64,000 nt of DNA from Patescibacteria group bacterium (GTDB lineage: Bacteria > Patescibacteriota > JABMPQ01 > JAHIRA01). The position numbers and the translations under genes are program-made. Location of the stretch: contig JAHISJ010000026.1 in assembly GCA_018818205.1 (NCBI GenBank), positions 29,994 to 93,993 of the forward strand. Reading direction: 5' to 3'. Shown here one piece after another: positions 1 to 64,000 of this stretch. Every line of letters starts with the position of its first letter. The stretch's first letter is position 1. A model generated the notes under the pieces. The model was given only the letters and a program-made list of their open reading frames with translations, had not been told where the DNA came from and did not search any database.

Positions 1-1
1 T

Positions 2-328
2 GCGATTGAATCGACCCACGAATATAAAGGACTCTACCACGTACTGCACGGTGCGCTCTCACCCATAGACAATATAAACCCGGAAAATCTTAAGATTAAT
101 GAACTTGTTTTACGTGCTAAGAAAGATAAAGAAAAGCCGGAAGAAGTTATTATTGCAACAAACCCTTCACTTGAGGGTGAGGCGACGGCTATGTATATTG
201 TTAAGCTTTTAAGGCCACTCAATATTAATACCACGCGCATTGCGCGCGGTCTCCCTGTAGGCAGTGACCTTGAGTATGCGGATGAGATTACTATTGGGCA
301 AGCGCTTCTGGGTAGACGAGAGATGTAG
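2..328 (+). CDS. recR: Recombination protein RecR, C-terminal fragment (Toprim region); the 5' part lies outside the window
   Basis: Frame-2 translation from the window edge reads [30 protein letters not shown]...[22 protein letters not shown]...[24 protein letters not shown], which is the conserved RecR C-terminal region. Stop at about 326-328. Confidence 0.8.
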
Positions 329-339
329 ACACGCCTTCA

Positions 340-386
340 TTCAAAACCAAAAAAATACGTAAACTTTTACGTATTTTTTTTACTTT
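340..386. terminator. Bidirectional intrinsic terminator between convergent recR and rplU
   Basis: AAAAAAATACGTAAACTTTTACGTATTTTTTTT is a perfect hairpin flanked by an A-run and a T-run. Confidence 0.6.
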
Positions 387-399
387 ATTGTCTTGATCA

Positions 400-708
400 C
401 TACACACTCGTAATCTTCACCTGTGTATAATTCTGCCGATGTCCAAACTTTCTTCTATATCGCTTTTTTGATTTATACTTAACCCCAACAATCTTATCAT
501 CTTTGTATTCTTTTACCACCTCACCTTTTACTGTTTTACCCTTAAGTGTAGGTTTTCCGACCTCTACTTTGTCACCATCGGCAATGCACAGAACATCTTT
601 AAATTCGACTGCATCTTTTTCCTTTTTGTCGAGTTTCTCAACGTCTAAAACATCGTCTTTTGAGACAATATATTGCTTTCCACCAGTTTTAATGACTGCA
701 AATTTCAT
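400..708 (-). CDS. rplU: 50S ribosomal protein L21
   Basis: MKFAVIKTGGKQYIVSKDDVLDVEKL... matches the L21 N-terminus. The ORF-track start at 786 is an in-frame upstream extension; the Met at 708 gives the canonical 102-aa length. Confidence 0.85.
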   Translation of the reverse strand: MKFAVIKTGGKQYIVSKDDVLDVEKLDKKEKDAVEFKDVLCIADGDKVEVGKPTLKGKTVKGEVVKEYKDDKIVGVKYKSKKRYRRKFGHRQNYTQVKITSV

Positions 709-830
709 TTCTTTTCCTTTAATAAACACTATTATTGTACCAAAAAAATGAGCAGTGTCAAGCGGGAAATAAAAAAAAGCCGCCATTTTTTACTTGGCAG
801 CAATGTATCGATGTAAAACAAGTCACGAAA

Positions 831-2147
831 TTAAAATATTGGATCATCATTTTGAAAATCAATCTCAGGATTAACGACAGGTAGTGGTGAATCATCCTCT
901 TCAGGAATAATCTCATATTCAACCCAAACAACCTTGTCCTTAATGTGCCTAAGTTTTGCACTTACCTTTCCCAAAGAAGAAACGGAAAGCTCGTAAGGCT
1001 TATTAATATGTGGCTTTTCATTTCCAAATTGGAATCGATCAGAAAAGTTTGTTTGAATTTTCGCCTCTAAACGTCGTAAAATCTCTTTATGGTCCTCATG
1101 TAGAAGTCCGCAACGATCGGTTTTTTTTACCATTAACAACGCATTGTCACCACGTTTCTTAAGATCGGTTGTAATTAATGAATTATCATGCAAAAAAAGA
1201 AATTCATTTGGCAATGCATCGTGCACTCTATGCTCTTCGTCATGCCAGAACACTTCCCACATAACTTTTCCCTCAAAATTTGAAAGAAACTTTCTTGTCC
1301 GATCCCTTTCATCTTGCCACCCTGCACCTAAACAATCAGTCCACGTTGAATGCAAAGTAAAATATAAAGGAGTAACAAAACGTAAATAACGAATCGTGTA
1401 ATCTTCATAGGGATAGACAATTTTTGAAACCCTTTCTTCATCAAGACTGACTTCATGATACAACGCATCAACGTATATCTCTCCAAAGGTAGAATAATGA
1501 TCGAGACATGAGTAGCTTCTACGCCAAACTGAACTTCCATCAAAAAAAAGAATATGTAATGATTCGCTCTCAAAGAGTGCATCACAAATAGCATAAGGAA
1601 TATCACCTTTAACTACAAAACTGCCTTGTTCAATGTCCCATACTGCAAAGCGATCTTGTGAAAACGCAACAAGTTTACTCCCCTGTTCATTAAATTTCAT
1701 CCCTAAAATAGTTTGTCCAAAAAAATCACTAAATAGTTTGGATTTTTTATTAGAGTCTTCAAGCGAACGAATGACGACAGCTCCATTCCTAAGACCAAAC
1801 GCAATTTTATTTCCACAGGGATCAATCGCGCATAATGCTTCTTGTGGTCGTTCAAATTCCTCAATAAAGACTAAACCGTTTTCAAACAGTACGCTCAATT
1901 GATGCAATAAGAAACTGCTAGAAGTTTCGACACATAAATATGACCTGTTCATTGAGAGACTCAATGTCTCAGCGTGTCTGTCTTCCAAGTCAATAAATCC
2001 AAACCATCTCTTAGCTTTCCGAGAAAATACACCCAAGACATTCGCTCTAGTTAAAATGACAATAAAATCCCTATTTAGTACTCCCTGTTTAAGTACCTCT
2101 TTAAATAAATCTCGTTTCATAAATAGTGGAAAAACATATTTTTCCAA
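831..2147 (-). CDS. Hypothetical protein, probable beta-propeller (WD40-like) fold
   Basis: 438-aa ORF with repeated strand-like segments (FAVWDIEQGSFVVKG, GAVVIRSLED). No catalytic motif recognised. Confidence 0.4.
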   Translation of the reverse strand: MEKYVFPLFMKRDLFKEVLKQGVLNRDFIVILTRANVLGVFSRKAKRWFGFIDLEDRHAETLSLSMNRSYLCVETSSSFLLHQLSVLFENGLVFIEEFERPQEALCAIDPCGNKIAFGLRNGAVVIRSLEDSNKKSKLFSDFFGQTILGMKFNEQGSKLVAFSQDRFAVWDIEQGSFVVKGDIPYAICDALFESESLHILFFDGSSVWRRSYSCLDHYSTFGEIYVDALYHEVSLDEERVSKIVYPYEDYTIRYLRFVTPLYFTLHSTWTDCLGAGWQDERDRTRKFLSNFEGKVMWEVFWHDEEHRVHDALPNEFLFLHDNSLITTDLKKRGDNALLMVKKTDRCGLLHEDHKEILRRLEAKIQTNFSDRFQFGNEKPHINKPYELSVSSLGKVSAKLRHIKDKVVWVEYEIIPEEDDSPLPVVNPEIDFQNDDPIF

Positions 2148-2219
2148 AACATCCTCCTTTTTTTAAAACCAAAGATCAAAGCCTCACATTATATATAAAA
2201 AAAGGCAATACGTCAATAG

Positions 2220-3299
2220 CTACGCTACTTTTTTTGTTTTCCTTGCAATGAAAATGAGACTACAGAAAATAAGTACACCAAAAAGCGCAAAAAGAATAAT
2301 TTTTGTCTTCCCCTCAAACGTAAGCGCAATAACCCCCAAAATAGCAGAAACTGAGTAAATAATAAGAACGATGCTCCTAGTAGAAAGCCCAAGAGCTTTA
2401 AGTCTAAAGTGAAGATGCTTAGTATCCGCTGTTTTAACCGGCGACTGCTTCTTCCATATCCGCTCTATAAGCACAAACGTAAGATCAATAATAGGAATAC
2501 TCATAATCAAAAGCGCCGTTGCGAGTTTACCGCCTGAAATAATGGAAAGAGTACCTATCATAAACCCCGCAAACGTACTCCCCCCTTCTCCAAGGAAAAT
2601 CTTTGCCGGGTAAAAATTCCAAAACAGAAATCCAAAGAACGATCCTGCTAGAATAAGTGAAAGTAACGCTGTCTCCGGCTGCATTATCTGCTCCTTCATG
2701 CTCAAAAAGAACAGTACCACACCGGCAATGACCGTAAGACCGGAAACCAAGCCATCTAGTCCATCAAGTATCTTGGTAGTATACGTCATACCTAAGAGCC
2801 ACAAAATAGTAAACAAGTCAGCAAGAAGCACAAAGAAATAGGGGAGAGAATTAATCGTAAAAAGGTGAACCTTGATTGTCTCAAGATCAAACGCGGTGCC
2901 AAAAGGATTAGAAATGTAGGAAATGCCAATGCCAGAGACTATGACAATAATTGCTGAGACAAGCGGAAACAAAAATTGATACCGCGGCCTCAGTGAGTAT
3001 TTATCATCGAGTATTCCTCCCACAATAAGCACTGTAGATGCAAACAAAATGCCAAGAATGTGTTTTGGGAGTAAATAGCCGCCCAAAAGATCATCAGTAA
3101 AAAAAGTTACGAGTAAAACAACACTGGCAAAGCTCAAAAAAATACCAACTCCTCCAAGTAGCGGGGTTGGTTTTGTGTGAATCTTCCTCTTCTCTGATGG
3201 TAAATCAATAATAGAAAAACGAAGTGCAACTTTTTTTACACCAAACGTAAATATAAAGGAAAGAAGTGCAGCACTAATAAATGCAACAAAAAATATCAC
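2220..3299 (-). CDS. Polyprenyl-phosphate N-acetylhexosamine-1-phosphate transferase (WecA/TagO/MraY family)
   Basis: About 10 TM segments; DDxxD-type motif (ILDDKYSL) and the LDGLDGL motif characteristic of the MraY/WecA family. Confidence 0.75.
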   Translation of the reverse strand: MIFFVAFISAALLSFIFTFGVKKVALRFSIIDLPSEKRKIHTKPTPLLGGVGIFLSFASVVLLVTFFTDDLLGGYLLPKHILGILFASTVLIVGGILDDKYSLRPRYQFLFPLVSAIIVIVSGIGISYISNPFGTAFDLETIKVHLFTINSLPYFFVLLADLFTILWLLGMTYTTKILDGLDGLVSGLTVIAGVVLFFLSMKEQIMQPETALLSLILAGSFFGFLFWNFYPAKIFLGEGGSTFAGFMIGTLSIISGGKLATALLIMSIPIIDLTFVLIERIWKKQSPVKTADTKHLHFRLKALGLSTRSIVLIIYSVSAILGVIALTFEGKTKIILFALFGVLIFCSLIFIARKTKKVA

Positions 3300-3308
3300 G
3301 TAAGCAAT

Positions 3309-4814
3309 TTATGATTTTCTAAATTTTTGTGTCGTCCAAAACCCCATTCGCTTGCCAAACATCATACGTGTCTGAGCATCAATCGCCGGAAACGATCCAA
3401 GAAAAATAGTGGTAATGGGTAAAAAGAACCACTGGAGAAACATCATGACAAATCGACCACCACCATATTTTTTGGGTCTCTCGGGAAGCAAGAACAGGTT
3501 AAGCGTTGCTGAAATAAACATACCAACCATAGAAAACGTCATCAGCCACTGAGTAATGAGTGGAAGATTTTGTGCAAGAAGTGTTGTTTTAAATGCATCT
3601 CCTCCAACAATAAGCGGCAGCCACCCTAAAATAAAAATCATAAGCGCGTTAGTCGCCCACGAGTGAAACCCTTCAATCACCCTAAATCCATGTGAGAGCT
3701 TACTTGAAAACGGAATTTTTTTATTATGTCTAAAGTTCAGAAAGATATACGGTATATTCTCACTCCCCCATGCCCATCTCCGTTGCTGCTTATACTGATT
3801 GATAATACTTTTAGAGTACGTATCGGCAAGCACGGTATCCATATATACCGGGATCAAAAGCGGCTCGGTACGGTAATTTCCATTATACCGCATAAAACAC
3901 TGCCAAAAAATATGTGAATCTTCCGACACAAAATCAGTGTCCCAAAAATCAACATCAACCAATGCCTTAAAGCTCATGCTATGTGATGAAAAGGTATAGA
4001 GTCTCTCAGGGCGTGCCTGTTCCATAAGCATCCAAAACGTGTTACTCATAGCAACAACACGCATAAGCGCCGGTGCATCCCAAAAATTATTAAAAAACAT
4101 AGGCACTGGCTGATAGCTCGCGTGCAAAGGATCGTCAGTGTTAAAGAAGACATACGTAAGTCTAGCAAAATACTCCGGATGAACACACGTATCTACATCA
4201 AGGGTTGATACCAAAATATCTTCGTACGCTATCCCCTTTTCATCAATATATTCCTTCACTCTTCTCCCCGCCCATGCTTCATTTGAGCCTTTTCCGGGGA
4301 TCTCGCCTTCAAGATCTTTTGGATGCACCGTTATCATGAAGTGATGGAATATATCTCCAAACTCGTCCTTAATAATCTGAGCATTCTTCATGCCCCGCTC
4401 CTTATCACGTTCCTCAATAGCAAGCACAACGATCATCTTCTCGTTTGAGTAATTTGAGTTCACTAGTGCCTCAAATGTTGGCCGTACAATATTTATTTCC
4501 TCTTTATATGTAGGGATAATAACAAGATGATACAGCTCGTCACATTTTTTTATGTCATGAAGCTTGGCATGCCAATCGATTTTTGTGTTCTTTTTAATTT
4601 GCTTAAACGATCTAATCAAAAATGATGCCAAGTAGACTACACGAATAAGCCAATACACGTCAAAACAAATAATAAATATTGCGACAGGAATGGGATGTGT
4701 AAAAGAAAAAATAAAACAGGCGATAATCGTTGCCCAGGAAAGAAACCCAGGCATTATCCCTAATGCTCTGTAAAAAGCTTTGTCATAGCGACCATGCACA
4801 ACAAAATTACTCAT
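3309..4814 (-). CDS. Membrane-bound family-2 (GT2) glycosyltransferase, probable processive polysaccharide synthase
   Basis: N- and C-terminal TM blocks; DxD-like motifs (LDVDT, DVDFWDTD) and the QxxRW motif (QQRRWAWG) typical of processive GT2 synthases. Confidence 0.7.
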   Translation of the reverse strand: MSNFVVHGRYDKAFYRALGIMPGFLSWATIIACFIFSFTHPIPVAIFIICFDVYWLIRVVYLASFLIRSFKQIKKNTKIDWHAKLHDIKKCDELYHLVIIPTYKEEINIVRPTFEALVNSNYSNEKMIVVLAIEERDKERGMKNAQIIKDEFGDIFHHFMITVHPKDLEGEIPGKGSNEAWAGRRVKEYIDEKGIAYEDILVSTLDVDTCVHPEYFARLTYVFFNTDDPLHASYQPVPMFFNNFWDAPALMRVVAMSNTFWMLMEQARPERLYTFSSHSMSFKALVDVDFWDTDFVSEDSHIFWQCFMRYNGNYRTEPLLIPVYMDTVLADTYSKSIINQYKQQRRWAWGSENIPYIFLNFRHNKKIPFSSKLSHGFRVIEGFHSWATNALMIFILGWLPLIVGGDAFKTTLLAQNLPLITQWLMTFSMVGMFISATLNLFLLPERPKKYGGGRFVMMFLQWFFLPITTIFLGSFPAIDAQTRMMFGKRMGFWTTQKFRKS

Positions 4815-4819
4815 ACCAG

Positions 4820-5212
4820 TTAAAAAAGAGTTTTTTGTAAATTAAATATCCACAGTAATGCAATAACTAAAATCACTTGTACAAGCACGCTTGTGATATT
4901 GAGAAACGACGCAATAAATACGTCTTTCTTATAAATCACCGTTGAAAGTGCATAGTTTATTATAATGATTGCCGCACCGATAATCGGGATCAAGTAGAGT
5001 CTCGACCAAACGTCAACTAAGTCAATACCCTGATAAATATTGTAATGGAGCGGAAGTGGGTAGTCATCAGGTTTTGCAAAAAAATACATCAAAAACCACA
5101 TCACAATATTTAAAAGCACTGCAGTAAACGCAATAATAATACCTGAACGATTGGGAACAAACCGCTCAAATAGCGACTCTTTCTTCTGATGTGCTGTACT
5201 GCTTTTTTTCAT
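4820..5212 (-). CDS. Small integral membrane protein (3 TM), hypothetical; possibly a GtrA-like partner of the GT2 synthase
   Basis: 130-aa hydrophobic ORF directly downstream of the GT2 gene. Its start overlaps the 3' end of the next glycosyltransferase by about 47 nt. Confidence 0.4.
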   Translation of the reverse strand: MKKSSTAHQKKESLFERFVPNRSGIIIAFTAVLLNIVMWFLMYFFAKPDDYPLPLHYNIYQGIDLVDVWSRLYLIPIIGAAIIIINYALSTVIYKKDVFIASFLNITSVLVQVILVIALLWIFNLQKTLF

Positions 5213-6341
5213 GATACTCAGTTATCAAACGTAGCATACGCTTTGCCGTTTCTTCAACGGAAAACATACTTAAACGTTTGTTTGCTCGGCTTGTTAAACG
5301 ATTCCTTACCTCTGGTGATGTTAACATGGTATACAGTGCCTCGCTAAGCTCATATACATTGCACGGATCAATAAGGAGTGCCGCATTCCCAATAATTTCA
5401 AAAATCGACGAATGCGCTCCCGCGATTATGGGTGTTCCTGCTTCTGCGGCCTCAAGAAGAGGGAATCCAAACCCTTCGTAAAACGAGGGGTACACGAACA
5501 CAGACGCTGCTTCAAAAAGAGCATCCTTATCTTCTGGATCAATAAACCCAGTGAAGTGAATCTTGTCAAAATCACCTCTCTCTTGATACGAAGTAAACAT
5601 CTCGCGCATTTTCCACCCGGGAGCTCCAGCTACTACGAGCGAATATTCTGGAAGTTTCTTACTAACTGCACTAAACGCCTCAATGAGTGCCGGTAAATTC
5701 TTCCGTGGTTCAATAGTACCCATAAATAATATGTACTTTTTGGGTAATTGGTATTTCTCCCGTAACTCTGCGCGGGTTACCTTCTCTTCTGATGCTTTCT
5801 TTATAATACCAGAATGAATCGTATGTACTTTAGAATGATCAATATTGTACGTTTCTATAATATCATGTTTAGTAGAATCTGAAACGGCAACAATACAATC
5901 TGCCCCGCGAGCGATTTTTTGTGGATTAACAAATATATGCCACAATCGCCTCTTTGTCGTTAAAAATTCTTTGAAATGCTCAAACGATAGATCATGAAAC
6001 GTTACTATTTTTTTAGCATCATCACTTACCGCTTCAAACAAAATGTTAGGCATAAAAAAAACATCCACTGACTTTAAAAGCTTGTCAATCTTCGGATAGT
6101 TAAAGTAATGGAGCGAAAAATTAAAAAGTTTGTTTGGAATAGAGTATTCAATCAGCTCAACATTGTCAAACCGCTCAAAAAATGACTTTGGGAACTGAAC
6201 CGTATTATATCCATTAAAGAAGAGTTTAAACCGAACCCCACTACCCTTGGTAAACAAGGAATCTAAAAGTTGTAGCACATACTCCTCTACTCCCGTACGC
6301 TTGCCTGAAACAAGCGGTCGTAAATCGATACCAACAACCAT
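5166..6341 (-). CDS. Glycosyltransferase, group 1 (GT4 family)
   Basis: MVVGIDLRPLVSGKRTGVEEY... N-terminus and a C-terminal EGFGFPLLEAAEAGTPII retaining GT-B motif. Confidence 0.75.
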   Translation of the reverse strand: MVVGIDLRPLVSGKRTGVEEYVLQLLDSLFTKGSGVRFKLFFNGYNTVQFPKSFFERFDNVELIEYSIPNKLFNFSLHYFNYPKIDKLLKSVDVFFMPNILFEAVSDDAKKIVTFHDLSFEHFKEFLTTKRRLWHIFVNPQKIARGADCIVAVSDSTKHDIIETYNIDHSKVHTIHSGIIKKASEEKVTRAELREKYQLPKKYILFMGTIEPRKNLPALIEAFSAVSKKLPEYSLVVAGAPGWKMREMFTSYQERGDFDKIHFTGFIDPEDKDALFEAASVFVYPSFYEGFGFPLLEAAEAGTPIIAGAHSSIFEIIGNAALLIDPCNVYELSEALYTMLTSPEVRNRLTSRANKRLSMFSVEETAKRMLRLITEYHEKKQYSTSEERVAI

Positions 6342-6967
6342 TATTTCTCTTCGTTACTTCCTTTCAAAAAAAGATACTCATACAAAAAGACAAGTGCGAT
6401 TGAGATAAAAAGACCGCAGACAAGCCCAAAAACAAACGCAAGCAGTGGATCAACCTTTTGAGAATTCTTTATATATTCACCCGTTACAACGTCAAAAGAG
6501 TTAGTGTTTTCATCTGTGCTTTCAAGAGCTTGTACTTTTTCTGACATGACATCGCTTACCGCTGTTGCAACTTTTTCCGTTACTTCCGGATCAGCATGTT
6601 TAACTGTTACCGTAACTAAATGTGATGACTTCTGTCTCGCTTTAATACTCTTGATACGAGATTGGATTGAAGAATCATCAGATACTTGTGCGTTAGTATA
6701 AATTTCTTGCACCACATCAGGAGACGCAAGCATGCCGACAACAGTGTTTGAAACATACTCAGCTGCTTGTACTGAGTAATAATTATCGTACTGAAAATCC
6801 TCTGTTGTTTCACGATTTACTCTATGCACTGTAAGAGACATATCCACAACATGTTTTTCTGGAATAAGATATGCGGCAAAAAGCGCAACCAACGCCACAA
6901 TAAGCGTCATTGCCACTATTTGTATTTTTTTCTTGAAGATGATGTCTAAGTAGGATCGCGTGTTCAT
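6341..6967 (-). CDS. Wzz/polysaccharide co-polymerase-like chain-length determinant
   Basis: 208 aa with one N-terminal and one C-terminal TM helix flanking a hydrophilic periplasmic domain. The C-terminal TM (FVFGLVCGLFISIALVFLYEY) is Wzz-like. Located in the polysaccharide locus. Confidence 0.5.
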   Translation of the reverse strand: MNTRSYLDIIFKKKIQIVAMTLIVALVALFAAYLIPEKHVVDMSLTVHRVNRETTEDFQYDNYYSVQAAEYVSNTVVGMLASPDVVQEIYTNAQVSDDSSIQSRIKSIKARQKSSHLVTVTVKHADPEVTEKVATAVSDVMSEKVQALESTDENTNSFDVVTGEYIKNSQKVDPLLAFVFGLVCGLFISIALVFLYEYLFLKGSNEEK

Positions 6968-6976
6968 AAGATTTTG

Positions 6977-8083
6977 TTAACGTTTCGCTTGAAAATGTTT
7001 CTCGCATTCTTGTTCAAAATACTCCTTCATTTTAGCTTTAAATACAGCAGTGTCAAATTGCAACGCATGGTTACGAATCTCTTGAGGGTTATATTTGCTT
7101 GCATCAAAATCTCTAATAACATCAACAATATCCCACGGCATCTGTTCCTCAAAAAACTCACCCGTTTTGCCTTCAATGATAGTCTCTTTGGCACCTCCTG
7201 CCTTGTAGGCAATCACTGGTCTTCCCGACGCCATTGCCTCAAGAGCTGCAATGCCAAAATCTTCTTCCTGCGGATGTATAAACGCTTTGCATCGTGAAAG
7301 GTAGTAAGCAACTTTATCGTTGGACAGAGGTCCTAAAAATTCAATATTATCGCCTGCCATCTTTTTTAACTTTTCAGTCTCCTCTCCCGCACCAATAATC
7401 TTAAGAGGATATTCCAGAGCATTAAACGCTTGAATGGCTAAATCAACACGCTTGTAAGGTCTGAGTCTACTTACAATCAAATAGTAATCTTCAACCTCAT
7501 CTGAAATAGAAAATCGATCAGTGTCAACAGGCGGATAAATAATTTTGCTACCCCGTTGATAGTACTTTTTTATTCTTTTTTGAACAATCTCAGAATTAGC
7601 AACAAAGCTATCCACACGATCAGCAGCAAGCCTATCCCATAATCTAATCCTGCTCAAAACTACCGGCAACGCTTGTTTAATAATACTTGGCTGTTTTAGT
7701 TCCTCCGTGTAATCATGTGTATCACTCCAAAGATACCGTGTTGGAGAATGGCAGTAACACAAATGCAATGAATTTGGACTGGTAATAACGCCTTTAGCAT
7801 ACGCAGAACTATCAGAGATAACAACATCATATTTTGTCAGGTCAAGGCTCTCTATAGCTGCGGGCATCAAAGACAAATACCACTTATATCGCTTAATGCC
7901 AAAAGGCAAGTTTTGAATAAATGATGTTCGAATATCAAGGTCCTTAAATACACCATATGTTTCCTCTGGATCATGCGTGATTGTGTATATAGGTGCTTTT
8001 GGAAAAAGTTCATGAAAAACCTGCAGGACCTTCTCGGCCCCGCCTACTTGATTCAAAAAATCATGGACAAGTGCTACTTTCAT
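6977..8083 (-). CDS. Glycosyltransferase, group 1 (GT4 family)
   Basis: MKVALVHDFLNQVGGAEKV... and C-terminal FGIAALEAMASGRPVIAY motif. Confidence 0.75.
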   Translation of the reverse strand: MKVALVHDFLNQVGGAEKVLQVFHELFPKAPIYTITHDPEETYGVFKDLDIRTSFIQNLPFGIKRYKWYLSLMPAAIESLDLTKYDVVISDSSAYAKGVITSPNSLHLCYCHSPTRYLWSDTHDYTEELKQPSIIKQALPVVLSRIRLWDRLAADRVDSFVANSEIVQKRIKKYYQRGSKIIYPPVDTDRFSISDEVEDYYLIVSRLRPYKRVDLAIQAFNALEYPLKIIGAGEETEKLKKMAGDNIEFLGPLSNDKVAYYLSRCKAFIHPQEEDFGIAALEAMASGRPVIAYKAGGAKETIIEGKTGEFFEEQMPWDIVDVIRDFDASKYNPQEIRNHALQFDTAVFKAKMKEYFEQECEKHFQAKR

Positions 8084-8087
8084 ATAT

Positions 8088-9512
8088 TTACGAAAAATTT
8101 CTTCTCTTTAGTAACGTGAAGGGAGTTTTAAGGAGTATCTGTAAATCAGTGGCAAACGACCAGTTTTCCATATAGTACACATCAAGTTTAAACTCGTCGT
8201 TAAAATCAAGATCGGAACGCCCACTAATCTGTGCGAGCCCCGTAATGCCCGGTTTCATAGTAAGGATTCTTGTGTGTTGCTTGTCGTAGTTTGCAACCTC
8301 CCGTGGCTGGTGTGGCCGTGGACCAACTAAACTCATATTACCCATAAAAACGTTGAACAATTGTGGTAACTCGTCTAAACTTGTTCGTTCTAAAAACTTA
8401 CCAAGTTTAGTGCGTCGTGGGTCATCAATAACCTTGTAGATGGGCCCCTTCCGCGTACTTTTTTCTTGGATAAGCTCTTTTTCATACTCCAGTGCCTTCT
8501 TTCCTCCATATTCAGTACCAGTACAGTATTCTAATTTCATTGAACGAAGCTTGTACGTATTAAATTCTTTCCCTTTATACCCAACGCGTTTATTCCTGTA
8601 AATAACCGGCCCCGGTGAATCCATTTTAACAATAAGTGCAATAACTGCAAACAGTGGCAAGCAGAGTATGATACCAATGACAGCTGCAATCAAATCAAGT
8701 GTCCTTTTGACTATTCTTCCCCATCCATCAAGTGGTGTTTGCCTCAAGGAGACAATAGGGATACCGGCTAACGTTGTAACATCAATATTGGTTGCCTTGG
8801 TTTCAAAGAAATCAGGAATATAACGATAATCGATTCTAAACTCATCTGCAAGTTGAATAAGCTTTACATTTTTACGTTTATCAAGAGTGGGGTCGCCGTT
8901 GATAATTTCATCAACTCTTCCTTTTTCAAGATTATTCGTAATTTTTTTAAATTCCTCTTTATCAAGCTCCTTAAAATGGTTCATGACTCTATACCCCGCA
9001 TGCGGTTCCTCATGAAAAAATCTGACAAGAGACTTGCACACCTGGTTATCACCAATAACCACCACTCGTCTTACACCATAATCATACTTATACAGATAAC
9101 TTCTGACTCGCCTTACCATAAACCGCCCAAACGTAACCAGAAGCGTTGCCAGAATCCAGTTTGCAATCACAATAAACCGAGATGAAAACAGCTCGTGTCT
9201 AAAAAAGATAAAAATAATCGCACCCATCATCCCTGCAGAAACACCAATAAACACCCTATAGAGATCATCAACGAGGCGCTGTTGCCGTTTAATTTTGTAC
9301 AGCCCGGTAAGTGCAAAGATTCCTATCCAAATGGGAATCATTAAAAGCACCAGTGCAAAATACTCACCAAATGGTAACTCAAATTGCACCGGTCTAATTC
9401 CCTCAATCGTCTGAGAAAAACGAAGGGAATACACAAGAAGCGATGCAATAAGAAGCATCACAAAATCAACGGGAATGAGTAAAACTGTAAAAACAAGTTC
9501 TGCTCTCTTCAA
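8088..9512 (-). CDS. Polyprenyl-phosphate glycosyl-1-phosphate transferase (WbaP/CpsE bacterial sugar transferase family)
   Basis: N-terminal TM domain and a C-terminal sugar-transferase domain with KLRSM...DELPQLFNVFMGNMSLVGPRP. Confidence 0.8.
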   Translation of the reverse strand: MKRAELVFTVLLIPVDFVMLLIASLLVYSLRFSQTIEGIRPVQFELPFGEYFALVLLMIPIWIGIFALTGLYKIKRQQRLVDDLYRVFIGVSAGMMGAIIFIFFRHELFSSRFIVIANWILATLLVTFGRFMVRRVRSYLYKYDYGVRRVVVIGDNQVCKSLVRFFHEEPHAGYRVMNHFKELDKEEFKKITNNLEKGRVDEIINGDPTLDKRKNVKLIQLADEFRIDYRYIPDFFETKATNIDVTTLAGIPIVSLRQTPLDGWGRIVKRTLDLIAAVIGIILCLPLFAVIALIVKMDSPGPVIYRNKRVGYKGKEFNTYKLRSMKLEYCTGTEYGGKKALEYEKELIQEKSTRKGPIYKVIDDPRRTKLGKFLERTSLDELPQLFNVFMGNMSLVGPRPHQPREVANYDKQHTRILTMKPGITGLAQISGRSDLDFNDEFKLDVYYMENWSFATDLQILLKTPFTLLKRRNFS

Positions 9513-9564
9513 AATGATCCCTTTATTCTACAAATATTTTCTTGCAAATAGTCGTATTCGCAAG

Positions 9565-9995
9565 AAAGTGCATAAACAATAAATAAGCCGGATTCTGTAA
9601 CCTACGTTTTTCAAGTACTTAGCGCTTCTAAACATTTAAGCTAGGCTCTAACCTAGAAGCACTACGGGCACTAGTACCTAAAACTAGATGATAATCATTT
9701 ATCTAGCCCCGCTATTGCTAACGGAGTCAAACGACCTACCTATTTGGTCTTTCACCAGGTGGGGTTTGCCACTCATCCTGCTCACGCAGGAGAGAAGATA
9801 GTAGCTTCAAAAAGAAACATCTATCAACTTTTCACGTTTATCTAGCTTAAAAAAGCTAGATAGTATAGTCTCTGTGGCACTTTCCCTACCCCAACACTTT
9901 TTATGAAAAAGGTTGGGACGGTTGGCGTTACCAACCACCCTTATTATGGTGTCCGGACTTTCCTCCATGTACCGTGCTTGCACTGGTTCATGGCG
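9565..9995 (-). ncRNA. rnpB: RNase P RNA (bacterial type A)
   Basis: The minus strand carries GGAGGAAAGTCCGGACACC (P4 5' strand, CR-I; plus coordinates about 9950-9968), GGTAACGCCAACC and AGTGCCACAGAGAC (P10-P12 region), and ACAGAATCCGGCTTAT (CR-V, P4 3' strand; about 9581-9597). Ends are approximate. Confidence 0.75.
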
Positions 9996-10085
9996 ATTAT
10001 CTATATTGTGAATGCACATACCAAAAATGGTAGTAATACTATATCCAAATGGAGTCGATTTGTCAATGAAAATAATGCCTCTTCT

Positions 10086-11186
10086 TTATTTTCTTGAGCA
10101 CGCCTCAACCAACACATCCAACGTCTCTTTTGCGGCCTCATTCCATGAAAACAAAAGAGCATCCCTCCGACCATTTTCATTGTGGTACACTTTCCCATCT
10201 AAAACTTTCTTCATGCCGTCTTTAATGCTCTTAATATCAAACGGTGCAACAAGCGCGCACTTTCTCTCACAAATCTCTTCCATCGGACTATTTTTAGACG
10301 TAACGACAGGCACCCCAAGATACTGGGCATCCAAAACAGGCATACCAAACCCTTCAAACAGGCTCGGGAAAACAAGTGCAGTAGCTTTTTTGAGATAGCA
10401 GTAGTACTCTTTGTCAGAAACATATCCACGCGCAACCACATCACTCGCATATTTTGATGACTCAATTAGGTCACTACACTCTCTTAGAAAATAGTCAGTT
10501 TTACTCCCTGCCAAAATAAGTTGGACATTGACGTAGGCTATTTCTTTCTTTATTTCAAAAAAAGCCCTGAGAAGCCGTTTAATATTCTTTCTCTCTTCAA
10601 GTCTCCCAATAAAAAAGAAATAGGGTCTTTTCTTTTCAAAACATGAAAGCGATGCTCCAGCCTGCTCTATCTCCTGCGCAATACTCCCATGACGAATCAC
10701 TGAAACTTTTTTTTGCGGTACGCCATAGAACGATTCAAGATCTTTTTTTGTGTGTTCGCTGGGAACAATGACGCTCTTTGAATGACGAGCACCAAATCGC
10801 GTCGTCAGCCGCATATACAATCTATCTAAAAAAGAATACCCATCTGTTGTTTTTTCATACTCAAGACCATGCACCGTCACTACTGTTTTACGCCGATAGA
10901 GGAAAGGGACAATATGCGACGGTACAAACAAAATATCAAGCTTATCGCTGCGAGCAGCACGCGCAAGCGCACCTTGCGACCACAAAAAACGTCCTTTAAC
11001 AATACGTTCAAGTTTACGGTCGCTTAATAAACACCTCAGTTCATGCGGTAATTTTTCTTTTGTGTATAAGACAAAACGAGCTTCAGTGGGAAGCTGAAGC
11101 AGGTGCAAAATGAGATAATATGAATAGTTTTCCGTTCCAGTTCGTTTTTTTTTCGCCGCCCTTGATGCGTCTATGCCGATAACCAT
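10086..11186 (-). CDS. Glycosyltransferase, group 1 (GT4 family)
   Basis: MVIGIDASRAAKKKRTGTENY... and a C-terminal EGFGMPVLDAQYLGVPVV motif. Confidence 0.7.
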   Translation of the reverse strand: MVIGIDASRAAKKKRTGTENYSYYLILHLLQLPTEARFVLYTKEKLPHELRCLLSDRKLERIVKGRFLWSQGALARAARSDKLDILFVPSHIVPFLYRRKTVVTVHGLEYEKTTDGYSFLDRLYMRLTTRFGARHSKSVIVPSEHTKKDLESFYGVPQKKVSVIRHGSIAQEIEQAGASLSCFEKKRPYFFFIGRLEERKNIKRLLRAFFEIKKEIAYVNVQLILAGSKTDYFLRECSDLIESSKYASDVVARGYVSDKEYYCYLKKATALVFPSLFEGFGMPVLDAQYLGVPVVTSKNSPMEEICERKCALVAPFDIKSIKDGMKKVLDGKVYHNENGRRDALLFSWNEAAKETLDVLVEACSRK

Positions 11187-11187
11187 G

Positions 11188-12195
11188 TTATTTTGCTGAG
11201 AGAATGCTTCGTTTATATGATTCTAAATTTTCGAGTGCAATGCCCGTGCCCCGCGCCACGCAAAGTAATGGATCGTCAGCAACATAACACGGAACTCCAG
11301 TTGAATTGCTAATAAGTGTATCAAACTTTCTAAGCAATGCTCCGCCGCCAGAGAGCACCATTCCTTTATCTATAACATCGGCAGCAAGTTCTGGCGGTGT
11401 CTCTTGAAGCACTGATTTAACCGCCTGAATAATCTCGGTAAGTTCGTCTTTTATTGCCTCTGCAACCTCATTTGAAGTTACTGTGATTGTTTTTGGAAGA
11501 CCTTCAATCATGTCTCTACCTCTAATCTCAAGTTCTTCTTCTTTATCAACAGTTAATGCAGTACCAATACGTAGTTTAATCTCCTCAGAGGTTTGGTCAC
11601 CTATAGCAAGGCCATGTTCTTTTCTAATAAACTCTGCAATCGCGGAGTCAAACTTGTTCCCCGCAACTCTCACAGACGTAGATGACACAATGCCGCCAAG
11701 ACAGATAACAGCAATTTCCGTAGTGCCACCACCGATATCAATAATCATATTGCCGCTTGACTGTGCAATGGGAATACCTGAACCAATGGCAGCTGCAACA
11801 GGCTCTTTAATAATGTATGCTGCTTTAGCACCTGCCTGCATAGTTGCATCAACCACCGCACGCCGCTCAGTACTTGTAATCCCTGCAGGAACAGACACCA
11901 TGACCTCAGGCCTAAAAAACCGAATGTTGCCAATCGATTTATTAATAAAATAGCGAAGCATTGCCTCAGTAACTCGGTAATCAGCAATAACTCCTTCCTT
12001 CATTGGCTGAGACGCTACAATCGTATCAGGCGTTCTCCCAAGCATCTCTTTTGCCTCATTACCAACAGCAAGAACTTGATTGTCCTCAATAGACACAGCA
12101 ACCACCGATGGCTCATTAAGCACGATTCCTCGTTTTGGTAAAAAAACGAGCGTGTTTGCCGTGCCAAGGTCAATACCAATTTGCTTATTAAACAC
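11188..12195 (-). CDS. mreB: Rod shape-determining protein MreB (actin homolog)
   Basis: IGIDLGTANTLVF...DIGGGTTEIAV...GGGALL actin-fold ATPase motifs; length 335 aa. Confidence 0.9.
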   Translation of the reverse strand: MFNKQIGIDLGTANTLVFLPKRGIVLNEPSVVAVSIEDNQVLAVGNEAKEMLGRTPDTIVASQPMKEGVIADYRVTEAMLRYFINKSIGNIRFFRPEVMVSVPAGITSTERRAVVDATMQAGAKAAYIIKEPVAAAIGSGIPIAQSSGNMIIDIGGGTTEIAVICLGGIVSSTSVRVAGNKFDSAIAEFIRKEHGLAIGDQTSEEIKLRIGTALTVDKEEELEIRGRDMIEGLPKTITVTSNEVAEAIKDELTEIIQAVKSVLQETPPELAADVIDKGMVLSGGGALLRKFDTLISNSTGVPCYVADDPLLCVARGTGIALENLESYKRSILSAK

Positions 12196-12206
12196 TAGCG
12201 TTATCG

Positions 12207-13478
12207 TTAACTATTATTCTCTTCACGGACAATATGCGCACCAAGCGCAGTCAACTTCTTATCAATGTTCTCGTATCCCCTATCAATTTGTGCAATATTA
12301 TCAATAACACTTTCTCCTTCAGCAACCAGGGCTGCGAGTATAAGCGTTGCACCTGCCCGAAGATCAAAGCTCATCATTGTTTTTCCAGTGAGCAATGTCT
12401 TCCCAGTAATGAGTGCACGGTGGGGATCACAAATCACTGCGTTTGCTCCCATGTTCTGCAACTCAGGAATGTAGTTTCTTAGTCTTCCTTCATACAAAGT
12501 CTCGTGAACCATTGTTGTTCCTTCTGCCTGCGTCATCAAAAGCGCAAAGGGTGGCAATAAATCAGAAGGGAATCCTGGATATGGCAACGACTGAATTGCA
12601 CCGAGAGGTCTGATTTTTTTAGGCTTCTTAGCAGTAATAGCCGACTTTTCTACCGTTACAGGGATACCGGCATCTTCAAATGCTAAAAGTTCACGTTTCA
12701 TAAACTCAGGTGCAGCATTGGTCACCCGCACTTCTCCAAGGAGCGCACCAGCAACCAAAAATGTTCCCACTTCTATGGGATCTGCAATAAGCGTATGCTC
12801 AAACCCGGAAAGGGTGTTTGCTCCCAAAATAGAAAGCTCATGTGTCCCTTTACCAGATATTTGCGCACCCATTTTTTCTAAAACCGTAAGGCAGTCATAT
12901 ACATGTGGTTCAGCCGCTGCAAGAGAGATAGTAGTTGTTCCTTGAGCACGCGCTGCCGCAAGACACGTATTCTCTGTCGCGGTTACACTGATTTCTTGTA
13001 AAACAATATCTACTCCTTTAAGTCCTTTTGGAGCCTCAAGCACGATAGTATCATCAGAATCAACGGGCAAAGCACCGAGCTTTTCAAGTGCACTCAGATG
13101 AGTTGAAATAGGCCGTGAGCCAATAGAGCATCCACCTGGCTTAGTCATAGAAACACGTCCAAAACGTACGAGCAGTGGTCCGGATAGAAGTACGGACATC
13201 CTAATCTTTTCAATCAAAGAATGTTCTAGTCTCGAAGGATCAAGATTTGCAGTATTAATTTTTACCGTATGCTCATCAGTCCACTGGACTGATGCACCCA
13301 TTTTTTCAAGAATCTCTAAAAGACATACCACGTCATCGATCTTTGGCATGTTATGAATAACACAGTCTTCATCGGTAAGCACCGTAGCCGGGATAATCGA
13401 AGCAGCAGCATTTTTTGAACCACTGACGACAACATCTCCTGAAAGCGTAGCACCTCCCGTAATACGAAATCGTTCCAT
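12207..13478 (-). CDS. murA: UDP-N-acetylglucosamine 1-carboxyvinyltransferase
   Basis: MERFRITGGATLSGDVVVSGSKNAA... with the catalytic-Cys region KPGGCSIGSRPI; 423 aa. Confidence 0.9.
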   Translation of the reverse strand: MERFRITGGATLSGDVVVSGSKNAAASIIPATVLTDEDCVIHNMPKIDDVVCLLEILEKMGASVQWTDEHTVKINTANLDPSRLEHSLIEKIRMSVLLSGPLLVRFGRVSMTKPGGCSIGSRPISTHLSALEKLGALPVDSDDTIVLEAPKGLKGVDIVLQEISVTATENTCLAAARAQGTTTISLAAAEPHVYDCLTVLEKMGAQISGKGTHELSILGANTLSGFEHTLIADPIEVGTFLVAGALLGEVRVTNAAPEFMKRELLAFEDAGIPVTVEKSAITAKKPKKIRPLGAIQSLPYPGFPSDLLPPFALLMTQAEGTTMVHETLYEGRLRNYIPELQNMGANAVICDPHRALITGKTLLTGKTMMSFDLRAGATLILAALVAEGESVIDNIAQIDRGYENIDKKLTALGAHIVREENNS

Positions 13479-13580
13479 AGAAGTATTTTTCCTTTGTTAT
13501 TATACGTTTTCCCTTACAATTTGCAAGGTTGATTTTACACGCAGCATGCCGTATACTGCATGATGTAACTTATAGTGTAA

Positions 13581-15029
13581 GTGTATCATATGGTGTCATG
13601 GAAACGAAGAATTTTCCTTATTGTAGCGCTGATCACTTTTTGTACCGTATCGATCACCTTGGTGTTTTATGCCATGGGATACCGGTACAGCATAGACAAC
13701 AATGAAGTTCGATTTGTTGGACTTATTGACGTAGAAACACTACCAAAAAGTGTCAGAGTATACCTAAACGATACCCTTATTACACGTTCAACACCTAAAC
13801 AAATCAAGGATTTATTTCCACGAATCTACACCGTGCGCGTAGAAAAGGATGGTCACAACACGTGGCAAAAAAATGTATTTGTTGAATCAAAGAAGGTTAC
13901 GTGGATAAAAAACGTTCGCTTGTTTTTGAGCAATCCTACAATAGAAACACTCGTACCCGTAAAATCCGAATCCTACACAGTTTTTGATGATGGAAAAAAG
14001 ATTCTTTATACAAAAAACAACGAAGATTCAAAGGGCTTGTTTCTGTATGATGTGAAAGACAAAAAAATTACTCATATTTTTCCCGGTGAAAAAGAGTTTC
14101 TTTCTGACAAGATCCTCATAGATGAAGTAACCTACACAAATACGCTTTACTCAAATGATGGTAAGCTTTCCTTGCTCACACTTAGTGAATCCTCTGGCAA
14201 CGAGCACTACGTGCTTGTCCCCACTGATAAACCGGAATCGTCTAAGCTTATTACCAACGATGCACTGTCACCTACATCAACAAGTCACATTACTCTTGAC
14301 CCTAAAAACACAAACCATATCTACTTTATATCTGAAAATACCCTTTTTCTCTACGATCTTGAGAAAGAAGAAATCACAAAAATAAATGAAAATAGTGCCA
14401 CCTTTACGATCCACGAAGGCACTTTGTACGTTGCAGAAAAAAGTAAAGAGGGCAAAACAACAATTACACGCACACAAGACAGTATGTTCACTTTTGGTGA
14501 AAGTGTCGAAACACTCACCACCCTTTCTGCTGAAACAGTTTCTAGCATAGTTGCAAACGGAAACGGAGATATGGCAGTATTAGATTCAAAAAAGAACGTA
14601 TACCTTTACAATGCAGAAACAAAAGAAACCAAGCACATAGGATCACACATAAATAACCTTCTTTTTTCTAAGAGTGGAAAAAAGCTTCTCTTTTATAACG
14701 ATCAAGAGGTCTACTTCTATGAGATTTCTGAAAAAGAACTCGAGCAGCTAAAGCAACCGTATTCCACAAATACCACCAACCTTATTACCAGATACAGTAA
14801 ACAAATCACAGGAGCCGGGTTTTACGCCGATGAGGAGTGGGTATATGTCGCTTTCAATGATAGCCTGAAGCTCATTGAATTAGACGAGAGAGACAAACGT
14901 AATACATACCAGGCATTAACTGATTTTCCACTCGATCCATCCATTTTCTTTGATAAAGAAGGTGAAACACTTTTTATGCTGAATAAAGATACTAAACAAA
15001 TCCAGTCTGAAGTGATTTTTGAGAAATAA
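13581..15029 (+). CDS. Membrane-anchored PEGA-domain and beta-propeller (TolB-like) protein, hypothetical
   Basis: N-terminal TM helix, then a PEGA-like segment (VRVYLNDTLI...IYTVRVEKDGHNTWQKNV), then repeated beta-strand-rich units. Confidence 0.5.
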   Translation: MYHMVSWKRRIFLIVALITFCTVSITLVFYAMGYRYSIDNNEVRFVGLIDVETLPKSVRVYLNDTLITRSTPKQIKDLFPRIYTVRVEKDGHNTWQKNVFVESKKVTWIKNVRLFLSNPTIETLVPVKSESYTVFDDGKKILYTKNNEDSKGLFLYDVKDKKITHIFPGEKEFLSDKILIDEVTYTNTLYSNDGKLSLLTLSESSGNEHYVLVPTDKPESSKLITNDALSPTSTSHITLDPKNTNHIYFISENTLFLYDLEKEEITKINENSATFTIHEGTLYVAEKSKEGKTTITRTQDSMFTFGESVETLTTLSAETVSSIVANGNGDMAVLDSKKNVYLYNAETKETKHIGSHINNLLFSKSGKKLLFYNDQEVYFYEISEKELEQLKQPYSTNTTNLITRYSKQITGAGFYADEEWVYVAFNDSLKLIELDERDKRNTYQALTDFPLDPSIFFDKEGETLFMLNKDTKQIQSEVIFEK

Positions 15030-15039
15030 TAGGATTGAT

Positions 15040-15100
15040 GTTCGTTGTAGTAGGGGCGCCCCTGCGAAACAAAAAACTCCCCATACTGGAGAGTTTTTTA
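15040..15100. terminator. Terminator region between convergent genes
   Basis: GC palindrome AGGGGCGCCCCT followed by AAAAAACTCCCCATACTGGAGAGTTTTTT, a hairpin with A/T flanks. Confidence 0.5.
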
Positions 15101-15121
15101 AATTCATATTGCTAACGAGAC

Positions 15122-15550
15122 CTAACGCTTTGCCCACTGCGGCGCTCGTCTAGCTCCCCTCAGTCCGTATTTCTTTCTTTCTTTCATGCGTGAGTCTCTT
15201 TTGAGAAATCCTGCCTTTTTAAGTGGCAACCGTAAATCTTTATTGTACGTCTGAAGTGCTCGGGATAGACCAAGTCTAATCGCCTCAGCCTGTCCTTTTT
15301 TACCGCCACCTTTAACCCTCGCTTCCACTTTGTATTTCTTCTCTGCATCATCGCCAATAAGTGTAAGCGGCGCCTTTGCCACCAATGGAAGTTCATTATC
15401 AATAAAAAACTTCTCAAGTGATTTAGTGTTAACAATAAACCCGGTTCCTTTGTAAATACGAACAAGTGCGACTGCGGTTTTTCTTCGTCCAACAGCGGCA
15501 ATGTAGGTCTTTTCGTCTAGCTTAGGCTTCTTTTCTGTGGTTGTAGTCAT
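15122..15550 (-). CDS. rpsI: 30S ribosomal protein S9
   Basis: ...GGGKKGQAEAIRLGLSRAL...RDSRMKERKKYGLRGARRAPQWAKR, the canonical S9 C-terminus. Confidence 0.9.
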   Translation of the reverse strand: MTTTTEKKPKLDEKTYIAAVGRRKTAVALVRIYKGTGFIVNTKSLEKFFIDNELPLVAKAPLTLIGDDAEKKYKVEARVKGGGKKGQAEAIRLGLSRALQTYNKDLRLPLKKAGFLKRDSRMKERKKYGLRGARRAPQWAKR

Positions 15551-15558
15551 AAAACAAA

Positions 15559-15990
15559 TTAGTTATGCGAAAAGTGTTCTTTGTATGGATGATCAGTTCC
15601 CTCTACTACTTTAAGTCTTTTCAATCGTTCGTTTGCAAGCTTATTTTTAGGAAGCATCATCTCAACTGATTTTTTAAAAAGTGATACCGGGTCTTTTGAA
15701 GCCTTTTCTTCAAATGATTTTTCTTTAATTGACCCAGGATACCAGGAATGGCTGTAGTATTTTTTATCAGTTCGCTTGTTCCCTGTTACCTTTAGCTTGT
15801 CAACATTTGTTACCACCACATTATCACCAAAATCCTGATGTGGTGTATACTGTACCTTCTTTTTACCAATAAGATGTGTTGCAACCAAACTTACCACGCG
15901 ACCAAAAGTCTCTTTTGAAGCATCAACTTCAAGCCATGCACGCGTATACTCTTTGTTGCTATCTGCTAGCGGTGTTTTTCTTCTTTTCAT
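15559..15990 (-). CDS. rplM: 50S ribosomal protein L13
   Basis: MKRRKTPLADSNKEYTRAWLEVDASKETFGRVVS...TGNKRTDKKYYSHS... The ATG lies 5 nt after the rplQ stop; the ORF-track start at 16017 is a GTG extension overlapping rplQ. Confidence 0.85.
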   Translation of the reverse strand: MKRRKTPLADSNKEYTRAWLEVDASKETFGRVVSLVATHLIGKKKVQYTPHQDFGDNVVVTNVDKLKVTGNKRTDKKYYSHSWYPGSIKEKSFEEKASKDPVSLFKKSVEMMLPKNKLANERLKRLKVVEGTDHPYKEHFSHN

Positions 15991-15995
15991 AGTAT

Positions 15996-16352
15996 TTACA
16001 CTAATTCTACTTGGCACACAAGTGCATTATCACCTTGTCTATTACCTATTTTTATCACTCGCGTCATTCCACTTGCTCCCTTGCTATATTTGGGCAGTAC
16101 TTCCTTTAAAAACTTCTTCTCAACTTCTTTATTGTTAAGCAGTGAATGTAGGATGCGCTTCTTATTCCGAGAATCTTGCGCTTTCATGGTCTTTGTGACT
16201 AACTGTTCATATGACGATGAAACAACTCGTGCTTTTGCAGACGTTAACTGAAGTTTCTCATTCATAATGAGATCATTCATAAGACTTCGCACCATAAGGT
16301 TGCGATGGCTTGATTGCTTTCTTAACTTATCTCTCTTCTTACGATGACGCAT
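15996..16352 (-). CDS. rplQ: 50S ribosomal protein L17
   Basis: MRHRKKRDKLRKQSSHRNLMVRSL..., the L17 N-terminal signature. Confidence 0.9.
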   Translation of the reverse strand: MRHRKKRDKLRKQSSHRNLMVRSLMNDLIMNEKLQLTSAKARVVSSSYEQLVTKTMKAQDSRNKKRILHSLLNNKEVEKKFLKEVLPKYSKGASGMTRVIKIGNRQGDNALVCQVELV

Positions 16353-17308
16353 TACTTTTCTTCCTCATGTAATGTTAAGTCGAGTTTTTTTAGCGACGAC
16401 TTTATCTCTTTTAGTGCAGTTTCACCAAAACCTTCAAGTGAAAGCAAATCCCCTTCTGAACGTGAAGCAAGATCACCAACAGTTCTAATCTTTGCTCTAT
16501 CAAGTGCATTTGATGTTCGCGTTGAAAGATTGAGTTTTTGCACAATAGTATCAAGGACTGTATCAGGTTCTTCTACGTCTTCTTTCTTCTCTTCCTCTTT
16601 CATCTCCTCTTCCTTCTTTGCAGATTTTGCCCCAGTAATAAATGCGAAGTGATCAACAAGTAGCTCAGATGACTTAGTTAATGCTTCACGAGGAGAAATA
16701 GTACCATCAGTTACAATAGAAATTCTTAGCTGATCATAGTCTGTCCTCTGTCCAACACGAATGTTTTGAATATCATAGCTTACCTTTTCTATAGGACAAT
16801 ACGATGAATCAATCAAGATCATACCAATGTCTAAATCTTCACCATTCTTTTTCTCGACTGGTACATATCCTCTACCCTTTTCTACCATAAGTTCAGCCTC
16901 AAAATGCGCATCTTTGTTTGTTGCAGTAGCTATAAGAAGATCCGGAGTAACTATCTCGACATCTGACGGTGTTTCAATATCCTTAGCAAGAATATCTTTC
17001 TTACCTTTTACATCGAGCTTAAGGGTAACAGGCTCATCGCTATGAACCTTAAGTCTAAGCATCTTTAAATTCAAGATAATTTCAATAACATCCTCTTTGA
17101 TATTATCAAGAGTATCAAATTCATGACTTGCGCCCTTAATTTTTACACCACTTACAGCAGCTCCAGGAAGTGATGAAAGAAGAACACGTCTAAGCGCATT
17201 GCCAAGGGTATGGCCATAACCAGGATAGCACGGTTCAACGATAAAAATACCTTCGTTGCCCTCTTCTTTTTCTAACTTGATTGTATTTGGAATAAGTATC
17301 GCCTCCAT
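16352..17308 (-). CDS. rpoA: DNA-directed RNA polymerase subunit alpha
   Basis: MEAILIPNTIKLEKEEGNEGIFIVEPCYPGYGHTLGNALRRVLLSSLPGAAV...; the C-terminal domain is present. True start Met is 20 codons inside the ORF-track ORF. Confidence 0.9.
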   Translation of the reverse strand: MEAILIPNTIKLEKEEGNEGIFIVEPCYPGYGHTLGNALRRVLLSSLPGAAVSGVKIKGASHEFDTLDNIKEDVIEIILNLKMLRLKVHSDEPVTLKLDVKGKKDILAKDIETPSDVEIVTPDLLIATATNKDAHFEAELMVEKGRGYVPVEKKNGEDLDIGMILIDSSYCPIEKVSYDIQNIRVGQRTDYDQLRISIVTDGTISPREALTKSSELLVDHFAFITGAKSAKKEEEMKEEEKKEDVEEPDTVLDTIVQKLNLSTRTSNALDRAKIRTVGDLASRSEGDLLSLEGFGETALKEIKSSLKKLDLTLHEEEK

Positions 17309-17380
17309 AGTATGTTTCTCCGATAAATTGTTAATAGCACTAAACAAACACTTTACTCGTGGTAGCACACACGTAAGACA

Positions 17381-18061
17381 CTAAACACGTCTTACTTTTT
17401 TAGATCTGCACCCATTGTGTGGCACCGGCGTTACATCTTGAATAACATTAATTGCAAGACCACCACTTGATAATGCCCGTACTGCAGCTTCACGTCCACC
17501 CCCAATGCCTTTTACAAAAACATCTACTTCTGAGAGGCCAGTATCTTTAACTTTATCAAGAACCGTACGGGTAATAATCGTCGCAGCGTATGGTGTTGCT
17601 TTCTTTGGCCCTCTGAAATTGGAAAGTCCTGCACTACCCCATGCTAGAGTATTTCCGTTTAAATCAGTAATAGTAACAATAGTATTGTTGTACGTAGATT
17701 TAATAAACACCTTCCCACGAGAAATCTTTCTGCGTACCTTTCCTTTCTTCTTTCGTTTCTTCTTTGGCTTTTCCTCTTTCTTTTCTTCTCTTTGAGAGTC
17801 CGTCTTTGGTCCTGAGCTCAGACCTTGAGAGGAGGAATCCTCTCCTCGAGTCTGAGCGACCTCGGAGTCGAGGTCAGAGCCTCGAACGGCCTTTTCTTGA
17901 GTCTTCTTTTCTTTCATTTCAGCATCCTTGCCTTTCTTCGCTTCCTTTGTATCTGATGTATCTGAAACTTCCTTCTTTGCAGCAGGTTTCTTCTTTTTTT
18001 CCTCCGACTCAGGAGTTTTAGAGTCAGGAGCTGTCTCTTCTTTTTTCTTGGAGTCGTTCAT
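17381..18061 (-). CDS. rpsK: 30S ribosomal protein S11 with a roughly 100-aa K/E-rich N-terminal extension
   Basis: The C-terminal 125 aa is canonical S11 (KVFIKSTYNNTIVTITDLNGNTLAWGSAG...TPVPHNGCRSKKVRRV). The N-terminal low-complexity extension has no internal Met near the core, so the extension is translated. Confidence 0.8.
   Translation of the reverse strand: MNDSKKKEETAPDSKTPESEEKKKKPAAKKEVSDTSDTKEAKKGKDAEMKEKKTQEKAVRGSDLDSEVAQTRGEDSSSQGLSSGPKTDSQREEKKEEKPKKKRKKKGKVRRKISRGKVFIKSTYNNTIVTITDLNGNTLAWGSAGLSNFRGPKKATPYAATIITRTVLDKVKDTGLSEVDVFVKGIGGGREAAVRALSSGGLAINVIQDVTPVPHNGCRSKKVRRV
17794..17890 (+). repeat. GC-rich hairpin-containing repeat, copy A, inserted in frame inside the rpsK N-terminal extension
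   Basis: Near-identical to 20213-20310. Contains the palindromes CTCGAGAGGAGG..CCTCTCCTCGAG and GACCTCGGAGTCGAGGTC. About 60% GC against about 40% background. Confidence 0.7.
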
Positions 18062-18078
18062 ATATCTTTAAACTTAGC

Positions 18079-18468
18079 TTAAGTCTTTTGAGCTGCTGGT
18101 TTTCTTCCGCTTCCTGCTGTCCGTCTAATATTTCCCCGAACGGTTCTGGAATTAGTCTTTGTTCGCTGTCCCCGTACAGGCAAATTTTTTGCATGTCTGA
18201 GGCCTCTATACGAACCAATTTCTCTCAGTCTCTTAATATTTAAAAGCTTTTGCTGTCTTAAATCTCCTTCTATCTTGTAGCTCTTTTCTATAATGCTTCT
18301 AAGCTTATTGATATCAGCATCACTCAATTCACGCGCCCTCATATTTGGATCGAGTGAAGCATCTTTGATGAGCTTTTTTGCTCGCACAAGACCAATACCA
18401 TAAATATAGGTAAGAGCTACCTCAATTCTTTTTTCTGACGGAATGTTTACTCCAGCAATACGTGCCAT
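18079..18468 (-). CDS. rpsM: 30S ribosomal protein S13
   Basis: MARIAGVNIPSEKRIEVALTYIYGIG... Confidence 0.9.
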   Translation of the reverse strand: MARIAGVNIPSEKRIEVALTYIYGIGLVRAKKLIKDASLDPNMRARELSDADINKLRSIIEKSYKIEGDLRQQKLLNIKRLREIGSYRGLRHAKNLPVRGQRTKTNSRTVRGNIRRTAGSGRKPAAQKT

Positions 18469-18482
18469 AAATACTTATATTA

Positions 18483-18596
18483 TTATCCCTGTCTTTGCTT
18501 ATGACGAGGATTTGAACAAATGACAAACAAGCACCTTTGGCGCTTAACTATTTTACACTGATCACAAATTCTTTTAACTGAGGCTCTTACCTTCAT
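18483..18596 (-). CDS. rpmJ: 50S ribosomal protein L36 (below the ORF-track size cutoff; found by hand)
   Basis: The minus strand translates to [37 protein letters not shown], a canonical 37-aa L36 with a C..C...C..H zinc ribbon. The ATG is 1 nt after the infA stop. Confidence 0.8.
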
Positions 18597-18597
18597 G

Positions 18598-18849
18598 CTA
18601 GTTTCTCTTTACAATTCGTCCCTTTGTTAGATCATAGGGACTGAGTTCTACGTCTACTGGATCGCCCGGGAGTACACGAATATAGTTCATCTGCATCTTC
18701 CCTGACACTTTTGCCATAATTGTATGACCATTTTCTAGTTCAACCTTAAACGTCGCATTGGGAAGCATCTCAAGGACTGTACCACTTACCTGAACAACAT
18801 CCTTCTTTTTTCCTGAATTGCTACCCGAATGCTTGTTTTTGTTTCGCAT
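18598..18849 (-). CDS. infA: Translation initiation factor IF-1
   Basis: ...[65 protein letters not shown]. Confidence 0.9.
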
Positions 18850-18995
18850 TGAACCTCTATTGCTACAACTTACATAGAATTAAATAATCCCTGCCACAAA
18901 ATAGCAGGTGATATCATACACCTCACCCGTATGCTACCGCTAATTTACGGGAGCGTCAAGGGACAAAGAGTGTATAACATAAAAATGATACCAAT

Positions 18996-20888
18996 TTACT
19001 GAGCGATGTCAAGCTCTAATTCAATTTTCTTGTCTAGCTTGGGTGCCTTTTTGACCCAAAAAGGCCAAAAGGTGACTTCTGAGGAGAGAATATGGGGATT
19101 TTCCGCTAAAAAAGTTTTTATCTCTTCTTTGCTTTTGCCCTTCAATTCTTCTCGAACGTACGTCTCATCAAAAGTATAGTAAAATGTTTTTTCTATCTTG
19201 AGCACAATACCCATAGATTTGTCGTTAAAATCAAAGTTCTGGAGCGAGGCCGTTACACCCTCATCGATTCCTGCCTGAAGAACTTTCTTTCCATCGGTAA
19301 GAGCCTTTTCAACTTCATATGCTACAATTTCCTCCATGTCTTGTTGATTAAACGTCATAGTAGACACACGCACCGTTATCTGTAAATCATATTCGGTCAC
19401 TTCCTCACCAACTTCATTACTTGCTACACGTTCTATTATCTCGGTCTTGATTGCATCTTTGAAGAAGTACTGATCCTTTGGAATACGTGAGACAAGTTCG
19501 TCGATGGCCTTTTTTTCAACTTGAGTCAAAAGCTCATTGCTTGCATTTTGCATGTCCTCCTCGCTAATGATTCTCTTCACCTGTTTTTCCCCACCAGCTA
19601 TAGGACTTAACGTCTCTGCATATATCGCTGCTTGTTTTGCACCGGTGAGTCCAGGAATAATAAGCTTTGCGCTCTCAATGTTGTACTCGGTTCCTGGTTG
19701 ATCGGCCTCTAATACAACTTGAAGTCTCCCCGGTATTGTCTCTCCATCTTGTACTGTCGCACCCGGTACGTTTACGTCATTGAGTACACGGTAGATAGAT
19801 CCATTTGGTGCCTGGAAACGCGTCTGCGCAACAAGTGGCTGCGGAGATGAAGAAAAGGTATTATTAATGACCACTTCTCCCCGTGCCTTAGTGCTAATGT
19901 CTTGCTCCCCGTACGCCTCAAAGTGCTTCTTATCGCTTGTTTTTTCTACATAAAGAAGCTCTCCGGGCAACTGATTATTTGCTTGATCGACCTCGTCCGC
20001 CGCTTCACGCACTAAAACATCGACTTGGGAAATAAATTGCTCTGTCTCCGGCTGAATAGAAATCACTGCTTTAGGAAGAAGAATAAAGAAAATAAGACCA
20101 GCAAGTCCAAAACTTATAAGGAAAAAGACAACAAAAAACGTAACGCTGATTCGTGGTAAGAATACATTTTTTGAACGAGCTTTCCTTTGCTTCTTGTTCT
20201 TCTTTTCTCTTCGAGAGTCGGACATAGGCCCTGAGCTCAGACCTCGAGAGGAGGGCTCCTCTCCTCGAGTCTGAGCGGCCTCGGAGTCGAGGACAGAGCC
20301 TCGAACAGCTTTCCTTTTTGGCTTCTTTTCTTCGCTTTCTTTTTTTGCAGTCTCTAAAATCGTACGCACCGTTTCTTTACTTTTTTCCTTCTCGGAGATT
20401 GATTCTTCTTTGGGAACGTCTTTTTCTTTCGGTACTGAAAGTCTAGGCTCAATTTCCTTTGATTTTCCTGAAAGATAATCAGTAACTTTAAGCAGGTGTT
20501 TCTCCCCGGGAACAGTCGCTGCGACTATCGGTATCGTCTTTGCGGTAGGTAATACTTCCTTCTTCTCGTCCTGTTGGTTTTCAGGTTCCTGCCCAACCGG
20601 TTTCTCCTCTTGGTCTAAAAGTGTACTCTCCATTGATGAAGGTACCTCTTTTCTTACATCAAGTCCCGCACGTTTTGAAAGGTTGAACGCAACATCATCA
20701 CTGACTACAACGACAATTCTCTTACCAACCGCATCAACCTGTCTTTTTAAAAGCTTAAGAGTTACCGTGCTTTGTGTTAACATTGATCTTTTAGGGATCA
20801 CTAAAACAATCGCATGCTCCTTAGTTTTGCGAATCTTATCAATAACCGCAGTTATTTCCTCGTCTATGTCTAAATAGAGGACTTTCAT
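18996..20888 (-). CDS. Hypothetical bitopic membrane protein (about 250-aa cytoplasmic part, one TM, about 350-aa extracytoplasmic domain) immediately downstream of ftsA
   Basis: 630 aa. The start overlaps the ftsA stop. The central K/E-rich linker carries repeat copy B. TM segment ISVTFFVVFFLISFGLAGLIFFILL. No FtsZ tubulin motifs. Confidence 0.5.
   Translation of the reverse strand: MKVLYLDIDEEITAVIDKIRKTKEHAIVLVIPKRSMLTQSTVTLKLLKRQVDAVGKRIVVVVSDDVAFNLSKRAGLDVRKEVPSSMESTLLDQEEKPVGQEPENQQDEKKEVLPTAKTIPIVAATVPGEKHLLKVTDYLSGKSKEIEPRLSVPKEKDVPKEESISEKEKSKETVRTILETAKKESEEKKPKRKAVRGSVLDSEAAQTRGEEPSSRGLSSGPMSDSRREKKNKKQRKARSKNVFLPRISVTFFVVFFLISFGLAGLIFFILLPKAVISIQPETEQFISQVDVLVREAADEVDQANNQLPGELLYVEKTSDKKHFEAYGEQDISTKARGEVVINNTFSSSPQPLVAQTRFQAPNGSIYRVLNDVNVPGATVQDGETIPGRLQVVLEADQPGTEYNIESAKLIIPGLTGAKQAAIYAETLSPIAGGEKQVKRIISEEDMQNASNELLTQVEKKAIDELVSRIPKDQYFFKDAIKTEIIERVASNEVGEEVTEYDLQITVRVSTMTFNQQDMEEIVAYEVEKALTDGKKVLQAGIDEGVTASLQNFDFNDKSMGIVLKIEKTFYYTFDETYVREELKGKSKEEIKTFLAENPHILSSEVTFWPFWVKKAPKLDKKIELELDIAQ
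20213..20310 (+). repeat. GC-rich hairpin-containing repeat, copy B, in frame inside the 630-aa gene
   Basis: GAGAGTCGGACATAGGCCCTGAGCTCAGACCTCGAGAGGAGGGCTCCTCTCCTCGAGTCTGAGCGGCCTCGGAGTCGAGGACAGAGCCTCGAAC, about 90% identical to copy A. Confidence 0.7.
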
Positions 20889-20889
20889 A

Positions 20890-22143
20890 TTAATACTGCA
20901 TTAGTTTAACGGCTCGCCTCAGTGTTCCATGCAAAATATCTTCTCCACCCGCAAGCTCAAGTGCAAGGTTTGCAAGAGCCATGGGAGTTACATCTTGCTG
21001 TGTGGTGAGCTTGCCTGATTCATCAACAATATTGGTTACATTTTCCGGTTGAATGAAGTGTACCTTTGGTTTTTTTGCAAATGCTAAATCTTTTGCCCAC
21101 CCGGTTGAAAGAAGTGAGGTCTTGATTCCGGGAAGTGCACTTCCCCCACCACAAAGAAGAATACGAGATGGAAGCAAGTCGTCCTGTGAAAATTCTTCAA
21201 GCGCAAGCTCAACACCAGAAACCCAGACACTGCAATCCGACTCAAAACTATCTTTAATACGATGCATCATCTCTGCCGGCAATTTTCCATATGCATATTT
21301 AATTTTTATTCGCTCAGCTTCCTCAAAACTGACTGAAAGCATATCTGAAAGTCGCTTAGTAAAAGCACGACCGCCAAGTCCATACATTTTTGTTCCCTCC
21401 AATCCCCCGTTCCTGACAACCGCAATATCAGTCGTACCACCACCCACATCAATAAAAATAGCATTGAATTCAAGAGAATCTTCTACACCCATACACCGAG
21501 CAACAGCGTAAGGCTCCGCAGTGATTGAAAGAATATCAAGGCCAAGCTCTGACGCAATTGTCTCAAGCGCGCCAAGATGAACCAGTGGCGCATATGCGTT
21601 AAATATTGATATTGAAACGTCTTTCCCCTGAAATCCTAAAGGATTGGTGACACGATACCCATCAATACGTACATCGACTATTGCCGCATTAATCAATCTA
21701 ACATCAATCTCAGAATGACCTGTCTCCCAAGATAGCTGTTTCCTTACCTGATCAAACGCCTTCCATTGTACTTTTTGAATAATATTCTTTAGTTCAGGAA
21801 GATCGATTTTTGATTTTGGTTTCACTCGCTCGTAATTTACTGTCGTTGTGCTTCCTTTAACCAACTCTCCCGCGATACCTAAAACAACCTGATCGGGCTG
21901 TTCTCCACACATTTCAACAGCCTTGGCAATCGCCTTTTCACACGATCTTACAACACCCTCAATATCACTCACCGCACCGGACTGCATATCACCAAGCGCT
22001 TGCACTTCTTTCCCAACACCAATAACAACACCTTTACCGTCTTCAACACGGAATATTAGTGCTTTAATAAGATGTGTCCCAATATCAAGAGCAAGTGCAA
22101 AATCAGGACTTCTTTTGTTTTTTAATATGGATAAAAAACCCAA
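20890..22143 (-). CDS. ftsA: Actin-like ATPase, cell division protein FtsA (FtsA/PilM family)
   Basis: ALDIGTHLIKALIF...GIAGE...DVGGGTTDIAVV...LCGGGSALPG actin-fold phosphate and adenosine motifs; 417 aa. Confidence 0.7.
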   Translation of the reverse strand: MGFLSILKNKRSPDFALALDIGTHLIKALIFRVEDGKGVVIGVGKEVQALGDMQSGAVSDIEGVVRSCEKAIAKAVEMCGEQPDQVVLGIAGELVKGSTTTVNYERVKPKSKIDLPELKNIIQKVQWKAFDQVRKQLSWETGHSEIDVRLINAAIVDVRIDGYRVTNPLGFQGKDVSISIFNAYAPLVHLGALETIASELGLDILSITAEPYAVARCMGVEDSLEFNAIFIDVGGGTTDIAVVRNGGLEGTKMYGLGGRAFTKRLSDMLSVSFEEAERIKIKYAYGKLPAEMMHRIKDSFESDCSVWVSGVELALEEFSQDDLLPSRILLCGGGSALPGIKTSLLSTGWAKDLAFAKKPKVHFIQPENVTNIVDESGKLTTQQDVTPMALANLALELAGGEDILHGTLRRAVKLMQY

Positions 22144-22274
22144 GATTGTATTTTATGTAGCTTCAAAATTGTATGCACAGTGCATACGTTCACCACAGGT
22201 GAGTATACCATACATTACTGTTTTTGTTGAGAAAAATACAATAAAAAATGCCCCCTTTTAATCAACTGTTACAG

Positions 22275-22310
22275 AAAAACAAAAAAAGGCAGCCTTACAA
22301 AAGACTGCCT
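22275..22310 (-). terminator. Intrinsic terminator after secreted-protein paralog 1
   Basis: Minus strand reads AAAGGCAGTCTTTTGTAAGGCTGCCTTTTTTTG. Confidence 0.6.
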
Positions 22311-22321
22311 TTAAAAAAACG

Positions 22322-23224
22322 TTAGTACGGATTTGAAACCGTATATTTTACCCTAAGATCATAGATCTTATTGTCATCTTTCTCAAACTCACCTCTAACA
22401 TAATAACTTGATGATTCATTTACAACCGTATGATCCATGGTTGTGCTCACCGTCGTGTCACCACCAGAGAAGGATGCACCTGTCTCAAGTGTTGCAACAG
22501 TACTACTTGTATAGTTGCTGTCAATTTTGTTGAGCCACGCCTTTACGCTCGTTGCCGCATCAAGATCATTTGCTCTCATGGAGAGTTCAGTAATCTTTGC
22601 ACCATTTGGAAGATTCACTGGCGCCGCATATGTTGTTACCGATGTTGCATCTGAGTTTGCGTCCAGAGCACCTCCTGTATAGGAATAGCCAACGATAGCT
22701 GAGTCTTCTGCTTTAAAAGCACTACCAGGAACACGCATATATGAAGTGTATTCAGCGGTTCCTGTGGTAAGACCATTTACTGTTGCACCTGTAAAATCAA
22801 CAGTCTTTCCACTGGTAAAGCTTACATCACCTTCTAGCGTGGTTTTCCCTTTGACTTGTAAATCATCGTTTACAATAACAGGCATTGGATTTTCTGCATC
22901 TGCTGCTTCCGGCCCAGACGTTGCACCGCGCCAAATCCGTCCGTCAATTCTCACATTATCACCAAACGCTACCGGGTTATCAACACCATCATTTGTGGTG
23001 ATATTGACAATAGTACCGTTAAAGAAGGTAACTCCACCTTCTCCTTGGCGACCAATCTTGACTGAATCCATCATCATGGTTCCATCAACATTAAAGAAGT
23101 CACCGTCTTTACCACCGAGTTTCTCAGTGATATTGATCTCTGAAGCTGCGTACACTGCTCCGGCAACAAAGAGTGTTGCGATGAGAGAGGTAAGCACGAC
23201 AGAGAAAATTGCTTTTCTCTTCAT
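22322..23224 (-). CDS. Secreted hypothetical protein, paralog 1 (signal peptide, cleavage after AVYA)
   Basis: MKRKAIFSVVLTSLIATLFVAGAVYA signal peptide. Shares GGVTFFNGTIVNxTTNDGVDNPVxFGDNVRIDGxIWRG with the adjacent paralog. Ends in ...SNPY. Confidence 0.55.
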   Translation of the reverse strand: MKRKAIFSVVLTSLIATLFVAGAVYAASEINITEKLGGKDGDFFNVDGTMMMDSVKIGRQGEGGVTFFNGTIVNITTNDGVDNPVAFGDNVRIDGRIWRGATSGPEAADAENPMPVIVNDDLQVKGKTTLEGDVSFTSGKTVDFTGATVNGLTTGTAEYTSYMRVPGSAFKAEDSAIVGYSYTGGALDANSDATSVTTYAAPVNLPNGAKITELSMRANDLDAATSVKAWLNKIDSNYTSSTVATLETGASFSGGDTTVSTTMDHTVVNESSSYYVRGEFEKDDNKIYDLRVKYTVSNPY

Positions 23225-23285
23225 AGACTTTTTTTGTTAGTTCTCGCTAATGCGAGATTTTGTAATATAGCGTTCCTAGAAAACC

Positions 23286-24221
23286 TTAATACGGGCTTGT
23301 GAATTCATATTCAATCGTTATTCGTGCAATACCCATTGAAGTACTATCAGTCCCCTGCACATCAACCAGAAGCAAACAATAATTTTGAGTATTATCTACC
23401 ACTGTCTGGGTAATCGCAGGTGGTGTCCATGTTTGAAAAGTTGCAGAATCTGTTGAAGTCGCGGTACCAACAAGCACAGAGGAGGAGGGATCAGTTGGAT
23501 CAACTACTTTTCCAACAGTAACTTCAATTTGATTCCCGACTGTTGCATTATTATCAAGACCATACACCCAAAAATTGGTTATTTTAGCACCATGCGGCAG
23601 CTCTACAGGAGCTTCATAGAAAGCATTGGCTTCAGGGTTAAATAAGCCTCCTTCGTACTTCACATAATCGTTAATATAATCTCGTGATACTATCGCATTG
23701 CCAGGAATAGACACATACCCCTTTTGTGTATCCCAGCTTGGATTGCTTTTATTCACGTAATTCCCCAGATCTGAATTATTCGCTTTCTCGGCTAGTCCTG
23801 AGTCAACATAGGATGTATCAGCTTTGCCATCTACCGTTGGGTTAGAGAGTGCACCATCAATAGTTGTATTACCATATACCTTCAAGTCATCATTCACTTT
23901 GACCGGCATATCTTTAGCATCTGCACCAGCAAACGGTCCTGATTGTTCACCGCGCCAGATCTCACCGTCGATTCGAACGTTATCACCAAACGTGACGGGG
24001 TTGTCTACGCCGTCGTTGGTGGTTGAGTTGACGATGGTACCATTAAAGAAGGTAACACCACCGGTGCCTTGTTTACCTATGTAGACAGAGTCAAATCTGC
24101 CGGTGTTGTTTACAACGAGTTCGTCGTTGTAGGTGATAGTACCTGCATACACTGCGCCTGCTACGAAGAGTGTTGCGAAGAGGGTGGTGGCTATCACGGA
24201 GAAGATTGTCTTTTTCTTCAT
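23286..24221 (-). CDS. Secreted hypothetical protein, paralog 2
   Basis: MKKKTIFSVIATTLFATLFVAGAVYA signal peptide. N-terminal 110 aa about 70% identical to paralog 1; divergent C-terminal half ending ...TSPY. Confidence 0.55.
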   Translation of the reverse strand: MKKKTIFSVIATTLFATLFVAGAVYAGTITYNDELVVNNTGRFDSVYIGKQGTGGVTFFNGTIVNSTTNDGVDNPVTFGDNVRIDGEIWRGEQSGPFAGADAKDMPVKVNDDLKVYGNTTIDGALSNPTVDGKADTSYVDSGLAEKANNSDLGNYVNKSNPSWDTQKGYVSIPGNAIVSRDYINDYVKYEGGLFNPEANAFYEAPVELPHGAKITNFWVYGLDNNATVGNQIEVTVGKVVDPTDPSSSVLVGTATSTDSATFQTWTPPAITQTVVDNTQNYCLLLVDVQGTDSTSMGIARITIEYEFTSPY

Positions 24222-24237
24222 GTTGTTTTTTGGTTAT

Positions 24238-24335
24238 GTTGAGACGCAAGATGTTGCGCCTTTACTTTCTATATTAGCTGAGACGCAAGATTTTGCGTCT
24301 TTACTGTTGAGACGCAAGATGTTGCGTCTTTACGC
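24238..24335. repeat. Three tandem 25-nt palindromic repeats (GAGACGCAAGATGTTGCGTCTTTAC)
   Basis: Copies at about 24241, 24280 and 24309. Each is an 8-bp-arm inverted repeat AGACGCAA-N4-TTGCGTCT. Located between the alaS stop and the promoter region of paralog 2. Confidence 0.6.
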
Positions 24336-24408
24336 TGAAATTCGGGTGGGATAAATCCTACCCCTACGACTTTCAAGTATATCACAAGTAAACATTTTTT
24401 CACAGCAA

Positions 24409-26262
24409 TCATTCCAAAATCGCCTTTATTCTTCTTACTCCCGCGGAACTTGATTCTTCTTTTTTTATCTTAAAATGTCCAAGTTCTTTTGTATTATCAA
24501 CATGCGGACCGCCGCATATCTCTTTTGAAAAATCACCAATGCTATAGACCTTTACTCTATCCCCATACCTATCTACAAAAAGACCAATGGCACCTTCTTC
24601 CTTTGCTTCTTGCAGCGACTTTTCATCACATGCTATTAAAACCTCTTCTGCAATCTTAATATTCACAAGGGCCTCTACCTGCTTTTTTTCTTCATCGGTT
24701 AATTTGTCCGGATGGGTAAAATCAAACCTGAGCCGCTTTGCAGTAATATTGCTGCCCCGCTGCTCAACATGATCTCCCAAAACTTTTCTAAGCGCTTGAT
24801 GCAATAAATGTGTTGCCGTATGATACTTTTTTGATGTCTCAGAGTCGTCCGCAAGGCCACCTTTAAACTTTTTCTCTCCGCCCTTTCTGGATAATTCTTG
24901 ATGTTTTTTAAATTCGTTCTCAAATGCCTTTTTGTCCACAGCAAAGCCCCTCTCTATTGCAAGCTCCTCAGTGAGTTCAAGCGGGAATCCATACGTTGAA
25001 AACAGCATGAACGCGGTTTTGCCATCTACTGCATCTAGTTTATTAAATTCCTTTAGCCCTCTCTCAAGCGTTTTCTCAAATTTCTTCTCTTCCTTTTCCG
25101 CCTCATCCAAAATAGCGTCTTTCTTTTCACCCAAACCAGGGTATTCATTCTTATAGACGTCAATATATGACTCAATAATATTCCGACAAATATCACTTTC
25201 TATCCCTAACACTTCACGTGCTGATCTAACTGCCCTTCTAATAAGTCTTCTGGTAAAATACCCCTGATCTTTATTTGACGGAAAAGCACCGTCCGAAATA
25301 AGAAACAATGCAGCACGGAGATGATCCATAATAATACGAAAGTGCTTTTGAGTATCACCATACTTTTTACCGGAAAGTTCCTCGAGCTTCTCTATAACAG
25401 GCAAAAAGACATCAATCATAAAAACGTCCGGATTTTCATTTTTTGCTGCTGCAACTCTCTCAAGCCCTCCACCAAAATCAACATTTTTTTGCGGCAATGG
25501 GTCAAATTCCCCATCAGTTTTTTTATATTCCATAAACACATTATTGCCAATCTCCAAAAACCGACCCGAATCACTATTCACATGGTCCACTGTTATATCT
25601 GTACTATGATGTGCATATTTCTCACCAAAATCATAAAATATCTCCGAGTCAGGACCGCCCGGTTCACCGACAGGCATATTTTGAGGTACACCCACTCGTG
25701 ACCACCAATTTTTTTCTTCTCCATACAAAAATATACGGTTTTCGCCACCGAGTACCGTCTCTTTTCCTTCTTTCCCCTTCATATCGCAAACGCCAGAACT
25801 CAGTCCAGCTCTTGAAAAAAAGCTCTTCCAGATTTCTATAGACGTATCATCTCGGGGAATACCCAACGTATCATTACCACGAAAAACCGTAACGTAGATA
25901 TTTTCCTTTTTGAGACCAATACCTGTATTTTCATCGGTTAAAAACTCAAAAATCCACTCGAGCTGCTCTTTCTTAAAATAATCACCAAACGACCAATTTC
26001 CAAGCATTTCAAAAAACGTCGTATGGGAACAGTCTCCTACTTCATCTATATCCCCCGTTCTAAAGCATTTTTGAGAATCAGCGACCCGCTTCCCCTCAGG
26101 ATGACTCTCTCCCAAAAGATACGGCACCATTGGCTGCATACCTGACCCAGTAAAAAGTGTTGTGGGATCGTTTTCCGGAATCAAAGAAGATGAAGGAACG
26201 ATTTTATGCCCCTTATTTTCAAAAAATTCTAAGTACTTTTTTCTGATATCAAATAGTGTCAT
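24409..26262 (-). CDS. alaS: Alanine--tRNA ligase, short form (617 aa, lacking the C-terminal DHHA1-type extension)
   Basis: MTLFDIRKKYLEFFENKGHKIVPSSSLIP.NDPTTLFTGSGMQP...FEMLGNWSFGDYFK class-II AlaRS catalytic core. Editing-domain motif HTATHLLHQAL...CGGPH present. Confidence 0.9.
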   Translation of the reverse strand: MTLFDIRKKYLEFFENKGHKIVPSSSLIPENDPTTLFTGSGMQPMVPYLLGESHPEGKRVADSQKCFRTGDIDEVGDCSHTTFFEMLGNWSFGDYFKKEQLEWIFEFLTDENTGIGLKKENIYVTVFRGNDTLGIPRDDTSIEIWKSFFSRAGLSSGVCDMKGKEGKETVLGGENRIFLYGEEKNWWSRVGVPQNMPVGEPGGPDSEIFYDFGEKYAHHSTDITVDHVNSDSGRFLEIGNNVFMEYKKTDGEFDPLPQKNVDFGGGLERVAAAKNENPDVFMIDVFLPVIEKLEELSGKKYGDTQKHFRIIMDHLRAALFLISDGAFPSNKDQGYFTRRLIRRAVRSAREVLGIESDICRNIIESYIDVYKNEYPGLGEKKDAILDEAEKEEKKFEKTLERGLKEFNKLDAVDGKTAFMLFSTYGFPLELTEELAIERGFAVDKKAFENEFKKHQELSRKGGEKKFKGGLADDSETSKKYHTATHLLHQALRKVLGDHVEQRGSNITAKRLRFDFTHPDKLTDEEKKQVEALVNIKIAEEVLIACDEKSLQEAKEEGAIGLFVDRYGDRVKVYSIGDFSKEICGGPHVDNTKELGHFKIKKEESSSAGVRRIKAILE

Positions 26263-26474
26263 AATTCATATTCTAATGTTCGTCTTTTTTGCTCTAACCC
26301 GGTCTTTTCTTTATACATCTTCTCGAGCTCGTCTTCAAGCAGCTCTTGTCTTTTTGAAAGCGATGCAACTTCTTGCGTTAATGTTAAAAGCTCCCGCTCT
26401 TTGCGATCAATGTCAACTTGAACATCTTCTATTTCCCCGGTCATTTGTTTGATAGGGTCTGAAAAATCGGACAT
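26259..26474 (-). CDS. Small coiled-coil protein (71 aa), hypothetical; overlaps the alaS start by 4 nt
   Basis: Heptad-rich sequence ...DIDRKERELLTLTQEVASLSKRQELLEDELEKMYKEKTGLEQKRRTLEYEL. The ATGA-type overlap suggests translational coupling. Confidence 0.4.
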   Translation of the reverse strand: MSDFSDPIKQMTGEIEDVQVDIDRKERELLTLTQEVASLSKRQELLEDELEKMYKEKTGLEQKRRTLEYEL

Positions 26475-26608
26475 AGTTCTTATCTATTAAAAATATCCTA
26501 AAAAGACTGCAAAAAACGGTCACCTTGCTTACTTTAGTATAGACCATTCTCAAAAATAAGAAAAGTTTTTTAGAATCAAAAAAAGCAGCACTGCGTATGA
26601 ATACTGCT

Positions 26609-27043
26609 CTAAGCGGGCATCCGTCTGGGCGGAGCCGGTGGTTTAAGGTAACGTCTATTAAAGTCAGGAACGTGCCAATAATTCTTTTCATACCATTCAT
26701 CCTTTTTAGGAAACATTCTGCAAATAACACTCGACAATGGATACTTTGCCATCAATATGAATTTTCCTTTGTAGCGACCCATAACTTTTGCGGTAACTAC
26801 ATCACTCAGCGACAAATTGAATTGAGCACTGCGACTTTTAATATTAAGTCTTGAAACACAATATGCTCGCAAAAGTTCCGGTGGTGGTGGAAATTCTTTT
26901 TGCGGCTTTAAGCTCAACCACTTGAACGTAACAAACTTTTTTTTGTAATTTATCTTTGGTGTGCAAAATATTTGGGCATGAATAGAGGTAACGCATGAAC
27001 TCGTAAAAAATAACATCAAAAAAACTACAAGGTATTTTCTCAA
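26609..27043 (-). CDS. Secreted or lipoprotein-like hypothetical protein
   Basis: N-terminal MRKYLVVFLMLFFTSSCVTSIHA signal sequence; Pro-rich tail; followed by a hairpin and T-run terminator at about 26578-26608. Confidence 0.45.
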   Translation of the reverse strand: MRKYLVVFLMLFFTSSCVTSIHAQIFCTPKINYKKKFVTFKWLSLKPQKEFPPPPELLRAYCVSRLNIKSRSAQFNLSLSDVVTAKVMGRYKGKFILMAKYPLSSVICRMFPKKDEWYEKNYWHVPDFNRRYLKPPAPPRRMPA

Positions 27044-27130
27044 AACTTTTTTCCTCCTAAAATGTAAATATCAATGCATCTTTGAGCTTTCTTTTATACC
27101 ATAATAATTAGTCCGCGTCAATTGGAAGTT

Positions 27131-28231
27131 TCACCCTGGACCAGACTCAGAAGTCGATTCAGGGTGTATCACCCCGCCGCCAAGCACCGTGTCGCTATCA
27201 TAAAAAACCACACTTTGTCCTGGCATAATAGCTCGCTCTGAATCACTGCATCCAACAGTCATAATGCCATTTTCAAACGAGACAATCTCAAGTGGCACTG
27301 CTTTTTTTCTATACCTCACTTTCCCCTTACACTCAAAAGGAAAAGACGGTAGCTCACCTAGCCAATTGACATCACGTACGGTAAATGACGTGGAATAGAG
27401 TGCAGGATCCTTCGAGTCGTTTGTCACAAAAAGCGTATTTGTCTTAAAATCCCTTTTAAACACATAATACGGTCCCGTCCCACCCACACCAATATTTCTT
27501 CTCTGTCCAAGAGTGTAAAAGGGGAGTCCTTTGTGCGTTCCAATGACCGCTCCATTTTGATCAACAATATCCCCTTCGTTCCATTTTTTCATGTGTCGCT
27601 TTAAAAAACCTTCAAGCCTCTTCTTAGAAACAAAACACACTTCCTGACTCTCTCTCCGCGTTGCAGTCGGTAGATCAATTTTTTTTGCAATCGCTCTAAC
27701 TTCTTTTTTGGTAAGCGTACCTAAGGGAAATAATGTTTTTGAAAGTATTTCTTGAGTTAATGTATATAAAAAATATGACTGGTCTTTTGTTGCATCAATC
27801 CCTTTTTTTAGAAAAAAAGTTTCTCCCACTTTTTGATTTTGCACATAGTGCCCTGTTGCTAGATAGTCATATCCCTTTTTTTGAGCAAGATCTATAAGAT
27901 GTGCAAATTTAATCGTGTCATTACAGACTACGCAGGGATTGGGCGTTTCTCCGTTTTCATACGAAGAGACAAAATAATCGACCACATGCTTTTTAAACTT
28001 CTTTGATACATCAACTGAATAGAAAGGAATGTCGAGTTCTTGACACACTTTGCACGCAAGTTTTTCTGCCTCTACTGAACAGCATGTGTTTTCCGATTTT
28101 TTACCCTCACACTCTTTTTCACTCCAGAAATGACAAAAGACACCCGTTACATCATATCCCTCTTTTTCAAGAAGATACGCGACAACAGATGAGTCAACCC
28201 CTCCAGACATGGCTACCAGTACTTTTTTCAT
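27131..28231 (-). CDS. mnmA: tRNA-specific 2-thiouridylase MnmA
   Basis: MKKVLVAMSGGVDSSVVAYLL PP-loop motif and conserved catalytic cysteines; 366 aa. Confidence 0.9.
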   Translation of the reverse strand: MKKVLVAMSGGVDSSVVAYLLEKEGYDVTGVFCHFWSEKECEGKKSENTCCSVEAEKLACKVCQELDIPFYSVDVSKKFKKHVVDYFVSSYENGETPNPCVVCNDTIKFAHLIDLAQKKGYDYLATGHYVQNQKVGETFFLKKGIDATKDQSYFLYTLTQEILSKTLFPLGTLTKKEVRAIAKKIDLPTATRRESQEVCFVSKKRLEGFLKRHMKKWNEGDIVDQNGAVIGTHKGLPFYTLGQRRNIGVGGTGPYYVFKRDFKTNTLFVTNDSKDPALYSTSFTVRDVNWLGELPSFPFECKGKVRYRKKAVPLEIVSFENGIMTVGCSDSERAIMPGQSVVFYDSDTVLGGGVIHPESTSESGPG

Positions 28232-28317
28232 GATTTTCTTATTGACATTGCGTGATTTTTGTGATTATAATGAAAAGTCTTAAAGACGTCAATATGGTCT
28301 TTCTTTTAGGAGGAGAG

Positions 28318-28920
28318 ATGAAACAAAAATATGACTGGTTTGAAAGATTAATGGATTGGATGGCTTCTAAAGAAGGCTTTATAAGTCGATTTCAAGATTT
28401 TCTTTTTGCTGCTTTTGAGTATATTATTGTTAAATCCGGATGGGACACCATGGAAGATCCCGAGTACCTTGAAGGAGAAGAAGAAAAAGCATTCGCGGAA
28501 GAAGGAAAACTTTTCTTTAAATCACTCAAGATTGAACTTACGGAAGAGAAAATGCCTATCGATAACGTCCTAAAAATAATTCTCCACTACTTCTTTTTGA
28601 TAGTTAACAAAGAGTATCGCATTGGACAAAAATGGGCGCGATTTGTTGTGTGGAGTTCTGAGGGTCACAGACTTCACCCACAGTTCTTTGGAAGACTACA
28701 CATATGTTTAGGAGAAGACTCTATTAAAGAAAGTCTTTATACACAACCTTCTCCTGATTTTACAAAGATCTATGTTGTTTTTCCAAGAAGACCAGAAGAG
28801 ATTACCTTCACTGAATTTAATCTTCGCTATAGTGGAATATATCAATTCCACTATCCGTTCCAACAAACAGCAACTACTACATCATTCTTAAATACAAACG
28901 CCACGCAAGCATCAAGCTAG
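28318..28920 (+). CDS. Hypothetical protein (200 aa)
   Basis: Start reassigned to the Met preceded by the strong SD TAGGAGGAGAG-ATG (MKQKYDWFERL...). No recognisable domain. Confidence 0.45.
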   Translation: MKQKYDWFERLMDWMASKEGFISRFQDFLFAAFEYIIVKSGWDTMEDPEYLEGEEEKAFAEEGKLFFKSLKIELTEEKMPIDNVLKIILHYFFLIVNKEYRIGQKWARFVVWSSEGHRLHPQFFGRLHICLGEDSIKESLYTQPSPDFTKIYVVFPRRPEEITFTEFNLRYSGIYQFHYPFQQTATTTSFLNTNATQASS

Positions 28921-28956
28921 CGTGGCATTTTTGATTGCGCTGAGATTTTTGCGTTA

Positions 28957-31413
28957 CTATATGCTAAGCTCAACTTCTTTTATGAGAACTGCATTGTGAG
29001 CGGTATCATATTCATCTTTTGCAACTGCAATTCTTTCATTAAGCTCTCTTAAAGGTTTAGTTTGAGCGTCCATTTTTTGAGATGCAGTCATAAGCTCATC
29101 AAACACCGCATTGTCCAGCTGAACATTATCAATTTTATTATACGTTTCTTCTCTAAGAAGCGGAGAACCATCTTCTGCCTGATAGTTTCTAAGCGCTCCA
29201 ATAACGTCCATTGACCCAGTAGAAAGTGTAGCGAGTCCTCTTCTAAGTGCTTTTCTATTCTTCATTGTTTGAAAATAGCCAAGCGTAAATGCTTTTTTTG
29301 CTGGATCTTTGTACCCCAGTCTACCAAGTAAATTATCAAGCTCGCCTTTCATTCGGGCAACATCAGCAATATTTGATTCTCTTTCCATATTTTCTTTTTC
29401 ACCCAGCAAGCTACTCAACTTCAATTGCTTTTCATTTGCTTGTTGATCAAGTGCACGTAACTCGTCAGGTCGGGCATTTGCCTCTCTTTGTCTTCTTACA
29501 ATCATTTCTGCCTGCTTTAACGCCATTTGTCTATCAAAGCCTGGAAGCTCTTCAGTTGGCTCTTCACCAAAAGTTGCCCCTTCTTCATGAAAGCCTGGAA
29601 GCTCCAACGTTTTCCCTGCTCCAAAAGCTTCTTCCCACATATTGTCATAGCTCAAGCCAGGTGAGGTGTATTGGTCATATACCTGAGAAGCTTGATCTAA
29701 TCCAAACGTTCGCGCAGTGTCATTACTTGGCTGAACTCCTGCAGCTTCGGCAGTTTGTACGTATTGATTTTCTGCAAACTGACGCTGACTTTGTACTTGG
29801 GCTGTAAGCAAAGAATCTGCTATCTCTTGATCAACGCGCTGCAGCTCTCTCAGTCGTGATTCTAAAAGCATTGTAAGTCCTAAAGGGTTTTTTGCGCTTT
29901 GAGATACTACATCTATAAGACTTTGTTCCATGCCACGAACATTGGCAAGAGACTCATTTATTCTTTGAATTCTTTCTTGTGATACTTCCTTTTCACCCCT
30001 TATTTCTTCTGGCGAAAGCCTTACTGCATCCCGTGCAGTAGTTGCGGAAAGCAAAAGACCATCAGCAAAATCAATAGCTTGAGTAAATTCTTCACGTACA
30101 GATTCTGGATATAGCTTTGATATCTCTGTTTGATTAATAAGGAAGAGGTTCATTTCCATTCTCTTTCCAGTAAATCTAAGAGAAAACTTTTGAATTTTTG
30201 CCTCATATTCTTTTTCATCTCTTCGTTTCAATTCATCCCACCCAAGCTGTGCTATTATTTCAGGACTATAATTTGTATCCTTTACACTACCATCATCTAA
30301 ATTATAAATAGTGTTGAGTACTTGATATTCTTCAGCAGACATTGCACGAGTCATTTCAAGAAGCCTCTGATTATTTTGCATCATTGTATATGCTTCGCCC
30401 ATACTTATTGACAAATCATAATACGTATCCCAACTCATCTGCGCAACTGAAGTAAGTCTCCCCTTTTCACCTTCCTGGAGTTGAATCATTCTTTCAAAAC
30501 GAAGATCTCTCTCACCCTTGGGATAGTCCGTTTTTATATCGTGTTTTTCATATGCTTCTGCTACAGCTCTCTTGCCAGAATCCAATAATCCTTTAAAGTC
30601 TCTTTCTGCTTTTTGAGCAAGACGTTTTTGCTCAGATTGCTCTATACCTTTAGGAAAACCAACCATTTCCTCAGTTTGATTTAATACTTCTGGCGTTTTT
30701 TGAGATAATCGAGCCTGATGTTCTTGCAAGAAATTTTGAACACCTGTACTAAGGTTTTGTTCTATAGTGCGAACAGTATCATTTGGTACTTCTTCATTCC
30801 TAAGAGTATCATAAACAGCACCTTCAGCATCTAAAGCAAATCGAAGGGCTTCCATTTTTAGGGTCACTTTTTGATTAAGCTCAGTCTTTGCAAGTTGCTC
30901 CGAAATATTTGATCTTACTGTAGCAAGCTCAGCACTTGTTTGATCAATCACTTGTCTTTGTGCTTCTTCTGGAAGCTCTTCACCTCGTTTTTCTGCTTCA
31001 TTAACTGCACGAGTAACTACTCCAGGAGTATCAAGTACAACATCCTTAACTTCTTCAGGAGAAACTGGGCCTTCTAACATTTCAGCAAGGATTCTATTTC
31101 TCTCTTCCTCATCTACATACCGTTCTTTCACTGGTCTCAAAGCAGCTCGTTTTTCTTCCTCCGTCAAAGCAATTTCTTGCTTCAATACTCTTTTTTGATT
31201 TGCTTGAGACATACTGGAAACTTCTGCAAAAAAATCACGCAGGGGTGTTTCTTCAGACTGTTCTTCTGACCTTGTTCCTTGACTAAAAACTAAATCTGCC
31301 CATTCTTTTGCTTTTTGGCTTAATGCATCCATATTTCCTTCACGCGCTGCTGCTTCAGCTTCTGCATGTTTTGCGTCGGAATAGATATCTCCTGTTGACA
31401 TTTTTCTAGCCAT
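28957..31413 (-). CDS. Large (818 aa) predominantly alpha-helical, E/Q/R-rich hypothetical protein
   Basis: Long intact ORF with heptad-like periodicity and no TM segment. Lies downstream of the VirD4-like ATPase module on the same strand. Confidence 0.5.
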   Translation of the reverse strand: MARKMSTGDIYSDAKHAEAEAAAREGNMDALSQKAKEWADLVFSQGTRSEEQSEETPLRDFFAEVSSMSQANQKRVLKQEIALTEEEKRAALRPVKERYVDEEERNRILAEMLEGPVSPEEVKDVVLDTPGVVTRAVNEAEKRGEELPEEAQRQVIDQTSAELATVRSNISEQLAKTELNQKVTLKMEALRFALDAEGAVYDTLRNEEVPNDTVRTIEQNLSTGVQNFLQEHQARLSQKTPEVLNQTEEMVGFPKGIEQSEQKRLAQKAERDFKGLLDSGKRAVAEAYEKHDIKTDYPKGERDLRFERMIQLQEGEKGRLTSVAQMSWDTYYDLSISMGEAYTMMQNNQRLLEMTRAMSAEEYQVLNTIYNLDDGSVKDTNYSPEIIAQLGWDELKRRDEKEYEAKIQKFSLRFTGKRMEMNLFLINQTEISKLYPESVREEFTQAIDFADGLLLSATTARDAVRLSPEEIRGEKEVSQERIQRINESLANVRGMEQSLIDVVSQSAKNPLGLTMLLESRLRELQRVDQEIADSLLTAQVQSQRQFAENQYVQTAEAAGVQPSNDTARTFGLDQASQVYDQYTSPGLSYDNMWEEAFGAGKTLELPGFHEEGATFGEEPTEELPGFDRQMALKQAEMIVRRQREANARPDELRALDQQANEKQLKLSSLLGEKENMERESNIADVARMKGELDNLLGRLGYKDPAKKAFTLGYFQTMKNRKALRRGLATLSTGSMDVIGALRNYQAEDGSPLLREETYNKIDNVQLDNAVFDELMTASQKMDAQTKPLRELNERIAVAKDEYDTAHNAVLIKEVELSI

Positions 31414-31495
31414 ATTTTTTTATTACTTATATTATTTTTACTAGCTATGAACTATAGCATAAAATTGCCAATCTGTCAATACTTTTCCTTATTCT

Positions 31496-32077
31496 TCATT
31501 GCACGAGACATTTTTTACACTTCTCTATCATTAACTGCTGTGCTTCTTCTTCAAACTTCTGAGCATCGAGAAGTAATTGTGACCCATGCTCAAACGTCTG
31601 TGCACCATCTTCACCTGCCAAAAGGTTGTCAAAACCCTTTACGTACGACTCATATCCCTCTGCTTGAAACGTATACTTTGAAATAAGTTTTTCTTGAATG
31701 CCTACCGATGTACCTTTGGCTGAAATGGTACCCATCTTTTCCTGAGCACGCGACGCCTCTTTGCTAGCCTCATTGAAAAGCTCTTTTCTCTGCCTCCAGA
31801 CTGAACGTCTAGCTTCATTCTCTTCCCCCTGGTCTTTTTCTTGAAGGTTGCCGTCTTTTTCCATTAGGTCAGCAATAGCTAGCCCCTCATGTATATACAC
31901 TTCTTTGTTATACTCTTCAACAAACAAGACAACGTCTCGCGTTTGAAAGTAACCCTCGAGCGCAGGTCCCAGTTGAAACCTGTACATCACTGCCCCAAAA
32001 ACTACAAAAAGAATGACGATACCACTACTGATTATTTTCTGTCTTTTTAGTATACTCTCTTCTTTAGAAGAAATCAT
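31496..32077 (-). CDS. Membrane-anchored hypothetical protein (N-terminal TM, charged helical ectodomain)
   Basis: 193 aa with TM segment IISSGIVILFVVFGAVMY. Its start overlaps the stop of the upstream ATPase gene. Confidence 0.45.
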   Translation of the reverse strand: MISSKEESILKRQKIISSGIVILFVVFGAVMYRFQLGPALEGYFQTRDVVLFVEEYNKEVYIHEGLAIADLMEKDGNLQEKDQGEENEARRSVWRQRKELFNEASKEASRAQEKMGTISAKGTSVGIQEKLISKYTFQAEGYESYVKGFDNLLAGEDGAQTFEHGSQLLLDAQKFEEEAQQLMIEKCKKCLVQ

Positions 32078-33567
32078 TACGTATCGTTATCCTTCTGCAC
32101 TGACTGAAATGCCTTCTTAAACGGTTTATGAGAATCATCGTTAACCTTAGATTGGGAGTGGGATTGATTCTGTCTCGGCTGAGTATCGCTGCGATTTTGA
32201 TACTTTTTTGGTTCTCGTTTTTTTTGATACTCATTGGGTCTTGACCTTGGACTTGACTTTGGGGATTCCATTTCACCCTTTGTCGGTTCCGTACTATCTG
32301 TAAACCCACTAAAGCGAGCAATTTTCCCCTCAATTATTTCTCGTTTTTTTGCATACCGTTCACGAGAGATACGAATAATTTTATCCTGAAATCCATCTGG
32401 CTCCCATGTTGGTGCAATAGACTGAGCACTAAACGCCTGGGACGCCACACCATTTATCATAAGTTTTAAGTACACATTATACTTAGTCAGATTTACGAGA
32501 TGGTTTGCGGTAAACACCGGTTCAAACTCTGTCTCAAACATCTCTGAATCTTGTGCACCAATTCTAAAAACAATCATAGTCCCCACATTGCCAAACACCG
32601 CATCGTACACCGTCTCCGGAAGCTGGTTAATATACTGATGGGCCATAATTAAATTTAATCGATACTTACGCGCTTCAGATAAAATGTCAGCAAAACTGTC
32701 CGTAGCAAAATTTTGGAACTCATCAACGTAGAGATAGAAGTCCACACGCTTTTCCTCCTGAATATCAACACGACTCATTGCCGCAAGTTGTAGTTGCGTA
32801 ATCATCATAGCACCAAAAAGCGCAGAGGCGTCTTCACCGACTTTTCCTTTGGATAGGTTTAAAAGCAAGATCTTCTTTGAATCAATAACATCACGCATAT
32901 TTATGGTCGACTTTGGTTGTCCAACAATGTTTCTGATAAGTGAAATCGACAAAAACTGACCAACCTTATTCTGAATTGGCGCAATTGCCTCTTGCTGAAA
33001 CTTGTCGGGATACCGCGAGTACTCGTCTACCCAAAAAGATTTTACCACTGGGTCAGTAACCTTACTTATAACCTTTTTTCTAAACGACTTGTCCGTAAGC
33101 ATACGCATGATACCAAGAAGCGTACTCCCCGGGTAATCAAGCAAAGCAAGAATGGTATTCCGAAGCACATACTCAAGCCGTGGTCCCCACGAATCTGCCC
33201 AAATCTTTTTAAAAACACCTAAAAGTCCTGATGCAACAAGATGTTTGTATTCAGGATTGACGCTTTCCATCACATTAAACCCAAGAGGATAATTAATATC
33301 CCCGGCATCAAAATATATGACGTCGTTTACTCTATTTGACGGCACATATTGAAGCATCTTGTGAGCAAAGTCGCCATGAGGGTCAACGACGCAAAGACCA
33401 TTGCCTTTCCGTATGTCGCTAATAACCATATTCTCAAGAAAAGTCGTCTTTCCCATTCCGGTTTTTCCAATGACATACATATGACGTCTTCTGTCATCCC
33501 TGCGAATACCAAATTTGGTAAACTTTCCTCTATAATTTGTCTCTCCGAGTATTGTTACATCATCCAT
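32077..33567 (-). CDS. P-loop ATPase of the VirD4/TraG/TrwB (type IV coupling protein) and FtsK-HerA superfamily
   Basis: Walker A VIGKTGMGKTT, Walker B FYLYVDEF, a C-terminal HQYINQL motif and a basic/low-complexity tail. No N-terminal TM helices of its own. Confidence 0.55.
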   Translation of the reverse strand: MDDVTILGETNYRGKFTKFGIRRDDRRRHMYVIGKTGMGKTTFLENMVISDIRKGNGLCVVDPHGDFAHKMLQYVPSNRVNDVIYFDAGDINYPLGFNVMESVNPEYKHLVASGLLGVFKKIWADSWGPRLEYVLRNTILALLDYPGSTLLGIMRMLTDKSFRKKVISKVTDPVVKSFWVDEYSRYPDKFQQEAIAPIQNKVGQFLSISLIRNIVGQPKSTINMRDVIDSKKILLLNLSKGKVGEDASALFGAMMITQLQLAAMSRVDIQEEKRVDFYLYVDEFQNFATDSFADILSEARKYRLNLIMAHQYINQLPETVYDAVFGNVGTMIVFRIGAQDSEMFETEFEPVFTANHLVNLTKYNVYLKLMINGVASQAFSAQSIAPTWEPDGFQDKIIRISRERYAKKREIIEGKIARFSGFTDSTEPTKGEMESPKSSPRSRPNEYQKKREPKKYQNRSDTQPRQNQSHSQSKVNDDSHKPFKKAFQSVQKDNDT

Positions 33568-33597
33568 TGTAGTAGTACATATACACGTTTATTCTTA

Positions 33598-34878
33598 TTA
33601 CATTGGGACAGGCAGATCCGGTGGTGGCTCTGCTTTTCTGGTATCAAGACGCTCAAGTGTTGGCGTCCGCACACTCTCATAGGGGAAGTGATACATTGTA
33701 GCAATTTCCTCGGTACTCATAACATAGGCATTGCCACCCATCCACGGATCCCGCCCTTTAAATCCTTTCATAATTAACCGTTTTCTTCTTGGAACACGCA
33801 TTTTTTTAAAGTAGTCAACCGATGTCCAGTTTTTGGTGTTCGGTTTCAAACCATTGAGATTCTCCGTAGTAAATATGCGCATGAACATAAACATAGGCAT
33901 CATACCTTTTGGCTTATTAAAAACCTCGTTTTTGCCAACATATACAAACCGCATCTTGACAAAAAACGCAATCTTGGAGATACTCTCCTCTATTGCTTTA
34001 ATAACTTCCCGTTCTCCTGGAGAAAGGAAGGACATCTCCATACCCTCTTCATCTTCAATCTCAGAAGGAGGAAACCCAAGTGCATTATCAATATTCTTCT
34101 CTACATTATGCCACCCTCCCAAAACGTACCGAGAAACCCAAGATTCAGACGATTTTGGTGAACGGTTCATAAGTTCATCTACAACCGCTAACGCTTTTTT
34201 TTGCCACTTCTCGTCCCACCGTGGCTGTATGATTATCTGAAACCACAACTGTTCACCGGGATTTAATCCACTCATTGCCTCAGTAAGCGTTGAGACGGGG
34301 TCAATAAAACCCTTTTCAATATCTTCAGCAAACGACTTGTACGTACGGATAGGATAGGGATCTGGACGCACTAGAGCTATTTCTGTTCCATACATATCAT
34401 ACTCCTCATTTGGATACGTGTCAGGCGCAAAAGTTACATAGTCCTCGACAAGCATGATTTCAGCCTCTGGATAATACGCATAAATCATTGCCTCAAGTGA
34501 TTCTCTGTACTTGTTAGGCATGCGCATAAGAAACCGCACCTGGCCATTAATACCTACTATCTCAAGGCTTACACTGAGCTGAAACTCGCCATACCAGTAC
34601 TTTTCATACATATTTGGAGGATGTTCAATAGAGTGAATAGCAGTAATAATTTGCTCCATTGATTTTGGATCCTTGATATTATCAGCAGGAATAGTAATGG
34701 CAATTAAGTCATAGTCAATAGAGAGCGCGAATTTAATCTGCCTTCTAAAAAGAAATAGCTGAAATCCCAAATACAAAAAAAGTGGTATTAAAATAAACCA
34801 CGTATATGAAATTACTAAAGAGATATAACCCCAAAGCTCGATTAAGCCCGGTCCAACTTCTTGAAGCATACTACTCAC
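33598..34878 (-). CDS. Polytopic membrane protein, hypothetical, partner of the VirD4-like ATPase
   Basis: 426 aa with an N-terminal TM pair (WFILIPLFLYLGFQLFLF) and a large soluble domain. Separated by 30 nt from the ATPase gene on the same strand. Confidence 0.5.
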   Translation of the reverse strand: MSSMLQEVGPGLIELWGYISLVISYTWFILIPLFLYLGFQLFLFRRQIKFALSIDYDLIAITIPADNIKDPKSMEQIITAIHSIEHPPNMYEKYWYGEFQLSVSLEIVGINGQVRFLMRMPNKYRESLEAMIYAYYPEAEIMLVEDYVTFAPDTYPNEEYDMYGTEIALVRPDPYPIRTYKSFAEDIEKGFIDPVSTLTEAMSGLNPGEQLWFQIIIQPRWDEKWQKKALAVVDELMNRSPKSSESWVSRYVLGGWHNVEKNIDNALGFPPSEIEDEEGMEMSFLSPGEREVIKAIEESISKIAFFVKMRFVYVGKNEVFNKPKGMMPMFMFMRIFTTENLNGLKPNTKNWTSVDYFKKMRVPRRKRLIMKGFKGRDPWMGGNAYVMSTEEIATMYHFPYESVRTPTLERLDTRKAEPPPDLPVPM

Positions 34879-34934
34879 TTAAATTTGATCTCTGTTTTAC
34901 GGCCCCTAACTATTCAGTGCACCCTATAATAGTC

Positions 34935-36020
34935 TTATGACTTTGTAACGTATACAAAACCATCACCTTGTTTCTGAATTGCATCTCTACTTTGTAATGC
35001 TAACACGATTGTATTTTTCTTTACAAGACGTTGTTTGCGTACTTTTTCAACAATTTCTTCTTTGGTAAGTGGTCCATCAGCATTTTTTAGAACATCTAAG
35101 ACAACATCAGCTACAGTACCGGTCTGATATCCCCATGACGTCAACGCATAAATGCCACGCCCTACAAGAACAAATCTACCATCTTTGATAAGCTCATTGT
35201 GGACAGTCTGTGCGATAGCTTCTTTTTTACTAAAGCCAGCTTCGTTAATTTTCTTTGTAATCTCTGTAAAGTGAAGAGGCTTTCCTTCTTTTTTGAGGAT
35301 AATATATGCCTTATCTTTTACTCCACGAGGAATAATCTCACTCCAATGTGCAAGACCCCATTCATCAAATGGATTACGCTTAATACGTTTACCAATAAGT
35401 AAATATGACTTCACTCGCTCAGAGTCACGCTTCTCATCAGTTATTTCTTCCGCTTTTGGATGATTTACCACATGCTCGACAGCGAGACCATGGTTAACAG
35501 GCTCATTTTTTTCTTCAAGAATTTCAATAAAAGACTGGATTACCTTTTCCGGAACACGCAAGTCAGCGTCTTTAATGTACCAGTGTTTATTGTATTCGTC
35601 GGTCTCTTTATTATCAAAAAATCGATCACTAATATGCAGTACAAACTCAACATGATTATCATGTACGTCACCAGGAAGTTCTTCTTTTGATTTTTCTACC
35701 AAGTACTGATGTTCCATGATATGACCGTAGTCTGCAATAATGTGCTCAATAATATCTTCCGTTGGAATAAGATCCTCCATTTTTTCTGAGGATTTTAATT
35801 CCTTTAATGCCGCAGATTCTATTTGTCTTACACGCTCACGAGTAATCTCGTACGCTTTACCTATTTCTTCAAGTGTCATCTTGCGTGATCTATCAAGCCC
35901 GTATCGTTTAAGAACAATGTCTCTTGTTCGCTCAGGGAGATCAGTAATGAACGCACGAATAACAGCCTCAAGATCTTTTGAGACAGTGTCTGCTGCGTAT
36001 TGTTCAGCTGCGTTCACCAT
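34935..36020 (-). CDS. Sigma-70 region-4 (HTH) domain protein with a long C-terminal extension
   Basis: The N-terminus DLPERTRDIVLKRYGLDRSRKMTLEEIGKAYEITRERVRQIESAALKELK is a classic sigma-70 region 4.2 HTH. Regions 2 and 3 are not recognisable. Confidence 0.55.
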   Translation of the reverse strand: MVNAAEQYAADTVSKDLEAVIRAFITDLPERTRDIVLKRYGLDRSRKMTLEEIGKAYEITRERVRQIESAALKELKSSEKMEDLIPTEDIIEHIIADYGHIMEHQYLVEKSKEELPGDVHDNHVEFVLHISDRFFDNKETDEYNKHWYIKDADLRVPEKVIQSFIEILEEKNEPVNHGLAVEHVVNHPKAEEITDEKRDSERVKSYLLIGKRIKRNPFDEWGLAHWSEIIPRGVKDKAYIILKKEGKPLHFTEITKKINEAGFSKKEAIAQTVHNELIKDGRFVLVGRGIYALTSWGYQTGTVADVVLDVLKNADGPLTKEEIVEKVRKQRLVKKNTIVLALQSRDAIQKQGDGFVYVTKS

Positions 36021-36184
36021 ACTAGTAGGATTAAAATACTAACGTAACTATTTTATAAAATTAATTTCTAACAACCATATCACCAATAATGTATCATGTT
36101 TTACAACAATTGTCAACCCTTAACAACACAGTCTACACTACTATTCAAATTATGTCAAGGACCTTTACAAAAAAGAGTGTACTG

Positions 36185-36221
36185 CGAAAGCAAAACACTC
36201 ACTTTTTATCTATTTTAAGCC
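36185..36221 (-). terminator. Intrinsic terminator after the 95-aa gene
   Basis: Minus strand reads GAGTGTTTTGCTTTCGCAGTACACTCTTTTTTG. Confidence 0.55.
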
Positions 36222-36509
36222 CTAAATAAAGGATTGAATCCTCTGAGCTTCTTCTTGAACAACAGCACTTTCTTCATCTTCATAACACCTAACTCCCTTT
36301 TTATGCATTGGACGTCTGGCATCAAAATGGAGATCTAAAATGACACTGTAATCTGATCCGTACTTTAAAAGTACATGAAAACGAGGATAAAAAGATGCTC
36401 CCGTTCTTCTGATATAGCTCTCGCCACCTGTCGTGGGGTTGCGCCACGGTTTATATCCTGCTTTTCGCATGACGTTCCGGGGATTTGTTTGTCCTATAGA
36501 TATTTTCAT
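36222..36509 (-). CDS. Hypothetical basic protein (95 aa); weak RelE/ParE-like resemblance
   Basis: The FYPRFHVLLKYGSDYSVILDLHFDARR segment loosely resembles the RelE-fold C-terminus. No antitoxin-like partner is evident. Confidence 0.3.
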   Translation of the reverse strand: MKISIGQTNPRNVMRKAGYKPWRNPTTGGESYIRRTGASFYPRFHVLLKYGSDYSVILDLHFDARRPMHKKGVRCYEDEESAVVQEEAQRIQSFI

Positions 36510-36551
36510 AGTAATACTCTTGATAACTGATCATTGAAAAATTGAAATTCC

Positions 36552-36857
36552 TTACCTAAGCTCTTCTTTGACTTTCTCCTTCAACGTATCATCAATCTCA
36601 TCCGGAAGCATATCGCCTTCGGGATTATGTTCTGTGGCTTCCTCGTACACCTTATACTTAGCGTCAGTCACTGCGCCTCTTAATGATTCTTTTTCTTCCG
36701 CAGTAAGATCTTGCCTGAGCTTAAGCACATAGTAATCTTTAAAGGTTTTATACGTAACGACACCAACATCTTTCTTTACAGTATATGCTGCATAACCAAT
36801 AACGCCCCCGATAGTGAGCAAAACAATGAGTATAAATCCTGCGATAAATCGAATCAT
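36552..36857 (-). CDS. Small single-TM membrane protein, hypothetical
   Basis: N-terminal TM FIAGFILIVLLTIGGVIGYAAY and an acidic tail. Overlaps the MiaB-like gene stop by 4 nt. Confidence 0.4.
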   Translation of the reverse strand: MIRFIAGFILIVLLTIGGVIGYAAYTVKKDVGVVTYKTFKDYYVLKLRQDLTAEEKESLRGAVTDAKYKVYEEATEHNPEGDMLPDEIDDTLKEKVKEELR

Positions 36858-38068
36858 TCTGGTTTGATTATATTCTTACCTTCTAGTGTAAATTGTTTTA
36901 TGGTATTTCGCAAATCTCGTTTTGACGGCATATAGACACGCACATAGTTTTCTGTATAGCCCTCAAAATAGCCATTTCTTTGGTCCTCAAAAAGCACTGA
37001 TACGGTGGTCCCTATACACTCTTTTTTAAATTGATGCTCACTCTCGCTAGCATAATCTCGCAGAATATGTGCTCTCTTTTGTTTTACCTCCTCTAAAACC
37101 TGATCTTTCATTGTTGCAGCAGGCGTCCCCTCCCTGGCTGAAAAGGGGAATACATGCACACTAGAAAACCGTGCCGCGTCAATAATTGAGAGACTTTCCA
37201 TAAAATCACGATCCGTCTCACCGGGAAACCCTACAATAATATCCGTTGTTACCCCAAATAGAGGATCAATCTTGCGTATTTTTTTTACCAGTGATACATA
37301 TTCTTCTCTAGTATAGCACCTATTCATTTTGGCTAAAATATCACTTGAGCCGCTCTGCAAAGAAAGATGCCAGTGGTTTAACAGTCTTTTACTCTCCCAA
37401 AGGGCAATAAAATCATCGTCAATAAATCTTGGATCAAGGGAGCCAAGCCGAATACGCTTGATACTTGTATTAGCAAGAACATACTCAAGTAGCTGAGTAA
37501 GATTTAAACTCTCTTTGTAAGAATATTTATTGATGTTCACTCCGGTAAGCACTACCTCTTTAAACCCTTCCTTCTGTCTTTTTTTAATTTCTGAAACAAT
37601 CTTTGTTGGCGAAACACTGTTTAATGGACCTCGTCTACGTGAAATAATGCAATACGTGCAAAACATATCACATCCCTCCTGAATTTTGATGAGTGCTCTG
37701 TCTTTTTCAGAAACGAAAACAGTGGGTGTTTGAGGCGAATCATCTTGATTGTCTTTTTTTAGGAAAGAAAGTACGTCGTGAACAAGTGTATCTTTATTGC
37801 TTAAAAAAAGATCAACATCCTTCTTTTGCTCAATGGAACACCCCGTTGCGACAATAACCGTATTTGAATTACTATTTCTTATTTTATTGATCATCTGACG
37901 TGTTTTCCTCACTGCCTGATGTGTCACTGCACATGAGTTTACTACACACACGTCAGGACTCTCTTTAAATGGCACAACGTTAAAGCCGCGACTTTGGAAC
38001 TCGCGTGAAAAGGTATCGCTTTCTGCTTGATTGAGCTTACAACCAAGGGTGAGGATTGAGATTTTCAT
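36854..38068 (-). CDS. Radical-SAM methylthiotransferase, MiaB/MtaB/RimO family
   Basis: MTTase N-terminal domain (ILTLGCKLNQAESD...VVNSCAVT) and the radical SAM CxxxCxxC motif (EGCDMFCTYCII). Confidence 0.8.
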   Translation of the reverse strand: MKISILTLGCKLNQAESDTFSREFQSRGFNVVPFKESPDVCVVNSCAVTHQAVRKTRQMINKIRNSNSNTVIVATGCSIEQKKDVDLFLSNKDTLVHDVLSFLKKDNQDDSPQTPTVFVSEKDRALIKIQEGCDMFCTYCIISRRRGPLNSVSPTKIVSEIKKRQKEGFKEVVLTGVNINKYSYKESLNLTQLLEYVLANTSIKRIRLGSLDPRFIDDDFIALWESKRLLNHWHLSLQSGSSDILAKMNRCYTREEYVSLVKKIRKIDPLFGVTTDIIVGFPGETDRDFMESLSIIDAARFSSVHVFPFSAREGTPAATMKDQVLEEVKQKRAHILRDYASESEHQFKKECIGTTVSVLFEDQRNGYFEGYTENYVRVYMPSKRDLRNTIKQFTLEGKNIIKPE

Positions 38069-38155
38069 AGTGATTATTCTAAATCAACTGTTATAATATG
38101 CAAGAGAGAAAAACTATATTCAAACAAGAGAATTACCTTAAATCTACAAAATTTC

Positions 38156-39445
38156 ATGCAACCTTCAAAAACAGCGTTCATTATAGGCTCAGGATTTTCT
38201 AAAGATCTTTGTGGACTACCTACCTTAACTGGCGAAAATAGCTTAAGTTCATTAGTTATTGAAAAACTTCAAGAACATGAAAACGAATCAGTCAAACTAT
38301 TCATTAATAGTATCTCAAGCGAAATAAAGGATAACATTGAACACTTAATGAGCTATCTTATCCAGGATAATCCATGGTCAAATGAAACAGAAAAGCACTT
38401 AGCAAAAGCCTCGTATCATGTAATTACGGATTTAATACATAAAGTACTTGATGAAAATGATCAGGAACTGAAAACTGAAGAAGAATACATTCAACAACTT
38501 TTTTCATTTTGGCACAAATATGAAACTGACGTCATTAGTTTTAATTATGATACTTTAATTGAAAAATATACTCAAAAATTCTTAAAAGTGAAAAAGGTAG
38601 AAACCCCTGAAAATAAAAGAAATGCAATAAAAACAGTACTCATAATAGCTGACGAGCATAATAAATTAGCACAAGAAAAAGAAATACATATCTATAAAAA
38701 AAACAACATACGTTATATTTACTTAAAAAATAGAAGTATAGTAACTGATGGATTGCTCTCTCAAATTCATAGTAAACTTTACGGAGAAACTGCTCCAGAA
38801 AAGTCTAGTTATATAAACCCTTTGATAAATAAGTTGAAAGAAAAAGTAACTCTCAAAGATATTTATCAGATTCCTATACCTAATGTTAATGAAAGAGTAG
38901 GAGGTCTGTGGCTAAATAGCAGTAGAAATAACTCATTAAAACTTCTAAAACTGCATGGATCAACAAACTGGCTTTATTCAGGTGACGAAAATCTTACTGG
39001 TGAAGATATTCGTCATATTCCTCTTGATCGAAAATCAAGCAAAATAAGCCTCTCTGGTCTTGTTAGGTATATTATTCCTCCAGTCTTAGATAAAAGTCCT
39101 TTTTATAAAAACAATTCTTTAAAAACCCAATGGACTAAAGCAAGAGAAGCGCTCGAAACTGCCAATGATATTATTATTATTGGATATTCTTTCCCAGAAA
39201 CAGATCTCTCAACAAGATTCATGATCCAGCAAGCACTTAAAGAAAATAAAAAAGCAACTATACATCTAGTATCTAGACCACAAAAAGTAGTAGAAGGTGG
39301 AAAAGAAAAGAAACAAACAGAAGAAGAAATACGTGAAGAATCTGCAGAAAACTTGAAGGAGTTTTTAAAACATAACCTTATAAAAGTTTATGTTCCTGAA
39401 AAAAGTTCAATAGTTGAAACTTGTAAATTGCTTAAGAAAAAATAA
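38156..39445 (+). CDS. SIR2-like (SIR2_2/DHS-like NAD-binding) family protein, candidate defense-type NADase
   Basis: N-terminal glycine-rich loop AFIIGSGFSKDLCGLPT; a central HG motif (LKLHGSTNWLY); and a C-terminal IIIIGYSFPETD motif. These are the three hallmark blocks of the SIR2_2 family. About 30% GC, clearly below its neighbours. Lies next to tRNA-Lys. Confidence 0.5.
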   Translation: MQPSKTAFIIGSGFSKDLCGLPTLTGENSLSSLVIEKLQEHENESVKLFINSISSEIKDNIEHLMSYLIQDNPWSNETEKHLAKASYHVITDLIHKVLDENDQELKTEEEYIQQLFSFWHKYETDVISFNYDTLIEKYTQKFLKVKKVETPENKRNAIKTVLIIADEHNKLAQEKEIHIYKKNNIRYIYLKNRSIVTDGLLSQIHSKLYGETAPEKSSYINPLINKLKEKVTLKDIYQIPIPNVNERVGGLWLNSSRNNSLKLLKLHGSTNWLYSGDENLTGEDIRHIPLDRKSSKISLSGLVRYIIPPVLDKSPFYKNNSLKTQWTKAREALETANDIIIIGYSFPETDLSTRFMIQQALKENKKATIHLVSRPQKVVEGGKEKKQTEEEIREESAENLKEFLKHNLIKVYVPEKSSIVETCKLLKKK

Positions 39446-39447
39446 CA

Positions 39448-39478
39448 AACAAAAAAAACGGACATCATCCGTATTCTT
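39448..39478. terminator. Bidirectional terminator between the SIR2-like gene and tRNA-Lys
   Basis: AAAAAAAACGGACATCATCCGTATTCTTT. Confidence 0.55.
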
Positions 39479-39480
39479 TG

Positions 39481-39556
39481 TGGTGGGCGTTAAAGGATTC
39501 GAACCTTTGACCTTCTCCTTAAAAGGGAGCTGCTCTACCAACTGAGCTAAACGCCC
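39481..39556 (-). tRNA. tRNA-Lys (anticodon UUU), CCA encoded
   Basis: Minus strand reads GGGCGTTTAGCTCAGTTGGTAGAGCAGCTCCCTTTTAAGGAGAAGGTCAAAGGTTCGAATCCTTTAACGCCCACCA. It has a 7-bp acceptor stem, D arm GCTC/GAGC, anticodon loop CTTTTAA and a T arm with TTCGAAT. Confidence 0.85.
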
Positions 39557-39659
39557 AAAATCTTTAATACAAAAAGTGTACCAAATACGAATCGTCAAAT
39601 CAAGTCTTTACGTAAAAATAGCCCAGCTTTGGGCTATTTAAAAGTACGATCATTCCCTA

Positions 39660-40184
39660 TTAAACTTCCCGTGGCTCACTATACTTTACCAAATACATTG
39701 CACCAATAGGCGCAACTAGCCACGCAAAATGTCCAATCTCTGACGTAAATACCACGCGTGTCATTGATGACAAGTTCTCAACAACAGTTGTGGGCATAAA
39801 AGAAAGGACAATACTAATAAACAGACCAACATGTAAGATACTAAAGAGCACCACAATAGGTAAGCTTGTTTTTGCACTTAAGGTAGTAAAAAGTCCCATA
39901 CGAGAAAACAAAAAGAAAAGAGCAACAATAAACACGAGCAACACCAGTGTTCTCATAACAAACACCGGTCCAAGATTGAACTTTTGTGACATTTTCTCAT
40001 TAATAAACGGCAAGTTGCTCGAGACAGCAAACGCAATATAGATACTGACCAAAATAACGAGGATTCGTTCTCTACCGAGTGAAAGACCATACACAAATAC
40101 TGAGATCACAAAAAACAAACCAATGAAAAGGTCCCACGTAGGAACACCCCAATTTAACCCTGTAAGTACTCCGGACGGATCCAT
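39660..40184 (-). CDS. Integral membrane protein (4-5 TM), hypothetical; possibly CvpA-like
   Basis: 174-aa hydrophobic ORF followed by a hairpin and T-run terminator at about 39605-39635. Confidence 0.45.
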   Translation of the reverse strand: MDPSGVLTGLNWGVPTWDLFIGLFFVISVFVYGLSLGRERILVILVSIYIAFAVSSNLPFINEKMSQKFNLGPVFVMRTLVLLVFIVALFFLFSRMGLFTTLSAKTSLPIVVLFSILHVGLFISIVLSFMPTTVVENLSSMTRVVFTSEIGHFAWLVAPIGAMYLVKYSEPREV

Positions 40185-40435
40185 GAATGTACTCCTTCGT
40201 TTTTTATTTTTCTAAAAAACCTATCTACATAAAACAGCATAGCACAGTAAGGAAGAAAAAGAAATCCACACTTAGGATTTCAACAAGCATGTCATTCCGG
40301 ACAGTCATTCTTATGGCTGAGCCGGAATCTCGTTTTTTCTCTTGTAAGCTACGAGATCCCGGATAATCATTCAGAAATGATTTCCGGGATGACAGAGAAG
40401 ACGTTTTTCAAAGTAGAGAAATCAACAAGTCTAAA

Positions 40436-41557
40436 TTATGAAAACAGTTTAGACCAGAAGCTTTTTTCTTTTACAACACTTGTCTCGCCTTCTTCTTTTT
40501 GGAGAGCTTTAACAAGTTCTTTCTCTTTTTTGGTCAGCTTTCTTGGTGTTACTACATTGACGTGAACTCTGAGATCTCCTACTCGACCGGTACTGGGATT
40601 TTGAAAGCCTTTATCCGAGAGTCTATGAATATACCCTGATTGTGTTCCCGGTTCAATAGCAACTTCTAGTGTTTCATCAAAATAAGTAAGCTCTACCGCA
40701 CTCCCAAGCGCTGCCTGTGTAAAACTAATAGGTAAGAGTGCTACCAAATCATCACCATCTCTATCAAGTTTTTTATGCTTTTGTACATGAACCGTTGCAT
40801 AGAGATTGCCCGGTGAGCCACCACTTCTACCAGCTTCACCTTTGCCTGGAATCTCGATTGTTTGGCCATCTGCAATACCTTTTGGTACCGCAATAGAAAC
40901 ATCAACATCTGCATTTACTCTTCCATCTCCACCACACGTAGTACAGGGAGTTTTTGGCTTTTTACCTTCGCCTTTACAAGATGGACATGTTTTTGATTGG
41001 GCAAACGCCCCTAACACTGTCTGCATCTGTTGGGTAACCTTGCCTGCACCGTTACACGTACTACAGGTCTCAATGGGAGTCCCCGGCTCAGCGCCGTTCC
41101 CGTGACAGTTTTCACATGACGTTCGTTTATATAAACTGACATCTCGCTTTACACCAAAATATGATTCTTTAAACGAGATAGTAAGATCGACTTTAATATC
41201 ACTCCCTTGAACCGCACCACTTTGACTTCTCCGTCTCCCTCCACCAAAAAAGTCATCAAAGATGCTACTGAAATCAAAACCCTCGAAGTTTGCATTAAAC
41301 CCTTGTGCTCCACCAAAACCAGCACCACCTCCGGGCGCGCCTGCTTGATCAAACGTTTGGCCATATTGATCATACTGCTGCCGTTTTTGGTTATCAGAAA
41401 GAACCTGATACGCTGAGTTTATCTCTTTAAATTTTTCCTCGTCTCCATCTTTTTTGTCAGGATGATATTTGTGGGCGAGTTTTCTATACGCCTTTTTTAT
41501 CTCATCGTCTGACGCGTCTTTGGAGACGCCGAGGGTGTTGTAGTGGTCGTTTGGCAT
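40436..41557 (-). CDS. dnaJ: Chaperone DnaJ
   Basis: J domain with HPD ([14 protein letters not shown]), G/F-rich linker, and four CxxCxGxG zinc-finger repeats. Confidence 0.9.
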
Positions 41558-41663
41558 GGAATAATGTTAGGGGAAAATGGGGGTTGTGTAAAGACGGGTT
41601 TCAAGCCCGTCTTCAAAACCAGTCAGGGCGCCCACAAGGGGCGCCCCTACATACCGCCAAAAG

Positions 41664-44139
<2,476 letters not shown>

Positions 44140-44144
44140 TGAGC

Positions 44145-44888
44145 TTAAATTAATGTAAACGAGATAAGAAGAACGAGCGACCCTCCACTGAGCAGTTTAG
44201 AAAGATAACTCACCAAAGAAATGTTTTTATCGTAACGCATTCTCTTTGGTCCAAGCACCGCAATCACACCATGTTCACCATTTGGCAATTCAAACTCTGA
44301 AATCAGCAGGGAACATTTGTTCATCTCTGAAACGGGGTTTTCTGAACCAATGAATGTCTGTACCTGCCGCTCCTTTGGCTTATGGTCAAGTAAAACATCT
44401 ACCGTATCTTCAAATTGATCAAGTGCCTCACACACAGACGCAACTTCCCTTTTATCCTCAAACTCAGGCTGATCCAAGAGCTTTTGAAGCCCTGACGTTG
44501 CGTACTCTTCTTGCTCTTTGATTCCTGACACCACCATGCTTTGTGAGTGCAAAGATAGAAGCTTTGCCGTAACACGCGCAAGCCGCTTGTATTGAGCCTG
44601 CAATTTTAAGAGATCTGACTGAAGTTTAACTTGATCTTCTTTGGAAAGCGATTTGCCTTCCATAAGTAAGTTCACATAATACCGATATCCTTTGTCAGTT
44701 GGCACACGCCCCGCCGAAGTGTGAGGCTGGTAAATATACCCTTCCTTCTCTAACGCTGACATCTCATTTCTCACCGTTGCCGGCGAACAATCGAGTTTTT
44801 CAGCAAGCATCTTAGACCCTACTGGTAACGCAGTTTTTACGTAATATTCGATAATATAATGTAAAATTGTTTCTTGCCGAGTGGTCAT
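44145..44888 (-). CDS. hrcA: Heat-inducible transcription repressor HrcA
   Basis: MTTRQETILHYIIEYYVKTALPVGSKMLAEKLDCSPATVRNEMSALEKEGYI.. wHTH N-terminus. Start placed at the Met downstream of the CIRCE element. Confidence 0.85.
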   Translation of the reverse strand: MTTRQETILHYIIEYYVKTALPVGSKMLAEKLDCSPATVRNEMSALEKEGYIYQPHTSAGRVPTDKGYRYYVNLLMEGKSLSKEDQVKLQSDLLKLQAQYKRLARVTAKLLSLHSQSMVVSGIKEQEEYATSGLQKLLDQPEFEDKREVASVCEALDQFEDTVDVLLDHKPKERQVQTFIGSENPVSEMNKCSLLISEFELPNGEHGVIAVLGPKRMRYDKNISLVSYLSKLLSGGSLVLLISFTLI

Positions 44889-44897
44889 ATTAGTGAC

Positions 44898-44924
44898 TTG
44901 GCACTCCTCTACCGAGAGTGCTAA
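44898..44924 (-). promoter_or_regulatory. CIRCE operator (HrcA binding site) in the hrcA promoter
   Basis: Plus strand TTGGCACTC-CTCTACCGA-GAGTGCTAA; minus strand TTAGCACTC-N9-GAGTGCCAA. Matches the CIRCE consensus TTAGCACTC-N9-GAGTGCTAA with one mismatch. Confidence 0.8.
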
Positions 44925-44971
44925 TTTCATAGTAGCGTGTTCTGCTTATTTGTCAAGTGTGGATGAAATAA

Positions 44972-45000
44972 GTCAAAAGACTTGACAAAACAAAATATAT
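44972..45000 (+). promoter_or_regulatory. Near-consensus sigma70 promoter P1 (TTGACA-N17-TATAAA with extended -10 TG) for gene A
   Basis: CTTGACAAAACAAAATATATGATGTATAAAG. The -35 forms an inverted repeat with an upstream TTGTCAAG. Confidence 0.6.
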
Positions 45001-45068
45001 GATGTATAAAGTAAGGCACATTTCGTGCGTTTCATATATGTTCATTTTTCAAAAGGAGAGGAAAATTG

Positions 45069-45659
45069 ATGAAATTCAATTTCCGATTTTTATTGATTAG
45101 CATATTCTTCGTAGGCCTCATTGTAGTGACCTTCTCTGGATGTAAAGACAAATCCAGTTTTGATTTGAAACCCTTTGCAAAGGGTTACAAACATCGTTTA
45201 AAGGTCATCACCAAATTGACATACGCCAAAGTTATTTACGAACTTGGCAAATCCACTGAAAATGAATTTGTAAATTATCCGTGGAGCAGCAGACTTCTTG
45301 TTAAAAGCTTAAAGCGGGACTTCGCCCATGGTGGACGCAGAATTATGAGTCTTGAACGCCTCGGCACACGCCTTGGTGGAGTTATTGAATACTTAAGAAG
45401 AGATTCCAGAACAAAACATATTTTGCAGCCATTACTTTGGAATCTTTACAAAATGCGTGACAAGGCGTATTACACTTACGACAATGCAAAATTCTGGAAA
45501 GAGTTTGATACATTCAAGAAAAAATTTCTCTCATTCAAACAATGCTTTCATGATAGATTTTGTAAAGCAAACCAACTTTGTTGTGTCAATTTAATCTGCA
45601 TTGAAAAAAAATACTTTCCAGGCTACAGAAAGCCTGCATCGAGACCGGTCAAGAAATAA
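45069..45659 (+). CDS. Basic lipoprotein-like hypothetical protein (gene A)
   Basis: SD AAGGAGAGG 8 nt before the ATG. Signal peptide MKFNFRFLLISIFFVGLIVVTFSGC with Cys at a lipobox-like position. 196 aa, K/R-rich. Confidence 0.5.
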   Translation: MKFNFRFLLISIFFVGLIVVTFSGCKDKSSFDLKPFAKGYKHRLKVITKLTYAKVIYELGKSTENEFVNYPWSSRLLVKSLKRDFAHGGRRIMSLERLGTRLGGVIEYLRRDSRTKHILQPLLWNLYKMRDKAYYTYDNAKFWKEFDTFKKKFLSFKQCFHDRFCKANQLCCVNLICIEKKYFPGYRKPASRPVKK

Positions 45660-45694
45660 GACTGGTCATAAATTGTACAAAAATTAATTGTACA

Positions 45695-45860
45695 GACTCC
45701 CCTTCTACCAGCTTGGTGGATAGGGGTTTTTGTTTTGGGAAATTCTTACCCCCTCCCCTTTACTAAGGGGAGGGTTAGGGTGGGGTTCTTTCTACGCTAT
45801 ACTTACATACACCCCCTCCTAACCTCCCCCTTGGAAAAGGGGGAGGGACCATAACAAATC
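45695..45860 (+). repeat. Inter-cassette repeat unit R1: terminator hairpin with T-run, then GC-rich spacer with two hairpins
   Basis: ACTCCCC..GGGGTTTTTGTTTTGG terminator; then CCTCCCC-TTTACTAA-GGGGAGG and CCTCCCCC-TTGGAAAA-GGGGGAGG hairpins. About 85% identical to R2 over roughly 110 nt. Confidence 0.65.
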
Positions 45861-45862
45861 AC

Positions 45863-45890
45863 TTGACAAAACAAAACATATAGTGTATAA
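45863..45890 (+). promoter_or_regulatory. Sigma70 promoter P2 (TTGACA-N17-TATAAA) with a leader about 90% identical to P1
   Basis: CACTTGACAAAACAAAACATATAGTGTATAAAGTAAGGCAC, followed by a conserved leader and SD AAGGAG. Confidence 0.6.
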
Positions 45891-45939
45891 AGTAAGGCAC
45901 TTATTGTGCATTCACACGTTCTTTTTCAAGGAGTGAAAA

Positions 45940-46320
45940 ATGAAAAATACTCTAAAAAAAATTATTGAGCTTATTGCAGTGATAATTCTTGGAATTCCAG
46001 CAGTTATCATTTTGTTTTTGGCATTAATCGCTTACTATGGTTTGACCATTGGAATTATTCCGTACGGCATTTGCATTGCTACTTCTAACTATATTACTGC
46101 AAATCCCATTATTATTGGCTTTATGGCTATGTGTGGCATCCTTCTTGAACTATTGTTTTTTGTAGTATACAAAGGCGAATTCTACGAACCCTCAGGTAAT
46201 CACCACAGTGCGTATTGGAAAAATGGCACTGCAGAATTTATCTGGGAAGCTTATTTTTGGATTCCAAGTAGATTGGATGATCTGTTTTGTTGGCTTTCTG
46301 ACAGGAAGGAGAAAACATGA
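45940..46320 (+). CDS. Small polytopic membrane protein (gene B), hypothetical
   Basis: 126 aa, 3-4 TM helices, W/Y-rich C-terminal tail. The stop overlaps the gene C start (ATGA). Confidence 0.5.
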   Translation: MKNTLKKIIELIAVIILGIPAVIILFLALIAYYGLTIGIIPYGICIATSNYITANPIIIGFMAMCGILLELLFFVVYKGEFYEPSGNHHSAYWKNGTAEFIWEAYFWIPSRLDDLFCWLSDRKEKT

Positions 46321-46589
46321 ACAAACTAATACTAGCAACTATCGTACTTATTCTGTCCATTCATTCTATGTTTTGTGACAAAAAACCACAATTCGACCAA
46401 AAAACATTGTCAAGTAGCAAAAAAATTAATTATTCCAAAGTTAAAAAGGTGAAACCTAAAATTAAGCCAACGTCATTGCCTTCAAATAGTTATCACAAAA
46501 AAGAATGTGACGATGACTGCGATTGCCCCGAATCAAAACCCTATTGTTTGGAACATGATTGCGTGAAGGATAAGCCTGAACGCAAATAA
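46317..46589 (+). CDS. Small secreted Cys-rich protein (gene C), hypothetical
   Basis: Signal peptide MNKLILATIVLILSIHSMFC. K-rich middle. C-terminal six-Cys cluster CDDDCDCPESKPYCLEHDC. Confidence 0.5.
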   Translation: MNKLILATIVLILSIHSMFCDKKPQFDQKTLSSSKKINYSKVKKVKPKIKPTSLPSNSYHKKECDDDCDCPESKPYCLEHDCVKDKPERK

Positions 46590-46624
46590 GTTCAAAAAAG
46601 AATTGAAAAACGATTAACACGAGA

Positions 46625-46800
46625 GACTCCCATCTGCCACCGGCGGATTGGGAGTTTTATTTTGGAAAAAATATATGGACATATAGAACGGTCCCCTCCC
46701 CTTTACTAAGGGAAGGGTTAGGTTGGGGTTCTTTTTTGTATCACACACCATACACCCCCTCCTAACCTCCCCCTTGGAAAAGGGGGAGGAATAACCCCAA
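46625..46800 (+). repeat. Inter-cassette repeat unit R2
   Basis: Terminator ACTCCCATCTGCCACCGGCGGATTGGGAGTTTTATTTTGG, then the same two GC-rich hairpins as R1. Confidence 0.65.
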
Positions 46801-46805
46801 AAAAC

Positions 46806-46834
46806 TTGACAAAACCAAATATTACATGTATTAT
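46806..46834 (+). promoter_or_regulatory. Sigma70 promoter P3 (TTGACA-N17-TATTAT)
   Basis: CTTGACAAAACCAAATATTACATGTATTATG. Downstream SD AGGAGGAAAAGG precedes the GTG/ATG region of gene D. Confidence 0.55.
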
Positions 46835-46873
46835 GATTAGCTTTAATTGTTATTTCCAAAATAGGAGGAAAAG

Positions 46874-47428
46874 GTGAAAAAACTCGTTTTTTTATCATTT
46901 TTTTTATTTGTATTCTGTTCAAACGCCATTGCTGAAAATCACCAATTGACCAAATGGCATGTTAGTATTGGAAACAGCTTTCTTCTTGATGACGCACTGA
47001 GAGTGTATACGCTTGTTGGACTTAAAGCATCGTTTGGCTACTCGTGGGAGCGCTTCAGCACCGAACTTGAGATTACTTGGGCAGCTCCCCCCAATGAACA
47101 AATTACCAGACACGGTCTTACTTTAGAGATTCCCTTTCTCTTCTACGCATTTCGATACGAAACGGCGAAGCAACTATTTCACGTTCGTACCGGTATAAGC
47201 GTCATCGGAGGGTTAGGAATTACCAGCAGAGTTAAAACCGGAAGCGTGGGGATGTCGCTGCTCATTGGCGACGTTGGATTCAGCATAGTAAAGATTGGTA
47301 AAGGATTTCTTATGTGGAGAACACAGCTTGGGTATAGTCCCATTGAGTTTGCTTTCCACACAAGTGGTTTGATTGTATTAGCACTATTTAGAATTGACCT
47401 TCACTTCTCACTGGAATACCGGTGGTAA
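46874..47428 (+). CDS. Secreted beta-barrel-like protein (gene D), OmpA/OmpW-like 8-strand outer-membrane-barrel signature
   Basis: Signal peptide MKKLVFLSFFLFVFCSNAIA. Alternating hydrophobic beta-strand pattern. C-terminal aromatic ...HFSLEYRW typical of a beta-signal. Confidence 0.45.
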   Translation: MKKLVFLSFFLFVFCSNAIAENHQLTKWHVSIGNSFLLDDALRVYTLVGLKASFGYSWERFSTELEITWAAPPNEQITRHGLTLEIPFLFYAFRYETAKQLFHVRTGISVIGGLGITSRVKTGSVGMSLLIGDVGFSIVKIGKGFLMWRTQLGYSPIEFAFHTSGLIVLALFRIDLHFSLEYRW

Positions 47429-47551
47429 GAATATAACAATAATTTCGGCAGCACGCTCCATTAGAGCCTCGCTGTCTTTTTTTGTTTAAAACAGCGTATT
47501 GCCACTCTTAAATTTACACATACAAAATAGAGTAACCTAAATCAAAAAACC

Positions 47552-47580
47552 TTGACAAATATATAATAGTATGCTATAAT
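47552..47580 (+). promoter_or_regulatory. Consensus sigma70 promoter P4 (TTGACA-N17-TATAAT)
   Basis: CCTTGACAAATATATAATAGTATGCTATAATG. No ORF of 60 aa or more within the next roughly 450 nt. Confidence 0.6.
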
Positions 47581-47783
47581 GTTCTCGCTAAAGATCACTA
47601 TGTGTTCTTAGCGTATTACACCATGATTTACATCATGTCTGTTTAACCCTCCGGACTTCTCTCCTCCTTTCTTCTTTATTACTGAACCAATTGTTTTGTT
47701 TCTTGGTTGTTTGAGCAAAACTCAAATAACTAAACGTACAAAAGAATTGCACCTAGCATACTTTTTGGAGGACTAAAGAATAC

Positions 47784-47841
47784 GTGTCTTGGCGACCTGT
47801 GGCCTTGTGGTGATCCACAAGTCTACAGTTTGCCAAGACAC
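47784..47841 (+). ncRNA. Stable stem-loop in the P4 leader transcript (possible regulatory RNA structure)
   Basis: GTGTCTTGGC...GCCAAGACAC 10-bp outer stem enclosing an inner CTTGTGG-TGAT-CCACAAG hairpin. Confidence 0.35.
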
Positions 47842-47869
47842 AGACCCGACAAGTAAACGGAGGTGACCC

Positions 47870-48049
47870 TTGTCATTATTATCAAACGCCATTTTCTTTT
47901 TTGTTGCATTACTTCAATTCGCTGGCGGGCTTACCACAACGGTAACCTGCTTCCGAGATCCGCTTTATCGCAATCTCGGGATCGAGGACATACGTTTCTC
48001 GATAGCGTTGATACGTTTTAGTATTGCGACTCTAGGAAATGATGGGTAG
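47870..48049 (+). CDS. Putative small hydrophobic peptide (59 aa, TTG start), below the ORF-track cutoff
   Basis: SD GGAGGTGA 7 nt upstream of TTG. Both the SD and the start sit in a GACAAG/CTTGTC hairpin. Translates to MSLLSNAIFFFVALLQFAGGLTTTVTCF... The stop overlaps the gene E start. Confidence 0.25.
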   Translation: MSLLSNAIFFFVALLQFAGGLTTTVTCFRDPLYRNLGIEDIRFSIALIRFSIATLGNDG

Positions 48050-48284
48050 GCTGATATACATCATTATTTACATCACCCCTACCCCTGCAACCCTGGCATA
48101 CACTTTTGTGGTGAATGACAGAGTCAGCAGTGTATACAAAGGAGATATTGTGGGAGTTGCAATGATAATCCTCGGCTGCATGTATATGCGGCACGAGGTT
48201 TTGTGGGGAGTATTCATTGCCGTATTTGGCACAGTAGTACTCTTCGGAGAAGGTTTTTGTATTAAAGACCTTCTCCAAAAATAA
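48039..48284 (+). CDS. Small membrane protein (gene E), hypothetical
   Basis: 81 aa with two hydrophobic segments; followed by terminator AACCATCCTAGCTTGTACGGTCAGGATGGTTCTTTTTTTG. Confidence 0.4.
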   Translation: MMGRLIYIIIYITPTPATLAYTFVVNDRVSSVYKGDIVGVAMIILGCMYMRHEVLWGVFIAVFGTVVLFGEGFCIKDLLQK

Positions 48285-48353
48285 TGTCCCTCACAACAAA
48301 AACCATCCTAGCTTGTACGGTCAGGATGGTTCTTTTTTTGTTTATATTTCTCG

Positions 48354-51300
48354 CTATCCCTTCTTAAGCCCAATATCTTCCTTGACTAGCCCCTTCTCAC
48401 CCCCATGAATAGGAACCTTACCCTCAGGAAAGCTAAACCCTTCACGTTTTGGAATAAGCACATAATCGTCATCTCCCACCAAAAAGCCATATCGTCCATC
48501 TGAGTTGGTAACTCTGGCCATGAGAATCCTCCCAAACCGTGGCTCAAAGAGTCTAACTATTACTTTAGAAAGAGTGTAGTTGGTATCAGTATCATAGGTA
48601 TGTCCCCAAGGCTTTGCAATCTTACGAGCGGCAAGCCGTCTAAAGAGAAAGAATAATAGAATGTGAACTACAAATAGGACTGCGGTAAACCACGACGGTG
48701 CAAGCACCAATGCAATAAGCCCCAGAAGTGGACCAAGGAATGAAAACACAAAAGAGATCTTGCGAGCCCTGTCTGCACGTACCATGCGCTTGTCCTCAAT
48801 CGCGATCTCTTCCTTTGAAAGTGTCTGCATGTCCTGCATGGTCGTGACACTCGTTTTAATTGGTTTTCTATACTTATCATCCAAAAATGCCATACCCTGC
48901 GCCGGATCTATTGGTACATCAAAAGCAATGATTCCATCCGTGGTAGACTTTTCATTAACATCAAAACTAAAGATCTCTCCGTTATATACCCGCTTACCCC
49001 CATGCACCGATTTACTGTTAGTGTGAGAAGGAAACGTAAACCCATCCCTAGTTACGGTCATGTAGTAGGCTTTCCCCTTTTCAGCCAAAAAGTAATATCG
49101 TCCCTTTGCATCCGTGACTGATGACTCGAGTAACTTCCCGGTTTCTTTGTCAAAAAGCCTCACAATAGCTAGATCAAGAGGTTCATCTGTCAGCGAATTA
49201 TAAACTGATCCCCACTTTCTCCTGCCTTTGACCGCAAAGAACCTAAATGGCTCGCTAAAGAGTTGTGCAAGGTATTTTAAATACGGAAAAAGTGTCTGAG
49301 CGACTGACACGGATGCAAGAATATTGGTCAATGCGACAAGAGCGGTAAGCGGCACCAATCCTGCATCAACAGCTCTCTTCACTGACTCATTTTGCCAGAC
49401 CGGTTCAAAAAATGCCGCAACAAATCCTTTTTCTTCTACTTGCGGCTCGTCAATGAGTATCTCCTCTTTTTTGTCCTCTACTATTACCTCTTTCTTATCA
49501 TCCTTTTTGTCCTCAACAATGATCTCTGTTTTATCTTCAATAATCACGTCATCCTTTTTGTCCTCTACCGTATCCTCAATAACTTCAATGATCTCAACTG
49601 GTGGCTCCTCAATCGGGGTGATTGGTGTCACTTGAGGAACTTTAGGACCACCAAGAATACCTCTTACAACCGGAGGAACAACACGACTAATAATCCTAGT
49701 TTTTGCCGCATACCCAAATTTCGCTCCATTATATGCGATAAGACTCGTCTTTAAAACGACCTGCCCGGGGTTCCTTTTGGTTGTTGGTTCATAGTTAGAA
49801 AGCGCCTGTGACCCTTCATCAACCGAGACCATATAAAATCCTGCAGACATACCGTACACATCAAACGTTCCTATTCTGCCGGTAGCTCCCGTAAACGCAA
49901 GCGTATCACCAACATCTATTTTGCCATCATGGTTGTTGTCATTATATACACGGACAGTTACACCAGAGATACCTCCCTCGCCTTGATTTTGAACACCATT
50001 TTTATTGATGTCATTAAATACAAGGCCGGAGATACTCCCTTGTGCCCGTACTGTATTTTGAATCGTATTAGAACGTGCACCTAGTCTCCCAGGATTATAC
50101 GCACCTGCTGCACGACTATCTATTACATCCCCATCAAACGCTGTGTTACTCACTAACACCTTAAAGCTGAATGTTCCCTTCTCACCCACCTTAAGCGACC
50201 CAATATCAAAATAGACATTATTTTTCATAGTAACGCTATAGTCACCTTGATCAACGTCCTTTCTGTCACTAATAGCTCGCCCGTTATACATAAGTGAACC
50301 GGAAATATACGAGGTATGCCCCGGAATGCTGTCAGAAATGTAGAACCCAAACGCATCGCCTGAACCGATATTCTCATACGCAACTTCATACAAGAGTTCA
50401 TCTCCTGGTTTTACATCACCATTGCCAAATGTGCCTGAGGTTGCGGTCATGGTTTTTGTAAGAGTAACAACCGGTCCCGTCGATAAAATAGCGTAGAGCT
50501 CAGTGTGCACTGTCTCCTGATTTCCCGCCCTATCTATAGAGAAATATTTGAGTGTCGCTCCTCGACTAATTGTAAAGGGGGCATTATAACGCAATGAATG
50601 TACCGTTGGTGTTGAATTGTCAAGTGTATAATACGTGGCATCACACCCAGAGCCACCGGGATCTTGGCAGATAAGCGTAACGGATACGGGATTTTGGTAG
50701 TTGCCGCCTGCAGGAGAAACGGTTGTAGTTGGAGGAGTTTTATCTTGATTAACCAACACAAAAACAGGAGATGATACAAACGCGCCATTTGTCCCGGAAA
50801 AACCGCGTATGCGCACCTGTGTATTTGGTGCATTAATAAACGGTTCATTAAGCACAGAATCCCATATTGTTGTCACCGCGTTTTTGCCCGATGCGGTAGT
50901 AACATAGCCAGATGAGTTCCCTATTTGGTTTGTATTGTTGTTGTCTACTTTAGGATCACCGGTTGTTGCCGAGGTGTTTGCATCAACAGTGCTGATTGTC
51001 GCTTTACCAAAAGCACCGCCAACTGAATACTCAACGTACGCCTCTGTGTCTGCTGCGTTGTCTTCTGTTTCAACATCAAAGCTAATATCAACGTAGCCGC
51101 TACCACCCTGCCGCTCGCTTGCAGTGAGATTTGAAATAGTTGGTGCTAAACTCGGATACACTAGCGCGCTTGTTCCTACAAATCTAGAAATACTAAAAAG
51201 GGTAACACTTTTGTAAGTAATGGCATCGAGCACGCCTGAATTATCCGATGCACTTGCATCGTTAAACACATCATTAAAGCCGTTAGTATTTTGCTGGGCA

Positions 51301-52277
51301 TACACACCACCGGATTTTGATACAAATAGCTGAGCTCCATCCGTGCTGTTATCACCCGTCACATAAAACAAATCGTTCCTTTCTCCAAAGGTTGAAATTG
51401 AAGTGACACCGGCACTTGCCCCAACGTTCACGAGTGCATATTGCCCTGCACCAGACGCCGTTTGAGACTTACGTACTTCTCCCCCATTAACGTTGCTCGT
51501 ACCTACATACAATTCATTATTATGTACATATAATGCGGTTACTCGACCGTTGTTCACATCGCCAAATCCATCATTATTTACCTGCGCCCAACCTGTACCA
51601 TTGTTTGTTCTGTGAAGCTCACCGCCGGTTGCCAAATTAGTTGTACCAACATATAGATAAGAATTAAAGACAGCCATGGATCGAGGCCAATTGTTACTTG
51701 CATCGCCAAAACCATTATTGACGACTTTAGTAAACGACGTTCCAGTATTGGTTCGCCAAATCTGAAATCCGGCAACATTGTTAAAGGTGCCCACATAGAG
51801 ATACCCGTTAAACACTTCCATGTTGTACATGCGTAGATTTGCAGCCTCACCAAAACCATCCCCGCCTACCTGTGACCAACTGGATCCGTCAGATGTACGC
51901 CACACCTCTCCAGGATCAACCTCTTTACCCGTTCCAAGATACAAAAAACCATCGTACACTTTCATGGAATGACACGAAGAATTGCTCACCTCACCAAATC
52001 CTCCACTTAAAACCTTACTCCACGTAAGTGCGTCAGTGCTCTTCCAAACCTGCACACCACCGGAATTTGACGTACACGCATACAAATCACCGTTAAACTC
52101 TGCCATGGCACCAGCATCTAAATTTCCTGCTTCACCAAAACCTGCGCTGCCTGACTCGAAAAAGGGATACGCTGCATGTGCACTATACGCAACAAAAAAC
52201 ATACACACAAAAATCGCAAAACTAATAAGCGATGTGTAGATTAACGAAAAGTATTTTTTGTTTGATTTAGTACGCAC
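48354..52277 (-). CDS. Giant (1307 aa) cell-surface adhesin-like protein
   Basis: Signal/TM N-terminus. About 7 beta-propeller-type repeats (GFGDxxN...FNGYLYVGT...W). A DUF11-type conserved repeat domain, an SdrD/Cna-B-type domain, and an acidic K/E/D linker. C-terminal region with TM helices and two carboxypeptidase-regulatory-like domains. Confidence 0.6.
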   Translation of the reverse strand: MRTKSNKKYFSLIYTSLISFAIFVCMFFVAYSAHAAYPFFESGSAGFGEAGNLDAGAMAEFNGDLYACTSNSGGVQVWKSTDALTWSKVLSGGFGEVSNSSCHSMKVYDGFLYLGTGKEVDPGEVWRTSDGSSWSQVGGDGFGEAANLRMYNMEVFNGYLYVGTFNNVAGFQIWRTNTGTSFTKVVNNGFGDASNNWPRSMAVFNSYLYVGTTNLATGGELHRTNNGTGWAQVNNDGFGDVNNGRVTALYVHNNELYVGTSNVNGGEVRKSQTASGAGQYALVNVGASAGVTSISTFGERNDLFYVTGDNSTDGAQLFVSKSGGVYAQQNTNGFNDVFNDASASDNSGVLDAITYKSVTLFSISRFVGTSALVYPSLAPTISNLTASERQGGSGYVDISFDVETEDNAADTEAYVEYSVGGAFGKATISTVDANTSATTGDPKVDNNNTNQIGNSSGYVTTASGKNAVTTIWDSVLNEPFINAPNTQVRIRGFSGTNGAFVSSPVFVLVNQDKTPPTTTVSPAGGNYQNPVSVTLICQDPGGSGCDATYYTLDNSTPTVHSLRYNAPFTISRGATLKYFSIDRAGNQETVHTELYAILSTGPVVTLTKTMTATSGTFGNGDVKPGDELLYEVAYENIGSGDAFGFYISDSIPGHTSYISGSLMYNGRAISDRKDVDQGDYSVTMKNNVYFDIGSLKVGEKGTFSFKVLVSNTAFDGDVIDSRAAGAYNPGRLGARSNTIQNTVRAQGSISGLVFNDINKNGVQNQGEGGISGVTVRVYNDNNHDGKIDVGDTLAFTGATGRIGTFDVYGMSAGFYMVSVDEGSQALSNYEPTTKRNPGQVVLKTSLIAYNGAKFGYAAKTRIISRVVPPVVRGILGGPKVPQVTPITPIEEPPVEIIEVIEDTVEDKKDDVIIEDKTEIIVEDKKDDKKEVIVEDKKEEILIDEPQVEEKGFVAAFFEPVWQNESVKRAVDAGLVPLTALVALTNILASVSVAQTLFPYLKYLAQLFSEPFRFFAVKGRRKWGSVYNSLTDEPLDLAIVRLFDKETGKLLESSVTDAKGRYYFLAEKGKAYYMTVTRDGFTFPSHTNSKSVHGGKRVYNGEIFSFDVNEKSTTDGIIAFDVPIDPAQGMAFLDDKYRKPIKTSVTTMQDMQTLSKEEIAIEDKRMVRADRARKISFVFSFLGPLLGLIALVLAPSWFTAVLFVVHILLFFLFRRLAARKIAKPWGHTYDTDTNYTLSKVIVRLFEPRFGRILMARVTNSDGRYGFLVGDDDYVLIPKREGFSFPEGKVPIHGGEKGLVKEDIGLKKG

Positions 52278-52324
52278 AAACGTCGTCCATTATGAACGAT
52301 TGGTAAATGAAAAATAGTTCAGAA

Positions 52325-52400
52325 AATAAGAATTGGTACTCCCAAGGGGAATTGAACCCCTGTTTTCGGGATGAGAACCCGATGTCCTAGTCCACTAGAC
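52325..52400 (-). tRNA. tRNA-Glu (anticodon CUC), CCA encoded
   Basis: Minus strand reads GCTCCCATCGTCTAGTGGACTAGGACATCGGGTTCTCATCCCGAAAACAGGGGTTCAATTCCCCTTGGGAGTACCA. Anticodon loop TTCTCAT. Acceptor pair G1-U72. Confidence 0.8.
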
Positions 52401-52454
52401 GATGGGAGCATACACTTACTTTACCCAACAAATACACACAAAACAAGTGTTTTT

Positions 52455-53726
52455 CTATGTACTTTGAGGCACAATGAGCGCTCTCACAATCTCCTCCATA
52501 TGCATCAATCGAGACCCCTTTATTAAGAGCAAATCACCTTCTGCCATATAGTGCTCAGAAAGTGCTTGGATCAACTCTTGCTTGTCAGTAAAATGAGCAA
52601 AGCATTTTTTTTCCGGACACGTTTTTTGCGCTTCATCGGTTATAAATGCTGCTCTATCGCCATACGTAAGGAGACAATCTACCGAATCGCATACTTTTTT
52701 CCCCACTTCCCTGTGCCCTTTTTCTGTGTGTACTCCAAGTTCTAGCATATCACCAAGGACTGCAATTTTTTTGCCTTTTGCATCTAAAAGGCGTGTGGTA
52801 CCGAGTGCCGCATCGCATGACGCGGGCGATGCATTAAAGGTATCATCAATAATGATTGAATTTTTAATTCCTTTTAATGCCTCCATTCTATGATGCGGCG
52901 GTTTGAAATGAGTGAGCGCCGCAGCAATTTCCACAAGGTTCATCTCAAACGTCAGCCCAATAACAATCGAGAAGAGAGAGGGGTAAATCTGGTGAACACT
53001 AAAAATGTGGGGAAGCCTAATCGGAATACTGTTTTGTTCATAGTGTAACTTGTACGTAATACCGCACGGATTGCTCTTCCCTCTATAAAAAATATCATCT
53101 GAACAAATGTTAGGACTTTCGGCAAAATAATCCGCATCATTATCAAAACCAATGCGAATAACGTTACGCGTTACTTTCCTTAGAGCCTTCACTACACGAT
53201 CATCATCCATATTTACCAGCGCAAGTGCCCTGGGGCTAAGCAGAGAAATGATGCTCATTTTCTCACGAGTAAATGCTTCAATATCCTTAAAATTTTCTAC
53301 ATGCGAGGGAATATCTGAAATCGCTGTCAATACCCCAACATCAACAGTACCTAAATACTCATACACCTTTTTTATGTCACCCGGATTTTTGACACGAATC
53401 TCTAGGATCACAAACTCTGCAAAAGTGCTCTGGAAAAAATAGTTGCTGTATCCTCGTAAAAGCATACGAACCATATCAAACCATCCGTGTGGGTCTCTTC
53501 CCTCACCAAGAATAGCTATGGGGATGCTCTCCCTGTCATCAAGCGCACTATCATAGTTTTTTATACACCGGTACTTTTTTGAAAGCACGGCAAAACAAGC
53601 TTCTCTGGTGCTTGTTTTCCCCACTGACCCAGTAATTGCCACAATTTTTGGCGAATACTTTACGAGAAACTTTTTTGACAAAGCCTGAATAGATTCAATT
53701 GCTTTTTTTCTGAAAAATGATTTCAT
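52455..53726 (-). CDS. Mur ligase family protein (MurF/MurE-like) with a very short N-terminal domain
   Basis: P-loop ITGSVGKTSTRE at residues 31-42; central and C-terminal Mur ligase domains present (ALVNMDD..., DDTFNASPAS). Sits in the murE/murF position after ftsI. Confidence 0.6.
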   Translation of the reverse strand: MKSFFRKKAIESIQALSKKFLVKYSPKIVAITGSVGKTSTREACFAVLSKKYRCIKNYDSALDDRESIPIAILGEGRDPHGWFDMVRMLLRGYSNYFFQSTFAEFVILEIRVKNPGDIKKVYEYLGTVDVGVLTAISDIPSHVENFKDIEAFTREKMSIISLLSPRALALVNMDDDRVVKALRKVTRNVIRIGFDNDADYFAESPNICSDDIFYRGKSNPCGITYKLHYEQNSIPIRLPHIFSVHQIYPSLFSIVIGLTFEMNLVEIAAALTHFKPPHHRMEALKGIKNSIIIDDTFNASPASCDAALGTTRLLDAKGKKIAVLGDMLELGVHTEKGHREVGKKVCDSVDCLLTYGDRAAFITDEAQKTCPEKKCFAHFTDKQELIQALSEHYMAEGDLLLIKGSRLMHMEEIVRALIVPQST

Positions 53727-55501
53727 TTGTCTACCTTTTCTGTTGGTGGAATTTGATAATATTTAATAAGTTCCTCGGCGATTTTCTTAAATGTCGGCGC
53801 TGCTGTGGACGCTCCCCACACATCACCACCGGGATTGTTAAACTTGACCAGTACTACAAACTTGGGATCATGTACCGGGCCAAAACCAACAAATGACGTA
53901 ATCTTCTTATTTGGATCGTATCCGCGAGCACCTTCCTTTGCGACCTGAGCCGTGCCTGTTTTACCCGCAATTTTGTATCCGGGTATTTTTGCGGTATTTG
54001 CATTTCCATGTTCTACCACGCTCACCATCATAGCTGCGACTGTATCGGCAGTTGATTTGGATACTGCTTCACGATGAAAATCAGTCGGTACCAATTCTTC
54101 TGACTCATCTGAATGAATGTACTTTTTAACAATATGGGGCTTAACAAGCTTGCCACCATTGGCGATCGATGCCATAGCATTCACCAATCTAAGAGGTGTA
54201 ACAGCAACACCTTGTCCAAACGAGACAGTAGCAAGATCAACTTCTGACCACGTCCGCGGTTCAGAAATGTTTGTCATTGCCTCAGAATTTAAATCGATTC
54301 CCGTAAGATCGGTAAACCCAAATCGCTCAAGATAATTGTAGAGTCTGTCGCGTCCAAGCATGTTGCCAACCTGGACCATACCAATATTGCTTGAGCGTTC
54401 TAAAACTTCAGTAATAGTGATGTTTCCGTTTGCGGCAAGATCGGAGTTTTTGATCGTATACTTGTCGATCTTCACTGACCCTGAATCCTCAATAACGGTA
54501 TTGGGTGAGATAAGACCACTATTGATTGCAGCAGCTACGACCAGTGGCTTAAACGCAGACCCTGGCTCATACAATTCATAAATAGCTGTGTTCGTAAACA
54601 CCCCTACATCGTCAACTTTTGAGTACTCGTTTGGATTAAAGTCCGGAGAGTTGGCAAGTGCTATTATTTCTCCGTTGGTTGGATCCATTATGACTACGCT
54701 CCCGCTTTCCGCGCCAAATTGTTCAACCGACTCTTTGAGAATCTTTTCAACTTTATACTGAATGACGCGATCAATCGTAAGTACTAAATGAGATCCATCA
54801 GTCGCCTCGGTAAAAAGTTTTCTCCCACCAATGACAAATCGTCCAAGCGCATCTTTGTCTGCCGCCAAAAATCCTTTTTCACCTGCAAGCTTCGTATCAT
54901 AGTATCCTTCCAGTCCATATTTACCCGTTTGTTTGTCACCTTCGTACCCTAAAAACCCAAGGATGTGTGAAGCAAATTCATTTTCTGTGTAGTATCTGAC
55001 ATGCTCCGGTTGATATGAAATACCTCTGATGTGTTCCTCCATCACTTCATCCTTAACATCCTCGGGTACTCTCCTTTTTATTGGCTCATACACGTCGTCC
55101 TCTTTTGATAATCGAGCATATATTTCTTCAGTAGGCATATCCAAAACATCATGGAGCTTTTCTGACGTTCCATGAGGATCTTCAACGCTTCTAGGAACGG
55201 CATAGATCAGATACATTTTTTTGTTCACCGCAAGCGGATATAGATCCTTAGAAAATTTATCCTCAATATAGATAGTTCCTCGCGAGGGAAATAAATCTTC
55301 AAAAATTTGATGCTGACCAGATGCAAGTGCACTGTAGTAGTTCCCTCTAAGAATCTGAACATCAAAAAGTCGCCCAAGCACAATTACCAAGACGACAATA
55401 ACTGCAATAATTAACGTATTTATTCGAGAAGAAACACCCGAACTATTCTGATTTTTCTCCTGCGTTTTACGATATGTGTAAGGTCTTCTCTTCTGTCTCA
55501 T
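53723..55501 (-). CDS. ftsI: Penicillin-binding protein 2/3 family transpeptidase (FtsI)
   Basis: N-terminal TM and PBP dimerisation domain. Transpeptidase motifs SAFK (GSAFKPLVVAAA), SSN (RSSN) and KTGT (AGKTGTAQ). Confidence 0.85.
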   Translation of the reverse strand: MRQKRRPYTYRKTQEKNQNSSGVSSRINTLIIAVIVVLVIVLGRLFDVQILRGNYYSALASGQHQIFEDLFPSRGTIYIEDKFSKDLYPLAVNKKMYLIYAVPRSVEDPHGTSEKLHDVLDMPTEEIYARLSKEDDVYEPIKRRVPEDVKDEVMEEHIRGISYQPEHVRYYTENEFASHILGFLGYEGDKQTGKYGLEGYYDTKLAGEKGFLAADKDALGRFVIGGRKLFTEATDGSHLVLTIDRVIQYKVEKILKESVEQFGAESGSVVIMDPTNGEIIALANSPDFNPNEYSKVDDVGVFTNTAIYELYEPGSAFKPLVVAAAINSGLISPNTVIEDSGSVKIDKYTIKNSDLAANGNITITEVLERSSNIGMVQVGNMLGRDRLYNYLERFGFTDLTGIDLNSEAMTNISEPRTWSEVDLATVSFGQGVAVTPLRLVNAMASIANGGKLVKPHIVKKYIHSDESEELVPTDFHREAVSKSTADTVAAMMVSVVEHGNANTAKIPGYKIAGKTGTAQVAKEGARGYDPNKKITSFVGFGPVHDPKFVVLVKFNNPGGDVWGASTAAPTFKKIAEELIKYYQIPPTEKVDK

Positions 55502-55735
55502 ACACCACTTTGCACTCCTTTCAGTTTAGAGATAGGCTCTAGTCTTGATCACTCAAATATGCTACACTTTAGGTGGCTCTACTCGGATCTTCAGTGATCA
55601 TATTTGGCTCAACACCATTTACATTGGTTCTCCGTTGTCTACAGATTCGCGATTCGCGATCGGTAGCAGGTAAACCACTTTCAATATATGGAACCAAATT
55701 ATATCATCGAACAAGCCGGTAGAGCTTTTTAAATA

Positions 55736-56107
55736 CTACAAATCATCATTTGCTGCAGCAACGACTGAACCGGTTGACTTTATGTATACCATGTCTTGCA
55801 CGGGAACCATATTGATTTCCTCCACAGAACGTTCAATGGAATCAAGCGATCTAAGCTCAGCTGCTTTTACCTCAAGATCCTTATTTTGATCTTTTAACTC
55901 TTCGATTTCATCTTGCAGTGCAGAGACCTCAAATCCGGTCGTTGATGATTGAAACACTTGCGTTAAGAAAAACAAACTCAGCACACAAAAAAGCACGACA
56001 ATAGCGATAGTGAGTGTCACTGGACCAACTCTAAATGGTTGAGACAGCGTTCTATTTCTCACTCCTTTTCTATTCTTTTTTCGTGTGACGGTTAAATATT
56101 TTCCCAT
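55736..56107 (-). CDS. ftsL: FtsL/FtsB-like cell division protein (single TM plus coiled coil)
   Basis: TM VTLTIAIVVLFCVLSLFFL followed by a heptad coiled coil (ALQDEIEELKDQNKDLEVKAAELRSL). Sits in the canonical dcw position. Confidence 0.5.
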   Translation of the reverse strand: MGKYLTVTRKKNRKGVRNRTLSQPFRVGPVTLTIAIVVLFCVLSLFFLTQVFQSSTTGFEVSALQDEIEELKDQNKDLEVKAAELRSLDSIERSVEEINMVPVQDMVYIKSTGSVVAAANDDL

Positions 56108-56112
56108 GTGTA

Positions 56113-57039
56113 TTATCTTTTTTCTACAACGCGTAATTTTGCACTGCGTCCTCGCGGATTAGTGCTAATCTCTTTTTCTGAAGGCACTACTGGTTTTCTT
56201 GTAAGCACCTCAACCCTTTGTTCATGTTCGCATATACATAGGGGGCTTTTTGGCGGACAAATGCATTCCTTACTTTCTGCTCTAAATAATTGTTTAACTA
56301 CTCTGTCCTCAAGCGAATGATATGAAATTACGGCAACGCGCCCCTTTGGCTTTACAACAGACAGCGCAGCGGTAAGCCCTTTTTTTAATTCCTCAAGCTC
56401 ATTATTGACTTCTATCCTGAGTGACTGAAACACTTGAGCCAAATACTTGTTCTCCTTTCCAATGTAGAACCTGGGCATAGCCTCTTTTGCAAGTGCGCAT
56501 AGATCGCTTGTCGTTTCTACTCTTGTGTCTCGATTCATAACAATGTGCCGTGCAAGTTTTGCGTTGTTCTTAAGCTCTCCGTACTCCTTAAACAATGCTC
56601 TCAACTCATCAAATGAATACTCGTTTACTACATCTGCTGCGGTCTTTCCTCGACTTTCAGAAAAACGCATATCGAGTGGTTCAGTCCGTTTAAAACTAAA
56701 TCCTCTACCACTTTGATCAAGTTGAAACGATGACAGACCAAGATCAAAGAGCACTCCAGAGATTGGCGATATTCCAGCGTTTAAAACTATTTCATCAAGA
56801 TTCCCAAACGTATCATTCACGGGAACAAATCGGTCTCCATACTGCTGCAGAGAATCTCTAGCCTCAGCCAGTGCTTGCAAATCTAAATCAATGCCAATGA
56901 GCTTTCCACTTGGAGACGTCTTCTCAAGAATTGTTGCAGCGTGTCCACCACCACCAAGGTTACAATCAATAAGGTGTTCGTTTTGCTTTGGACTCAGAAA
57001 CTCAACAACCTCGCTCAGTAAAACAGGTTTGTGGAACAT
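56113..57039 (-). CDS. rsmH: 16S rRNA (cytosine1402-N4)-methyltransferase RsmH (MraW)
   Basis: MFHKPVLLSEVVEFL...DCNLGGGGHAATIL...GIDLD SAM-binding motifs. Confidence 0.9.
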   Translation of the reverse strand: MFHKPVLLSEVVEFLSPKQNEHLIDCNLGGGGHAATILEKTSPSGKLIGIDLDLQALAEARDSLQQYGDRFVPVNDTFGNLDEIVLNAGISPISGVLFDLGLSSFQLDQSGRGFSFKRTEPLDMRFSESRGKTAADVVNEYSFDELRALFKEYGELKNNAKLARHIVMNRDTRVETTSDLCALAKEAMPRFYIGKENKYLAQVFQSLRIEVNNELEELKKGLTAALSVVKPKGRVAVISYHSLEDRVVKQLFRAESKECICPPKSPLCICEHEQRVEVLTRKPVVPSEKEISTNPRGRSAKLRVVEKR

Positions 57040-57041
57040 AA

Positions 57042-57473
57042 TTAAACCCCTAGTTCAGAAAGTTGTTCAGCAATTTCCTCACTCTGCTTTTCTGTTTCTG
57101 CCTTATATGTACTCCACTTTTTCTCATCCCAAATTTCTAACCGACTATAGAGACCGGCAATAACGCTGCTCTTAACAATGCCCGCATACGTTCGTAAATA
57201 CTCAGGAATAGTGATTCTCCCTTGTTTATCAAGTGATACATCCATAGCACCCGCAAGCATCAATCGCGAAAAAGCACGAGTATTTTTCTGACTCATAGGA
57301 AGTGAACTCAGTTTACGCGCTATCTCCTCCCACTCTTTTTTTGTGTATAAAAAGAGGCACGAATCAAGTCCACGCGTAATAACCGCGCCTTTAAGCAATG
57401 CGCTTCTAAACTTCTTAGGCACTGCAAGCCTTCCTTTACTGTCTATTGAGTAACTATATTCTCCGATAAACAT
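57042..57473 (-). CDS. mraZ: Transcriptional regulator MraZ
   Basis: MFIGEYSYSIDSKGRLAVPKKFR...DKQGRITIP duplicated SpoVT/AbrB-like MraZ halves. Confidence 0.9.
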   Translation of the reverse strand: MFIGEYSYSIDSKGRLAVPKKFRSALLKGAVITRGLDSCLFLYTKKEWEEIARKLSSLPMSQKNTRAFSRLMLAGAMDVSLDKQGRITIPEYLRTYAGIVKSSVIAGLYSRLEIWDEKKWSTYKAETEKQSEEIAEQLSELGV

Positions 57474-57489
57474 TGCGGCATGTTAGGAT

Positions 57490-57552
57490 TAAAAGTAGAG
57501 TTATCCACAACTCGCTCCCCATATCCCCACTTTTGTACACATTTTTTATATG
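57490..57552 (-). promoter_or_regulatory. Candidate MraZ boxes: three helically phased direct repeats (TGGGGATA/GTGGATA) upstream of mraZ
   Basis: Minus-strand repeats at about 57543-57550, 57512-57519 and 57492-57499 (spacing 31 and 20 nt) with an extra GGGGAG. MraZ is known to bind spaced TGGGN-type direct repeats in its own promoter. Confidence 0.45.
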
Positions 57553-57639
57553 TATCCCCATTGTACACCACCGCCACTCACCCCGCAAGTATGAGACTGT
57601 GTACAAATAGAAACTGAGCGGTCCCTCCCCCTTTCCAAG

Positions 57640-57700
57640 AGAGAGGGACCAGGACAAAAAAAAGACCCCTGCAGGTCTTTTTAAATCTATAGTATTGTTC
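57640..57700 (-). terminator. Terminator after the wHTH regulator gene, followed by a GC-rich hairpin of the same family as R1/R2
   Basis: Minus strand reads AAAAAGACCTGCAGGGGTCTTTTTTTTG, then GGTCCCTCTCTCTTGGAAAGGGGGAGGGACC. Confidence 0.55.
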
Positions 57701-57711
57701 TTAAACTTTCC

Positions 57712-58314
57712 TTAAAACGACTTCACTATCTTCTTAACTGGAGCAGCAACCTTCTTTTCTTCATCAATTTTATTGATGAGTTCAATATAATCTCCGTCAT
57801 AAATCCGTCGTATAAATCGGTCGCCATATTCTTTTCTAAATAGATATTCACCTGTTTTCATAAGTGAATAATTGAGCTCGTTCCCATCTTCTTTTTCAAG
57901 TTTAGTTACAACCTTCTTTACCTCAACTTTGTCGAAGTCACCAACAAGCAACAAATCAACACTACTTGGTGATTGAGTAAATCGTCCTGAAAGCACCACT
58001 AACGTTGGTGTTCCCGCTTTTTCTATAAGACTAATCATCTTCTCACGTGGCATAGTACTTGCCTTAACAATGAGCGCTCTGAGTTCCTTGTAATAATGAA
58101 AGTTTTTATCAACTTGGTAGTATCGCCGCTTATCATTCCTAAAATCAGAGAGAAGACCCATTTTGGATAGATTTTCTAGCTCACGACGAACAGAATTGAT
58201 ACGCTCATCAATCTGACGTGTAAGCTCTCTCACATAATATTTCTTATCCGGATTTCGTAAAAAGAGGGATAAGAGTTTTAATCTGGTTTTTGAACTAAAT
58301 AGATGTTCAAGCAT
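57712..58314 (-). CDS. Winged-helix DNA-binding transcriptional regulator, hypothetical
   Basis: N-terminal wHTH (TRLKLLSLFLRNPDKKYYVRELTRQIDERINSVRRELENLSKMGLL). Start placed at the Met 23 codons inside the ORF-track ORF. Confidence 0.45.
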   Translation of the reverse strand: MLEHLFSSKTRLKLLSLFLRNPDKKYYVRELTRQIDERINSVRRELENLSKMGLLSDFRNDKRRYYQVDKNFHYYKELRALIVKASTMPREKMISLIEKAGTPTLVVLSGRFTQSPSSVDLLLVGDFDKVEVKKVVTKLEKEDGNELNYSLMKTGEYLFRKEYGDRFIRRIYDGDYIELINKIDEEKKVAAPVKKIVKSF

Positions 58315-58542
58315 ATAAGGTTGATAACATATAGTACTAAGGAACTGAACACAATATAGTATCACAGTTTTTCTATATGTCATAGTACTTTATTTTAAGG
58401 GTAAATGTCAACTATTTTTTGAGAAATAGTTGGAACATTTTTTTGTACACAACAACTCACCACTTAATGCGTACTATTTTTACCATCACTACTTGATTGT
58501 TTCTGTTGTTCACAGTATAATCCAAAGTGTAAACTTCACCAC

Positions 58543-60693
58543 ATGGTTCATATTGTAAACAAAAAGTTAATACTCGGTGAACAAAAAAACACGAAGGCTT
58601 TTTCTACGTGTCTTGAACTTACTGAATCGAGTCTTGAGAAGAGGCTTGGCCTTTCGTACCTTATTTTGGAAGCGCATGTTGAACCTGAGACTGCAGAAAA
58701 AATAACCGACATTCTAAGGGACGTGTTCCAAAACGAGTATTACAAGAAGGATTCCCATGCAAACACAATAGGCAACGTATCCATTGGGTCAATGTTTGAG
58801 CATGCAATTTCCAGGGTCAATAAAGCCCTACACGCTCTCCTCGCAGAAGGCTACCTAAAAGCTGATACTACATTAAATGCATGTATTATCGGAATAAAGA
58901 ATACAGAGATACACTTGGTGTCTACCGGAAAGGCAAAAGCATATCTGATCAGAAATGACTCAATGCTTGAACTCACAGAAGAAGATACAAAGATGTCAGG
59001 TAAAAAATATTTTTCGCATATTATTAGTGGTGCTGTAGAAATTGGTGACGTTTTGTTCTTTTCTACGCCAGAATTTTTGAATTTTGTTTCTACGGAAAAA
59101 ATAAAACGTACGCTAAAAACAAAAACACTCGATGAAGCCAGAGAAGAGCTTAAAGAACTCATTGAAGACACTGACTTTTCTGCACCAATCGCAAGTCTGT
59201 TTCTTGAAGTAAAATCAAACATCAAGCCCGTGAGTGAAGCAAAACAAACACCTTTTCTCCCTCCAGAAAGAGAGAAACAGAAGCCATACACGTATCCATC
59301 ACTAGGTGATGATAAAGCGAGTACGAATGATTTGCCAGAGCATGAACACGCAAAAGATGGGAAAGACCCGTTGGCAGCTGCAAAAAAGTCTGCATCTATT
59401 ATCACCGCAAAGATTAAAGATACTTTTTCTCTTAAACCATCAAAAAAAAGATCTGTAGAGACAGGTTTGAAACCCGTCTCTACAGATCTCTCAACCAAAA
59501 AGTACACCGACCCTGCTACTGGCACAGAGCCTGCCTCCCCTGCCAAAAAAATTGCGAGTGGTGTTGCAAAAAAAGCAACAAGCTTTCTCCCAGACAGAAA
59601 CAAACAAAAAACGTATATTTTTCTGGCGATTGTTCTGATCATCATATTTCTTGTAGCAGTTACATACTTTATATTTGCAAGAAAAGAAAAGAGTCAGACT
59701 GAAATTCAAACAAACTATATTTCTGAAATTCAAGAAAAAGAAAAAAAGGCTGCCGACGCAATTATCTACAGAGATTATGACCAAGCAGAAAAACTCTTAA
59801 ACGACGCAACTGAAATAATCAACACTCAGTTAGACGAAGAACAAAAAATATCGAGTGAAATCAAATCACTCGAATCAAAAATCAGTGAACACTACGACAC
59901 TGTTAATAGAATCCAGAGAATAACACCGGAAAAGGTTGCTTCATTTGGTGGCAATGCATATGAGACACTCATGGGTTCAAAGGATACACTCTATTCCTCC
60001 TCAAACAAAGATATAGGAGTATACAGATTTATCCCCGAATCTAAAAAATTTGAAGAGTTTAGTCAGAAGGTTGAAGGCATAACTAAACTTGCGCTTGGAA
60101 CGTTTAATGACCAAAAAAATACGGTCGTTTTCTTGACACCAAATGGAATAGCAGAAATGGCAGTATTCTCACGGCACCTCAAAAAGCTTGCCTCTGAGTT
60201 TCCGGAAAGCAACCACAACTTCGTTGATATGGCCGTTTACTCGGATAAAATTTATCTGCTTGATACTGCGAACAATCAGATATATAGGATGGTGAGAACC
60301 GTTGATGGCTACAGCGTTGCAAAGGAATGGGTTACTGACGAATCAGTATCACTGCAAGACGCAACCTCGCTTGCAATCGACTCAAATGTCTATGTTCTCA
60401 AGAAAAACGGTACAATCCTAAAGTTTCTAAGCGGCCAAGTAGAACCATTTACTATGGATGAGCTTCAAAGTCCGCTATCAGAAGATACGGTACTCTTTAC
60501 CTCGTCTGATGTAGAAAATTTGTACATACTTGATAAAGAACATAACACAGTTATTGAGATCACTAAGAAAGGAAAGGTGGTAAACCAGTTTGTCATGTCA
60601 CTTGATTCAACGCCTAAAGACATCTATGTTGATCCTGATTCCAAGAAAATATACGTCTTGACCGAAGACGGCCTCTACACAGTATCCAAATAA
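58543..60693 (+). CDS. Membrane protein with an N-terminal PP2C-like (possibly catalytically degenerate) domain and a C-terminal extracytoplasmic beta-rich domain
   Basis: PP2C-like blocks (ACIIGIKNTEIHLVSTGKAKAYLIRNDSMLELTEED; GDVLFFSTPEFLNFV) with the canonical GDSR Asp replaced. TM TYIFLAIVLIIIFLVAVTYFIFA. Low-complexity linker carrying a strong hairpin. Confidence 0.4.
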   Translation: MVHIVNKKLILGEQKNTKAFSTCLELTESSLEKRLGLSYLILEAHVEPETAEKITDILRDVFQNEYYKKDSHANTIGNVSIGSMFEHAISRVNKALHALLAEGYLKADTTLNACIIGIKNTEIHLVSTGKAKAYLIRNDSMLELTEEDTKMSGKKYFSHIISGAVEIGDVLFFSTPEFLNFVSTEKIKRTLKTKTLDEAREELKELIEDTDFSAPIASLFLEVKSNIKPVSEAKQTPFLPPEREKQKPYTYPSLGDDKASTNDLPEHEHAKDGKDPLAAAKKSASIITAKIKDTFSLKPSKKRSVETGLKPVSTDLSTKKYTDPATGTEPASPAKKIASGVAKKATSFLPDRNKQKTYIFLAIVLIIIFLVAVTYFIFARKEKSQTEIQTNYISEIQEKEKKAADAIIYRDYDQAEKLLNDATEIINTQLDEEQKISSEIKSLESKISEHYDTVNRIQRITPEKVASFGGNAYETLMGSKDTLYSSSNKDIGVYRFIPESKKFEEFSQKVEGITKLALGTFNDQKNTVVFLTPNGIAEMAVFSRHLKKLASEFPESNHNFVDMAVYSDKIYLLDTANNQIYRMVRTVDGYSVAKEWVTDESVSLQDATSLAIDSNVYVLKKNGTILKFLSGQVEPFTMDELQSPLSEDTVLFTSSDVENLYILDKEHNTVIEITKKGKVVNQFVMSLDSTPKDIYVDPDSKKIYVLTEDGLYTVSK

Positions 60694-60747
60694 TTTTCCC
60701 GCAAAAAAAGCCGCTTATTGATAAGCGACTTTTTTGTAGTATTCGTT
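60694..60747. terminator. Bidirectional terminator between convergent genes
   Basis: AAAAAAAGCCGCTTATTGATAAGCGACTTTTTTG. Confidence 0.55.
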
Positions 60748-63700
60748 TTAGTAGATGTATCTACATGCTCTGTTTGAGATACTTGATGTGTTCCCTGCTA
60801 CATCCTTTGCTTCAATACCGAAGCAGTAGACTTTGACCGGGTCATACCCTGCATGAACCTCAATATAGTCATCGTATCCGTCGTTGTCTGAATCAGCGTT
60901 CCCAGGATTGGTACCATAAATGTATCGCTCCTCATAGTCGGTTAGCTTATCGTGGTCATAGTCATAGAGATTACTGCGGGGATTTGCATCTCTTGGATCG
61001 TATTTGTTGTCTTTTTCTACGTTATCGTTAAACGAATCACCATCAGTATCAGGATTGGTTGGATCAAGACCATGACGCTCTTCCCATTTATCAAGCAAGG
61101 TATCGTTATCTTGATCCGGTCTATATGGATACGGAAAGAGCGGAGAAAAGTTATGGTATGTCTCGGTTGCATCGTGAAAGGAATCTCCATCAGTATCTTG
61201 GTTTACCGGGCTTGATCCCCATAAAAACAGTTCCATATAGTCGGTGAGACCATCATCATCATAGTCGACTTTTCTTCCTGCAGTTCCAGAAGCATTAACG
61301 GGCATAGTGAGACTTTCTTTGGTTCCCGGTGTTCCCGGCGTAAGCGTATATTTAATACGTGTTCCCTTGTCCCAGTTACCCTCGGTCAAATAAGAATGGA
61401 GATATCTAATATCATACTCTGTTGCAGCTCCACCGCTTGTTGATGGTGCAGTCCACGTAAGTTCAACAGTGCTTGCTTTTACATTCCAATGAGCAATGGA
61501 AAGATCATTGATTTGTCCAGGCGCACCGGTTCCTGCTGCTACAACATTTGTGTACGCATCGTATCCAGAAGGAGCTGCCTCACTGTGACCAACGTTATCA
61601 AGAGCGATGCTGTAAAATTGATACAGTCCATCACCACCAACTGTCGAGGAATTAAAGCTAATCGGAGATGAAGTAAAAAGCCCATCAGCGTGTGCCGGAT
61701 CAGTGTATTTAGTAAATGAACCGGTGACTCCTTTTCTAAAGTAAAGTTCTACTCCTTTAAGTCCGCTTGGTCCGGCGGAAGCACTGTAAAAGACATCAAA
61801 GCTTGCAGTTTTTGTTGTTTCCGGAAGACTGTTTACTGAAGAAGTAAGTTGACCGCCACTTCCCAAATCAACATTTACCGTAAATGAAACGCCATCACTC
61901 TCAAGATCCATTTGGTTAGCCGTTCTCACTGATACAGAATAGGATCCAGAAGTGCCAAAACTTGAGGGAGTGATTTCATACGTGCTGCGTTCACCATTCG
62001 TATTTGTACAATTTGGTGCATTGCAATTGTAGTCGAGGTTATTGTCTTCGCCTTTTATCGCATCATCAACATACACACGCATCATTTTTCCCGCATCTGC
62101 GTTGTTAACACCGGTGATCCCGGTAATAGTAGGAGTACTTGTATTAACACTAACTGATCCTCCCTGAGTAACTTGGGTACCTTCAACAAAAACTTCTGCG
62201 GGATTGTTCTGAGGTTTTTGAATGTCAGCTCCACCATATGCGCCAATATCACCTCGTACCCCGCCTCTACCTGGTGGACGGTATTTATCTTCAAAACTAG
62301 GATTGGGTTGAGATTTATCTACAGAAGGACTGGTTCCAACACCATACCCATCAGCGAGACTTTGCAGTGCATATGCAGGCGTAAGTGCAGTTGTATTGTC
62401 TTTAAGATAAAGTGGATTAAATGAAATATCACCAGTGCCTTGGGTCCATCCGGAGTAATTTGCTCCATTGTTCCAGATGTTGTTGTACCCGGCAGTCGCC
62501 GCGGCACCGGTGGTCAAAACACCACTACCAGTATTTTTGGTTATTTGGTTTGAAGTAATGCTTACTGTAGTAAACGTTGCCGTATCAATACCATTTCCCC
62601 CATTTTGATCAATGATATTGCTTGCAATTGTCGGCGCAGATGGACACGCCGCAGCTGCTACAAGATAGCCATCATTTGTATTCTTGGTAATTAAATTATA
62701 TGTTGTAGAAACACTCGACGTACACGCAAATTCCCAAACACCGATGTTATTTGAATCAATAGCATTGCCTTTTATATCAACCGACCACCCAAGTCCTGTT
62801 TTGATTCCAGCAAGCGCATTCGAGTTAATATAGTTATCGGTTACAGTAAGTGTGCCCGTTGCAGCGGCAAGTAAAATACCGTTTTGGCCAGCATTAATGA
62901 TTCTATTGCCTATAATAGTAGCCGTTCCTCCAACCTGGAAATTGATGTTTTCGAGTGCATTGTATTGAATGGTATTTCCCGAAACATACATGCCACTTAC
63001 TGTATTGGTGCTCACATAAATGCCACTCCCCGTAAGAGGACTTGAAATATCACCAATGGTATTGTCTATAATTATTGGCGCACCACCATCAACTTCAATA
63101 CCATACGTTTGTGTTGGCCCTCTAAACGTGTTTTTAAAAACATGCGCCTGAGAAAGATGAAGAAATATTCCAGATGTGTTGTTTGAGTAAAATTCGTTAC
63201 TATAAATAATCCCTTTTGTCGAATCATGCGTTATTCCCGTTGTCGTATTTGAATAAAATCGATTATTAAATATCTGAATGCCATCTCCCGCAGAAGAACT
63301 TTGGACACCGGAATTTCCGTTGGTATGAAAAACATTACCAGAAATCACCGGAGCAGCGCCATTGTTGTTATATATACCATCTTGGCTGTTACCAGTAAAT
63401 GTACAATTTGTTATTTGAGGTGATGTTCCTGAATTATAGATTCCAAAAAATGCACCTTGAACTGTAAATCCGGAGAATAGCACATTGTCTGATCCGGTTA
63501 CCTTTTCATTATTTGGTCCAATGGATGGACCCGAGACTAAGGTAGTCCCCGCTCCCTCACCAATAACATCAACATTTGGCTTAAGAGTAAGCCGTTCTAA
63601 ATAGGTTCCTGCTTTTACATTTACCGTTCCTCCACCTTGACTCTCAACATAATTAATGGCAGCCTGAATCTCAGTGTAATCACATCCTGAAGGTTTACAC

Positions 63701-63822
63701 ACAGAGACACTGGTTGCACTCACCGTATCTTTGACCAAAGAATGGCTTCCAAAACTAACATAGAAGACCATAACTAGGGCCAGAAATAGCGCAAAAAATT
63801 TGTTTATTTTCTTTCTTGACAT
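60748..63822 (-). CDS. Large (1024 aa) secreted right-handed parallel beta-helix protein with C-terminal thrombospondin-type-3-like calcium-binding repeats
   Basis: Signal peptide MSRKKINKFFALFLALVMVFYVSFGSHS. Many NxxGxxxxxNxI-type beta-helix rungs. The C-terminal D-rich DxDxDG-like motifs (DTDGDSFHD, DTDGDSFND, DSDNDGYDD) match the TSP3 consensus. Confidence 0.6.
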   Translation of the reverse strand: MSRKKINKFFALFLALVMVFYVSFGSHSLVKDTVSATSVSVCKPSGCDYTEIQAAINYVESQGGGTVNVKAGTYLERLTLKPNVDVIGEGAGTTLVSGPSIGPNNEKVTGSDNVLFSGFTVQGAFFGIYNSGTSPQITNCTFTGNSQDGIYNNNGAAPVISGNVFHTNGNSGVQSSSAGDGIQIFNNRFYSNTTTGITHDSTKGIIYSNEFYSNNTSGIFLHLSQAHVFKNTFRGPTQTYGIEVDGGAPIIIDNTIGDISSPLTGSGIYVSTNTVSGMYVSGNTIQYNALENINFQVGGTATIIGNRIINAGQNGILLAAATGTLTVTDNYINSNALAGIKTGLGWSVDIKGNAIDSNNIGVWEFACTSSVSTTYNLITKNTNDGYLVAAAACPSAPTIASNIIDQNGGNGIDTATFTTVSITSNQITKNTGSGVLTTGAAATAGYNNIWNNGANYSGWTQGTGDISFNPLYLKDNTTALTPAYALQSLADGYGVGTSPSVDKSQPNPSFEDKYRPPGRGGVRGDIGAYGGADIQKPQNNPAEVFVEGTQVTQGGSVSVNTSTPTITGITGVNNADAGKMMRVYVDDAIKGEDNNLDYNCNAPNCTNTNGERSTYEITPSSFGTSGSYSVSVRTANQMDLESDGVSFTVNVDLGSGGQLTSSVNSLPETTKTASFDVFYSASAGPSGLKGVELYFRKGVTGSFTKYTDPAHADGLFTSSPISFNSSTVGGDGLYQFYSIALDNVGHSEAAPSGYDAYTNVVAAGTGAPGQINDLSIAHWNVKASTVELTWTAPSTSGGAATEYDIRYLHSYLTEGNWDKGTRIKYTLTPGTPGTKESLTMPVNASGTAGRKVDYDDDGLTDYMELFLWGSSPVNQDTDGDSFHDATETYHNFSPLFPYPYRPDQDNDTLLDKWEERHGLDPTNPDTDGDSFNDNVEKDNKYDPRDANPRSNLYDYDHDKLTDYEERYIYGTNPGNADSDNDGYDDYIEVHAGYDPVKVYCFGIEAKDVAGNTSSISNRACRYIY

Positions 63823-63914
63823 GCAAATTGTTGTTTGTTTTATCTAGACACTCTGTTCACTACGGTAATTATAGCAAATATTCTGTCAAGTGTCAATGTA
63901 AGCTATACACAAAA

Positions 63915-63950
63915 GGGACCCCATATAGGGTCCCTTTTACTACAATCTGG
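63915..63950 (-). terminator. Intrinsic terminator after rplL
   Basis: Minus strand reads AAAGGGACCCTATATGGGGTCCCTTTTGTG. Confidence 0.55.
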
Positions 63951-63960
63951 ATAGTGCTTA

Positions 63961-64000
63961 TTTAAGCGTAACAGTTGCGCCTGCTTCTTCAAGCTTCTTT
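63961..64000 (-). CDS. rplL: 50S ribosomal protein L7/L12, C-terminal fragment; the rest lies outside the window
   Basis: The minus strand translates to ...KKLEEAGATVTLK*, the conserved L7/L12 C-terminus. Confidence 0.55.

Follow-up and report, generated by a model that had tools for sequence, protein, structure and literature searches.

A probable recombination-prone islet with a duplicated intergenic block and BoxC-type palindromes in a Patescibacteria genome

Results

Organization of the locus

We analyzed a 3.4-kb stretch within a 64-kb window, that is, the whole stretch of DNA studied here. The region is probably a lineage-specific, recombination-prone islet with a duplicated intergenic block, whose GC-rich palindromes are BoxC-type pairs. 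Below we establish its anatomy, its internal homologies, the class of its GC-rich elements and its variability between relatives. The genome belongs to Patescibacteria and has about 40% GC, and the stretch carries lineage-specific genes of small secreted or membrane proteins. Conserved anchors bound it on both sides, the hrcA-grpE-dnaK-dnaJ operon on one and a giant surface protein gene (48354-52277, - strand) on the other; a Mur ligase gene and a PBP gene also flank it. The islet genes lie on the + strand and nearly all neighbouring genes on the opposite one. We distinguished four independent sigma-70 transcription units, each with its own predicted promoter, Shine-Dalgarno (SD) sequence and intrinsic terminator. 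Triplex-motif units lie downstream of a terminator and ahead of the promoter that follows. The modular order proposed in the initial annotation (promoter, leader, unrelated cargo gene, terminator, GC-rich spacer) was thus observed.

Four sigma-70-type promoters had been claimed, and we located all of them by their hexamers, each with a 17-nt spacer (-35 starts at 44982, 45863, 46806 and 47552, + strand). The P1 promoter-leader module (44974-45068; -35 TTGACA 44982-44987, -10 TATAAA 45005-45010, SD AAGGAGAGG) is divergent from the hrcA promoter and CIRCE operator and has a small 5' hairpin at about 45016-45028. P2 covers 45855-45939 (-35 at 45863-45868, -10 TATAAA 45886-45891, SD AAGGAG), and P3 covers 46798-46873 (-35 46806-46811, -10 TATTAT 46829-46834, SD AGGAGGAAAAGG) and leads to a GTG start. 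P4 (47552-47580, TTGACA-17-TGcTATAAT, 12/12 with extended TG) is not homologous to P1-P3 and has nothing beyond the consensus hexamers in common with them.

The cargo proteins are mutually unrelated, small, secreted or membrane ORFans, as had been proposed, and none of ORF1-6 matched a family in Pfam or NCBIfam. All are encoded on the + strand. ORF1 (45069-45659, KKH43_06270) is a basic, lipoprotein-like ORFan of 196 aa with a signal peptide ending in FSGC and a Cys-rich C-terminus; its only homologue was a 100%-identical JGI twin, and its AF2 model (pLDDT 43) was not interpretable. ORF2 (45940-46320, 126 aa) is hydrophobic over its long N-terminal two-thirds and may have the 3-4 TM segments first proposed; its stop overlaps the start of ORF3 (ATGA), a basic, Cys-rich secreted peptide of 90 aa (46317-46589). 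ORF4 (46874-47428, 184 aa) is an ORFan with a signal peptide, and its sole match among 1.84 billion representatives was a 99% twin. It had been described as beta-barrel-like, and a beta-rich or barrel fold was not confirmed (pLDDT 33). ORF5 and ORF6 (47870-48284) are small hydrophobic peptides. ORF5 (59 aa, TTG start) was absent from all databases and is doubtful, and ORF6 (81 aa) is annotated as KKH43_06290.

In front of ORF5 lies a long, highly structured leader or candidate ncRNA (47587-47869, + strand), in which a 27-bp hairpin (47784-47841) and a long-range helix over the ORF5 SD are predicted. Its minimum free energy was -100.5 kcal/mol, compared with -60.6 +/- 4.6 in shuffles (z = -8.6; - strand, z = -5.7). 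It had no match in Rfam at E <= 10.

The four strong intrinsic terminators claimed, all on the + strand, fold well. T1 (45692-45735) consists of a hairpin and a T-run (fold 45692-45733, -21.6 kcal/mol, z = -4.1) and is homologous to T2 (46623-46660; fold 46623-46658, -23.6 kcal/mol, z = -5.1); between the two the sequence has changed, yet the hairpins are kept. T3 (47447-47488; -14.4 kcal/mol, z = -3.3) is not followed by a triplex-motif pair at its junction with P4. T4 (48292-48345) is an inverted repeat and faces the giant surface protein gene at its 3' end.

A duplicated intergenic block

The intergenic region between ORF1 and ORF2 is homologous over its whole length to that between ORF3 and ORF4, through terminator, GC palindrome, promoter and leader (45660-45939 and 46590-46873; 70% over 300 columns, from stop codon to start codon). 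These direct repeats, 943 bp apart, lie on either side of the ORF2-ORF3 unit. An extra promoter-leader copy stands alone in front of ORF1. These parts are all that P1 shares with P2; P1 has no GC pair.

An alignment of the P1 and P2 promoter-leader segments gave 78% identity in 96 columns with gaps (84% in 58 without), below the 90% over about 85 nt given initially; P2 and P3 are 63% identical. An nhmmer profile of P1-P3 run across the 64-kb window recovered P1 (E = 2e-22) and P3 (E = 4e-15), and its matches were P1-P3 alone, not P4. The description of four units built from repeated parts therefore stands for three promoters and two spacers and not for four complete units, since P1 shares only promoter and leader and P4 only hexamers. 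In proper alignment the GC element held its similarity at 85%, while the promoter similarity was lower than claimed.

A "hyper-consensus" promoter is no special mark of the locus. Matches of 11-12/12 to TTGACA-N16-18-TATAAT also lie upstream of several other window genes, including the RNase P RNA gene. Near-consensus hexamers thus stand before many genes of the window, and the P1-P3 module was found in it only at P1-P3.

The GC-rich palindromes are paired triplex units

The GC-rich element at 45750-45846 and that at 46693-46789 align over 108 columns with 85% identity, in agreement with the figure first proposed, and each is predicted to fold into a hairpin about 100 nt long (-58 and -52 kcal/mol). 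Shuffled sequence gave no such match (0/100). A search for further copies returned no third copy of the GC-rich element within the 64-kb window.

Each element consists of two inverted units. R1-left (45750-45785, + strand) reads CCCCTCCCC / TTTACTAA / GGGGAGGG / TTA / GGGTGGGG, has a perfect 8-triad purine-motif register and is also a canonical G4 motif. R1-right (45811-45846), read on the - strand, is CCTCCCCC / TTTTCCAA / GGGGGAGG / TTA / GGAGGGGG; it matched a profile of cross-phylum units (nhmmer E = 1e-8) and forms with R1-left a 97-nt imperfect palindrome. R2-left (46693-46728, + strand; GGGAAGGG / TTA / GGTTGGGG) is degenerate, as two substitutions relative to R1-left break two triads, and R2-right (46754-46789, - strand) is identical to R1-right (36/36). 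By direct reading, the layout C-stem, loop, G-stem, TTA, G-stem is common to 4/4 units, and three of the four have the perfect 8-triad register (seven C-G*G and one T-A*T or T-A*A).

Between the copies the units match at 70/72 positions, whereas identity is 64% in the flanks and the central spacer has diverged (P = 1.4e-11). Their loops are also identical, more than structure alone would demand, and gene conversion or a protein that binds them may play a part. Both pairs are placed alike, about 16 nt after the terminator T-run and about 16 nt before the -35 box.

When genomes were scanned with half a unit, more than 120 loci were found in many phyla, including Patescibacteria. The unspecified 5' flank was CCCCC in 96-98% of 131 hits, and the base after it was A in 69, T in 58, C in 4 and G in 0; opposite an A-T pair the triad rule demands A or T. 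Judged by sequence, the GC-rich spacers are inverted pairs of intrastrand-triplex units of the BoxC / PIT / TMECO type. They are not specific to this locus, since repeats of this class are found in many bacteria, in intergenic positions beside genes of every kind.

Repeats called BoxC, PIT (potential intrastrand triplex) or TMECO are known from E. coli and elsewhere among bacteria (Holder et al. 2015, PMC4666352, where earlier studies by Bachellier et al. and Hoyne et al. are cited). Every TMECO locus is intergenic, inverted pairs are frequent, and rearrangement between E. coli strains is far commoner at these loci than at control sites (PMC4666352). The islet units match the E. coli yihR-yihS copy CCCCTCGCCCCTTTGGGGAGAGGGTTAGGGAGAGGGG. 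They share with TMECO the three-block layout (C-stem, loop, G-stem, 3-nt loop, G-stem), the type A loop 2 (TTA), a reverse-Hoogsteen register that is perfect in three of the four units, a strictly intergenic position in inverted pairs making a long palindrome, variability of the locus between relatives and the lack of a tied mobility gene. They fall outside the strict pattern, in which stems are 9 nt and the loop 3-6 nt (PMC4666352), as their stems are 8 nt and their first loop is 8 nt. The islet pairs are type A with type A, whereas those of E. coli are type A with type B. The host also differs, being a Patescibacteria genome of about 40% GC, while the hosts reported for TMECO are proteobacteria, with other triplex motifs known from cyanobacteria and Thermus (PMC4666352).

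Likeness to REP elements was also considered. REP, BIME and REPIN elements with RAYT transposases are short, GC-rich, palindromic, species-specific units with a conserved tail. Like the islet pairs, they are intergenic, often inverted doublets and frequently lie just after genes; unlike them, they do not share a unit sequence across phyla. We found no Y1 (RAYT) gene among the window ORFs scanned. In a relative, a Y1 transposase gene is flanked by other hairpins (CTCCAGGC...GCCTGGAG).

Variability of the locus in relatives

We compared the locus with its counterparts in relatives, where the stretch from hrcA to the giant surface protein gene differed completely. Relatives with HrcA about 60% identical keep hrcA and a giant surface protein homologue (45-50% identity), and between these anchors they have a phosphoglycerate mutase gene and an unrelated Cys/Lys-rich secreted ORF of 223 aa. 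Neither triplex units nor the promoter module were present at this locus in those relatives. In a sister population (contig L003), the P2 module is abutted at 45856/45857, 6 nt upstream of the P2 -35 box, by an IS481-like element, beyond which lies foreign sequence. This element has inverted repeats of its own, and no other mobile element was found nearby. No target-site duplication was found at the locus.

Neisseria minimal mobile elements are strain-variable islets with conserved flanks that are exchanged by homologous recombination. The islet resembles them in its conserved flanks (hrcA and the giant surface protein gene), its wholly different content in relatives and its lack of a dedicated recombinase, although our comparison covers one distant relative set and one IS-disrupted variant.

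Discussion

The whole block might be a non-autonomous mobile element, like Correia/NEMIS or promoter-carrying MITEs, inserted twice and giving its neighbours expression signals. End-to-end homology of the block, its terminator and strong predicted promoter, the joining of the promoter module to three unrelated genes and the breaking of assemblies at the repeat would fit this. We nevertheless consider it quite improbable, as direct reading revealed neither target-site duplication nor terminal inverted repeats around the block, the flanks of the GC pairs have diverged by about 35% with units nearly identical, unlike two recent insertions, and P1 stands without a GC pair in a 64-kb window holding no further copy. 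An exact 29-mer of the GC unit had 0 hits in JGI metagenome contigs, and the promoter pattern had five in unrelated JGI contigs, with likeness confined to 29-42 nt around the promoter. Alternatively, the GC-rich pairs could be selected in place to insulate strong transcription units from one another, for example as supercoil sinks, cruciform barriers or back-up 3'-end stabilisers; their conservation would then stem from this function rather than from one in rearrangement. Their common position, the conservation of units over flanks and the very stable RNA/DNA hairpin speak for this. It is an unlikely explanation, as the T3-P4 junction lacks such an element, PIT elements were inactive as promoters and terminators and did not affect polymerases in vivo (work cited in PMC4666352), and in E. 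coli no pattern is seen in the distance to neighbouring genes (PMC4666352). Such a function could coexist with the best explanation.

The initial annotation had likened the locus to an integron-like cassette array. Such an array, or another site-specific one, would use the pairs as recombination sites and a recombinase encoded elsewhere, and would fit the modular series of unrelated cargo genes with imperfect palindromes between them. Locus content differs between relatives, and the pair has GTTAGG...CCTAAC, which recalls attC core sites. We rejected the attC reading, as the order of the core-like motifs is inverted (attC has RYYYAAC outside-left and GTTRRRY outside-right) and they lie inside the palindrome, not at cassette boundaries. 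No integrase was found among the flanking genes or in a scan of ten other window ORFs, each unit carries a predicted promoter and terminator of its own, and the motif class occurs singly beside all kinds of genes across phyla, outside arrays. Since the GC-rich spacers are repeats of a known class, arranged as inverted pairs, the locus is not an integron; the palindrome is not a recombinase site, and a cassette array of any kind is very improbable.

In our preferred reading, duplication of one block of terminator, GC palindrome, promoter and leader would have produced the repeated parts. It may have occurred by homologous or illegitimate recombination, for example unequal crossing-over; Campbell-type integration of a circle carrying ORF2-ORF3 and one intergenic copy would be another example. 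A link between the triplex motif and instability is suggested here by one IS insertion and one distant comparison, and may be correlative, as it is even in E. coli.

In summary, the triplex- or cruciform-forming pairs would not act as promoters or terminators and may promote rearrangements of this islet, as reported for E. coli. Co-regulation of its genes through the promoter block shared by P1-P3 is possible.

Organization of the islet and its promoters

The islet (44940-48345) is bordered on the left by the hrcA-grpE-dnaK-dnaJ operon, encoded on the - strand, and on the right by the gene for a giant surface protein of 1307 aa with CHB_HEX_C, SdrD-B and DUF11 domains, beyond which we found tRNA-Glu, Mur ligase and PBP genes. 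The hrcA leader contains a CIRCE-like inverted repeat, TTGGCACTC-N9-GAGTGCTAA, at approximately 44898-44924, and this CIRCE-type operator together with the hrcA promoter fixes the left boundary of the islet. The hrcA promoter stands back to back with P1, the first islet promoter, with the -35 boxes approximately 25 nt apart, which is an ordinary arrangement. The closest relatives of HrcA were 60-64% identical, and Moranbacteria-like sequences were near 50%. GC content of the window is approximately 40% and nearly all its genes lie on the - strand; the six islet ORFs (ORF1-ORF6) lie on the + strand, and GC skew is close to zero there. According to exact protein look-ups, the islet genes carry the annotation hypothetical protein (KKH43_06270 to 06290).

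The initial annotation was confirmed in its placement of the promoters and terminators, four of each, and of the two GC-rich elements, and every predicted transcription unit has a near-consensus promoter and an intrinsic terminator to itself. Alignment revealed that the intergenic regions 45660-45939 (ORF1 to ORF2) and 46590-46873 (ORF3 to ORF4) are homologous from stop codon to start codon (70% identity over 300 columns). Identity between the two copies was 66% in the part containing the 3' UTR and terminator, 85% in the GC element (R1, 45750-45846, compared with R2, 46693-46789) and 63% in the promoter and leader (P2 compared with P3). The duplicated block thus flanks ORF2-ORF3 as direct repeats 943 bp apart. 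Promoter and leader of P1 and P2, for which approximately 90% identity had been claimed, were less similar (78% over 96 columns; 84% over 58 ungapped columns). Promoter-leader similarity was concentrated between -45 and +10. P4 (-35 box starting at 47552), which had been counted among the repeated parts, is a perfect extended -10 promoter, but we observed no homology between it and the other promoters.

A profile of P1-P3 matched those three sites alone in 64 kb, and a profile of the GC units matched the two pairs alone, both in the islet; the halves of the GC element were absent from all 100 shuffles. Near-consensus promoters as such do not set the islet apart, since 11-12/12 matches also precede the RNase P RNA gene and several other genes of the window. 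In the metagenome scan, the exact 29-mer of the right triplex unit gave 0 matches, and a degenerate promoter pattern identified five contigs with unrelated contexts, in which similarity to the window was limited to 29-42 nt around the promoter.

Elsewhere in the window we observed an ORF of 429 aa with a SIR2_2 domain (38156-39442, +), encoded on the strand opposite to its neighbours. It adjoins tRNA-Lys (39481-39556), within the kilobase of lowest GC content in the window (0.30), and may have been acquired as a gene of defence type. Within a long + strand ORF without Pfam match (58543-60693) we found a perfect palindrome of 20 bp with a T-run after it (59446-59492, -); either this ORF may be miscalled or a mobile hairpin may be present there.

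Triplex-type units in the GC-rich spacers

Each GC-rich spacer is a 97-nt imperfect palindrome composed of two units in inverted orientation, left (+) and right (-). The units consist of three blocks, namely a C-rich stem, G-rich stem 1 and G-rich stem 2, as is characteristic of triplex-type repeats. In such units stem 1 can form Watson-Crick pairs with the C-stem and antiparallel purine-motif triads (C-G*G, T-A*T or T-A*A) with stem 2. The left unit of R1 reads CCCCTCCCC (C-stem), TTTACTAA (first loop), GGGGAGGG (stem 1), TTA (second loop) and GGGTGGGG (stem 2). The right units of R1 and R2 are the same and read, in this order, CCTCCCCC, TTTTCCAA, GGGGGAGG, TTA and GGAGGGGG. Purine-motif triads were allowed at 8/8 positions in R1-left, R1-right and R2-right, and two substitutions break two triads in R2-left. 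Folding of the units was computed for Watson-Crick pairing alone. The second loop was TTA in 4/4 units, and the C-rich tail and the C-stem form a mirror repeat. Both pairs are intergenic and lie between a terminator and the next promoter. The left units are canonical G-quadruplex motifs too (GGGGAGGGTTAGGGTGGGG).

Repeats of this design were described in E. coli as BoxC, renamed PIT elements and later TMECO (Holder et al. 2015, PMC4666352). The TMECO pattern is CCCTCNCCC-N3-6-GGGNGAGGG-N3-GGGNGAGGG, with 9-nt stems, a first loop of 3-6 nt and a second loop of 3 nt, which is TTA in type A and CCG in type B; TMECO repeats are intergenic without exception and frequently form inverted pairs (PMC4666352). 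The islet units share with them the three-block layout, the TTA loop and the intergenic inverted pairs. However, their stems are of 8 nt and their first loop is of 8 nt (TTTACTAA, TTTTCCAA), so the strict TMECO pattern does not describe them. Because of these lengths we placed them in the broader triplex class, and on sequence grounds the GC-rich spacer belongs to the BoxC/PIT/TMECO type as a relative of strict TMECO. A published E. coli copy from the yihR-yihS spacer, read directly, contains CCCCTCGCCCCTTTGGGGAGAGGGTTAGGGAGAGGGG. The GC element gave no BLAST match in E. coli genomes, as the query is short and of low complexity, and a literature search by sequence strings returned human PCR primers only.

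We further compared the two copies of each unit. The four units were identical at 70/72 positions between R1 and R2, loops included, whereas identity in the flanks of the GC pairs was 64% and the 25 nt that separate the units had diverged (P = 1.4e-11 for unit identity under flank-like divergence). This difference argues that the triplex units are kept constant by selection or gene conversion. Two recent insertions would not account for this pattern, since divergence in the spacer within the palindrome equals that of the flanks.

Distribution of triplex-type units among bacterial phyla

A genome-wide scan with the pattern CCTAACCTCCCCC-N3-10-GGGGGAGG identified at least 120 loci. The matches listed include Alpha-, Beta-, Gamma- and Deltaproteobacteria, Chloroflexota, Nitrospirota, Planctomycetota, Bacteroidota, Spirochaetota, Acidobacteriota and Omnitrophota, as well as Doudnabacteria, Uhrbacteria and Saccharibacteria of the Patescibacteria. 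Many matches have a partner unit of like design. The class extends well beyond Proteobacteria and Cyanobacteria.

In the 131 matches listed, the five bases upstream of the pattern, unspecified in it, were C in 96-98%. The next base, which faces an A-T pair, was A in 69, T in 58, C in 4 and G in 0 of these related units, that is, A or T in 97%. The purine motif predicts this choice, and the rule offers comparative support for constraint at the level of the triplex, beyond the hairpin alone.

In Doudnabacteria (L117, approximately 3908-3990) a pair of triplex-type units lies within a putative stop-free frame of 371 codons, and in Saccharibacteria (L098, approximately 6698-6790, reverse-strand numbering) within a putative one of 361 codons; these pairs recall the in-frame palindromic elements of Rickettsia. 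The Dehalococcoidia chromosome OZ241913.1 (loci L084, L013, L119 and L041) carries the hairpin unit in tandem-like arrays, with copies spaced 175-205 bp apart, and at many sites along its length. Here the motif is used differently, in high copy number.

Islet proteins and the predicted P4 RNA

None of ORF1-ORF6 matched Pfam or NCBIfam. For ORF4, a search of 5.8 billion proteins and a full HMMER pass over 1.84 billion representatives gave a single match, a 99% identical twin, and the sole match of ORF1 was likewise a twin, 100% identical and from JGI. The claim that the cargo proteins are mutually unrelated was borne out, and no paralogue of them was found in the window. Paralogy among them, including the Cys-rich tails of ORF1 and ORF3, was not significant (z below 2). 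Single-sequence AlphaFold models, built without alignment, were uninformative (pLDDT 33 for ORF4 and 43 for ORF1), so the "beta-barrel" label given to ORF4 is unsupported. Signal peptides, strong and correctly spaced SD sequences, promoters and terminators argue that most of ORF1-ORF6 are real genes. ORF5, which has a TTG start and was found in no database, is doubtful.

The distance from the P4 start site to ORF5 is 283 nt (47587-47869, +). The minimum free energy of this stretch was -100.5 kcal/mol, compared with -60.6 +/- 4.6 for shuffles (z -8.6; z -5.7 for the - strand). The predicted structure comprises a 27-bp hairpin (47784-47841) and a long-range helix over the SD of ORF5. With E <= 10 in 44800-48500, no Rfam family matched the P4 stretch and there were just chance microRNA-like matches on palindromes; at the gathering threshold, Rfam identified RNase P RNA and two tRNAs only in the whole window. 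No homologue of the P4 RNA was found in the loci of the relatives. The RNA may act as a leader that regulates the small hydrophobic peptides, much as in type I toxin mRNAs, or it may represent a separate ncRNA gene.

Variation of the locus in relatives and in a sister population

In one relative (L131, a 75-kb contig, HrcA 61% identical) the hrcA operon and a homologue of the giant surface protein (45-50% identity) were kept. The space between these anchors is occupied by a phosphoglycerate mutase gene and, divergent from hrcA, by an unrelated secreted ORF of 223 aa that is rich in Cys and Lys; ORF1-ORF6, triplex units and the promoter module are all absent. Another relative (L132, L133) had yet another arrangement. 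These differences indicate that the interval is a variable slot between conserved anchors, tending toward small secreted basic or Cys-rich proteins.

In the second relative a gene for Y1 transposase (PF01797) lies between dnaK and dnaJ (L133 4653-5201; L132 5028-5588). REP-like hairpins, CTCCAGGC-N4-GCCTGGAG, stand on both sides of it, which makes a RAYT-like arrangement in Patescibacteria. A RAYT system has a cognate Y1 transposase gene, usually with the system's own REP units on either side. The hairpins around the gene in this relative are unrelated to the triplex units and no Y1 (RAYT) gene was found among the window ORFs scanned; we saw no REP/REPIN-RAYT link in the window ORFs and relatives covered.

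On a contig of a sister population (L003, JAHJIP010000158.1), P2, ORF2 and the beginning of ORF3 are present with 99.8% identity to the window. To the left of 45857, in window numbering, the contig sequence differs and represents a 1427-bp IS481-like element (L003 300-1726) with imperfect terminal inverted repeats. The element abuts the P2 module 6 nt upstream of the -35 box, with 10 nt between this point and the end of the right triplex unit. It was 100% identical in two other sequencing runs (L135, L136), with different flanks. L003 is better described as an IS481-like insertion abutting P2 than as the ORF2 module set in new surroundings. On its far side the element adjoins sequence that does not come from the window, which implies an additional rearrangement. 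This single break, where the GC pair borders on the promoter, fits a fragile or frequently hit site. The right end of the element lies 5-6 nt upstream of a -35 hexamer in the two readable contexts, TTGACA (P2, L003) and TTGACT (L135), which hints at a preference for insertion just upstream of promoters.

Origin of the arrangement

As read from sequence signals and comparisons, the islet consists of independent transcription units, its BoxC-class units are under constraint and the locus is variable. The layout would be explained if the intergenic block had been duplicated by homologous or illegitimate recombination. Either unequal crossing-over or Campbell-type integration of a circle with ORF2-ORF3 and one intergenic copy would fit it, and the promoter-leader would have been copied once more, ahead of ORF1. 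Pairs predicted to form a triplex or cruciform may favour such recombination, as proposed for E. coli, and the direct repeats could now delete or amplify ORF2-ORF3. Among E. coli strains, TMECO loci are rearranged far more than control sites, and the repeats had no mobility gene nearby (PMC4666352).

The initial annotation had proposed, as one of two readings, that the islet resembles an integron-like cassette array. The observation behind it was real though overstated, and the cassette interpretation is supported in part; its integron version fails in three defining respects, the adjacent integrase gene, the attC architecture and the promoterless cassettes. In integrons the intI tyrosine recombinase gene and attI adjoin the array, and the cassettes are mostly promoterless and depend on a common promoter. 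We found no integrase domain in the flanking genes (hrcA-grpE-dnaK-dnaJ, giant surface protein, Mur ligase and PBP) or in ten other window ORFs scanned, a subset of the ORFs, and every unit of the islet carries a near-consensus promoter and intrinsic terminator. The outer core sites of attC, RYYYAAC ... GTTRRRY, belong to an imperfect palindrome at the 3' ends of cassettes. Here the motifs are in the order GTTAGG ... CCTAAC and lie inside the palindrome, where they are the loop-2 regions of two triplex units. A promoter-carrying mobile block, Correia-like or MITE, would have terminal inverted repeats, a target-site duplication and dispersed copies with common boundaries; it is opposed by the finding that no target-site duplication flanks the GC pair or the whole block, and that no further copies were seen in the window or metagenome scans. 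An insulator role of the GC-rich pairs would be compatible with their position between terminator and promoter; the E. coli work, as far as it is cited in PMC4666352, found neither promoter nor terminator activity of PIT elements and argues against such a role.

We consider it very improbable that promoter-leader-ORFan-terminator units are shuffled as cassettes without an integrase, recombining at the triplex pairs and the shared promoter module. Such shuffling has some room, given the direct repeats on either side of ORF2-ORF3, the fusion of the same promoter to three unrelated genes and the break in the sister population, which falls exactly at the boundary of GC pair and promoter. If it was true, an episymbiont with a tiny genome would have a dedicated way to swap surface or effector genes, strongly expressed and beside a conserved anchor. 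With duplication of the intergenic block as the preferred reading, the apparent new cassette system comes down to a known non-B-DNA repeat class and an ordinary variable islet. The GC-rich spacer belongs to an already described class, and the locus adds one more case of known kinds. For annotation, duplicated intergenic blocks can mimic cassette arrays.

In summary, BoxC/PIT-type units are now seen in Patescibacteria and many other phyla, which gives the class a wider range. The islet is a slot beside hrcA where lineage-specific secreted and membrane ORFans gather behind strong promoters, and these ORFans are candidates for host interaction.
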